A program made the translations under genes and the position numbers. Below, piece after piece: positions 1-64,000 of a stretch of 64,000 bases of DNA (its first letter is position 1; every line of letters begins with the position of its first letter). This stretch comes from Octopus vulgaris (Eukaryota). The DNA is taken from contig OX597830.1 of assembly GCA_951406725.2 (NCBI GenBank), forward strand, positions 51,212,001 through 51,276,000, given 5' to 3'. The notes below the pieces were generated by a model, which saw only the letters and a program-made list of their open reading frames with translations, ran no database searches and was not told where the DNA came from.

Positions 1-516
1 TAAAAATGTATGAAAAAATTCAAGTTAAATAAAAATTGACTACGTCGTTAAATGTGTAAGGGTAAGTTGGATAGAATACTCATTCACAGTGGTAGGAGAC
101 TCCGTCGGTTCCAGCGATAAGAATACAGTTGTTCAATCTATCTCCTGAACTTAACATGTAAGTGGTTGAGTATTCCGCAAGTTAGAGCTTTGAAACGTGT
201 CATCCGGAAGGAAGTGTTTGTGTGCGCGTGTGTGTGAGAGATAGAGAGGGGTGGGGTGGAGGGGTTTAGGGAAAAAGAAACAAAGACAGAGAGAAGGAGA
301 AAGGGAGAGAGAAATGGTGACAGACAGACGGATAGGCCGAACGTAAGATTAACCTCAGTACTGGAAGGTACTTTATTGATTCCTGAAAAATAAAAAATAG
401 AACTGGCCTCGGTGGAATTTAAACTTAGAGTGCAGGGAACTGGAATGAGCCCCGCAAAGCCTTCTATCCGCCGCTTTACCGACTCTGCCCGCCAATTCGC
501 TACTTTTTCGTTCCCC

Positions 517-575
<59 letters not shown>

Positions 576-1645
576 CCCTATCTCTATCTCTATCTCCCTC
601 TCTACCTCTATCTATCTACCTATCATTTGTAACTATGAATTTAGCTATCTATTTGATTATTTTCTCCTGCCAAACTATGGAAATAAGAAATGAGGGCTGT
701 CAAACTCAACCGGACTGCACCGTAAGCTAATATTTCTACTCTTATCTTCATGTTTCTTTCTCACCAGACACAAAGGGTATATATCTTAAAGATGAAATAG
801 AAGCTGTGATAGCCATGCATTTCCATAGAATCTTCGATGTACGAGTGACTTGAACTGTCAGACAAACTCAAGAATATTAACATCATATTTAAACCTATTC
901 TACGTTTCTACATAATTCATCCCAAACACATAGGTCATCCTAACTTACGCTTTCCACTCTCTGGTTCCACAACCATTCCGATCATACCTGAATCATTTAC
1001 GTTTCTCATATTTAAAAGCGATGACAATTTCTCCGCGATTCTGTAATCCAAAGACAAGATGGTCTTCTTGAAGATGGCACATGTTTTCTACGACCATCAT
1101 CGGTTCGAAATTCCAATCCCATGCTGCTCAAAACTAGAGCTGTACCACTGCCGACCTCATGATCCATTCAGCCAGCCAGCAGGGGAGTCCTGCGTGGTCA
1201 GTTGAATGCTATAAATAGCTACGAAATCTTCCTCAAAATATACCTCTAAATTTTCCCCAAAACAATGGGCGCATAGAAAAAAAACCCAGAATGGTCATGG
1301 TTGAAATATTTTTGGTCGTAGGTCTGCATGGTCAGGGTGGTTATGGAGCTAAAGAACATGAAGAATGTGTTTACCCAATTTAAAATTTCCTCCCTCTCAC
1401 TCATAATTGTCCTTCACATTCTTATAAACCTTTTTTCCCCAATGTCGTCTGAAACATTTATAAATTCCTCTCTGCCTCCGATTAGGTTTTCTACTCGAAA
1501 CATCTATCGCGTTCTTACTCCTGAACTTAACATATATAAGTGGTTGGGTATTCCGCAAGTTAGACCATTGAAATGTGTCATCCAGAAGGAAGTGTTTGTG
1601 TGTGTATCTGAGAGAGAGGGGGGGGGAGAAGGAAAAGAAGAAGGA

Positions 1646-1742
1646 GAAGAAGAAGAAGAAGAAGAAGAAGAAGAAGAAGAAGAAGAAGAAGAAGAAGAAG
1701 AAGAAGAAGAAGAAGAAGAAGAAGAAGAAGAAGAAGAAGAAG
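1646..1742. repeat. (GAA)n microsatellite
   Basis: Direct reading. Confidence 0.97.
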
Positions 1743-1905
1743 ATTTGAACTCGGAGAGACGAGAAGCTGAACAACAAATACGGCTCAGTATTGCATCCGA
1801 CATTCAAACGACTGCGCCAATATCTGCCATTAATATTTCCGCTGGAATGTTGAAAAAGATGTGATTTATTGTTGATTCAGTTGAGATTGGAACTAAAGAG
1901 AAGAA

Positions 1906-2095
1906 AGCCATTTTGATTTCTCAGCCATTTTGATCTCTCAGCCATTTTGATTTCTCAGCCATTTTGATATCTCAGCCATTTTGATATTTCAGCCATTTTG
2001 ATATCTCAGCCATTTTGATTTCTCAGCCATTTTGATTTCTCAGCCATTTTGATATCTCAGCCATTTTGATATCTCAGCCATTTTGATTTCTCAGC
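1906..2095. repeat. 17-bp minisatellite, 11 copies
   Basis: agccattttgat(t/a/c)tctc repeated with exact 17-nt period. Confidence 0.95.
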
Positions 2096-2136
2096 TTGGT
2101 ACCATGTAGCAGAAGGTGACGTCAATTTAATTCACG

Positions 2137-2196
2137 TGTCCATAAAGGAGACTCTCCATGTGAACATGTCCATAAAGGAGACCCTCTGTGTGAACA
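2137..2196. repeat. 30-bp direct repeat, 2 copies
   Basis: tgtccataaaggagac..tgtgaaca occurs twice. Confidence 0.85.
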
Positions 2197-2382
2197 CAGG
2201 AATAGCAACCAAGACAAAAAGTTTGTGACAGTCACGGCTGGAAGCAAATTGCTAGTCTTGTTCCAAAATTTTAAACACTTTATACCAATGAATTGAGTCG
2301 AATGAGTGTAACTCATACATACATACATACATATACATACATACATACATACATACATATACATACATACATATACATATAC

Positions 2383-2421
<39 letters not shown>

Positions 2422-2479
2422 TATATACACATATATATATATATATGCACACACACATATATATGCGAGTGTGTGTCTG

Positions 2480-2511
<32 letters not shown>

Positions 2512-5441
2512 CAAATAATTTTACAAAACTTTGTAATATAGAAAGAGGTATAAACATAGATATAAATTATAAAATATATGTATGTGTCTTACTCTCTCTC
2601 TCTCTCTCTTTCTCTCCATCTCCGTCTTTCTTTCTCTCTCTCTCTCTCGATCTATCTATCGGTTTGTCTCTTTGTCTCTCTATCTATCAGTTTATCTATC
2701 TCTTTTTCTATCTACCTTGCATGCTCGTCTGTCTATTTATCACTCTGTTTGTTTAATCTACCTGTGTATCTATTTATCAGCCTATCTATCTGCATGTATA
2801 TATATATATATATATATATATGAATAAAGAGCGGGAGAGGAGGAGGAGAAGGAAATAGATTCATACGTGCACACACATACACACACACACACAGAGAAAC
2901 GCACGCACATATACAAACATTTACACACACACGTACACATACACACACGTACAAAAAATTTAAATAAATGTACGCCAACGCCCAAATCTTTTTCCTTCTT
3001 TTCCTCTCTCTCTGGTTGAAACCAGAGAAGTTAAGTTTCAGTCAGACATTTGTCTATAAACCACCACCAACTCCACCACACACTGCCATCGCCGCTATCA
3101 AACATACATTACAAGGCAGGTAATCTTAAACTGTTGGCCTCGCAAATTCTCATAAAAATCTTGTGGCCTGAATTAGCCAAGCTTTCTACTGATGAAGGTG
3201 CATACACTACTATAAAAGGGATTTGTCTCAATGCTAGGCCCTAGGATCAACCTCCAGAAATTCACTTGCCATTTATCTATTGCAGGTGTCTGTGTTGAAG
3301 GGACCAGGAAGTTTTGGGTAGACCAGAAGCCTACCTGTTGTTTAGCTTACCCTATTTCACTTGAGACGCTAAGGGCAACGTTTATTGTAATTTGTCTGGC
3401 TAAAAATAGCAGCCAAATCATGCTCAAATGTCAAGTGAAATTCCTTTTCTTTTTGTTTCGCTTTTAAGGAACGCTAGATCAGTTACTGTTCAACACACAC
3501 CCACACCTGTCTCTATGTAGACATTTGATCTGGAAGAAATAGCAGCGAAAGGTTTCACAAATCACACCCAAACAATGTTAAACAGGAAGAACATTATATC
3601 GCTATGAAAATTTATACACCTAAGTAGTCGATTAACATGCTAGAAAGAACAGCCATATCTCTCCCTCAAGACACACACTATTGCCTTAAGTAAAATCGAA
3701 AGACATTTTCGATAGACACGCACACATTTACATACATACATACAGACAGACATACATACATACAGACAGACAGACAGTCAGACAGACAGACATGCACACA
3801 CATTTATATTTATGTGTGTGTGTCTGTGTGTATGTAGAGGGAGGGAGAAAGAGAAAGAGAGAGATACAAATCAAAAATAAAAACCTGGAAAAACAACGGA
3901 AGATGTACCCAGTGAATAAATTAGACTGACGCTTGGTGAAAGTTTTACATGGAAAAGTAGGCGAGGAAAAGACGTTTAGAGCCTGGTTCTTCGTCAGAAA
4001 GAGGAACAAGTCCAGAGAGATGTAAAACGAAGGAAGAGCAGATAATTAGGAGCAAAGAATGTGTATTGTTTACATGGTTAAAAAATAAGTGACCGGAAGC
4101 TGGAGAGAGTTGGAGAATATGGTTTTTGAAGACATCACGGTGCAAGAATGGCCATTGTGTGAGTGAGCGTGTGTATTGGAGCGGGGAAGATGGTACTGTG
4201 TGTAAAGTGTATTTGTGTATATATGTTTTTTTTTGTGTGTGTGTGTGTGTATGTGTGTATGTGTGTGTGTATGTGCGTGTGCAAGTGACGAGTAGCGCGT
4301 TTGTTTATCACGGCGTGTTGTGAGGGATGATTGCATATGTATGTGTTTGTGTTTTTATTTGTGAGTGAGTGAATATGTGAGTGTGTGTCACTGTGAACGC
4401 ATGTGTTTGGGTGTGTGCATACATGTTGTGAGTGCATATTTATGGCGTGTGTGTGCGTGAATGTATTTGTGTGTGTGTGTGTGTGTATGTGTCGGCGTAG
4501 GTGAGGTTTTATACGTGCCCTATATAAATGTGTGTTTGTGCGCAGCAGATATGCATGTTGTGTTGAGTCATTGTAAGTTATGTATGCGGTTATGTAGAAG
4601 ATATATGGAGAGAGAGAAAAGAGGGGAACAACAGAGGACTGGAGAATGAAAGGAAAAGAAAGCTGGAAGCTGTTACAAGAAGGAGAGTTGAGTCCAAATG
4701 GTATATGAGTTCGTAGTGTAAAAATGTATCGCTGCTCCTGGCGAAGTCTGGTGGTGGTGGTTCCCGTAAATGTAAAGCCTGACCAAAGAAAGTGAGGTGT
4801 TCGGGGAAGTGGTTGTTCGAGCATAAATGATGGGCAACAGGGTTATTCTTTTGGAGGCATGACCATATATACAAACACTTTACTCCACACAAGGGCACAT
4901 ATGTAGACACGGATCCACACATACAGAGATACACATCCATACATACAAACATGATTCATAGTTGTATAACACACACAGGCATACACACACAAGGAGAGAG
5001 TTACATACATCTACAAACACGCGCTCACACATACATACATAGAAAATACACAAACACGGGCATGCAAGCACATGAATATGCAGGATACATACATACGGAT
5101 GCACACATACATACATATATCCAGATGCATGCACACCCATATATATATATACATGCACATGCAAACATACATACACACATACATACGTACATGCATGCAT
5201 GCATAGGCACACACACACACACACACACACACTGACCCACACACACTGACCCACACACATGCGCACAAACAAACAAAAAGGAACTCAGTGTAAATAACGG
5301 ACAGAGTCAAGACTATTGAAAAGGTTGCAAGACACAACGAAAATTTTAGGAAAGTAAAAATAAGAAATAAGTGGAAATTTTATCGGTAAGTGTGTTACAT
5401 TATAAGGCACAAAAAGAAAATTACTCCCCCCAGACACAACA

Positions 5442-5537
<96 letters not shown>

Positions 5538-5587
5538 GTATACGTATGTATATGTATGTCTGGGTGTGAGTGTTTGTGTGTGTAATT

Positions 5588-5905
5588 ATGGTTAGAGCAT
5601 TGGACTCAGAATCATTAGGTAGTGAGTTCGATTCCTAGAGTGGGTCGTATGCTGTGTCCTTGAGCGAGACACTTTATTTCACGTTGCTCCAGTTCACTCA
5701 GCTATAGGAATGAGTTGCGACATCACTGGTATCAGAGCCGTATCGGCCTTTTCCTTTTCCTTGGATAACAGCAGTTGTATGGAGAGGAGAGGCTGATATG
5801 CTTGGGCGACTGCCGGTCTTCTATAAACAAGTTTTCCCGGAGTTGTGCCTCGGTGAGAAACTTTTCAGCTGCAATACCATAATCATTCATGACCGAAAAT
5901 TGTCT
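5588..5905 (+). mobile_element. SINE family A
   Basis: Colinear similarity to 13590-13921. Confidence 0.85.
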
Positions 5906-6261
5906 TAAACTCTCTGTATAGGACGATTTATGTTGCATGCAATATAACCAGTATTTAGAATTCCATGTACATCTTTTCACATTAAAAGAGAAAAATTTGT
6001 GAAGAGAACTCGTATATTATTATCCAAGTTTCCTTTCCTTGGACTCCACAGTTAGAAAGGTCAAAAAAGCTATATTATAAGGTGAATTAGAGGGTCAGTT
6101 CATAATTTGTTTAATTACATAATTTTACACTTTTTTCATTGAAGACAATGGTTGAATCATACAATGTTGTGTGCATCTCTGACAAAGTGAACACCTAGGA
6201 AATTCGCAAAGTCTGGATTACATTATTAGGCCACTATATTCACATGAAAATGTGTTTAAGA

Positions 6262-6410
6262 CGACCAAGGTGCAATCCAGGAGTTTTAAGACTTTTTCAA
6301 GAGAGACATTAATTAATTTCAAAGTAATACAAAACTCATATCTCCTTCAGAGTATGATCTTCTGGCTTCGATGCACTTGTTGTAGCACTTCTATCACTTC
6401 CTGAAAATCG
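6262..6410 (-). mobile_element. Mariner 3' end remnant
   Basis: Minus strand CYNKCIEARRSYSEGD resembles a transposase C-terminus. Confidence 0.45.
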
Positions 6411-6615
6411 GCAGAACGATCGTATGTCCATTCTGCATCTGCGAAACTTTTAGAAATATGTCAGATTATTAAAACAAATATTCAACCTTAAAAACATACC
6501 TTTAGTTCTCTTTCCTGTGTACTGCAACTATCTGTATGTGTGTGCGTGTGCGTGCTCGCGCGCTAGTATGTGTATACGGGTGTGCTTGTGTGTATATGTG
6601 TGTATACATACACAC

Positions 6616-6646
<31 letters not shown>

Positions 6647-6722
6647 CTTACATATATACATATACATATACTTATGTCAGTTATTATTTCGGTGCAGTTG
6701 TGTGAATTAATGTGTATATCTG

Positions 6723-6763
<41 letters not shown>

Positions 6764-6934
6764 CTGTAGCAAATGAGTAGAACATTGTAGAACAAAATGA
6801 CAACCAAGCAAAATAACACAAGAGACAATAGGTGCCTTGTTGCTGGTTGCGGTTTTAATGATAGATAGAGGAAACGAGAGGAATAGACACACACACACAT
6901 ACACACACACATACACACACACACACACATGCAT

Positions 6935-7303
<369 letters not shown>

Positions 7304-7554
7304 GGAATAAGACAGAAAAATCAGTAGGGAGTTGAGAGGTATATGATGTGTCATCTTGTTCTCCTTTCTGACATCATCCCCTACCCCACCCCCATACTTT
7401 AAGCCTTGGACAAAAACATTTTTCAACTCCATTCACTATTTTCTTTACCAACAATGACGACTTATACACTCTGGGATTACCTATTGTAACTACCACCACT
7501 ACTACTATTTCTGTATTGTTCTAATAAACCTATTATTACTATAGTTGTTGTTTT

Positions 7555-7610
<56 letters not shown>

Positions 7611-7666
7611 ATACAACTACTACTACTACTACTACAACAACTACTACTACTACTATTATTATTATT

Positions 7667-7985
7667 GAGTAAGAGAGCAGCGCATGCCAGCAAAGTGGCA
7701 CGTGGAACAATTATAAGAACCCAATATACCCATCATAACTACCTGTGAGATAAGGGTGCACCAGGCACATGCAGGTGGGGGGGGGGCATGTTAGAATATT
7801 CCTGAGGTCGAGTACCCGATCCCGCTCAAAAAGTCCCTGAATAACAGCTGTTTGAGGATGAAGAAAGAAACACCCAGATGTTTTTTCCAGGGTTGAATTA
7901 CTCAAACCACACAAATAATTTCTCTCAACACATGGCTATGGTGATGCTCCCCAACTACCTCTGCTCGTGATCGGAGATGCACGGA

Positions 7986-8036
<51 letters not shown>

Positions 8037-8402
8037 GCTACTAACTACTACTACTACTACTACTACTATTATTATTACTATTATTATTGAGTAAGAGAGC
8101 AGCGCATGCCAGCAAAGTGGCACGTGGAACAATTATAAGAACCCAATATACCCATCATAACTACCCGTGAGATAAGGGTGCACCAGGCACATGCAGTTGG
8201 GGGGCATGTTAAAATATTCCTGAGGTCGAGTACCCGATCCCGCTCAAAAAGTCCCTGAATAACAGCTGTTTAAGGATGAAGAAAGAAACACCCAGAGGAT
8301 TTTTTCCAGGGTTGAATTACTCAAACAACAAATAATTTCTCTCAACACATGGCTATGGTGATGCTCCCCAACTACCTCTGCTCGTGATCGGAGATGCACG
8401 GA

Positions 8403-8490
<88 letters not shown>

Positions 8491-8824
8491 TTATTATTAC
8501 TATTATTATTGAGTAAGAGAGCAGCGCATGCCGTCAAAGTGACACGTGGAACAATTATAAGAACCCAATATACCCATCATAACTACCCGTGAGATAAGGG
8601 TGCACCAGGCACATGCAGGTGGGGGCCATGTTAGAATATTCCTGAGGTCGAGTACCCGATCCCGCTCAAAAAGTCCCTGAATAACAGCTGTTTAAGGATG
8701 AAGAAAGAAACACCCAGAGGATTTTTTCCAGGGTTGAATTATTCAAACAACAAATAATTTCTCTTAACGCATGGCTATGGTGATGCTCCCCAACTACCTC
8801 TGCTCGTGATCAGAGATGCACGGA

Positions 8825-8855
<31 letters not shown>

Positions 8856-9163
8856 TTATTATTGAGTAACAAAGCAGCGCATGCCAGCAAAGTGACACGT
8901 GGAACAATTATAAGAACCCAATATACCCATCATAACTACCCGTGAGATAAGGGTGCACCAGGCACATGCAGGTGGGGGCCATGTTAGAATATTCCTGAGG
9001 TCGAGTACCCGATCCCGCTCAAAAAGTCCCTGAATAACAGCTGAAAGAAACACCCAGAGGTTTTTTCCAGGGGTGAATTACTCAAACCACAAATAATTTC
9101 TCTTAACACATGGCTATGATGATGCTCCCCAACTACATCTGCTCATGATCAGAGATGCACAGA

Positions 9164-9164
<1 letters not shown>
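7667..9164 (-). repeat. Tandem array of four 300-320-bp SINE-like units separated by (TAC)n/(TAT)n
   Basis: Units start at 7667, 8089, 8511 and 8864; homologous to the longer solo copy at 28113-28390. Strand inferred from the position of the (AAT) tail. Confidence 0.9.
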
Positions 9165-9220
<56 letters not shown>

Positions 9221-9230
9221 GCTGCTGCTG

Positions 9231-9282
<52 letters not shown>

Positions 9283-9324
9283 AACAGCTACTACTACGAC
9301 TGTTGCTACTATTACTATAATTAT

Positions 9325-10269
9325 TCTCGTATACACTCAACAGGTTAAACGGTTGGAAAGGAAAAGAATCCTAATATCAGGCTACAACAAATAGCGTTAG
9401 ATGCCTAAAACACCCCTAAAGATCTTAGTTGTCCCTTATAATACTGTTTTCTGGAGCTGTACTAAACAGGGTTTTATGCCTACTTCCTCTATCCATCTGT
9501 TTAGACCTATTAGGATAGTTCTCAATGCACCTACAACTACTGGGGTACATTTTACGCGCAGTTTCCACAGTCCCTTTAATTCAATAGCTAAGTCCCGGAA
9601 CTTTGCTATTTTTTCTCTGCTTCTCATATTAATGTTTTCATCATTTGAGACCCTAAACTCTATTTCCTGGCACTTTCTATTCTCTATATCTACTACTAAA
9701 TCAGGCTTAGCTTCTATTACTCTTTCAGTTTGAATGTTGAAGTCCACAACATCTTATATTTTTAACTTTATTGTAATTTACTAGTTTCGTGTTCATACCA
9801 TTTACCAGTATGTTCAAATCCTAGCTTTCTACGTAGCTCCCACGTCTTTTCTTGTATTCTTTCTGTGCCAGCATGCTACATTCACTTACTATGTGAGTAA
9901 CGCTTTCCTCTTTTGATTTTCATATTCTACATTGGAAATCTACTTGACTTTTGTCTATCTTGGCGTTTATTCAATTAGTCCTTAATGCTTGATCTTGTGC
10001 AGCTATTAACAAACTTTCTGTCTCCCTCTTCAGCTTTCCTTTCTGCAACCATGATCATACCTCATTATTATTATTTGCTACAAGTATCTTTGGGGATCTA
10101 ACATGCAACGCCTTCTACAGATAATTTCTGCTATTTTTTATGGCTTTTAACTTCGTTTGGGTTTTTGATTTCTCTATGTCTTGCTGTGTCTCCAGCAGCC
10201 TTTAATAAACTTTCATCACTGTTACGTACACAGGAGTCTATATCACCTCTAGCTAATTCCATGCGGTCT

Positions 10270-10270
<1 letters not shown>
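9325..10270 (-). mobile_element. Decayed R4/Dong-like RLE retrotransposon 3' fragment
   Basis: ORF 9436-9747 KPDLVV..EKIAKFRDL..PVVVGAL..LQKTVL; upstream AAQDQAL and zinc-knuckle remnants. Confidence 0.8.
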
Positions 10271-10333
<63 letters not shown>

Positions 10334-11242
10334 TGTGACCCGCAGCAAACAAGCTGATGTTGACCAGAAGCAAACCCATCAGTGGCTGCGGAGCTCAGGG
10401 CTAAAAGCAGAGAGCGAAGGTTTCATCCTGGCTGCTCAAGACCAAAGCCTATTAACCCGGAACTACCAGGCCAATGTGATGAAAAATGGAGCAGACCCAA
10501 AATGCCGATTCTGCAACGACATGATTGAAACAGTGGACCACCTAATCTCTGGATGTAAAGTCTTAGCACCAGTGGAGTATAAATTAAGACATGACAGAGT
10601 TGGCCAATATCTCCACTGGCTAATAAGTCGGCATTACAATATCAAAACTGCCGACAAGTGGTATAATCACCACCCTGAGGCTGTAACTGAAGGAGAAAAT
10701 GTAACCATTCTGTGGGACTTTCCAGTACATACAAACCCAACCATCAAGGCCAATAAACCAGATATTGTTGTGAAAGACCAAAACAATAAAGTTTGCTTAT
10801 TGATCGACATGAGCATCCCCTGTGATCATAATATCTCAGCGAAAGAGTTTGACAAGCTCAGAAAATATAAAGACCTACTCATTGAAATTGAGAAAATGTG
10901 GCATCTCAAGGCGGTTACAATACCAGTGATCGTAGGAGCACTAGGAATGATCAAGAAGGGAACCGAAAATTATATGAGAATGATCCCTGGCTTACCATCC
11001 CTGCAAGAAGTGCAAAAGATTGTCTTAACTGGTACATCACACGTATTGAGAAGAGCATTGTCGATGTGAGAACTGTTGCTGCTCATGTATTTTAATTTAA
11101 CTTAAAAAAAAAAAAAAAAAATGAACGAACTACTGAGTTTGGTTTAATGGCCTACCAATATACACTATGAGTTTCTTTGCCCTAGGAGTCGGGAAGACAC
11201 TCGGCGAGAAATGGAAGAAAATTTGAAAGAGGAAAAAAAAAG
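10334..11242 (+). mobile_element. 5'-truncated R4/Dong-like non-LTR retrotransposon (CCHC plus restriction-like endonuclease) in (TAA)n
   Basis: Uninterrupted 244-aa frame 10335-11069: AAQDQ, CRFC..H..SGC, RHD, LWDF, KPDIV, K..KY, PVIVGALG; 3'UTR; (TAA)n on both sides. Confidence 0.9.
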
Positions 11243-11352
11243 TAATAATAATAATAATAACAACAATAATAATAATGATACTAATATTAATAATATTAAT
11301 AATATTAATAATATTAATAATAATAATATTCATAATAATAATAATAATAATA

Positions 11353-11391
<39 letters not shown>

Positions 11392-11422
11392 ATTATCATT
11401 ATTATTATTTTCATCATCATCA

Positions 11423-11484
<62 letters not shown>

Positions 11485-11487
11485 ATT

Positions 11488-11572
<85 letters not shown>

Positions 11573-11769
11573 GTTGCTATGTTGAAGTGTACCGACATTT
11601 TTATGTCAGATTTCTATCAAAAAACCAGTTTGTGGTTTAAGTTCCTACGCATTTGGTAGAAAAGGCCACTTGAGGGATTCTCAACCTGGTAGAAGTGTGG
11701 GAGAAAGATGGAAGATAGCAGATGCTGTTGTATCAACATTGAGATTCTATGGACACCGTAATAATAATG

Positions 11770-11831
<62 letters not shown>

Positions 11832-12000
11832 TGTCGTGTTCATCGCCGTCATCATCATCATCATAATCATCATCATCACCATCTTCACTATCATCATCTT
11901 CACAGCCACGCTATTCATCACCACATTTCTCCCCGTCGTCGTTGTCATCATGGTCGTCATTATCATCATCACCATCATCATCATCATCTTCATCATCATC
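11243..12000. repeat. Compound (TAA)/(ATT)/(CAT)n tracts
   Basis: Direct reading. Confidence 0.93.
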
Positions 12001-12239
12001 AATCGCGGGGGCTAAATGCCAATGAAAGAATCAAATGGAGAGCGATCACAGGGTCGTTCTGCTCGGGAATTGATTAACCTACAAGTTGAAGACCCTGGTC
12101 TACTGGGGAGAAGAAGCCTGCAAAAAGCAAAGCAATAGGGAATTCTGGGGACATGTGACTAATAGTGCTCGTCAACAAACAACGTGGTAGACAAGTATAT
12201 CAATATTGTATGTAGTTATACTAATATGTATCTACAAGA

Positions 12240-12452
12240 CGGTAAGACGGCAGAATCGTTAACACGCCGAGCAAATTGCTTAACGGTATTTCGTCTGTCA
12301 TTTTCGTTCTGAGTTCAAATTCCGACAGGGTTGATTTTGCCTTTCATCCTTTCGAGGGTCGATAAAATAAATATCATTTGAAAACTGGGGTCGATATAAT
12401 CGCTTTACCCCTTCCCAGAAATTGCTGTCCTTCACCCAAAATTTGAAACCCA
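12240..12452 (+). mobile_element. SINE family C
   Basis: Matches the other family C copies. Confidence 0.8.
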
Positions 12453-12887
12453 TAATGTATTTATCTACATTAATAGTCAGGTATTGCCGATGTACTTGCA
12501 TTATCTGAAAATGCCTTCAAAACTGTGAAGGTTTATTTAGATGGAAGTATTTATTTTCAGCTTTTATAGTACCTGGATACTGAATTCTGATAAATATAAA
12601 CACGTTTACATGCTTTATTTTACTGGGTGTATTTTATATTCTGCATTTTGTGGGCCCGTTTCCCCCTGGGTCGACAATAGATGAGGGCGTCGAAACAACA
12701 CTGTTCATGGCGAAAGAAGCCAACTCTTGAATGGCAGTACGTGGTGACCGATTGACCGCAGTTCATGTCTTTCGCAATCCTCTGCCCACCCACAGATCAT
12801 CACCATCATCATCATCATCACCATCATCATCATCATCGTTGTCGTCATCGTCGTCTTCGTCGTCGTCGTCGTCATCAACATCATCAT

Positions 12888-12919
<32 letters not shown>

Positions 12920-13488
12920 CCACACACCATTCATTATAACATTTTCCCTACTCAGCTTCCTCCTCCTTCTCATCTTTTTCCTCGTCGTCATCATCATCAT
13001 CATCATCAACGACAACAACAATAACGTCAAGGACAGTAACAACGACAACAACGTAATATAAATGCTAATAAGTATTTTGATAATTTTGAATTTTGAATTT
13101 TTCCATTGTTTTCATAATTATTGCCTGGTGATTAAAATGTAACACACAATTTTAATTAAGAAGATGACAATTTATGTTAAATTCTTAAATTGAAAGATAA
13201 ATTGTGTTTTAAATATTTTTAAAAAATTAAGTTACCCTAAAGAAATTCTCAAATAGAATCAGTGAGACTTAGTGTGTTACAGAATTGGACGCGCTAATTA
13301 CAGGTACAATCTATCTGAGCGGTTTCCACAAAGTTTCCGTTTATCTAACTTCACTCATAAGGCTTCGGTTGACATAAAATTTCAGAAAAGGTACTTGCTT
13401 AAGATAACACTAAGTCGGATCGTATTAGGTAATTTATTTATAGAAAGTAAGCACTTACTTTCTCTCTTCCTCTCTCTGTAAGTATGCA

Positions 13489-13545
<57 letters not shown>

Positions 13546-13549
13546 GTAT

Positions 13550-13589
<40 letters not shown>

Positions 13590-13917
13590 GGCGCATGGCT
13601 CAGTGGTTAGAGCGTCGAGCTTACGATCGTGAGGTTGTGAGCTCGAATCCCGGACCGGGCTGCGTGTTGTGTTCTTGAGCAAAGCACTTTATTTCACGTT
13701 GCTCCAGTTCACTCAGTTGTAGAAATGAGTTGCGACGTCACTGGTGCCAAGCTGTATCGACCTTTGTCTTTCCCTTGGATAACACTGGTGGCGTGGAGAG
13801 GGGAGGCTGGTATGCATGGGCGACTGCTGGTCTTCCATAAACAACCTTGCCCGGACTTGTGTCTAGGAGGGTAACTTTCTAGGTGCAATCCCATGGTCAT
13901 TCATGACCGAAGGGGGT

Positions 13918-13921
<4 letters not shown>
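13590..13921 (+). mobile_element. tRNA-derived SINE family A
   Basis: A box tggctcagtgg, B-box-like gctcgaatccc; further copies at 5588-5905(+), 45947-46278(+), 53464-53792(-), partial 25155-25275(+). Confidence 0.88.
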
Positions 13922-13965
<44 letters not shown>

Positions 13966-14094
13966 TAATTTATATATAGAGGGCATTATTATACATACAT
14001 GCCACACGCTAAGAGGGACATTAGTCATTTCTACCAAAAGTTTTACTAATTCTACCCAAATGCAATTTTTCAAAGCAAGACATTTAAAAAATTA

Positions 14095-14143
14095 AGTCTT
14101 GTATCACCTGTGATTTCGTACTTACGTACTCATCAGCAAGACT
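14095..14143 (-). ncRNA. Type I hammerhead ribozyme, inverted second copy
   Basis: Exact reverse complement of 14271-14319, in the left arm of the fold-back. Confidence 0.85.
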
Positions 14144-14270
14144 GGTTCTGAACGTATCATAAATAAACGACCTCGTCTCTTCGAAGCTAAACAGCTAACT
14201 GTTCAACAACGAAGCACATGGGGGAGTTTACATATAATATATGTCGTTTATTTATGATACGTTCAGAACC

Positions 14271-14319
14271 AGTCTTGCTGATGAGTACGTAAGTACGAAA
14301 TCACAGGTGATACAAGACT
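14271..14319 (+). ncRNA. Type I hammerhead ribozyme, intact core
   Basis: agtcttg-CTGATGA-gtac(gtaa)gtac-GAAA-tcac(ag)gtga-TA-caagact: 7-bp stem I, 4-bp stem II with GNRA loop, stem III, AUA cleavage triplet (predicted cut after 14312). Confidence 0.88.
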
Positions 14320-14630
14320 TAATTTTTTAAATGTCTTGCTTTGAAAAATTGCATTTGGGTAGAATTAGTAAAATTTTTGATAGAAATGACTAATGTCCCT
14401 CTTAGCGTGTGGTTTGTATGTATAATAATGCCCTCTATATATAAATTAATATGTTCAATAAGAAAGAATTATTTTCGAAATTTTTATCTTATGAGGTTTT
14501 TCACGCTATCTACCTGATAATTTCTTGTTAAGATTCCTTATTAAGAGGTTATCCTTAATTGTTAAATAATTATATATATACATATATATATATACATACA
14601 TATATACAAGCACACATACACAGACACACA

Positions 14631-15453
14631 CAGGGCACGATGTTCAAATTGTCACCATTTATATTTTTAATTTCGTGCATGTGCATTGTTTGCTTTTGAT
14701 TTTGTTGACTACACAGTATAGTAGGGTCAGTTGGGCACGATCTGTGAGAAACATAGCACCTTGGCACAATGCACTCTGCCAGAAATTTGGAAACAACATG
14801 CTATACGCTTTGTCATTCGCGCCGGAATCTCCAATACGAACATTTCAGAGTGTTTGGGTGTCAGTCTGATGACATGCACCGAACGTGATGAAAATCAAAC
14901 ATCAAACATCCAGTCAACAAGTGATGGCGATGTTATGCCTCCATTCATCTTCTCACACGGTCTCAAACTCAATACAAAGGCCTTCATCAAGTGCTTGGAG
15001 GAGGTAGTGCTGCCCTGGGTCAAGAGGGTGGCTGCTGGAAGACCCTATGTCTGACAACATGACTCTGCACCATGCCACACAAACAGGAGCACCTAGTCAT
15101 CGCTGTCAGACAATTTCTGCGACCACATTACCCCTAACATCTGGTCACTTAACTCCCCAGACTGTAACCCTTTTCTGTGGGGCGTAATAGAACAAGAGAC
15201 CAAGAAAACTGCTTGTAAGACCAAAAATAGCAGCATTCACTAACTTAAGGAGACTGTCCAGATGAATTGCAGGTAATTCCGAAATGATCTGGAGGACGTG
15301 GTTGAAGCCAATGGTAATTTTATTGAATAAATTTACTCATTAGTATTTCAAAATATTTTTATGCAATTTCGGTAAATACACCTGTTAAAACGAGATGTCA
15401 GTATTATTTTCATTTTTGCGTAATTTAGACGACAATATATTCACCCCGCCCTG
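14631..15453 (+). mobile_element. Internally deleted Tc1/mariner element (maT/DD37D-like)
   Basis: Imperfect TIRs cagggc...ttgtc; MPPFIF..VLPWVKRVAAGRPYV*QHDSAPCH..W..NSPDCNP. Confidence 0.8.
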
Positions 15454-15828
15454 TGTGTGTGTATGTGTGTGTGTGTGTGTGTGTGTACTACCTGTACTAC
15501 CTAATCAGGAATACCACTTTAAGTTGCAAATAAACTTTACTCTGTAGAATTGTGACTGTTATTAGTATAATTATTGTTATTATTGCTACTATAATTATTA
15601 TTAATAACGTAATTAACATCAATGAGACGATTACAGGGAGAGTTAGGGAAAAGTTGGTCATCTTATTTAATTTGTTTCTTATATCCTGCTTTATATAAAG
15701 CTGAGTTATAAAAGTCAGCTTTACTATTGAAAACGGTTTGGTTGGCGGATAAGTTAGGTATTCTAAGCAATATATGTTTAACCAAATTTTTTGTTATATT
15801 GTTATGGTGGTTATTAAAGATGCTGATG

Positions 15829-16260
15829 TACGAAGGGTGTATGAAAAGTTTTGAGCCTTAAAAAACAAAACATAGTACAAGACTTCTGATTATTCATTTT
15901 TCAACATAGACCCCTCGATGGCTGAACACTTTCTCCAGCGATGCTGAAGCGCTATTATCCCGGCGAAGAGGAACTCTTTTGTTTGAGACTCTAAGAAACT
16001 TCCTACAGCGTATATGACGTCATTGTCACTGACAAAATGGCGACCAGCCAGGGCTTTTTTCATTTGGGGAATAGATGAAAGTCAGAGGGGGATGAGTCTG
16101 GCGAATAAGGCGGATGGTGAACAAGTTCGTATCCACAATCACGAATTGTTGCCATGGCAACCACTGAGATGTGGGCTGGAGCTTTGTCAATACGAAAAGG
16201 ACTCCTCTGGTGAGCATTCCCGGCCTTTTTCTTTTATTGGGATTGACTTGAGAGTATGAA
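15829..16260 (-). mobile_element. Mariner transposase C-terminal relic with TIR
   Basis: KRPGMLTRGVLF..HPPYSPDSSPSDFHLFP..LAGRHF..LQHRWRKC; terminus tacgaagggtgtatgaaaagtt. Confidence 0.85.
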
Positions 16261-16859
16261 TTATACTTTCTCTGACTGCTTAAGGTGCCTATGCCGTTGT
16301 AAACATGCGTAGACACATACTGGAGCCCCTCATCCTTGATACCAGCGGGACATCTAAGATGTGATGGCTGGAGAGAGGGAGAGAGAGAGACAGAGACAAA
16401 CAGACAAAAGGCTGCACTAGCACTGGGCTGACGCTCCTTTTCAGCTGAGTAAAAGGGAGCAACGTGAAAGTGTCCCTTACTGAAGGACACAACACACTAC
16501 CCAGTCAAGGAATTGAACCCTTGACCCTAGGTTACGCACCTTCACAAACACACATCCACATGTACATATATGCACTATATGCACACACAGAAACACAGAT
16601 ATGTGTATATGTTGGAATATATGTGTGATTGTGTATGTATATATGTATGTATATATATACGTGTGTGTATGTGTGTGCGCGCATTTGCGTATTACTTTCA
16701 GAAGGAGGGCGTTGCCTGTGACCTTTGCAAGCCCTCTATGACAGTGAGCTTAATGTCATTAATGCCCTGTTTAAACTGTAGTAGGACAACATATGCAAGG
16801 AAGACATGAGCAGGGAGAAAATGCTAACGTGTCTATGTTATGGGAAGAAAAGACGGCGC

Positions 16860-17690
16860 GTAGTGGCCAGTGCAGGGCCGACATAGTTGAGCGTTACATA
16901 AATGATGAGAGATGGGAAGACGTTTAGTTCTATGGATGCTTGAAGGATGGGGTCAGGAGATCTGAAAACTCCGAGAAAGGGTACTGATAGAAAAGGCTGA
17001 TAAAGGAGGCAATGTACCGGCTACAGTTAGTTAATTAATAATTGAAAAACTATTAGTGGAGTGGCCAATATTTGGATGCGATTCAGATTGTTTGTGTGTG
17101 AGCAATAGCAGCACCATTCTAGATAGGGGAGCAGTAATTTATTGAGGACCTTCCTTAAAGCTTGTAGAGTATTTTCAGTCGTTGGATAATGAAATATATT
17201 CTTGCCCTGAGGACCACATTCCACTTATCAGGATATGGTTCTAGCTTTGATAATGCTGCGCTTTAACCAGAAGAGATCTTCGGTATTAGTAAAGACCCGT
17301 ATTTGGAACAGCTGTGAGGATTATAGTTGAATATCATTCAAGTATATAGGAGTATGTAGAGAAGTTTCCTTCGTGTAAATAAAACTTAATTCTTTTACTG
17401 TTAAAGCAGACAAGATCGGCGCACAACCACAGAAGGAGACTCTCAACGTCTCTGTAGATGAAAGCAAAGTAGTGTGATCTCCAAGCTGCGTGTGGGTGAT
17501 GCATGGTTAGGATTATTCAGTGATTTTATCCGCATGACAGAGGGGTTTTGTTGGACGTGGCGGCATTTAGACCATTGGGGTTTTGAACAAGGAGAGTTTG
17601 GGGACAAACCAAAACCGTGAAGATCGCTAGGGTTTATTGAGAGAAAGGAAGGAGCGGCGATGGCACAATCACATAGAAAGTTACCTATGT
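16860..17690 (-). mobile_element. Decayed CR1/L2-like LINE RT C-terminal fragment
   Basis: LLLPYLEWCC..LNRIQILATPLI resembles the RPxLEYxx..LDRIQ region. Confidence 0.45.
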
Positions 17691-17719
17691 GTATATATGT
17701 GCATATGTATGAATGTATG

Positions 17720-18840
17720 TATGTCATTGTTCAGTTTTATTTCAAGATTTGTTGCAAATAGAGAAAGAGCCGGTTTCTACCCTAGATTTAAGGTTCTTTC
17801 ATTTGAATTTTAATATCAACAACAAGCTATTATGTATGTATGTATGTATGTATGTATGTATGTATGTATGTATGTATGTATGTATGTATGTATGTATGTA
17901 TGTATGTATTTATGTATGTATGTATGCATGTATTTATATGTGTAAATGTGTATGTTTTGCTTTATGTATGTATTCTCATGCATATTCTTGCATTTCTAGA
18001 CATGTTCATATATATTTAAATGATAAACTTCTGGAAAGTTTTACAGTTCCAGTGATGGATTGTATCTGTAGTCTTCGTATTAGCTTTCTCCTTTTCTGGT
18101 TTTGGGAAGCCAAATTTCTCACGGTTGGTATTTAGGCAGTGTATTACATATCCCAGGATCCCATTAAGTGCAGGTAAAAACCTGAACTTGTAATCTGGAT
18201 AGAGTAACTACAGATTTCTCAATAGTTCAGCGTGGATATTCTCTTCTTCACTGATCTTCATCTTTATGTTAACATCCGCTGGGCAGCTAATTCCCACAAC
18301 TGTACACAGTTTCTCTTCTCTATCTCAAATCATTATATTAGGTCTGTTGTGCTTACATTTTATTGAGGTCTTCACTGGGACATTCCACCAATATTCGTTT
18401 TTTATTATGAGTGTCTATGGCTTCTACCTTATTGTGAGTTCTTACTGCTTTCTTCTCAGGATTATCCTTCCGATAGATTTCATTTTAGAGTGTCCACGCT
18501 ACAACGTCGTGTCACATCGGTGGATTTTACCGTGATGACATTTTCGGAAAACTGCTTATGACGTGGGCGATATCTTTGGTGTTAACTCCACAAAGTTTGC
18601 ATCGGTTGTCACACTTTACTACTTTTCCTGCATCTCTATCCTTTTTGTGCATCATGTATTTGTTTGATATTTCCTGTTCCTAGATTGCAAACGCATATCC
18701 TTCAAAGTGGGAGGTAGTATCCGATTGTTGGTCCATGATAGACTGCTTTGATGACCAATGTTACTATCATCTGGGAGCTTTCTACTAGCATGTCCTTGCA
18801 TAGTCTTCTGCTCATAAAGGCTCATCCTTCCATCTGATAA
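17720..18840 (-). mobile_element. Decayed RLE-type non-LTR element 3' part, (CATA)n-associated family
   Basis: Minus strand: YWWNVPVKT..DREEKLCTVVGISCPADVNI..LQLLYPDYKFRF..LGY..LIRRLQIQSITGT; 3'UTR contains and ends in CATA-type repeats. Confidence 0.75.
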
Positions 18841-19010
18841 TAAACACACACACATACATACATACATACATACATACATACACACACACACATACACACA
18901 CACACATATATATACATACATACATACACACATTAAATGCATATTTTCTGTATGCCTATAGTCATATATGTGTATGTATGAACGTGTATATATAAATAAA
19001 ATATAAATAA

Positions 19011-19099
<89 letters not shown>

Positions 19100-19251
19100 T
19101 GTATAAATATATATGTATGTATATATACACTGAAATATATATATGTATATATATACATTTATATTTATATCTACACATATATACACACATACATACACAC
19201 ATTATATGCATATTTTCTGTATGCCTGTAGTTATATATGTGTATGAATGAA

Positions 19252-19309
<58 letters not shown>

Positions 19310-19916
19310 AACTTAAATGTTAACGACATATTTTCAGTTTCCACCGATCGAAAAAGATTAATAGGAAAGTTCCCATTCCAGAGGAAAGAGAAAACAAGAG
19401 GCAAGCAACACGAACATATATTCTTTAATGTGAAAATCGTCTGCAAAACGAGGAATGTGATTACGAAATGAGAGTCTCTCAACTTGGTCTAAATACATTA
19501 CAGTCGATTCCAAGTATTAACTATTAATCCATCTACTTAATCTTCCAAACTAAAATTATTGTCACAGTGTTTTTGTACTAAGCTTATGTTCGGTTAACAC
19601 CCTGTTGCTTACAAGTACGGTAGAAAATTTGAATTATGCATGATATGTGAATTTATATATATATAACTGGTTATGTAAACATGCGTGCGCATCTGTGCGA
19701 GTGTACATGTTTGTGTGTGTACATGTGTGTGTGTGTGTATGTGTATGTATGTGTTAGTATGTGTGTGTATGTGGTGAGAGTGTGCACGTAGAGTTGATAT
19801 CCGCCTCTATGATATATATGCGCATTATGTATAAAATTGTTTAAATATTATAACCACCGAATCATGTTTTATGTTCATAATAAAGAATAGAATTTATTGA
19901 ACATTCAAAAATGTAC

Positions 19917-20011
<95 letters not shown>

Positions 20012-20043
20012 GTTGTAAATCTCTATGTATGTATTTCTGTATG

Positions 20044-20087
<44 letters not shown>

Positions 20088-20163
20088 CATATATATTTAT
20101 TAATACACATACGTCATAATACACACACACACATATATATATATATAATATATAGATACGTAC

Positions 20164-20201
<38 letters not shown>

Positions 20202-20465
20202 ACATACATACGTACGTATATACATGCATACATAACGTACATACGTAGAGAGATGGGGAGACCGTGTGTGTGTACATATGTGCCTGTAGGTGCGTGTGTG
20301 TGTGTGTGTGTTTATATATGTGTATGTGTTTATATATGTGTGTGTATGTGTGCATGTGTGGTGGGAGTGTTCATGTAGAGTTAGCACGACGTACGTGTAT
20401 TGTGTACATTCGCGATATGTGTAAAATTGTATAGATTTAAACACAAATAATTTATATCTATGTAA

Positions 20466-20510
<45 letters not shown>

Positions 20511-20520
20511 TATGTATATG

Positions 20521-20577
<57 letters not shown>

Positions 20578-20597
20578 CCTCAAATAATAATTATATA

Positions 20598-20633
<36 letters not shown>

Positions 20634-20637
<4 letters not shown>

Positions 20638-20879
20638 GTTGGTGCATAATAATTGCGTTTTTTTTTCAACAAATTTTATTCAACAAAACAATAACATGTT
20701 GCAGAAACAACTTTAAATGATTATTCCGGAGCATATTCACCATTCACTTCAATTACTGCTTCCCGGTTGCTTGGCAGACGGTCAGACCGTCATTTAAAGA
20801 TGTTTTTGTTAAATATTGCTATTGTTTTTGTTGAATAAAATTTGTTGAAAGACAGCCGCAATAATTATGCTCCATCCCA

Positions 20880-20880
<1 letters not shown>
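20634..20880. mobile_element. Mariner-derived MITE in (TA)n
   Basis: About 90-bp imperfect TIRs (ttgggttggtgcataat / attatgctccatcccag), TA flanks, internal remnant RLPSNREAVIEVNGEY* on minus. Confidence 0.8.
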
Positions 20881-21377
<497 letters not shown>

Positions 21378-21407
21378 CGTGTGTGTGTGTGTGTCTGTTT
21401 ATGTATG

Positions 21408-21491
<84 letters not shown>

Positions 21492-21934
21492 TTCTTCTGA
21501 GGTTCCACTCGCTATGTAGCCCGCATTTTTTCTACTCCATTCCGCAACTCTTGGATTCTTTTTCGCACACTCGCTAACCCTGGTCGTCTACAACTTCTTT
21601 TCTGCTCATCTTTCTTCGATGAAGCAAAATAATCTGCAACCTTCCGTCGCAATAAACCGCTATTGTTTTTGAAAGTTATTTTTTTTATATTTACTACCGA
21701 TTGCGCGAAGCTAACTTTTTTCCAACACCTCGATCCCTGGATCTTACATTTATATGTGTATATATATATATATAAATGCATTTATGTATGTCTATGCGTG
21801 TGTGCGTACAGGTATATATACGCCTATACATACGTATATAGACACGTATATTTTATATTTATACTAAATATAAATATACATACATACATATGTATAAGTG
21901 TTTATGTATTTATATATGAAATAATAATAATAAG

Positions 21935-22002
<68 letters not shown>

Positions 22003-22022
22003 TGATAATAATGATAATAATG

Positions 22023-22092
<70 letters not shown>

Positions 22093-22121
22093 TAATAATG
22101 ATGATGATAGTATTTTATATG

Positions 22122-22369
22122 CTTAATGCTTAAAAGCGATCACCATGCAATAACTACAGAGAATTAGTCTAATATCGTGGCATATAAGCCCTCGATGGAA
22201 AAAATTAGGTTTTCCCGTTCGCATGACTCACTTGTCGCAAAAACGAAGAGTTGAGGGTTCGGGTCCCACGCCTACGGGAAAACCTACTTTTTTCCATAGA
22301 GGGCTTATATGTCCCATTTTTAGACTATTTTCTTTAGTCATTGCACGGTGATCGCTTATAAGATTTAAG
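22122..22369. repeat. Imperfect inverted repeat with mirror-oriented (AAT)n and (ATT)n flanks
   Basis: Arms about 22122-22218 and 22274-22369, 55-nt spacer; (AAT)n 21920-22110 and (ATT)n 22371-22550 extend the symmetry. Confidence 0.8.
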
Positions 22370-22382
22370 TTTATTATTATTA

Positions 22383-22465
<83 letters not shown>

Positions 22466-22472
22466 CATTGTT

Positions 22473-22537
<65 letters not shown>

Positions 22538-22636
22538 ACTATTATTATTTATTTTTACTATTTACGGAATTGTAAAAATCGAAGGTGCTTAACATACTCA
22601 TACATACATATAAGAGACCAAAGTGTACGTACGCCG

Positions 22637-22690
<54 letters not shown>

Positions 22691-23092
22691 AAAAATGCAA
22701 GTTTGGTTATATTCAAAAGACAAACAACCAGACAGATTGACAGGCTGTCAGACATACATGTAAATAGTTATTCTTTATAATTGTATTTTCCATGTATAAG
22801 ATAGTCAAGTGAAAATATGGGAATATGGTTAGAGGAAAAAAATATCTCTCCCCTGTAATCACGTTAATTTACGTTCCGAGTTCAAATCTCGTTACCGTCA
22901 ACTTCACTTTAAATTATTCCGACTTATATAAAAGAATACATCAGTCACGTACGTGTGCCAATGCTATCGATTATATGCCACGTGTGTGGCTTACACCTAT
23001 AACTGGTATTAGTATTACAACTTCCACACGCGACGTTATTAAAGTTATTCATACGTCTATGAAAATTTGTGTGTATATACAACTGTATATGC

Positions 23093-23458
23093 GGGCGGCG
23101 GCGAACTGACAAAATTGTTAGCACGCCAGGCAAATGCTTAGCGGCACTCCGTCGATGTCAACTTTGACTTTCATTCTTCCAGGGTCGATAGAATAAGTTC
23201 CAGTTGAACACTGGGAATTATATATAAATTTCTGCCCTTGTGACTATATTTGAAATGATTATTATTGGTCGCAGAATCGTTTGTACGCCGGGTGAAATGC
23301 TTAGCGGCATTTTGTCCGTCTTTACGTTCTGAGTTCAAATTCCTCCGAGGACAACTCTTTCGGTATCGATAAATTAAGTATCAGTGAAAGACTGGGTTCA
23401 ATGTAATTAACAAATCCCCTTCTCCAAAATGTCAGGCCTTGTACCTATAATAGAAAGG

Positions 23459-23526
<68 letters not shown>

Positions 23527-23730
23527 CAAATAAAGTGGTTATCTGGTAGAATCGTGACCGCACCAGGCAAAATGCTTAGCGGCATTTCTTCTGTCTCTAC
23601 GTTCTGAGTTCAAATTCCGCCGAGGTCGACTTTGCCTTTCATCCTTTTTGGAGTCGATGAAATAATTACCAGTTGAGTGACTTACCGCTTCCTTTGAAAT
23701 TGTTGGGCTAGTGCCAAAAGCATGAAACCA
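23093..23730 (+). mobile_element. Cluster of three SINE family C copies
   Basis: ctggcagaatcgttagcacgcc..gttctgagttcaaattcc..tttcatcc; other copies about 345-495(-), 27845-28058, 28605-28745, 31468-31625, 38830-39030(-). Confidence 0.8.
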
Positions 23731-23952
23731 ATATATGCAAATATGAATAACTCGTGTTAGTTATGTTAGGTTTTGTACCTGCATTTCTGCAGATGCTGGT
23801 ACGGAATACATTTATGGTAGTAATACAACTTATACAAGCCCGCCTGCCTGTATCTATTTATACAGACACACATATACACTTGACTGTATGTGTATATATG
23901 TGTGCGAGGGTTCGCGGGGGTGTGTATATATATATATATATATATTTATATA

Positions 23953-24178
23953 CTTTATTTAAAGCAGCAGAAAATTCAACAAAACCTGTTACTCTGAGTT
24001 TCCCGTTGCCGTTAATCGGACAGTCCATTCTAGCAAAAACTGTCCGATGAACGGCAACGGGAAACTCAGAGTAACAGGTTTTGTTGAATTTTCTGCTGCT
24101 TTAAATAAAGCATATTACTCTACCACTGGTATTTGAGTACTCTTTTTCCACCTTGTTTCACATTTATGTGTTTACTCC

Positions 24179-24180
<2 letters not shown>
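23953..24180 (+). mobile_element. Fold-back element with hammerhead motif in (TA)n
   Basis: 72-bp arms 23953-24024 and 24039-24110 (1 mismatch), 14-nt spacer, 70-nt tail, then (TA)n. Confidence 0.72.
24040..24077 (+). ncRNA. Minimal hammerhead ribozyme variant (U4C)
   Basis: ctgt-CCGATGA-acggcaacgg-GAAA-ctcagag-TA-acag; near-palindromic stem III, GUA triplet, very short stem II. Confidence 0.65.
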
Positions 24181-24231
<51 letters not shown>

Positions 24232-24242
24232 TTATATATATA

Positions 24243-24302
<60 letters not shown>

Positions 24303-25486
24303 TATATATATATGGTGGGAGGATTATATGTACGCACATAAACACTCGCATACAGACAATAACTCTCAGCGTGGTTTGTTTGCGTGTAGATATAGTGAGA
24401 GAAACAGACAATTTAACTGTCGACTACATACCGTCCACCTAATGTATTTATAATGTGCAATTTACTTGAATATAATCGATTTCTTAATATTTGGTGATCG
24501 ATCAAAAGTATTGCTTCCACTGTCATAACTTCTCCTAGATTTCGCTCTTAGACTTGCACTCATTTTAAATGATTTATTAAAAATTAAGACCACGAATAAT
24601 GATATGCCGTAGAGGCGGTAAACGTTAGTTATAAGTTATGAGAATCATTATTGTTTGTTGCCATGTGGTAACTTTTCAATCTGTGTATGGTTGTTTAACC
24701 TCAACTCATCCCTCATTTAATAAACCTTTGATCAAAAGCAACATAGCTATACCCACCCCCATCTTTTCAGGTATACTATATCAAGGACCATGTTTTTCAG
24801 ATTATTATTTTTTTTAAGCACTGTTGAACATCATGTGAGAGAAGTTTAGGTAGTAACTCTAATAGATTTAACTCCACAACGACACTCGTAGCAGTTATGA
24901 ATGCATGCAAGAAGTTCGATGCCATATATTCTGAAGAATTTCTTCAGTTCGTGCAGTTTGTCAGCTAAGAAACAGTTAGTTTATTACTTTTGAAGTTTGT
25001 AGGTTGTCTGTGAAGCGGATGAGGGATTCAGCATATTTATTAGTCACATGTTGCTGTGAGTATATGCTTTCTTCTAACTACTGGAAAATCATCTCAAGAG
25101 AAGGGTTAATATTCTATCGGTTTATTCTAAAAAGAGAGGATTTAAAGAAAGGGTAGACTGGTATGCATGGACGATTGGTGTTCTTCCATAAAACTATGTC
25201 AAACAGGACTTGTGCTTTGGAGGGGAACCTTTTAGGTGTAATCCCAAAGCCATCCGTGACAGAAAGGTGTCTTTAACATGCCCGTGCACCAGACGTGGGA
25301 GTGTGGATGGAAGCGACTTCAAAGCAGTTAGTGGAGTAACTTTGGAGATGCAGTCTAGTCTCAGATGTCAGTGTAAAGAGCAGTAACAACTTGAGATGCC
25401 AGTGTGCACGGCAATAACAGTCTGTGTAAAGAGAAGTATGACACTTAACACTTTGGTGAACATTCAGAACAGTGTCAGTAGCAAAT

Positions 25487-25960
25487 AATCCTTTGTACTA
25501 TAGACACAAGGCCCGAAATTTGTGGGGAGGAAACTAGTCGATAACATCGACCTCAGTGTTTCACTGGTACTTAATTTATCGACCCAGAAAGGATGAAAAG
25601 CAAAGTCGACCTCAGCGGAATTTGAACTCAGAACGTAGCGGCAGACGAAATACTGCTAAGCATTTTGTCCGGCGCGCTAACGATTCTGCCAGCTCGCCGC
25701 CTTTATCAGCGTGCTGAAGATTCTACTAGCTCGCCGTCCTCTACCACAATGATCCTTTTAACTATAGACACAAGGCTTGAAATTTCGGGGAAGGGGTAAG
25801 TCGATTGCAGTGCACGACTGATACCCGATTTATCGATAGCGACAGGATGAAAAGCAAAGTCGACCTCGGCCGAATTTGAATTCAAAACGTAAAGATGGAC
25901 GAAATGCTGCTAAGCATTTTTTTTCGGCATACAAACGATGTTGTTAGCTTGTCGCCCTCT
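25487..25960 (-). mobile_element. Two SINE family C copies
   Basis: Reverse complement of family C at about 25487-25703 and 25753-25960. Confidence 0.82.
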
Positions 25961-25989
25961 ACAATAATAATAATTACAATAACAATAAC

Positions 25990-26049
<60 letters not shown>

Positions 26050-26050
26050 T

Positions 26051-26091
<41 letters not shown>

Positions 26092-26748
26092 ATTAATAAT
26101 AAAAAATAATAACCACAAAAAGTTCAGTAATTAATTCGTGTTTCTCCTGACAAACAACTCGTGTCCTACAAATCATGGGGCCTTTGCGCGTGAGTGCCCT
26201 CTGCGCGCGCGCGTGTGCTTATGTGTATGTATGTGCGTGAGCCTCTGTGCGTGTGTGTGTGTTTGTCTGTGTCTGTGTGTATATGTGTGTGTGTGAGTGC
26301 GTGCAAATGATTGATTAGAATGGGTGGGGTAGGTGCCATGTTAGAAAAGCTACTGTATGGGCGTGTTTAGTAAATAGCAAGGCTGAAGCTAAAACCTATT
26401 ACAAAAGAAAGACATTTTGAATGAGAACCAATTTCCCTTGCGTTTTCTTTACAGTTGAACACACGAAGAAGAAGATAGGCCAGCAGCACTCATTGTTTCG
26501 TTGTTCTGACTTTAGTGTTGTTTTGTCTCTAACATATCGTCTCACCTATTTAAACAAACCTTATGGCCGGCGTTGTTAAACTTGCTAGTCTTATATAATC
26601 AGTGTTTGGCAGAAACAGATTGAGCTTCCAATAAAATACCTTGAAGAAATTAGTTAAGTTCTGAGTCTAAATACTAACAGAATCGCATTCTCTTTCGACA
26701 TCATTCCGGCATCGAAGAAATGAAGTACCCTTTTCAATTTACATAAAA

Positions 26749-27148
26749 CTAGCAGTATCGCCCGGCGTTGCTCGGGTTTGTAAGGGAAATAACTATATAA
26801 GCATTTTTAGAGAGTTATAGCCAAAAAATAGCAAAAAAATGCATTAAAAATGGAGAAAAAATATTATGGTAATTATGTTTTAAATCGTTGACTCATCGTA
26901 GACATTTTTAGAGAGTTACTTCCCCTATATAATAGCGAAAAAATGCATTAAAATGGAAGAAAAATTATGTTAAATTTTTTTTTTAATCGTAGACTCATCG
27001 TAGACGCGCGCTAATACCCAGAAGGGCTCGATATGAATCACGACTATAAGATACCCGGTTTGGGTTAAACTGCACCGCAAAATGTGGGAGTAGTTAGAAA
27101 TCTAAATCGTAGGAGACAGACATACAACTTGACTTTTATATATAAAGA
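26749..27148 (-). mobile_element. Non-autonomous Helitron, same family
   Basis: Reverse complement has A|TCTTTATATATAAAA and the same hairpin-CTAG|T end; internal duplication of about 100 bp. Confidence 0.88.
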
Positions 27149-27346
27149 TATAAATTTACCGTTTAAGATTAAAGTACCAGTGAAGTACTGTAGTGGATGC
27201 GATGTGACTGACTTTCTTTTCTTTGAAGTATGTCACTTTGTGACTTAGGGATTCCCAAAAGTACCCTCAGGGAGTCTTCTATTCAGGGGAATTATTGATA
27301 GTTGGTCTTTCTGTACATCCTTCGTTATGTAACATTTATTATTATA

Positions 27347-27517
27347 GGCGTAGGAGTGGCTGTGTGGTAAGTAGCTTGCTTACGAACCACATGATCCGGG
27401 TTCAGTCCCACCGCGTGTCACCTTGGGCAAGTGTCTTCTACTATAGCCTCGGGTCGACCAAAGCCTTGTGAGTGGATTTGGTAGACGGAAACTGAAAGAA
27501 ACCCGTCGTATGTATGT

Positions 27518-27601
<84 letters not shown>

Positions 27602-27832
27602 GAGTGTATATATGTTTGTGTGTCTACGTTTGTCTTCCCCCAACATCAGATGACAACCGATGCGGGTGTGTTTACGTCCCCGTAACATAGCGGTTCGGCA
27701 AAAGTGACCGACGATAAAATAGGTACTAGGCTTACAAAGAATAAATCCTGGGGTCGATTTGCTCGAGTAAAAAGGCGGTGCTCCAGCATGGCCACAATCA
27801 AATGACTGAAACAAGTAGAAGACTGAAAGAGT
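27347..27832 (+). mobile_element. tRNA-derived SINE family B with internal (TA)/(TG) microsatellite
   Basis: ggagtggctgtgtggtaag..gggttcagtccca; matches 38277-38746 and 39139-39560. Confidence 0.85.
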
Positions 27833-28056
27833 ATTATTATTATAAGGCGGTGAGATGGTAGAATCGTTATCACACCGAAAAAATCCTCTTGTGTATCTCA
27901 TCTGGCTTAAGGTTCGGAGTTCAAATTTCACCAAGGTTGATTTTGATTTTCATCCTTTCGCGGTCGATAAAATTAGTACCAGTTACGCACTGGGGTCGAT
28001 GTAATCGACTTAATTCCTTCCTCCAAATTTGAGGTCTTGTGCTTCCAATAGAAAGG

Positions 28057-28112
<56 letters not shown>

Positions 28113-28390
28113 AGAGTGAGAGAACAGTGCATGTCATCAAAGTGACACTGGGGTAAAATGTGCGAAGCCCAGAATACCCATCCTGAATACCCGTCTGATA
28201 AGGATACACCAGGCACATGTATCACAACCATATGTGCTCGACATAGTGATATCATATCAAGATAAACAGCGCATGACTTTGAAGGTAGAATGTAGCTAGA
28301 ATTTTCCTTAGGTCGAGTAGCCCATCCGCTAAAAAGGTCCCTAAATATGAGTTGTTTAAGGATGATAAACAAAACACCCATGTTTCCTCT
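28113..28390 (-). mobile_element. Solo copy of the same SINE-like family
   Basis: Shares gagagaacagtgcatg..aatacccatc..caccaggcacatg..ggtcgagta..aaacaccca; abuts (TTA)n. Confidence 0.75.
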
Positions 28391-28511
28391 CGGTGTCGAT
28401 AAATTAAGAACCAGTTGAAAACTAGGGTCGGTATAATCGACACAGTACTTCTTCTAAAATGACTGCTTTCTTGTCAAAATATGAAACCATTATTATTATT
28501 ATTATTATTAA

Positions 28512-28562
<51 letters not shown>

Positions 28563-29151
28563 CATCATCATCATCATCATCATCATCATTATTATTATTA
28601 TTAAAAGCGATGTACTAGCAGAATCCTTTTTACGTCTGCCAAATGCTTCGCGGTATTTCTTCCCGGTTTAGGTTTTGAATTCCAACAATGATGGCATTGT
28701 CTTCCCTACTTTCGGGCTCGATTAAATGTGTCAATCAAATACTGAGATACTCTTTTAAACATAACTCAATTTAGGAGATATTTCCTTTTAAGATATCCTT
28801 TTTAAAATATTGTTCGGTTTTTGATTGAGAGGAGAATCGTTTTAGTAACAAAGAGCTTCAGAACATTTGAACATGCAAAGCATCAACCTGATTAGTAAAG
28901 GTTCGTCTTTAAACACTTGTTACGTGTGTGTATATGTATGTGGATTCGTCCTTTAATTGGCAGTTTCCAGAAAGATTTCTAATGTTGATTCTTCATACTT
29001 TGCTGGGAGTGTACAGGCATAGATTTGCGAAGATACGAAAGTAGTAGTTGTATATAATGTAGGATGAATTTACAGAATGAAGTTCCTTAAATCCCATCAA
29101 TATTGTTAAGAATGGAGGAGACGAGTTGTAAATTTAATAAGAAGTTTAATT

Positions 29152-29240
29152 CTTGCAGACGATCGTTTCGTTCAGAGATATATAAAAATATAAATTCATG
29201 GTTCAGTTAAATTAAATATCAACATACTCTTCAGTGTAGG
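29152..29240 (-). ncRNA. Decayed hammerhead motif, inverted at the 5' edge of a PLE relic
   Basis: Minus strand: cctaca-CTGAAGA-g..(58-nt stem II region)..c-GAAA-CGATCG-TC-tgcaag; core intact, stem I has 2 mismatches. Confidence 0.55.
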
Positions 29241-29249
29241 AAAGAAAGA

Positions 29250-30850
29250 AACCATAACACGAGGAACTTAAAAAGGAATAGAAAAACCAAGGACTGTCTA
29301 TTACCATTATAAACGATCACAACTCTGTTAACTTCCTAGACGCCAACTTCAACTTTAATATTTCTACCCACCAAACTTACCATAAACCTAACACCAATAT
29401 TACATATATAAAGTGTGCACAGCAACCACTCCTATAACATAATAGAAAACCTCACCACTAACATAGAGAGAAGAATAAGTCTATCATCTAGCGAGTAAAT
29501 ATTTAATAAACATAAGGACTATTATAACCTAGCACTTAAGAAGGTAGGATATGAATATGAAATTAAGTATAATAAAAACGACAACACAAGTACTGATTAT
29601 ATCAAACATAATCATGAAACAAACAACATTGATAATATTAGTGAATCCAAGTCATCTGACGAATTAGTACATCCTAATAAAGGTATAACGAAAACTCTCA
29701 ATAAGATTCATCAACAAAAAACACAATCATAACTACAATAACCATACTAAAAAATACAACCAATACGAGCACTACAACCGAAATTTTACTAAAGAAAAGA
29801 ATAATATAAATTTTAGTAATTACCACCTTCCTAACCACACTAATATAAATAAATTTAGGAATACTGAAAACAAACACCACAACTGTATAATTAATGATAA
29901 AAATAGGAACATTAAGCCAATAAACAGAAAAAAATAAGAATAATCTAAACACGCCAAATTACTTCAATAACATAGGACTCGAATTAATAAGGATAGGAAT
30001 AAAATAGCAAAAAAGAAAGCAATACCTTGTATTAGAAAATCTGACCCTCTAAACACGACCCAACCTTTTAATAAAGCAAACAACAATAATACTACTTGAA
30101 TTATTATCCTTTTTGCCAGACATTTAAAATCTAACTGTATTAGATCCATTAGAATGACAATAAAAACTTCAACATCTCTAAATATGCAGAAATATTTAAT
30201 AATAAAAAATTAGATTTGGATTTTCAGTTTCTCCAAGTCTTCTTAGGATAATTTCTTCTTTTAACAACAAGAAACTGGATCTATAATAAAAGAATCTGTA
30301 CCTAGTACTTCCAATAATAATACTATTAATAATACATTGCATAATCCTACAAGTAACAACAACAATATTGCCAATAACCATAACTCTATTAATCCAACAA
30401 AATATAGATATAAAACCATTACACCACCCTCTAATTCAAATCGGAATTGTCGAGACCCTAATGCCTGTGAAGTAAATAGAAATTATAAAATGAGCGAAGT
30501 TGTATACCAAGCACCTGTTATTACTCAGGACTCCTCTGCATACATATAGGTAGGGTGCACCCAAAATTCAATTAAACCGAGAATTTCTAACCATAAATCT
30601 TCTTTTAGGGACCATCGAAAAGAGAATAGTGCAGCCCTATCTAAAAAATTTGGCACCTCAAAATTAAAAATACTATCAGTTTTTCCATTTCTTGGAAAAT
30701 CCTATCTTCTGTCCCATCTTATAGAAATAATTTTTAAAATTGTAGGTATGTTTAGAAGAATGAATGGAAATGTTTCTTATGTGAACACATGACCAAATTC
30801 CTATTCATTAAACTAAAATAACTCTGCACCCACCATTTGCTTAGTTTGAT
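29250..30850 (+). mobile_element. Penelope-like retroelement relic (RT C-terminus, Asn-rich linker, GIY-YIG; possibly Naiad-like)
   Basis: Manual translation across stops and frameshifts: VNFLDANFN..YHKPN..SNH..IERRIS; NCRDPNAC..EVVYQA..YI*VGCTQNSIKPRISNHKSSF..W.I..CLEE. Confidence 0.8.
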
Positions 30851-31038
30851 TTTTTTTTTAATATATCTCTATATTACCTTTTACTATAGAATATAATTAC
30901 ACACCACATCCCCTATACATTACTATATCTTATAATATCTTTATACATTTTTTCTTTAAAATTTCCTTCTGACAAATGCATGATCCACTTTCTCTATGTC
31001 CCCCTAAACTTTTTCGTTCCACATGTATATGTATATAT

Positions 31039-31104
<66 letters not shown>

Positions 31105-31216
31105 TCTGATGACTATGGTACTTAAGTTAAAGGCACCAGAATTTTGTATGGTATTATAAATATAAACCAAATGGGGTGATTATAATCAAAATAAGCAACA
31201 AGGATTTCCAAGGTAG

Positions 31217-31304
31217 TGTAGTACAATTGTTTCGTACTACTTCATTTTATTAAACACTGGAAGTATTACATCAGTTTTAAAATGTCGAGCAATCTTCAGC
31301 CACA
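31217..31304 (-). ncRNA. Hammerhead motif with extended stem II, slightly decayed
   Basis: Minus strand: tgtgg-CTGAAGA-ttgct..catttta...taaaatg..agtac-GAAA-CAATTG-TA-ctaca; first stem II pair is broken. Confidence 0.6.
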
Positions 31305-31422
31305 TATAGAATTTTTCAATTAAACAGACAATGCACATTCTTATACTTATTTCATTTGCCAACATTACAAAGAGGGTAGACATATAGACAGAGAGGTTAA
31401 TTTCATCATTAAGAACATGATG

Positions 31423-31469
<47 letters not shown>

Positions 31470-31949
31470 CGAGATGGTAGAATCATTAGCATCACGTTCT
31501 GAGTTCAGATTCCACCGAGGTCGACATATCCACCTTTGGAGGTTGATAAGTACCAGTTGAGCAATGAGATCGATGTAATCAACTTGCCCCTCCCCCAAAC
31601 TTGTTGGCCATGTGCCAATATTTGAGTGTGTGTGTGTGTTTGAAACAAAACATATATACAGACAGTTACAATTGAACAAGTGAAATAAATGGGCAGTCCT
31701 TACAAATGATATTGCCAAGAGCTACAACAACATCCGCAGGATCAACAATAGCAGCAATATTGGCGCCGAAAACCAAAGCGAATTTCTCAGATGTAAGCCA
31801 ACTCTAGACAAAGAAGTGTGGAAGAAGCATATCATAGCAGACACTAACACCTTACTCGAAGAGTTTATTCAGGAAAGAACGAAGTGAAAGGTAATGTATA
31901 TAAGTAATATAAAAGAAAATAACTATGTCATGGGACAAACTAGAGGATT

Positions 31950-32520
31950 AGTGGCATGGTTGTGCTTTTCATAAAATAGGGGGTTTCTTTATGAACTCAT
32001 AAACGAGTCCTGGATGATCTGCAAGGAGGAGGATGTGTTTTCGAATATGTCACTAGCTCGTCATGGAGGTTTACAATCGGAGATATTGTTACTCACATTT
32101 ACTCTCTGGCTTGTAATCAACGTACTAGACAAAGTATGGGCAGATTGGGCGCTCATAGATGAGCAGCATCAATATGTGGTCAGGAAGATTTGAATTAACA
32201 TCCATACCCTTGTGGCACATGAAACTTCCAAAGGCGTCCTAGATGTATACCAAACTGAGGGAGAGAAGAGACCGGTTAGAATAGTGGTTCATGAAAGAAT
32301 GCCCTATTTACTACATCACTGAGGAAAAGGGATACTTGATAGTACTCTGCTCAGATTTGGTTAAATCCCCAAAATATAGTGCAATTGTAAAGAGCGGCAG
32401 AATTAGCGCTAACAACAACAGGTCCTCGACGAATTTGGCTTCTTCTACCACTGTTTCTGCATTGCGACACTAGTCACAGCTTCATAAAATGCTGGAAAGG
32501 AAGCGAACGAAATTCGTTTC
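31950..32520 (+). mobile_element. Highly decayed non-LTR RT-like fragment
   Basis: Remnant resembling QGDxLSPLLFxLVINVL near 32075-32130. Confidence 0.3.
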
Positions 32521-33281
32521 CTCATCCTTTTAGACATTTAGACTGGGAGCAGATGGCAATGAAAACAAAGATCTACACGTTTGAGGTAAAATACGCAAAA
32601 TAGAAACGAGATGAAAATAGTAATTAAGGTGGTGAAGAATGTTTACCAGGGTAACATCGCATTATTTGCTAAAGTTGTATGCAAAGACTACAGCTACTAG
32701 CAGACACCCCCACCCCACCCACTCACCACCCGACAAAATACATTGCAGTCCATAATTATGTTACCTTTTCGTCTGCATTCAGATTATACCGACATCAGTT
32801 TCATTATTTTATGAGGTTTTCATTTTTTTTAGATCTTTAAATGTTCGCCCATAAACCCCTCCATCTCCTCCTTTCCCATGTTTCGTTTTTTAAATCTTCT
32901 CAGCCTGATGACATTGCGCTTTTCATGTAACAGCTGTCACACACACACACACACACACACATACACACACGCGCGTGCGCGCGCACGCACAAACGTACAC
33001 AAGCACACATACACAAACACAGGCACATATGCTCACACATGCAGACACACATACATGTGCTCACACACACGTGCGCACACACACACACACACACACACAA
33101 ACACAAAGACACTCATACACCCAAACACATACTCACACACACGCACACACAGATGCACACACACACACACACACACGCGCGCACACAAATACACACACAC
33201 ACATACACCTACAAGCACAAACACAAACACACCCAAAAATATACACTCAAACTCACAGGCACACACACGCACACACAGATG

Positions 33282-33315
<34 letters not shown>

Positions 33316-33834
33316 CATACACACACACACTTACACCTACAAGCACAAACACAAACACACCCAAAAATATACACTCTAACTCACAGGCACACACACGCAC
33401 ACACACACACACACACAACTTTCAGAACGTAGAGGTGTCCATGTAATACTACATTACATTCTTTGTTCGGAGTGACAGCGAACCAGCGAAGCAGGTCACA
33501 ACGGTCTCTGTGTAACAGACATTTGTATCCTGTTGAAACGCGTCGTCCCAGATAGAGGCGTGCCTCTCCAACATACATATCATCTTGCTCAACCCGGCTG
33601 CACGATGTAACTGGATCCGAACGTCTCAGCTGTCAACTTCGACCAACGAATATTTCACACGAGTCACTGGGTACGGAATATTAATTTGGCAGCTAAAAGA
33701 ATATTCTGAGTCTGATATTCCTTCTTGCTAACTCATTTCCTTTCAACTGTTATTTCATGTTCTTGTCCTGTGCGTCTTTTTCCCTATCTCTGTCCGTCTT
33801 TCTCTTCCTCGCCTCTCTCTCTCTCTCTCTCATA

Positions 33835-34960
33835 ATACACACACACATACATACATACATACATACATACATACATACATACATACATACATACATACAT
33901 ACATACATACATACATACATACATACATACATACATACACACATACATACATACATACATACATACATACATACACACATACATACATACATACACACAT
34001 ACATACATACATACATACATACATACATACATACACACATACATACATACATACATACACACATGCATACATACATACATACATACATACATACACACAT
34101 ACATACATACATACATACACACATGCATACATATATACATACATACATACATACATACATACATACATACATACATACATACATGCATACATACATACAT
34201 ACATACATACATACATACATACACACATGCATACATACATACATACATACACACATGCATACATACATACATACATACATACATACACACATGCATACAT
34301 ACATACATACATACATACATACACACACGCATACATACATACATACATACATACATACATACATACATACATACATACACACACATGCATACATACATAC
34401 ATACATACATACATACATACATACATACATACATACATACACACATGCATACATACATACATACATACATACATACATACATACACACATGCATACATAC
34501 ATACATACATACATACATACATACATACATACATACACACATACACACATGCATACATACATACATACATGCATACATACATACATACATACACACATAT
34601 ATACATACATACACACATGTATACATGCATGCATTCATGCAGCTTATTCTATTCAGATTACAAGTTCAGGTATATACTGGGATATGTAATACACTGCCTA
34701 AATACCAATATTGACATATCAAGCATCTCAAAACAAGAAAGAAGGTGATTTGAAGACTACAGATTCAGCCATCACTGGAACTGCCAAAATTTGTAAAACT
34801 TTCCAAAAATTTATCATTTAAGTATACATGCATGTCTAGACATGCAACCATATGCATGAAAATACATACATAAAACAATACATACAAATCGGTACGTATA
34901 CATAAGTGCATGCATATATACATACACATACGTACATGCATACATACATACATACATACA

Positions 34961-34994
<34 letters not shown>

Positions 34995-35860
34995 CATACA
35001 TACATTCTCTGTTGATGATGAAATTCCAATGAAGGAACCTTCAATCTAGGTTAGAAACCGGCTCTTTCTGTATTGGCAAGAAATCTTGAAATAAAACTGA
35101 ATAGTGGCATACACACATGCATACATGCATACATACATACATACATACATAAATACATACATACATACATACATACATACATACATACATACATACATAC
35201 ATACATACATACATACATACATACATACAATATTGAGAAATTAGGGTTTTCAAAACCAGAAAAGAGAAAGCTGATTCGAAAAGTACAGTTCCAAGCCATC
35301 ACTGGAAATGTCAAAATTTGTAAAACTTTCCAGAAGTTTATCATTTAAGCATATCTGAGCATGTCTAGACATGCAACTATATAAGCATGAGAATACCTGC
35401 ATAAAACAAAACATACAAATATGCACGTGCACTGACTTCAAATATAGCACATATACACATATACATGCGAAAATACCCTGTTGATGTTTAAATTCCAATT
35501 AAGGATCTAGGTTAGATACACTCTCCTTCCTTATTGGCAAGAAATCTTGAAACAAAACAGAATATTGGCATACATACATACATACATACATACATACATA
35601 CATACATACATACATACATACATACATACATACATACATACATACATACATACATACATACATACATACATACATACATACATACATACATACATACATA
35701 CATACATACATACATACATACATACATACATACATACATACATACATACATACATACATACATACATACATACATACATACATACATACATACATACATA
35801 CATACATACATACATACATACATACATACATACATACATACATACATACATACATACATA
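33835..35860. repeat. (CATA)n field interrupted by RLE retroelement ends
   Basis: Direct reading. Confidence 0.95.
34638..35570 (+). mobile_element. Two tandem 5'-truncated copies of the (CATA)n-associated RLE element
   Basis: About 34638-35110 and 35228-35570 match the reverse complement of 17720-18210; each ends in aaa(a/c)(c/a)..gaata(g/t)tggcatac followed by (CATA)n. Confidence 0.8.
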
Positions 35861-36119
35861 AGCACATGTCCTAGTATTTATGTTATCGTCCCAGAAAGAT
35901 GAAATGTAAACTAGACCTCGGCGGGATTTGAACAATCTCATACATCTTTATACGCAGGTGTACTCTTCCTCGTGTTTTATAATTTTGTTTTTGATTTCTG
36001 TTTTCGATTTTCTTACGCTTTTCTTTCTTTCTTTTTCTTTCTCTTTGCTATTTTGGAAAACGTCTACCGATTCCCTTCATCACCTCTCTACTTCCTAGTC
36101 TCATGAGTACATAGGACGT

Positions 36120-36503
36120 AGTAGGAGCACTCCGTCGGTTGCGACGATGAGGGTCCCAGCTGATACGATCAACGGAACAGCTTGCTCGTGATATTAACGT
36201 GCAAGTGGCTGAGCACTCCACAGACACGTGTACCCTTAACGTAGTTCTCGAGGAGATTCAGCGTGACACAGAGTGTGACAAGGCTGGCCCTTTGAAATAC
36301 AGGTACAAGAGAAACAGGAAGAAAGAGCGAGAGAAAGTTGTGGTGAAAGAGTACAGCAGGGTTCACCACCACCCCTGCCGGAGCCTCGTGGAGCTTTAGG
36401 TGTTTTCGCTCAATAAACACTCACAATGCCCGGTCTGGGAATCGAAACCGCGATCCTCCGACCGCGAGTCTGCTGCCCTAACCACTGGGCCATTGCGCCT
36501 CCA
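36120..36503 (-). mobile_element. tRNA-derived SINE family D, tail type 1
   Basis: Head ggaggcgcaatggcccagtgg..ggtttcgattccc on minus. Confidence 0.85.
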
Positions 36504-36554
36504 CATAGGACGGTACCACTTTGGGACAGCGATATTTCACTGTTTGCTTCTTGC

Positions 36555-36941
36555 TGTCGCTGTTGCTGTTGCTGTTGAGCGAAGCGGTCTTCGTTCCAGA
36601 GCTCGCAGTGGAAGAAGTCCGATTCGTGGTCCTTTGCTATTCGTAAGACCCGCGGAAGAGAAAGCAGGTCAACCCCCGACACCGAGGGCATCGACGGATG
36701 GATGAATGCGCATCCAGGCTCAGCGGTTGCGTAGGAAGTCGGGGACAAGAAACAGGAAGAAAGAGTGAGAGAAAGTTGGAGCGAGAGAGTCCAACAGGAG
36801 TCGCCACCACCCTCTGCCGGAGCATCGTGGAGCTTTGGGTGTTTTCGCTCAATAAACACACATAACACCCGGTCTGGGAATCGAAACCGCGATCTTCCGA
36901 CAGCGAGTCCGCTGCCCTAACCATTGGGCCATTGCGCCTCC
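36555..36941 (-). mobile_element. SINE family D, tail type 2
   Basis: Same head, different 3' half ending in CAG/CAA repeats; matches 47015-47371. Confidence 0.85.
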
Positions 36942-36989
36942 ACTGCTGTCGCTGTTGCTGTTGTGAATGATTTTTGTTTTTGCCGGTTG

Positions 36990-37630
36990 AAACTGAGATA
37001 GAGTATAACTGGGCTTTATTCCCGGCAATATGGATAAAGAGATTTCTTTTGACAGCTCCAGAGTTGTACCTTGGTGACACTTCAGGACCGGCAAGCCTTA
37101 TGCTTTCTTGCTTTTTTATTGCTTTTGTTCTTTGAAGTGTTCTGGGCAAAAAGCCATCAAGTGACTTATACTGACACATGCGGAGCAGTTGAGCCCTCTA
37201 CTTTGGATACTTTCATTTCTGAACTCTCTGCAGAGTGTTGTTTTGCGAACTTGCGGTCATATGAGAAGTAGTATGATCATGAGGATCCTACCCTAACCAA
37301 CACCTTACATTTTTCAAAGAAGGTGACGATTAGCCAGGTGTTGAAGTGATAACCCTTATAGTCTGTCTTCCCAGATATTGTGGAATTATTTCATGGACAA
37401 TGGTGCCATGTACAATTCCGGCTCGCTACTGTTGCAGTTTACTCTGCCTTAACAACGCATATATGGTTCCTTTCTCAATAAGGGAGATTTCACTCAATTT
37501 ATTTTCCGTAGATATAACAGGCAAATTAACCGTTTCCTTGGCAATATACAGTAGGGCTATCCTCCCAGCTCGCGCTCTTCTAGGCTGTAATGTTGCAGGT
37601 CGGCACACATGTTGAGATCACAGTGCAGCC
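36990..37630 (-). mobile_element. Possible decayed LINE ORF1-like fragment
   Basis: Complex coding-like sequence with broken frames; no decisive motif. Confidence 0.2.
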
Positions 37631-37745
37631 ATGCTTTAATTACTCTCAGCAAAATATTTCATATCTAAGCTTTTTTTTTTTTTTTCTCCACACTACAATC
37701 GCAAAATATGACGCTTATGACGCTACTTGTCGATTGACAAGCAGA

Positions 37746-37778
37746 CTGCTGTTGTTGTTGTTGCTGTTGTTGTTGCTA

Positions 37779-37828
<50 letters not shown>

Positions 37829-37912
37829 CTTCTTCTTCTTCTTCTTCTTCTTCTTCTTCTTCTTCTTCTTCTTCTTCTTCTGCTTCTTCTTCGTCTTCTT
37901 CTTCTTCTTCTT

Positions 37913-37999
<87 letters not shown>

Positions 38000-38000
38000 T
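37746..38000. repeat. Compound (GTT)n(CTT)n(ATT)n
   Basis: Direct reading. Confidence 0.95.
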
Positions 38001-38276
38001 TGCACGCCTGTCATTTATTTCTTTGTGCATTTATTAATAAATTTAACATATATATTTTTTTTCATTTGGTATTTTTGTTTGTCCAGTACAATTTGCAATG
38101 GAAGCGCATCCTAAAAAAGAGATACTGTCACAGTTAAAAGGTAAAATGAAAGTGAAATATGGTTTTTTAAAGACTAACCCAGTTGTCTAACACCAGCGGT
38201 TAACTTTCGAAAATCTTCAATAATTTCCTTTGTTTGAAACAAGTCCAAAATGAAAATTAATTCATTGAGCTATACT

Positions 38277-38502
38277 TTTTACTCTCTTTCTCTTTTACTT
38301 GTTAAAGTCGTTTGACTGCGGCCATGCTGGAGCACCTCCTTTTAGTCGAACAAATCGACCCCAGTACTTATTTTTTATAAGCCTAGTACTTACTTATTCT
38401 ATCGGTCTCTTATGCCGAACCGGTAAGTTACGGCGGACGTAAAGACACCAGCATCAGTTGTCAAGCGATGTTGGGGGGGGGGGTACAAACACAGACACAC
38501 AA

Positions 38503-38581
<79 letters not shown>

Positions 38582-38746
38582 TACGACGGTCTTCTTTCAG
38601 TTTCCGTCTACCATATCCACTCACAAGGCTTTGGTCGGCCCGAAGCTATAGTAGAAGACACTTGCCCAAGGTGCCACGCAGTGGGACTGAACCTGGGACC
38701 GTTTTGTTGGTAAGCGAGCTACTTACCACACAGCCACTCCTGCGCC
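38277..38746 (-). mobile_element. SINE family B
   Basis: Reverse complement of the family B sequence. Confidence 0.85.
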
Positions 38747-39138
38747 TATATTTGTAAAACAAAAAACACATCGAAAATTCATGGAACAGAAATGTTTATG
38801 CCTGAACAGTGAAAGCAGCAAATAATGATCTTTTTCCACTATATTTTAGGAGAGAGGTCAAGTCGATTATATTCGACTCTATTATCCAACAGGCATTTAT
38901 TTTATCAAGCTTGAAAGGATGAAAGGCAAAGTCGACCTTCGCTGAATTTGACCTCAGAATGGAAAAACGTGGATCAAATATCCCAAAGCATTTTCCCCAG
39001 CATTCTAACGAATCTTTCAAACCACTGCCGTTTTCTAAATCATAAGACATTACACACATATAAGTCTTTTTTCTTATGACCCCAGGAGCTGGTAGGTTGA
39101 TGAGAATCGCAGGTGATTCGAGATAATATATATGTAAT

Positions 39139-39302
39139 GCGCAGGAGTGGCTGTGTGGTAAGTAGCTTGTTTACCAACCACATGGTTCCGGGTTCAGTCC
39201 CACTGCGTGGCACCTTGGGCTAGTGTCTTCTACTATAGCCTCGGGCCGACCAAAGCCTTGTGAGTGGATTTGGTAGACGGAAACTGAAAGTAGCTCGTCG
39301 TA

Positions 39303-39340
<38 letters not shown>

Positions 39341-39560
39341 TGTGTGTGGTCGTGTGTTTGTCCCCCAAGCATTGCTTGACAACCGATGCTGGTGTGTTTA
39401 TGTCCCCGTTACTTAGCGGTTCGGCAAAGAGACCGATAGGATAAGTACTGGGCTTACAAAGAATAAGTCCCGGGGTCGAGTTGCTCGATTAAAGGCGGTG
39501 CTCCAGCATGGCCGCAGTCAAATGACTGAAACAAGTAAAAGAGTAAAGAGTAAAGAGTAA
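39139..39560 (+). mobile_element. SINE family B
   Basis: Apparently full-length copy with gagtaaa-repeat tail. Confidence 0.85.
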
Positions 39561-39974
39561 TGTCACAGGCAAGAGGATTAGCGTCTTATCTTGCAACAAG
39601 GTCTCATACCAAGAAACCAGTAGATCCAAGAAACCAGTCGACACCAACAAGACTGATTGATAGCTTGTCCACATGACCACTGGTGCACTACTAACTCCCT
39701 GTCATTTATGAAGCTGTGTACTGTCACCATTGACTAACTGAAGCTGTCTCCTGTGACAAGCTAAAGAGTATCCAGTGACAACACAACTAGAAAACGGTGA
39801 GTTAACTGATATCATAGAACACAATGATTCTGCAGAAACTAAGCATGGTAGTATTATTTAGTTGCTACACTCCATTTCACATGAACAACACTTGTTCCAC
39901 GCAGAACATACGGAAAGGACGAGAGAACTAAACACACACGTACTGAGTCGTAAGCACAAACACACACACACACA

Positions 39975-40013
<39 letters not shown>

Positions 40014-40194
40014 ACAAGCACACACGTTTGCATACATACATGCATACATACACGTACATAAACATTTTTATTTCTCTTTCTCTCTCTCACAACCATTTCT
40101 GTCTTCCTATACACATATATGCATCTGCACACGTGCACATACACGCTCACACTCACATGCACGCGCGCACGTATGTATGTAAGTATTTACCGGC

Positions 40195-41655
40195 GTGCTA
40201 GAAGATCGCTGGGACTGAGACACCCCTCAGCTTCTCTCGAAGCATGTCTTTAGGAGGTCAATCTGATATAAAACCAAATATGGACGGAATGGCATTGGAC
40301 ATTTTAGGGATCTTTGGTTTGTGCTAGGGATCATGGATGTTCACCCTGCGCTCGAAAAACAAAGAGACTTTTTATTTTACAAAATCTGGATGGTACTTGA
40401 ACATTTCATGGTGCAATGTGCGCACTCTGTTGGATAACAAGAGTGATTGTAGGCCTCAAAGACGCACTGCACTTGTTGCTCAAGAGCTTAACCGCTATAA
40501 CTTTGATATAGCTGTACTTTCAGAAACTCGTATAGAAATTGATGATCAGCTTGAGGAATTAGAAGGTGCATACACCTCTTTTTGGAAGAGGAGACTGGCG
40601 GAGGAGAGCAGAGAGGCTGGTGTTGGTTTTGCTGTTCGATCTGATATCCTTAAAAAGTAGGAAGAGCTTCCTGTTCTTATAAATGAAAGTCTCATGACTC
40701 TACGGTTACACATGAAAAGTGGGCGGTTTGCTACTCTAATAAGTGCCTATGCACCTACTTTGACTAGTTGTGATGAAGATAAAACTATTTTTCATACCCA
40801 GCTGAGAGCTATATTTAGGAAAATCTCCAATTCTGATAAGGTTATTCTGCTGGGAGATTTCGATGTCAGGGCTGGAACAGGCAGGCAAACATGGAACACT
40901 CTAGCATGTTTTGGGGTAGGGAAAATGAACAGCAATAGTCTCATGCTACTGAAGCTTCGCGATGAACATGGACTTTACATCGCAAGCGCTCATTTTAATG
41001 AACACATCAACGGGGATACATTCAAAATCTAAAGTTTGGCACTTGCTGGATTATGTCATCATCCGCAACGTGACATCTATGACATTTCTAATGTCAACTC
41101 CTTTCATGGATCGGAATGCTGGACAGACCACAGTCTGGTGCGAACAAAGTTCCGGATGATGATTAAAGTGAAAGAGAGAAGAGGCCCAGTTGGCATTCCT
41201 CAGCGTCTGAATGTTCACAAGATGTACGATGCTGTGTTAAGGAAAAAAAACTTCAGATTCGCTTGTCTAGCATTGAAAATACTACAGTAGAAGATTTTTG
41301 AGACCAGGTTCTTCAATGTGCTGCTGAGGTTTAGCGACTATTGGTTGTAAAGCGCTATGCCCACAATGTATTGGTGCACTGAGGACTTTCAGCTGTGCAA
41401 CGAAATCTAGCACATGCCCACCATAGCAGTGTAAAATCCCTACTGCAGCGATCTCTCAGGAAGATGCAGAACATATGGTGAAAGGATCTTGCTCGTGATG
41501 TTCAGGCTGCTGCAAATGATAGCAAGAAGCTTCACAGTCTTATGATGCAAGCTTATGGGGGCCTAAGAGCTCTGCATCAGCTCCTTTGCTTTCCAAGAAG
41601 ACTTCTACTCTATTTACTAAATCGACAGAAATCACAGGTCGCTGAATTGAACAAA
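40195..41655 (+). mobile_element. RTE-clade LINE relic (APE endonuclease region)
   Basis: ORFs 40337-41290: NVRTLLD..RPQRRTALVAQELNRYNFDIAVLSETR, GVGFAV, ISAYAPT, LLGDF, HLLDYVI, CWTDH; stops and frameshifts. Confidence 0.9.
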
Positions 41656-42168
41656 TCTATATATATAAAACTGTAGTTGTGTGAGTGTCTGTCCCCTTCG
41701 ATTTAGATTCCCAACTACTCCCACATTTTGCGGTGCAGTTTAACCAAATTCGGGTATCTTATAGTCGTGATTCATATCGAGCCCGTCTGAGTATTAGCGC
41801 GCGTCTACGATGAGTCTACGATTTTAAAAATAATTTAACATAATTTTTTATTCCATTTTAATGCATAATTTTTCGTGTGTCGATGGCGGCGGAGTTGGCG
41901 TCCATGGTCACACCTGCACCTGTTTGCTTCTCCCCCTTCTTCCCTCCCTCGTGAAGCTGTGGGGAAGGGAGTGTAAGGAAATCAACGTCGTAAAGCGTTG
42001 TCAAGGAGACCAGCGTTCTTTTGGAACAACGACTTCATGGCTTGAAGACACCAAAACAGAAATGGTTAAGAAAGCCCGAATTGGCATCTATAAGGGAAGT
42101 AACTCTCTAAAAATGCTTATATAGTTATTTCCCTTACAAACCCGAGCAACGCCGGGCGATACTGCTAG
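41656..42168 (+). mobile_element. Non-autonomous Helitron
   Basis: A|TCTATATATATAAAA...cccgagcaacgccggg hairpin-cgatactgCTAG|T; no TSD. Confidence 0.88.
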
Positions 42169-42169
42169 T

Positions 42170-43085
42170 ATTTAATAATATACTCAACACAATTGACCCA
42201 TTCATCAAATTCGTGAAAGAACCCAGTTGCAATGAATTACCATTACTGGATATTCACATAAAAATACACAACTCCATAGTCACAACAGACATTTTTTAAC
42301 AAAAAATGGACAAACACCAATATTTGAATTTCTACTCTTGCTATTCCTAACACATCAAAAGGAACATCACATACAGCATGGCAAGAAGTATCTGTACTAT
42401 AGCGATTGACCCCAAATTACGTTGAATCCGACTCAACGAGCTCAAAGGATTAATAAAAGAGGGAATTAAAAAGCTGAGTATCACACAACTAAAGAAACCA
42501 AAGGAAAAAAAATTGCTGAACACACAATTCCATTTATTAATACGCACATCACACCTACCTATACTTCTACAAAGCCCCCAGAAAAAAAATATGATTGATG
42601 AACCCCTTATGAAACAGCAGACGCCAACTAACTAATCTCAAAAAACACCTCTCAAGAGCAAAATTCATATCAAAGAATGAATCAGAATTTTCCGTAAAGG
42701 AACGTAGAGGTAGCTGTTGCGGAACATGCATCGACGACAACAACTTTAAATATACATAAAATTCAAGAGCAGGTTCTCGTCCAAAGTAAACGCGAATATG
42801 AATTGCAAGACGCAGAACCTCATATACAGCTTGACTTTCCCTAACTGCAAGGAAAATTATATTGGTGAAACAAACAATTCCCTCTGCCAACGTGCAGGAA
42901 TTCACAGACAACACATCCGACAAGAGGAATTGCGCAAGATTCCACTTAGCAAGTATCTAGAAATATGCGGTGAAGGAAAGTTCAAAATCTTCCCCTTTTA
43001 CAAATTAAATGTTCAAGAGATGACCCAAAATTCCGAAAAGCAATTGAGCTACACTTCATCAAAAAATTCTCTCCGACATTAAATA
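42170..43085 (+). mobile_element. Penelope-like retroelement relic (RT C-terminus plus GIY-YIG)
   Basis: ILNTIDPFIKF..LPLLDIHI..HQYLNFYSC..HIKRNITYSMARSICTI; ORF 42798-43082 NCKTQNLIYSLTFPNCKENYIGET..RAGIHRQHI. Confidence 0.85.
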
Positions 43086-43111
43086 TTTCAAAGAGGATCA
43101 GAGGAACTACA

Positions 43112-43258
<147 letters not shown>

Positions 43259-43457
43259 GTTGTTGTTGTTGTTGTTGAACAGTAATGATAATGGATGAAG
43301 AAGAGAAAACATTTATATTACAATCTTACTGTTGTTTCTGAATGTGGTTCCAATGTTAGTAACGTGATATTCATTTCTATAAATGATCAGGTATATATAC
43401 ATATATGTATATATATGTACACCTACATATATATATAAATACATATATACATATATG

Positions 43458-43519
<62 letters not shown>

Positions 43520-43524
<5 letters not shown>

Positions 43525-43553
43525 AATTAATATCCAATTTTTCACCCTCATTT

Positions 43554-43599
<46 letters not shown>

Positions 43600-43755
43600 A
43601 AATGAGGGTGAAAAATTGGATATTAATTTGATAACATCAATTTTAACACCAATGGTCTAACATATACAAAAAACTAAGATTCAGTAAATAGTATTTCATA
43701 CATAAATATACATGTGTGTGTGTGTATGTGTGTGTGTGTGTGTGCATGCGTGTGC

Positions 43756-43805
<50 letters not shown>

Positions 43806-43899
43806 TACTATTTACTGAACCTCAGTTTTTTTATATGCCAGACCACTGGTGTTAAAATTGATGATATGAAATCAATATCCAATTTTTTTACCCTCATTT

Positions 43900-43901
<2 letters not shown>
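43520..43901. repeat. Nested inverted repeats of one element terminus, each abutting (TA)n
   Basis: 43520-43555 and 43598-43633 are a perfect IR around an (AT)n spacer; 43598-43698 and 43801-43901 are an IR of roughly 88% identity around (TG)n. Confidence 0.85.
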
Positions 43902-43993
<92 letters not shown>

Positions 43994-44321
43994 CATATAG
44001 TGCAATATTGATAATAACGAGAATAGAGGTTTTTCACATCCATAAGTTTATTTAACAGTTATTTACAACATACTTCCCGCACCTACACGTGTTTCAACTG
44101 CACGCTGATATAGAACTATTTCTTAGTTTCATCATTTGGTTTATATTTCACTCTTTGTTAAACCCACACAAGGGTTTTTCCCTCATGAAACCAGAATTCT
44201 CTACACCTGAAGAAATTCGGTTTTAGTCTGCAAGCCGCGAGCGTTAACAGCTCAGAATTTAGATTGAGGGGCTTCAATACAAATATCCTACCTTTATAAC
44301 CTAGGACCTAAGATACATGTA

Positions 44322-44530
44322 TGAGGGGGTGCTGAAAAGTTCTTGGCTTTAGGTAAGAGAAAATACAGGAAGATCAGTGAATCATGATTTTAATCAACAT
44401 ATTCACCTCTCAGATTTACACGTTTATTGCAGCCGTCCTTTTATGCTCTGTACAATAACTTGGAAGGTTGGGCCTCCAGCCAGGCGTTTCACGATACCCT
44501 TAAAGGCTGGTAATTTTCAGCGACCCTTTG
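44322..44530. mobile_element. Mariner-derived MITE
   Basis: TA-tgagggggtgctgaaaagtt...aattttcagcgaccctttg-TA. Confidence 0.75.
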
Positions 44531-45946
44531 TATATTTGCGTGTTTCTTGCATACAACGTAAAACAATATTACGCACTCTTACACACACATAACCACATAT
44601 ATATGTACGTATTTTTGTGTAAGTATATATGTATGTATATATGTATGTATACATCTGCGTAAGTAGTCATATATATTCATATATATATACGCTTGTATGA
44701 GAATGTGCATGTTTGTGAATGTATATACTGGTTTGTAGGTACACAGGTAACAATAGAATACTGGGTTTGTATGGTATGTTGGGCGTCGACTGGTGTTGAT
44801 GTGATATATAAAGATTTTGTCCCGGACTTAAAAATCATTTGATTGTTAAACGGCAAAGTTATGTGACTTGCCTATTTAATTCTGTTTCACTCACCTAGAT
44901 CTGGCCAGATAACTACAAGGACAATACGATTAAACAGATTTAGCTGAAATGGTTTTGTTTTCGTGGTTTTTTGCATAGCCCAGTGTCATTGCTGATGAAC
45001 AGAGCAGACCTCTTGGCACCTCTTGGCTAAACTAATTGCTGCGATGCACACTGCTATAGAACTAGAACAAGCCATAAATAACTCCAAGTAACTGAGGGTC
45101 AATATTCCACAGCCTGAAACGCGTTGTTGTTGGTGGTGTTTATGGTGCTGGTGTTGGTGAAAGTAGCTATGGTATTAGTGATGGTAGCGGTGGTCATGTT
45201 GGTGGTAGTGTTAATGGTAGAGGTGGTAATGGTGTTGGTAGTGGTGGTGGCAGCAGTGGTAAATATTATTGTTGCTATTTTAGCCGTAGGTCAATTTCCG
45301 TTGAGCAGGCCAGCCATAACCATCCATCCCAGATTTTGTGGATGGGGAATGCATCTAAGACTTTATTACCTAATGTATCGTTCCTGTTTCATTTTTTTAA
45401 AACCATAAGGGTATGATCTGAGACATATTTGGCTATTACTTCTAGGAGTCCTGAAACCGAATAGATTCCATCTTCGAGCTGTTGTCGGAGTGCCTTGTGG
45501 TATTAAGTTATTTCTTTTCATGTTTGGGTTCGAATCCCGTCGAAGATGATTACTGAAGAAATCTTATCCTTCTATTGCTGTTTAAGCTCACGTGAGCACT
45601 GATTGAGTAAACATATAAGCAAAAGACGCTCCAATCCAGTCTTGACCACCATGTCTATTTGTACACATAGTGCTCCGCTAGCCAATATATGTTGCCTTTT
45701 TTAAGTGGCTACAGTGAGATGAAGCACTTTGGTTGCTATTTCTAACGGATCGAGAGACTATGTCCTAGACTTTCCGTGATGGGCTCGTATTTTTTTCACG
45801 TTAGCCTTGACTGAGCAGACCATCCACCCGTGACCGTCCTGTATTTTTCTCTGTTATTGTTTATCTAGAGCCTCCTTTTTCTAATGTATCCCTCCAATGA
45901 GTAATTTGAGAGATATTTCCCTTCCCGTACTGGTAGGGCCTGTAAG

Positions 45947-46278
45947 GCGGATGGTTCAGTAGTTAGAGCGTCGCGTTCACACTCACGAGGTAGTGAGTTC
46001 GATTCCCGGACAGTGTTGTGTTATGCTCTGGACCAAAGCACTTTATTTCACGTTGCTCTAGTTCACTCAGCTGTAGAAATGAGTTGCAGCATCACTGGTG
46101 CCAAGCTGTATCAGCGTTTCCCTTTCTCTTGGATAACATGAGTGGCGTGAAGAGCGGAGGCTGGTATGCATGGGCGACTGCTGGTCTTCCATAAACAATC
46201 TTGCTCGGACTTGTACCTCGGAGGGGAACATTCTAGGTGCAATTCCATGGTCATTTATGGCCGAAGCGGGGATCTTTA
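45947..46278 (+). mobile_element. SINE family A
   Basis: Colinear similarity to 13590-13921. Confidence 0.85.
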
Positions 46279-46450
46279 CATTTTTACTAGCAGAGATTGA
46301 TAGGTATATTAGATACCGGCAAGACAATGGGTCCTAGATTCAATTTGTCTGGAACCTTTATTAGTTACTTCCTTTTGTTGCGTATTTCTGGATTTTTAAC
46401 GACGAAACAAAACTATAATTGCTCACAGTTTTGATATTTCAATTGAGTTA

Positions 46451-46662
46451 AGGGCGACGAGCTGGCACACTCGTTAGCACGACGGGCACAATGCTTGGCG
46501 GCGTTTCGCCCGTCTCTACGTTCTGAGTTAAAATTCCGCCGAGGTAGGCTTTGCCTTTCATCCTTTCGTGGTCGATGAAATAAGTACCAGTTGAATACTG
46601 GGGTCGATGTAATCGACTTACACCCGCCCTCGAAATGCTGGCCTTGTGCCAGAATTTGAATA
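46451..46662 (+). mobile_element. SINE family C
   Basis: Well-preserved copy with B box gagttaaaattcc. Confidence 0.82.
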
Positions 46663-47014
46663 TTGGAATTTGTATTATAAATAAAAAATATCTTTGCTCT
46701 CAATTTTAACAAGAAGACTCACTTGATCACTTGACGCGCTAGAAATAGCAGTAAAGTTTCCCTTGTATTACATCTTTAAAATGTGAGATTAATGGATAGT
46801 GTGGTCTTAGATACACTATGTCTGAAAAAAAATTTACCAGAAAACAAAGACGGATTGGTCACGGTGGAATAAGTTTGATTGTAAGTATACTCGCTCAGAA
46901 CTGACCTCGGGCAAGACATAAACAATAACAACAATAGCGTTGACAATTGCTTACTGCATTAGATAAAATATCACGTTCATTTTTATGTTATTGTTCATAT
47001 TGCAAAAGTTCATC

Positions 47015-47371
47015 AAGCAGTTGTAGTTGTTTTTGTTGTTGAGTGAACGGTCTTCGTCCCAGAGCTCGCAAGATGGGAGAAGTCCGATTCGTGGTCCTTT
47101 GCCATTCGTAAGACCCGCAGAAGAGAAATCAAGTCAACCCCCAACACCGAGAGCATCGACGGATGGATGAATGCGCATCCAGGGACAAGAAAGAGTGAGA
47201 GAAAGTTGGAGCGAAAGAGTACAACAGGGGTCGCCAAAACCTCCCGCCGGAGCCGCGTGGAGCTTTAGGTGTTTTCGCTCAATAAACACGCACAACGCCC
47301 GGTCTGGGAATCGAAACCGCGATCCTCCGACCGCGAGCCCGCTGCCCTAACCATTGGGCCATTGCGCCTCC
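47015..47371 (-). mobile_element. SINE family D, tail type 2
   Basis: Colinear with 36555-36941, with an internal deletion. Confidence 0.85.
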
Positions 47372-47749
47372 TGTTGTTTGTGTGGATGATATTGCTCTGT
47401 AGTTGTTGATGTACTTGTTTGTTTGTTTATTTATTTGTTGTTGTTGTTGTTGTCGGGATAGCTACTTGAAATATTTCTGCTATCGCCACTCGGAACACAT
47501 AATTCATGTCTTAAGTTGTCACATTTTATGTTATTTCTTGCTGTAACGAAAGAGTATGTGGTTGGCCGAATGGGCGGTATCTCGAAATGTTGTTGCGACG
47601 ATACGTTCATGCTTACCTACACACACTTATACACAAATACACACCATACACTCGCACACGCACATACACACATATGTATATATGTTTACACCCAGCAAGA
47701 GGAAAAGTACTCTATACATGGTTTAGAGTATAATTCTTTTTTTTTTTTA

Positions 47750-48230
47750 AACATCTTAGCAGTACAGCAACGTTTCTTCATCATTCGAATGATCAAACAC
47801 CACCTCACTAACAGTGACAATATGCTCTTTTTCTGCTTCATAAATTCTGTATTAACTCTATGCAACTTTCACTCTATGCAAACTCAGTTTTTTTCTTTTA
47901 AAATCATGTGACACGAAATTTTACGGATGCCTCTTGTTTTGGAAAATTAACGAACCGACAAGGTACGATTTTTTACGGATTACAGCTCGCTCTTTGCTTA
48001 TGCTACCATCGTTGCTTGTCGTGAAAGGCCGCCCAGATTTGGAACCGTGTTCGATGGCTTTTGAGTTCAATTTCAAACGTTCATACGATTCGCGATATTG
48101 CGCATGGCTCAGACAAGCCTTCAGACAAGCTCTCAGTCAAGACTCCCTTTAGGACTACATTAGAAAATAAACCACCAATTTCGTTCCCAGTTTGAAACGG
48201 AACGTCAAACAGTGATCTACCAAACCTATC
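47750..48230 (-). mobile_element. Decayed mariner N-terminal fragment
   Basis: CLSHAQYRESYERLK..SGRPFT..RAVIR resembles the mariner HTH region. Confidence 0.5.
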
Positions 48231-48978
48231 ATTGCTTATTTTGCTTGATAAAGTTAAGTTAATTAAACATACGTCGACCTTACAGTATATCTAAAAATGT
48301 TATACCCTTAGCTGCTATCATAAAGAGCTTTCTATTAATATCGGTAAAAGGATCTGTAACATATCTTCTGTTAAGTAAACTTTCAACAGTGGCAGGGAAT
48401 ATTATATTATAATGAATATTATGCAGAATTGGTTTCGCAAAAAATACATTTTACACCTTGATAGAGAAAACTACAATTAACATTAGAAAAACCGAAAAAT
48501 GGGAGATTATGTGTCATAATCCATAATTTAGTTTAAATGTAAACCTAAATATTGCCTTTTTTTTCCTAATTCTAATACCCAAACACTCTCCCACAAACTG
48601 TAAACGTCAAAAATTCTCATGAAAAATATAGTTAAATTAACGATAATTCGTTCAACCACTCTGCCACTTCTTCAGCTATAATTAGGAGGAATATTTACGC
48701 ACAAATTCGAGACGTTAGCTCCCACAATACTGCACCATTTTATTACATTGTAAATCATATCCCAAAATGTTCTCCAGACAGATCTCTATGAAGTTGCTAA
48801 CCAACATTCTCACCAATCTCTGGTTCACAGACATGCTATCGCACCAGGCTGCCGCTAATAGAATTGCCACGGCTCTTTAGACCTGGTTCATTAAATGCCA
48901 CTCCCAATCCACTCAGCTTCTTCTGTCTCATTCGTTTGCCCTTCTCTTGTCACCAACGCTCAGTACATCATTCTAGAC

Positions 48979-49462
48979 CAGGAGTGGGGAAACTTTTTAG
49001 TGCGGCGGGTAAAAGTTTCCAAAGAAAAAGATCCGCGGGCTGATCACAAGTTCTAACTCTTATATCTGTGTAAATCTTGTATATATCTATTCGATATACA
49101 TTAATAAAGATAAATTTAACACATTAAATTAACGCGTAACACCTCCATCAACGCCGCCACAGAATTTAGGATGTTTATATTACTTATGAGGTGTTCTATA
49201 TGTTTTAGGTTGGGTCTCAAGGAGTGGTACAAACCTAGCAATTTGTGTGTTACAGTGAAAACAAAAGTTTCTGTTTGAGTCTAACCGTTTTAAGTCGTAC
49301 TGGAAACGCGACCTATATTGCAAATAGGCATGCGAATATTGTACAAATTTTATAATTGGAAAATTTACTATATTTTGTACATACGAGTGTATCAGCCTGC
49401 GGACGCAATAAAAGCTGCTCGCATGTGCAATTGCGCCCGCAAGCGGGGATTTACCAATCCTG
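48979..49462. mobile_element. hAT (Charlie-like) non-autonomous element
   Basis: TIRs caggagtggggaaac / gatttaccaatcctg; 8-bp flanks ttctagac and ttcgaggc (6/8 match). Confidence 0.65.
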
Positions 49463-49744
49463 TTCGAGGCCATCATTCATAACCACTACGTCGTGTCCTT
49501 TCTACACTGGATTTCCCTCTGTGGACGGTGCAGTGCATACATACATACATACATACATACATACATACATACATACATACATACATACATACATACACAT
49601 ACATACATACATATACATACATACATACATACATACATACATACATACATACATACATACATACATACATACATACATACATACATACATACATACATAC
49701 ACAAATACATACATACATATAAACATACATGCATAAATACATAC

Positions 49745-49998
49745 ATGGTGATTGTTCCATCGTCACAGATAACTGCCATCTCGTTGAATTTGTAGTTCCT
49801 TGTTTTCAATAGCATTTCTGACTTTCCGCCCATGGTACCCCAGTTGACTATTTAGTCTCGTTGACGTTCTGCATGATTCAGAACAAAGGTGAGAAACGAA
49901 AGTTCTAACTTTCTCTTCGCTTACAACTAGTCTAGTTTGGTTTGCAGATGTCACTTTTCCAAGATTTTCGATACATGGAATAACGAATAAGGCCAACC
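49745..49998 (-). other. Candidate host exon (5'UTR plus start codon), unverified
   Basis: tttag| acceptor at 49999, in-frame upstream TAA, ACCATGG at 49833, MGGKSEMLLKTRNYKFNEMAVICDDGTIT, AT|gtatgt donor. Protein not recognised. Confidence 0.3.
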
Positions 49999-50354
49999 CT
50001 AAACAGATATATGTACGTCATTACATTATAGCCGTGGGCATGACTTTAAGCTGCATCCTGTATTTGAGGCTCTGGTTCAGGAGAACCAGGGTTTTGAGGA
50101 GTGTAGAACCACCTCTTAGCAACTATTGGTCCCAGGTCTACTCTGGGACCAATCGTCAGAGTCCCAGCTATGAATGAACTAGCATATATGATGGCAATCC
50201 TTCTGAGTATAGAAACGCGGAAGAAACTTTAGTTGGTGTCAGAACGTGCAGAGCTGTCACTATATGCTAATCACAGTGACTCAGAGTTATATTGCACATG
50301 TGTTTTTCCCTACGTATATACATACATAGCCACACCTACGCATATATACATACA

Positions 50355-50386
<32 letters not shown>

Positions 50387-50576
50387 CACACACGTACATA
50401 CATACATACATACATACATACACACACACGCACATACATACATACATACATACATACATACATACATACATACATACATACATACATACATACATACACA
50501 TACATACATACATACACACACACGTACATACACACATACATACATACATACATACATACATACATACATACATACA

Positions 50577-50605
<29 letters not shown>

Positions 50606-50607
<2 letters not shown>

Positions 50608-51300
50608 CAAGGTATTATCTCTCAATGCGACACGGTGTTGTCGTCAAAACGATATACAATACTCTTCGAAAAAAAACTGTCATGAGATAAACATAGAGAA
50701 ACTCCGGTTATTGAATGAATACAAAAGCATCAACACTAGGAATATTGGTGAAGCATTCCCATAAAACTTCTACAAATTGCAGAACTAACACGTCGGAGGA
50801 TAGCATTGTTTTTGTGATAGACCAGAAAAAGTATATATTGTCATAGAGGCCAAAGAAAAAGGATAAATATAGACAATTGTTTCGAAACATCCAGCTTCTA
50901 TATCCAGATTATAAATTCCCTTTTATATAAATAGTAATTAGTGCTCTTGTTTTTGTAAGGAAAGACCTAAGTGACAACCTGCTTAAGCTGGGTATTAATA
51001 AAAAAACAATCAACCAGCTAAATCGCATATTACAAATACAAGTGGAACAGTAAAAACATGCAAGACTTTTCTCAAGTTCAGATGTGAATTTGTTTTTGTT
51101 ATCTACATTCCAATGATTAAGCTTTATATCTTTGTTAGAAACCAGTTCCTTGTTTAGAGGAGGAATTTAAATAATTATGAATAGAACTCAATGTGTGTGC
51201 ATGTGGTATGTGTGTGAGGGAGAGAGAATGTATCTGTGTGTTTTTGAGTGTTTATATCTAATGTGCTGAATCTGAGAGTTCCATTATAAACATGTTTAAA
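50606..51300 (+). mobile_element. Related RLE element 3' fragment starting in (CATA)n
   Basis: SRYYLSMRH..IPIKTS..KY..IQLLYPDYKF..SGTVKTCKTFLKF. Confidence 0.7.
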
Positions 51301-51727
51301 ATTCAAGATATTGTAACTTCAATGCAATAACCAGGAATGCAATGAATTTGCATAAAGAAAATTTGGTTAAAATGAATGTTAGCAGCAAAATATTTTAGAA
51401 TAATAAAAAGAAAACCATTCACAAAAATTTCATAATTTCGTTTTAAGCACTACAACTATTTTAAAGGTAAAAATATAAAAATAATTATCAATGTTAAAAG
51501 AAAACGTTACATTTTAATCTGATCGGGAAACCTTTTCATCAGAAATTAAAAATTCTATTATAATAACGTAATTATCATACGGTGACACTGTTTATATTTT
51601 AGCCGTGGAAACAATTGGAGGATCTAGAATGACATTATGAAACGTGTGGAATATTATATGTGTGTATGTGTGTATGTGCGCTTAATGTATATATGTATAT
51701 ACATACATATATATGTGTGTGTCTGTT

Positions 51728-51779
<52 letters not shown>

Positions 51780-52675
51780 CGAGAGGACACCCAAAAGAAA
51801 CTGGAATTTTGCAATATTATTTTATTCACTAAGTTTTACATATTTATATTTTTATCTTCTTCAAAGTATTCTCCATTTGAAGCGATGCATCGGTCCAAGC
51901 TCATTTTCCACTATTCGAAGCAATACTGGAACTCTTGCAAAGTGATGCCTTTTAACATCTCTATCGTTTTATACTTCACCTCTTTCACATCTGCAAATTC
52001 CGTAGCACCTTTTTTCGTTCCAGTGATGCCCTTTGAAAAAAATGTCCTGATTAACTTCCAACTATTCTTTCAGTTCACGACACGCATTCAATCGTGACTG
52101 CTTTTGATCTTCCGTGAACAAGCGATGCACAAATGTTGCTGCAAAACATTTTCATTCGCAATTTCTCGCTCAAAATTCGTTAGCAGGAGCTCCAGAACAC
52201 ACCAGTCATATCAACAAGTTTGTCCATTGTTTGGTAACTGTCCTTCAAGATCTGTTCATGAATTTTCATGATGTTTTAATTCGTTTGGGGAGGTCAACAG
52301 TCGTCCTGAACTAGGCTGGTCTTCAAACGACAAGTGACCATCCCTAAAGCGTGGAAGTCACTCGTAAACTTGCGTTTTGCTCATGGCAGCGTCCGTGTAA
52401 ACTGTTTCAGGCAAAACAACTGATTCCGCGGCAGTTTTCCCCAGTAGAAAACAGAATTTCATGGAAGCACGATGTTCCTTCTTCTCAGCCATCGCAAAAG
52501 TCGCCGAACAGGGGAGAAACGCTGCAAAAGGAAGTCGCACAACTTGACAGTACGACTGCAGTCGGCACACTGATGCCTGAGGGTCGCATCAAGTGATTTG
52601 TAGCAGCGGAAGACTGAATTACAGCGTCCATGTCCCACAGAGTCCTTTCCTGCTTACTCTTGTGTACCGCCTTGT
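51780..52675 (-). mobile_element. Internally deleted mariner element
   Basis: EHRASMKFCFLLGKTAAE..AMSKTQVYE; C-terminal remnant near 51860-51960; degenerate TIRs. Confidence 0.85.
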
Positions 52676-53040
52676 ATATATATATATATATATATATATA
52701 TGAAGTAGAAAAACAGCCGACAATTGACAAAGTGTCGTTTTTTTATGTTGCTTGTCTTGTTTTCCATTTGTTTCTTTCGTAGTTCGCAAAAAAAGATCGT
52801 ATTCCATGTTCTCGTACTACATGTTGTTTAAGTTCTGTGGCGTCCTGTGCCTGTGTATGCATGTGTATATAGAATATATATATGTGTGTATGCGTATACA
52901 TTTATATATTATTTATATTATATATATACATATATATATATACATACATATGTACATATATGTAAATATGTATATATATATGTATGTATATGTGTGTATA
53001 TATATACATATATTTATGCATACATATATATACATATATT

Positions 53041-53099
<59 letters not shown>

Positions 53100-53463
53100 T
53101 CCGAATTAGTGTAAATGTTTATAGAATAATGTATCAGTTCAAAAAAGTTAGAGCATGGTCTAGATTTCACATTTTTTTATCATTGTATTTTTTTTTTAAA
53201 TTTACAATGATGAAGAGTGTTAAATATTGAAAAAATATTTAGTAAAGTTCAATTTGTGCTTTCGTACGTTCGTAGTAATCATCAGATTTCAAAATGTATT
53301 AACTGAGAGTTTCAATGTTTAGCAGTCCTCAACATTGTAAAAATAATTTTATAAATGCAACAATAAAAGCGTAAATACCTGAAAATGTTGTATCTTTATT
53401 CAGCTGATATATATATTTATATATATATATATATATATGCATATATAGTGGTAGTGGTAGTGT

Positions 53464-53792
53464 CCCCCTTCGGTCAGACACTGACCATGGGTTTGCACCT
53501 AGAGAGTTACCCTCTGAGGCACAAGTCTGGGCAAGGTTGTTTTATGGAAGACCAGCAGTCGCCCATGCATACCGGCCTCCCCTCTCCACGTCACCGATGT
53601 TGTCCAAGGGAAAGGCAAGGGCCGATACAGCTTGGCACCTGTGACGTCGCAACTCATTTCTACAGCTGAGTGAACTGGAGCAACGTGAAATAAAGTGTCT
53701 TGCTCAAGAACACAACACGCAGCCCGCTCCGGGATTCGAGCTCACAACCTCACGATCGTAAGCTCGATGCTCTAACCACTGAGCCACGCGCC
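53464..53792 (-). mobile_element. SINE family A
   Basis: Reverse-complement similarity to 13590-13921. Confidence 0.88.
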
Positions 53793-54019
53793 TTCACTAT
53801 GCATATATACATATACATATATATACACACACATATATATATACATATACATATAAGCATATGCACACATATATATACACATGCACATATATAAGTATAT
53901 ATATATGTATATTCATATATATTAGTTAACTATTTTTATGCATCTATATATCTGTATGCACGCGCACACGCGCACCCGCAAACACATATATACTTATAGG
54001 CACTTGATATACCTATATC

Positions 54020-55066
54020 TGCCCATACTCGCTTTTCGAACTTTCCAAATGCAACAATTCCCATTCCCTATTCGATGGTATATCTCTGCATCAAAACAAC
54101 CATCTCTTGACAGTGTGCTTCCAAGATAAACAAAAGAGTCAATGACTTCTAACCTTGTTCCAGTCACAAAAATGTTTGGTTCAGAATACGGTTGCCCTGG
54201 CACGGTAGTAAACATTTTTTTGGATTTTCGAAGACTAATTGTGAATCAATCCAAAATACATGCATTCAGTGGAAAGTCTGTCCACTATATATTGCAGATC
54301 CTCCTCTGAATGTGCCATCAAATCGGCATCATCAGAGTAAAGTGTTTTGAAAGTCATTGCTGTGCAAGTAAACCGGGCCAAATTGAAAATATGACCAGAT
54401 GTCCGAAATTTGATTCCGATTCCCCTGTTACAATCCTTGAAAGCATACAAAAGCAATGACGCAAAATGAATAGAGGAAGGTTTAGGGGGTGGGAAAAGCT
54501 CCCTGTTTGACACCACTGTCCGCAGAAAATTCGTAAGATAGCTCACCATTAAAAACTTTCGTGTTTCCGTGTAGTTCCTTAAAGATGCTCACATAATGTG
54601 TTGGACAACTAAGATTACACACAACCATCCACAGCGCCTCCCAGTTTACCGTGTAAGACGCTTTAGTCAAATCTATGAATACCTGGTATTGCGGCATTTG
54701 TTCCTCTGAGTATTTCTCTTGTGCCTGTCTTGCAGAAAATATTATGTCCATTGTTCCTCGCTCAGGTCTGGAACCACTTATTTTCAACGAGACGATCTAA
54801 CATGATTGATGAAAGTATTTTCCCATTATGTGCCAGGAGAGTTTTCCCTCTTGAATTACCACATACTAATTTTGGGCTTTTACCCTTGTAAATAGAAATT
54901 CCAAACACGAAATATCAGGCAATGAATTTCAGATGAAATAGGACCCCCTTCCTGCTTTCAGAAACTCAACTGGAAAACCATACAATCCAGAAGCTTTACC
55001 TGATCTTAGTTTATGTAATTCCAGATTTACATCTTCCATGGTAGATATATCGTCCGTGAGCTGCAC
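54020..55066 (-). mobile_element. RTE-clade LINE relic (RT domain)
   Basis: RGTMDIIFSARQAQEK, FIDLTKA, GVKQG, LYSDDADL, FVYLGSTLS. Confidence 0.88.
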
Positions 55067-55182
55067 TATGTCTCTATGCGGAATGTTGTTTGATATCCAT
55101 GTTCACTACTGAAGGAGTGTGGAAAAGATCTTTCGGAAAGATAGATAGACAGACAGAGAGACTGACAGACATACATACAGAC

Positions 55183-55247
<65 letters not shown>

Positions 55248-55263
55248 TGATAGATAGATAGAT

Positions 55264-55343
<80 letters not shown>

Positions 55344-55441
55344 GCATGCATACGTACGTACGTCATGCAAAGATACATACATACACTGGATACAGCTATC
55401 GATATATATATAAATATAGATACACACAAACACATACATAA

Positions 55442-55501
<60 letters not shown>

Positions 55502-55951
55502 ATAGAGACAGAGAGGAAAAGGAAAGTGTATATATATAATATAATATAAATGTATATATTAGATAAATAAATACACACACACGCATACACTTGCATATAT
55601 AATTATACACAAACACACATATCACACACGCACGCACAAATACACGCACGCGCGTGCACACAGACACACACACTGATTGTTACAGGTAGACACAAGATTT
55701 GACATTTTTACGCGGTGTACAAATGTCTTATCTAAAGCACTTAGAGTTTTTCTTATTGTTGTTATTGCAGTAATTGCTGTTGTTGTTTTGTTGTTGTTGC
55801 TGTTGTTGTTGTTGTTGTTGCTGTTGTTGTTGTTGTTGTTGTTGTTAGCTGAACAATTCCCTCATTTGACAACTAATTAAATTACAACTTTAGTTTGTTT
55901 ATTAGCAAAAAGTAAAACGAAAGAAAGCAAACCTAACCAGAAAGAACAAAT

Positions 55952-55989
<38 letters not shown>

Positions 55990-56192
55990 ATAGAGAGAAA
56001 AATAAATAAACCTATAATAGATATAACAAGTTATTATCTCTTCTAACCCTGACCACCATACGAGTTGTATCCTCTTGAGAGACGTTCCAATATTTGACTC
56101 ATTTATTCACCAAGCCTGACATTGCTGTTAGCCAACGCCCTGTTATTTATACTGTGGCATGCACATTATAAAACAACACACACACATACAAA

Positions 56193-56230
<38 letters not shown>

Positions 56231-56299
56231 CATACATACATATACATACATATATATACATATACATACATGCGCACATTTTACATAGTTTTAATATAA

Positions 56300-57280
56300 T
56301 TTTTGATATATTTCATATTGTTTGTCGACCGGTTTCCATTTCACTATTCATGACATTATATTATTGTAATTTAGTATTTTCTTAAGAAAATTTTAGTCCA
56401 TGTTGTGTGTGGAGAAGTTTATAAGTGAATAATTCAACAAGTAGAAAAATCTAAGGGGAAGTAAGTATTGGGTATAATGGCGGTAATCGTTCATCCGCAG
56501 GGGAGGGGATAAATATACACACACTTCAAAAGCTAAAGCAGTGAGGAGAAATATGTACAGTGACGGGTATGTAATCATGAATAAAAACATATACTGATAT
56601 CAAAGTTCTTTATGCGTTCATATTTAGACGTGTTCTGTATTTTTTGATGAACAAATTTTCTTTATTTAAACGTTCTTGTATAGAAATCGCTTCTCTGCAC
56701 TGGTAGATGGGGAAAACTGTGAAGTTTGGTTGGATATTACCTGTGCATCTCTGTATGTGCGCACTCAAAGAAATCTGTTTATATTGCTGGAACCAGATGT
56801 GTTCCTTTTGTAGTGTGGTTCTCCATCATACTTGTTGTCCTATATAGTTTTGTCCACAACCTGAGCAAGTTATAACATAAATTAGATTCTCGGAAGCACA
56901 AGTGAAGTTGGTTTTAATTGTCAACTTCTCTCCTTGTTTGAATAGGAATTCCGAGCGTTCCAGTCGGTTGGGGCATATTCCACAGTTCGAGCGTCCACAA
57001 TTTTTAACCGTTGATTTTATGGATGTTGTTTAAAGCTTCGCATTTGTTAGAACTATTTTTAGCGATTTGTATTGCTTTTTGCATTTGATGAATTTATGTG
57101 TTTTCAGAATGTTGTACACTTTTGGATCTCTTGTGCGCATAAACAGATTTTCTGCAATAGTGTTGTATGCCTCATTGTTTCTAGGGTTGTCAGTTGATAT
57201 ATGCAGTAGTGTTTTTAGATAAAGTGTGGTGTTACATTTTATTTCCCTTGGTGTTTTAATGTCTAATTTCTTAGCACGAT
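56300..57280 (-). mobile_element. Penelope-like (Neptune-type) relic with GIY-YIG and pLTR
   Basis: Minus strand: CGRSNCGIC..FTCASENLIYVITCSGCGQNYIGQ..HIQRC..FTVFPIYQ, then an AT-rich tail with an HHR remnant. Confidence 0.8.
56323..56355 (-). ncRNA. Degenerate hammerhead in the 3' pLTR of a PLE relic
   Basis: Minus strand: tgtc-ATGAATA-gtgaaatg-GAAA-CCGG-TC-gaca; core mutated; lies downstream of the GIY-YIG ORF relic on the same strand. Confidence 0.4.
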
Positions 57281-57640
57281 CTTTTATCTTTTACTTGTTC
57301 CAGTCATTAGATTGCGGCTATGCTGAGGCACAGTCTTGAAGAAGACTGGGCCTTATTGTTTTTTTCAGCCCGTTACTTAATTTTATCGGTCTATTTTACC
57401 GAACCACCAAGTTGTGAGGATGTAAGCACAGTAAACACACCGACCACACCAACACCGGCCGATTGTCAAGCAGTGGTGAGGATAAACACAGCCACAAAGA
57501 CACGCACACACACACACACAGACACACAAACACACACACACTCACACACAAATATACATACGTACGGACAGGCATGCATACATAGTTACAACGATACATA
57601 CACACACATAAGTATTGACTGATCCGTCTTTTCCTTTACT
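57280..57640 (-). mobile_element. Decayed SINE family B
   Basis: Partial similarity (ttttacttg..gcggctatgctg..cggtct..ccgaacc). Confidence 0.55.
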
Positions 57641-57868
57641 TCCACCAAAATCAAAACCAACACTATTAAAAAACCAGTACCACCGCCCTCTCATATCATA
57701 ACTACTACGGTCTGGCTCTTCGGGAACCTTTAACAATGTTCACTGTCTAATTATGACTTGTCCCTATTTTCCATCAAAATGTGAGACCGTAGAAAATGTC
57801 CCAGAATCTGCCCTATCTCCTCACTGCGTCAGAAAACAAAAGCCTGAATATCTTTGTGTGTGTGTGTT

Positions 57869-57915
<47 letters not shown>

Positions 57916-58696
57916 ATCTGCCTGTCTGTCTGTCTGTCTTTCACTATTTTTGTTTTATTATTACAGACACACCTGTGTGCGATATGATTTTAATCTCCTT
58001 ATCCATCCTTCATATCTAGAGTTGATCAAAAACGTTCCAAAGTCCATTAATATTTCGAGACGTTACTTTCATTTTCTGAAGGAAACCTGGATGATAGTGG
58101 TTGTATATTTATTGCCGCAAGATGAATTATGGGATATATTTATCGCCACACTTTTGTAGAAGACTGTAACTACTGATCATAGAAATGAGGTTATAATTCA
58201 TAAAAGCATCAATACTGATGAACGAGAAAGGAACTTTACAAACGATAAACGAATTAAATCGCTTAATGGTAATTTAATTGACCTCCATTTATTCCCCCGA
58301 CAAATTTGATGATTTATTTCCCTTAGTTTGGATCGTTCTGTTTCTTCTATTGCATTTCGTTTCTTTTAGAAGAAATATATTACACCGTGCTTACAGCCAT
58401 TTAGGTATGTATACTTATATAATCACTATTGTCACTGGTGATGGTGTACGTAATGCATGAAGGTTTTGATTTCAAAGTATGGAGAATCCGGCGGTTATTC
58501 ATTTTGATATCTGTAAAAATAATTTATATTGTTTCCAGAATATTTCAATTTCTTAAACCACACGGACACTTTGAGAAGCTCTATCGCAAGATCCCAACTA
58601 CTATTTTGACAACAATGTCCATATATCTATTGCATATATGTATAGATATATATTCACCGTGTTAAAACGTTAATCCCAGCATATTTTTTCTTTATC

Positions 58697-58768
<72 letters not shown>

Positions 58769-58775
58769 TTATCAT

Positions 58776-58820
58776 CTCTTTATGTCGAAGAGCAGCATAG
58801 GCTCGAAACGTGAAAGACTT
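58776..58820 (+). ncRNA. Degenerate hammerhead-like motif in a probable PLE tail
   Basis: tcGAAGAgc-agcatag-gctcGAAACGTgaaaga; partial core with a gagc/gctc helix. Confidence 0.35.
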
Positions 58821-60018
58821 TTCCATTCTTCCCAAGCATCAAACTAATACACCTGTTTGTTCCCTCACTTGTTTTTGTCCTTTGCTTTCTGTACATTTGA
58901 ACCATATATACATGCATGCATACATACGTACGCACGTATATATGTATTATATATGCATATATAACTTTAAACTGCATCCGGTAATAGGGCCCTGGCATTG
59001 GTGGTCCTTAGGTTTTGTAGAGTGTGAAACCACCTTTTCGCCACGGTTGTTCTCAGATTTACTTTGACCTAGGTTAGTAGGCTCTGTTAGGGACCCATTA
59101 ATACAACAACCACCATTTGGACCAATGGGAATGAAGGAGCCCTAGTCCCGTTAGAACTTCTAGATGGCAAACTCATATTTAAAAAAAAACCTAAATTGCA
59201 GTTGGTTTCTAGTTGTCACATTTTATTTTACGCAACTGGTTTTATAGCTGATTGCGCTGAAAAATGGGGTCATTGCAGAGCAATATTTTAACCACTCAGA
59301 GCAAATTCGTTTACAGGACCTTTTTGAGCTCTCAAAACATTTACGCGGACTCCTTGAGTTTAGTTGTTCTTACTCGTTACGAGTTAACTCCCGCTATGTA
59401 TGTGTGTATGCATGTATGTATGCGACCCACCCTCTTACGGAATAGCTGGTTTCAATCAGATGTATTTTTATATTTCTGCCAATATATGATATAATACAAT
59501 ATAGTTATAATAAAAGAAGTTTAAGATTCCAGTATCTACATGTCTACAACAACGTTACGTGTGATCTCAGTCGATTGTGCGAGGGATTAATTTAACCTTC
59601 GTAATTCGTGCAAACAACTAAGGTGAGAGAGAGTGGGGGGGCTGGGGGTGGGGAGAAAGAGTGAGACAGAGAGTGAATACAACGACGGCAACGCCCTGAA
59701 CTACTGTAGAGATCTTATCAAAATTAGGACAAAACTGGCCCTTAAATAAGCATAATCTATCACCCCTCGTCCTACCGTTGCTGTTCTATCTACTACCACT
59801 ATCACCACCACCACCGCCGCCGCCGCCACTACCACTAAGCCAATTCTGCTATTTCACATTCACTCCTCCTTCCATTCTTTTCTTTCTGTTTTATCAATAT
59901 ATCTTTTCTCTATGTTTACCTTTATTTCTCTCTCTCTGACTCTCTTTGTATTTCTCTTTGCCTCTCATTTTGTCTCATTGTTTCTTTGTCATTATTTGTA
60001 TTATTTCCTGCCCGTCTG

Positions 60019-60055
<37 letters not shown>

Positions 60056-60114
60056 CCTCTCTTTCTCCTGCTCTCTCTCCCTCCCTGTCTCTCTCTTGCT
60101 CCTCTCTTGCTCCT

Positions 60115-60184
<70 letters not shown>

Positions 60185-60479
60185 GTATTTGTGTGTGTGT
60201 GTGTATGTTCTTTTCCTCTTTAATTTAGAGTTAATTTTGACTGGCCTCCTGCTTAGTAGCAAGCTTGTCATGGAAAACCTCCCGTTCAATTCATTATTCT
60301 TTCAAACTTTAGGTGTCGCAGTTTTTTATAACCCCAGATATCGTGATTATTTGTCGTTTATGGATCAAGGATTACCATTATCTCCCCAAGAACACAAGTT
60401 CATCCACAGTTTGCCCCAGACGAGTTGGAACGTCTCTCACTGCTTCAAAAGTAAGAAGTGTGAAGTTGAAAGTGTATCT

Positions 60480-61060
60480 TGATTTGCAAACTTGATTTGC
60501 AAACTCTTTATCAATGGACCATAAATCTCCTCATTCTCCTCGATTTTTCTAACCACACTGGTGCCCAGTGGACGGCTATTTTCCACAAAAGATCATATCT
60601 TTTGCCCTGTGACCCCGCCCAACAGCACCTGGCTAGTTGAGTTTTAAGTTGGTGTCTATTTCAATTTTTAAGTTCCACCAATATCTTTTTCACCTATCGG
60701 TCTCAATAGAGTAAACTTTGTCTTTTGATGTTTCCTATTCTTCCTTATCTTGTTTCAGACTGTTCCAGCTATGGCACTATGCCGCATGAGAAGATAATAC
60801 CAGGAAGACATCTAACAGTGGGCAACAATGTGGTTGATGTTTTCAGTCATGGTTTGCTCAGCCTACATGTATTGTTTGTCCGTGATTTCTATTATTATGC
60901 TGCAGTCACTTTGTGTGAATCTCTTGTTCTTGAACTGCAGGGAGGAAACTTGTCGGTACTTCATGCGAATTGATACGATCAATTCGCTCTATAGTTTGTG
61001 TCTTTCGTGCCAAGTATCCATGCACTGTCCTCTCAATGAAATGCACCATATTTTGTTCCT
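60480..61060 (-). mobile_element. Decayed RLE element fragment
   Basis: Minus strand: AVQEQEIHTK..TCRL..ENINHIVAHC..SSWYYLLMRH. Confidence 0.6.
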
Positions 61061-62327
61061 TTGATAAATAGAATTTACCAATGCTCTTTAGAGCGAAATC
61101 TTTATTTTATGTCCCTCCTCAATCCTATTTACGTCCTTGAATTTATGGTCACAGACTTAGGTTAGATAGATACTGGTCACTTTCCTCTGCTGCAGATGTT
61201 ACTGTAGTGTCACAATATGTGCTTTAAGAAAAGAAAATCTCAGTTGACATCCTATCATTTCATTATTCAAAATGTCCAGCAAGTACATAAACACCTCTTA
61301 TCCTCTAAGTTAACTGAATATACCAATAAATAAAACATCACACTCAAGTTTAACTCTCTCCTAACCATATTTCTAACTCAAACACATACTGGTAAGATCT
61401 TTCAATTCATTTTCAAAAGAATCAAAAATTTCAAAACAGATCTAGTTGTAGAATAATTGTATTATTTATTAGTTATTTAACCTCCAAGTCAACCCTATCG
61501 TCATCCTGGTATTTTAAAGGTATATCTAGAACAATATTATCTAATGTATGCTTTCTTTAAGATGGCAAAGTTGATTTCAGGAACATTTAGCTGTTATTTC
61601 TAGCCTTGGACTGGTGTATGTATAACAGTAGGCGTCATGAAAATATAACTAAAATACAGAAAAACATAAATTTAAGACCACAGACAGCCACCATCTTTCC
61701 GTAGTAAATATAGCCTATCTACAACTCTATTGATGCTTAAGTTTTCTGTAATACTGAGCAGCTTGTAAATTCAAAAATCTATCTCACTAAGTTCTTGTAG
61801 TGACCGATTCAGAAGGCCAAATGTAGGCATGAGGGCAAACACTGCAAAAGTGTTGTGTGTCAGATGACAATATCTTTTTTTACTCTCTTGTGGTACTCAT
61901 TCTTCGTCTTCTCCTTATTGATGGGTCCCTCATTACTGTTTTCTCATTCTTTTCGAGATATTTGTAAATTTCCCCAGACAGGAATATATATATGAAATAT
62001 ATGCTTGGATAGGCACAGCTTTCACTCACACATTTCCAGAAGGTTCTACAATAAACGTTTTAGTTCCGGCAGCAAACATATGCACGAAATTTGGGGAGAA
62101 ACTATTGAACGGTTTGTAACACGCTAACATGGTTAATGAGGCGTGTTGGTATCAGAAAATTTGAAACGTTTCACATTTCAAGTAAGTATTTCAGATGACA
62201 ACGTCTCACATAGAGGCAAGATGGAGTAAACTAGAGTCGGGTGAAATAAGGTGTAATACGATTGGAGCATTGAAGTAGACATCACAAAAATCATAGAATC
62301 AAGTAATGGCTATGATATGTGATGTGA

Positions 62328-62378
<51 letters not shown>

Positions 62379-62498
62379 GCGCGTGTTTATGTGTCTGTTA
62401 TTGTAGAATTATAGTTTTAAAACATTTCAGGAATAAAATAAGCTATGATGGAGGAAATTCAACTTGTGCGAGCGATGCGGTATGTACGTGTGTATGTA

Positions 62499-62578
<80 letters not shown>

Positions 62579-62628
62579 ATGGATTTTTTCTTGTCGGGAG
62601 AGTATGTATGTATGTAACGATCTCTATA

Positions 62629-62676
<48 letters not shown>

Positions 62677-62819
62677 CCATATACAAATATATATATATTT
62701 ATGTATATATATATTGAGAATGCATTTTTATCAATATATGTAGCTAAACATACACACACGCATGCACACGCACACGCACACACACACATACACACAAGAA
62801 TATATACATATATATATAT

Positions 62820-62857
<38 letters not shown>

Positions 62858-63484
62858 GCTATAGGTGGGGGTCGCAAAATTTGTAATGGGGCCAACCTGA
62901 GTGAATTCTGATTCCTCGTTTTTCCCCTACCTGTTTGCAACCTTTAAAATGCCAGTATTGCATCATCATTTTGTACTGTTGCATCATCTTTGGGCGTAAA
63001 AATTGGTCAGCGTAGTTGTTGTCTTTGTTGTTGTTGTTGCTGCACGGTTGGTCAATTACTAACTGGAACCCGGACATAAATATATACCGCTCTAGATCCT
63101 AATGTAAGCGTTATTAATAATATTATGAATGATAATAATGATAACATTAATGATATTGACAACGATAATATTGCTAACTTTAATGACACTTTAGAAATTA
63201 GTATGAAGCAATATAATGTACTATTGACTATGTATATTTGCATCTAGTTACTAATTTGTGTATGTTTATTATCACAATATTGAGTCGAAAAACTGAGACA
63301 TTAGATGTAGAATACATATATATGTTTACTAATTTATATTATTTACTTATATCATTATGTATATGTATATTTTTATATGTATAAGAGTGTGAGTATACGC
63401 TCTCATATGTATATGTATATGTTGTATTATGGGTATGCATCCACACCCATGTGGGTATATATGTAGACTGATTTATATTACGTA

Positions 63485-63611
63485 ATCTCCGAAGAGGCCT
63501 TATGATATTTTTGTAAATGTCTCATTTATATCTATATATTGACCTACCATAAAGGGCTAATCTTGGTAAAATGAGACATACTTATCTCCATGGCCGAAAC
63601 AGCTGTAAGAT
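63485..63611 (+). ncRNA. Hammerhead ribozyme variant with about 100-nt extended stem II
   Basis: atct-CCGAAGA-ggcc...ggcc-GAAA-CAGCTG-TA-agat; internal 11-bp helix 63517-63527/63569-63579; palindromic stem III acagctgt. Confidence 0.7.
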
Positions 63612-63855
63612 GTAATCTATACTTATATTTATATTTACTCATATTTAAATTCTCTTTTATATACATTGTACTTATTATACAACATTACTTTTTTATGTAC
63701 ACTTTTTTTATGTACATTCCTTTATGTGCACTGATTTGTTCTGCTTTTTATATCTAACCCTATAGTCTCTTATGTGGTGGTTTAATAAAGTATGTGATTG
63801 AGAATTATCTGGTAATTGATATTTGATTTAGATGTATTTCTCCATTTTCTTATCT

Positions 63856-63898
<43 letters not shown>

Positions 63899-64000
63899 GC
63901 GTTTGAGTGCGTGTGTCTTTGTCCTCAACCACTTCTTGGAAACTAGTGTTTACGGCCCCGTAACTTAGCGTTTCGACAAAAGAGACATGTAGAATAAGTT

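Follow-up and report, generated by a model that had tools for sequence, protein, structure and literature searches.

A head-to-head pair of repeat ends with a hammerhead-shaped motif on each strand, in a TA run of Octopus vulgaris, as a probable Penelope-like insertion

In a 64-kb stretch of Octopus vulgaris DNA (contig OX597830.1, positions 51,212,001 to 51,276,000; called the window here), which as a whole is animal DNA rich in microsatellites and transposons, one hammerhead-shaped motif is present on both strands within a long inverted repeat. This leads to the question how such a structure arose and what its ribozymes could do there. Region 13960-14570 of the window holds two copies of one repeat end, placed head to head within a TA run. 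Its parts, and a second member of the same family, are as follows.

13921-13959, no strand: left (TA)n target microsatellite
13960-14171, minus strand: inverted arm; its element-3' end lies at an internal AT-rich site, about 116 nt before the family 3' end
14095-14143, minus strand: type I hammerhead-shaped motif, minus copy, with the predicted cut between 14102 and 14101
14172-14242, minus strand: spacer of 71 nt that apparently continues the inverted arm into upstream element sequence (contig evidence)
14243-14454, plus strand: direct arm, whose 5' truncation lies 70 nt upstream of the predicted cut
14271-14319, plus strand: type I hammerhead-shaped motif, plus copy; stem III is self-complementary (predicted dimer type), and the cut is predicted after 14312
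14455-14570, plus strand: one-sided 3' tail, 111-116 nt, common to the second family copy
14571-14606, no strand: right (TA)n target microsatellite, imperfect
20947-21222, plus strand: second family member, with 86-nt identical arms, no spacer and a 104-nt one-sided tail, in (TA)n

The two arms (13960-14171 and 14243-14454) are 212 nt each, are 98% complementary and have 71 nt between them. They differ at four of the 212 positions (14374, 14380, 14413 and 14414 of the right arm), none of which is inside the ribozyme motif. The initial annotation had described 212-bp arms of about 98% identity embedded in (TA)n, and both points were reproduced, the runs being those at 13921-13959 and 14571-14606; with 4 of 212 positions different, its word "young" is fair. 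The folding energy of the 621-nt region is -387.8 kcal/mol (z -33.7, 20 shuffles), and the minus strand of the spacer is predicted to form a hairpin of its own (z -3.5). When all frames were checked no ORF of at least 120 aa was found to overlap 13960-14570, and the three ribozyme-sense frames of each arm were filled with stops and had no endonuclease motif that could be seen by eye, which agrees with the lack of coding capacity claimed earlier. A target-site duplication is not readable within (TA)n.

The 49-nt motif at 14271-14319 on the plus strand and that at 14095-14143 on the minus strand are identical letter for letter. The motif is built of a 7-bp stem I, the core CUGAUGA, a 4-bp stem II with a GUAA loop of the GNRA type, GAAA and the triplet AUA, and its stem III has 5 bp with a 2-nt loop or, as a monomer, 4 bp with a 4-nt loop. 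In the usual hammerhead core numbering the conserved core is complete (C3, U4, G5, A6, N7, G8, A9, G12, A13, A14, A15.1-U16.1 and H17), and the three helices of 7, 4 and 4-5 bp, with the ends in stem I, give the type I layout. The claim of a complete type I motif and its exact inverse is thus borne out, and the word "intact" is to be taken as a statement about the sequence only. A hammerhead descriptor gave two matches in the 64-kb window, both inside 13960-14570, and at least one match in 1 of 60 dinucleotide shuffles. The check that had been proposed with the Rfam model Hammerhead_1 came out against the motif: at the gathering threshold there were no matches to this model in the window and none among the 22 matches of a 2-kb scan, and in a 101-nt scan the score over the full model length was 18.6 bits (E 0.021), below the threshold of 34. 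Because the short stem III and the long stem II of the Rfam model misfit the motif, this result weakens the statement that it is a member of the Rfam family and not the statement that it works like a hammerhead. Among the 40 variants listed of 130, which come from few contigs, N7 (14132), a free position, is the one core position that changes, and the stem I variants at 14097 and 14141 hit one pair, which would be G-U if both are on the same copy.

When the motif was folded as a monomer, the active fold was at -10.2 kcal/mol compared to -12.3 kcal/mol for the minimum, that is, 2.1 kcal/mol above it, and the probability of stem III was 0.02; in the minimum fold core bases are paired to the 5' strand of stem III. 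The stem III region pairs with itself at -12.6 kcal/mol, and when two monomers were cofolded the double hammerhead was the minimum-energy structure, at -32.4 kcal/mol against twice -12.3 (-24.6) kcal/mol. The motif is therefore predicted to work best as a dimer-type ribozyme made of two RNAs, a design which has been described for hammerheads of Penelope-like elements (PLEs) in the accessible text of PMC4209133 and PMC6765202. The two motifs are on opposite strands and hence, as had been stated earlier, a transcript of either strand has one sense ribozyme and its antisense, which means that no dimer can form in cis. The head-to-head layout also means that the antisense arm is transcribed before the ribozyme in read-through RNA of both directions. 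A helix of 28 bp (-43.5 kcal/mol) is able to form before the first ribozyme base is transcribed, and the active fold inside the read-through hairpin costs 72-78 kcal/mol. In transcripts that start within 14144-14270, on either strand, the active fold costs only 2.1-2.6 kcal/mol. These figures are equilibrium predictions that leave tertiary contacts and proteins aside, but the margin is large, and the hairpin is predicted to beat the ribozyme fold clearly in read-through RNA. The competition between self-cleavage and hairpin formation that had been envisaged for such RNA is therefore not supported; the ribozyme is predicted to be silent in it and free only in transcripts starting between the motifs (14144-14270). 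Most likely, the copy at 13960-14570 is inert.

Two features that the initial annotation did not describe, the one-sided tail of 116 nt and the origin of the spacer, bear on how the structure arose. The direct arm runs 116 nt further, to the right TA run, and the inverted arm has no such tail. Contigs of four public sequencing runs, out of 24 listed, were aligned to 13500-15000; in this listing, which covers 12 studies, 20 of the 24 runs contain part of the stretch, none contains at least half of the 39 words, and no run containing it is given there as RNA. The spacer was covered by contigs in all four runs, one contig spans 14098-14236 and so includes left arm and spacer together, and in two of the four runs 5 and 7 contigs, as listed, have loose ends behind 14242. 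This contig and the loose ends, few contigs in all, suggest that the spacer is upstream element sequence of the inverted arm and that 14242/14243 is the new junction of the insertion; none of the 32 pieces listed, of 254,297, bridges it. In element coordinates, with the spacer assigned to the inverted arm, the inverted copy runs from +211 back to -71, and the direct copy that follows it goes from 0 to about +327. On this assignment each arm has sequence that is absent from the other, at opposite ends, and neither would be a plain copy of the other. This double asymmetry points to what would be two reverse-transcription events from one RNA family. Both arms depart from the family majority at 14362 and 14363, and these shared departures indicate that they come from one source or subfamily. 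The private changes, at 14040 in the left arm and at 14413-14414 in the right arm, are read as slight later drift or miscopying after the common source.

Tens of thousands of contigs were found on 13500-15000 in each of the three large runs, and the tail bins were among the deep ones. The summed depth at 14469-14519, which is not a copy number, was 275,000-659,000 in the three runs as against 6,000-34,000 in the two ribozyme-core bins. This profile suggests an abundant and mostly 5'-truncated family, with the proviso that divergence near the ribozyme would look alike. Summed depth, again not a copy number, was also seen to fall several-fold or more from 14303-14366 to 14252-14315, and likewise in the mirror bins; it may be that numerous copies of the family terminate, or become divergent, close to the cleavage site. 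In a run guessed to be RNA (X11) contigs lie over the family and the change spectrum resembles that of the DNA runs with no A-to-G excess, and contigs cannot reveal expression or editing.

The same layout is found twice more in the window. Over 223 aligned columns, part of the TA run being counted, the family member at 20947-21222 has 75% identity to 13960-14570. Its 3' end is the same, its truncation lies downstream of the ribozyme, and its inverted arm begins at most about 12 nt from the AT-rich start site of the inverted arm of 13960-14570. A profile made from both family copies detected only their four arms in the window. The other case, 23948-24180, is unrelated in sequence and also lies in (TA)n, with 77-nt arms, a 14-nt spacer and a 65-nt one-sided tail; its hammerhead has one core change (U4 to C), and its stems I and III match Hydra-clade rows of a published table. 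Both of its arms turn immediately 5' of stem I. At 43504-44040 there is a further TA-embedded inverted structure, with arms 43598-43696 and 43803-43901 (89%) around (TG)n and an additional short inverted piece at about 43504-43558. It was considered as a family member since it has a 12-nt tail motif at 44026, but it was rejected because the two-copy profile misses it at E 1. An old palindrome (74%) lies at 22134-22357 between (AAT)n and (TTA)n, and no hammerhead was found in it.

In the published work, which is cited here and below from the accessible parts of each paper, PLE insertions typically consist of an inverted 5'-truncated copy and a one-sided tail (PMC8557442; PMC3846280). Nearly all Hydra-clade families target (TA)n and carry canonical hammerheads (PMC8557442, Craig et al. 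2021), and the clade is further marked in that paper by RWK, DKT and CxCX5C motifs, the lack of CCHH and the RT phylogeny. The Hydra table of that paper has 25 families with a stem III of 3-4 bp and a loop III of 1-3 nt, and in it Penelope-13_HM, owing to its inverted 5' copy, has a hammerhead entered for both strands. The rows for C-terminal EN+ PLEs of this clade that are closest to 13960-14570 are those of Hydra-2_Amil, Penelope-1_NV and Penelope-13_HM. The (TA)n target, the canonical-type hammerhead and the loop III of 1-3 nt are shared with the clade, and these are common to other clades and not diagnostic alone. Also shared are the distance of the hammerhead from the 3' end, which is about 320 nt here and 87-425 nt in 24 of the 25 families (one, listed at the 5' end, being omitted), and the self-complementary stem III with a tiny loop. 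The 4-bp stem II with a GNRA loop right after CUGAUGA is found in 3 of the 25 families and the A at the cleavage site in 11 of 25, and Penelope-13_HM resembles the locus in that an inverted 5'-truncated copy puts its hammerhead on both strands. Unlike the clade, 13960-14570 has U-A at 15.2-16.2, where the accessible table has C-G in 25 of 25, a stem III of 5 bp instead of 3-4 and no reading frame that was seen in it, and the hammerhead of Hydra-1_Obim as given there differs in sequence from its motif. The copy works like a Hydra-type PLE stub and is a putative member of the clade; no RT or GIY-YIG reading frame is linked to its family.

With EN+ PLEs more generally (Penelope/Poseidon, PMC3846280; the anole element PAc, PMC11167929) the locus shares a head-to-head inverted 5'-truncated copy with a tail at one end, an AT-rich target, two start points and a ribozyme that is intact within the copy. 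An inverted 5'-truncated copy beside the 5' end, a hammerhead near the 3' end and a dispersed 5'-truncated family were all found here. It differs in that the tail of 104-116 nt in the two family copies is about three times longer than the 30-40 nt in the published accounts, in that the target-site duplication cannot be read and, compared to PAc as described in PMC11167929, in that the ribozyme lacks the start codon of a long frame. Two opposite-strand hammerheads 100-700 bp apart with a dimer-type design were attributed in 2014 to truncated PLEs of Schistosoma (Cervera and de la Pena 2014, PMC4209133); those are minimal, with a long helix II and no helix III, whereas here stem II has 4 bp and stem III is self-complementary with 5 bp. 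Animal non-LTR retrozymes are, like this repeat, non-coding and low in GC with a type I hammerhead (PMC7229834; 10.64898/2026.07.22.740005). The same two sources describe them as at least two head-to-tail units, each with a hammerhead, and neither a head-to-tail tandem nor two same-strand ribozymes are present at the two family copies in the window. An origin of PLE type is thus supported by the TA target, the inverted 5'-truncated copy, the one-sided tail, the Hydra-like hammerhead, the abundance of the family and the recurrence of the layout twice more in the window. Of the earlier proposal of a non-autonomous PLE- or retrozyme-like insertion, the PLE part is supported on the grounds of target, layout, tail and motif; the non-autonomous or retrozyme part is not borne out, as no tandem unit was found at the locus and one stub cannot separate a truncated autonomous element from a passenger.

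A probable explanation, to which we give about three chances in four, is that a Penelope-like enzyme, probably of the Hydra clade, cleaved the TA run and reverse-transcribed the 3' end of its RNA onto both DNA ends. Its GIY-YIG endonuclease would cut (TA)n on both strands; one DNA end would prime reverse transcription at the RNA's 3' end and give 14570 to 14243, and the other would prime at the AT-rich internal site about 116 nt upstream and give 13960 to 14242. Both cDNAs would terminate early and the ends would then be joined, and the hammerhead would be a passenger of the terminal repeat of the element. As both cDNAs crossed an intact cleavage site, the template would have been uncut or re-ligated RNA. 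Two-ended priming is what we infer from the anatomy of 13960-14570 together with the behaviour of the anole PLE protein, for in the accessible text of PMC11167929 purified PAc cuts and extends both strands, favouring DNA that is AT-rich, two adjacent internal start sites define the tail, the protein is modelled as a dimer and uncut RNA is used.

A possible though doubtful alternative keeps the same insertion chemistry and takes as template a non-coding RNA of retrozyme type, perhaps a circular one of about 490-540 nt, which makes use of PLE enzymes. It would fit the 401 nt of the family that were seen to have no coding frame, the compact 4-bp stem II with its GNRA loop and the proposal that animal retrozymes derive from PLE pLTRs (10.64898/2026.07.22.740005, accessible part), and an intact ribozyme is also restored when a circle is re-ligated. 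Against it, there is no tandem unit at either family copy in the window, and what lies upstream of the spacer in other copies, as judged by eye from the loose ends, is unlike the tail. The steep fall of depth from tail to ribozyme speaks for 5' truncation as well, weakly, since divergence looks alike. It is unlikely, to a higher degree, that one cDNA folded back and primed on itself, as has been proposed for Penelope palindromes. Palindromic inverted junctions are read in this way in PMC3846280, as far as its accessible text goes, and 20947-21222, with identical arms and no spacer, fits self-priming equally well. However, a fold-back primed at the tail leaves its loop on the arm that bears the tail, and here the loop is apparently on the tail-less arm, and a fold-back of a tail-less cDNA cannot give the 116-nt tail without an extra template switch. 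Twin priming of the L1 type inverts the upstream part of the element; it was rejected because it does not duplicate the same 212 nt.

It is very improbable that the structure is a working RNA device in which cleavage competes with double-stranded RNA, or which feeds ADAR or Dicer and so regulates the family or a host gene. A near-perfect duplex of 212 bp is indeed expected in read-through RNA, and starts inside 14144-14270 leave the ribozyme free at a cost of 2.1-2.6 kcal/mol, but the antisense arm always comes first, the active fold then costs 72-78 kcal/mol and the predicted dimer is impossible in cis with one sense copy per transcript. Moreover, the differences between the arms contain no one-strand run of A-to-G changes, and the layout recurs as ordinary insertion debris. 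An ADAR scar in the arms was itself considered and rejected, as there are only four differences and they are not confined to one strand. We give hardly any credence to a MITE-like or fold-back DNA element of which the hairpin transposes as a whole unit: the long inverted arms and the TA flanks would suit it, but the one-sided tail means that the inverted repeat is not terminal, the second copy at 20947-21222 turns elsewhere and other copies diverge from the sequence at 14242. An artefact of assembly or library is just as implausible. The junction is unbridged among the contigs listed, and structures of this kind are troublesome for assemblies (PMC8557442, accessible text); against this, the arms differ at four positions with private changes on both sides, and the geometry of the tail is repeated in two other places and in two families.

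A bolder idea, which we think improbable, builds on the two-ended Penelope-type insertion preferred here and gives the hammerhead template pairing as its main job over cutting. Stem III would then be an RNA dimerisation signal uniting two templates in a dimeric Penelope-type complex, each primed from one end of the TA run, with fixed starts about 110 nt apart. If this were so, head-to-head stubs would record an insertion by two RNAs and two enzymes, and 13960-14570, with extra sequence on each arm, would be a clean test case. Against such pairing, Naiad elements without canonical hammerheads still form inverted insertions (PMC8557442), and in the accessible account of PAc insertion in vitro is unaffected by core mutants, which leave stem III pairing aside (PMC11167929).

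The family was searched for in several collections. Exact family patterns had no matches in metagenome contigs and none in viral contigs, which are non-animal collections and carry little weight. Four short motifs had no matches in the PMC8557442 supplement with the Hydra and Naiad consensus sequences, in an exact search in one orientation in which line breaks may mask a match. The family was not found in the open literature searched or in that supplement. A hammerhead on both strands is already published as part of this layout, and 13960-14570 adds an ordinary further example of it, of a family not itself found in print. Taken alone the locus matters little, since many such stubs exist. It is of value as test material, as two-ended priming can be told from self-priming by its double asymmetry and its motif offers a clean prediction for monomer against dimer. 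Both the formation of inverted PLE insertions and the role of PLE hammerheads are named as open questions in the accessible text of PMC8557442 and PMC11167929.

Other repeats lie around the insertion. Directly to its right, 14627-15453 has terminal inverted repeats of about 27 nt and a broken frame, which resembles the catalytic region of a Tc1/mariner transposase. Directly to its left, 13587-13916 is a dispersed repeat of very high abundance whose head is tRNA-like, probably a SINE, that is also present at 5589-5897, 45943-46270 and 53464-53792. Stop-free frames of 245 and 123 aa at 10332-11069 and 40661-41032 have weak Pfam matches, below the cutoff, to zf-RVT and Exo_endo_phos_2 and are likely to be the ends of non-LTR retrotransposons. 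At 7559-9317 there is a tandem array with a unit of 353-422 nt that includes an (ACT)n run, in which the scans found no hammerhead core. Finally, a dispersed repeat at 38296-39537 has two inverted copies, 91% identical over 223 nt and about 390 nt apart, with a third copy at 27335-27831, and if transcribed it would be another source of long double-stranded RNA.
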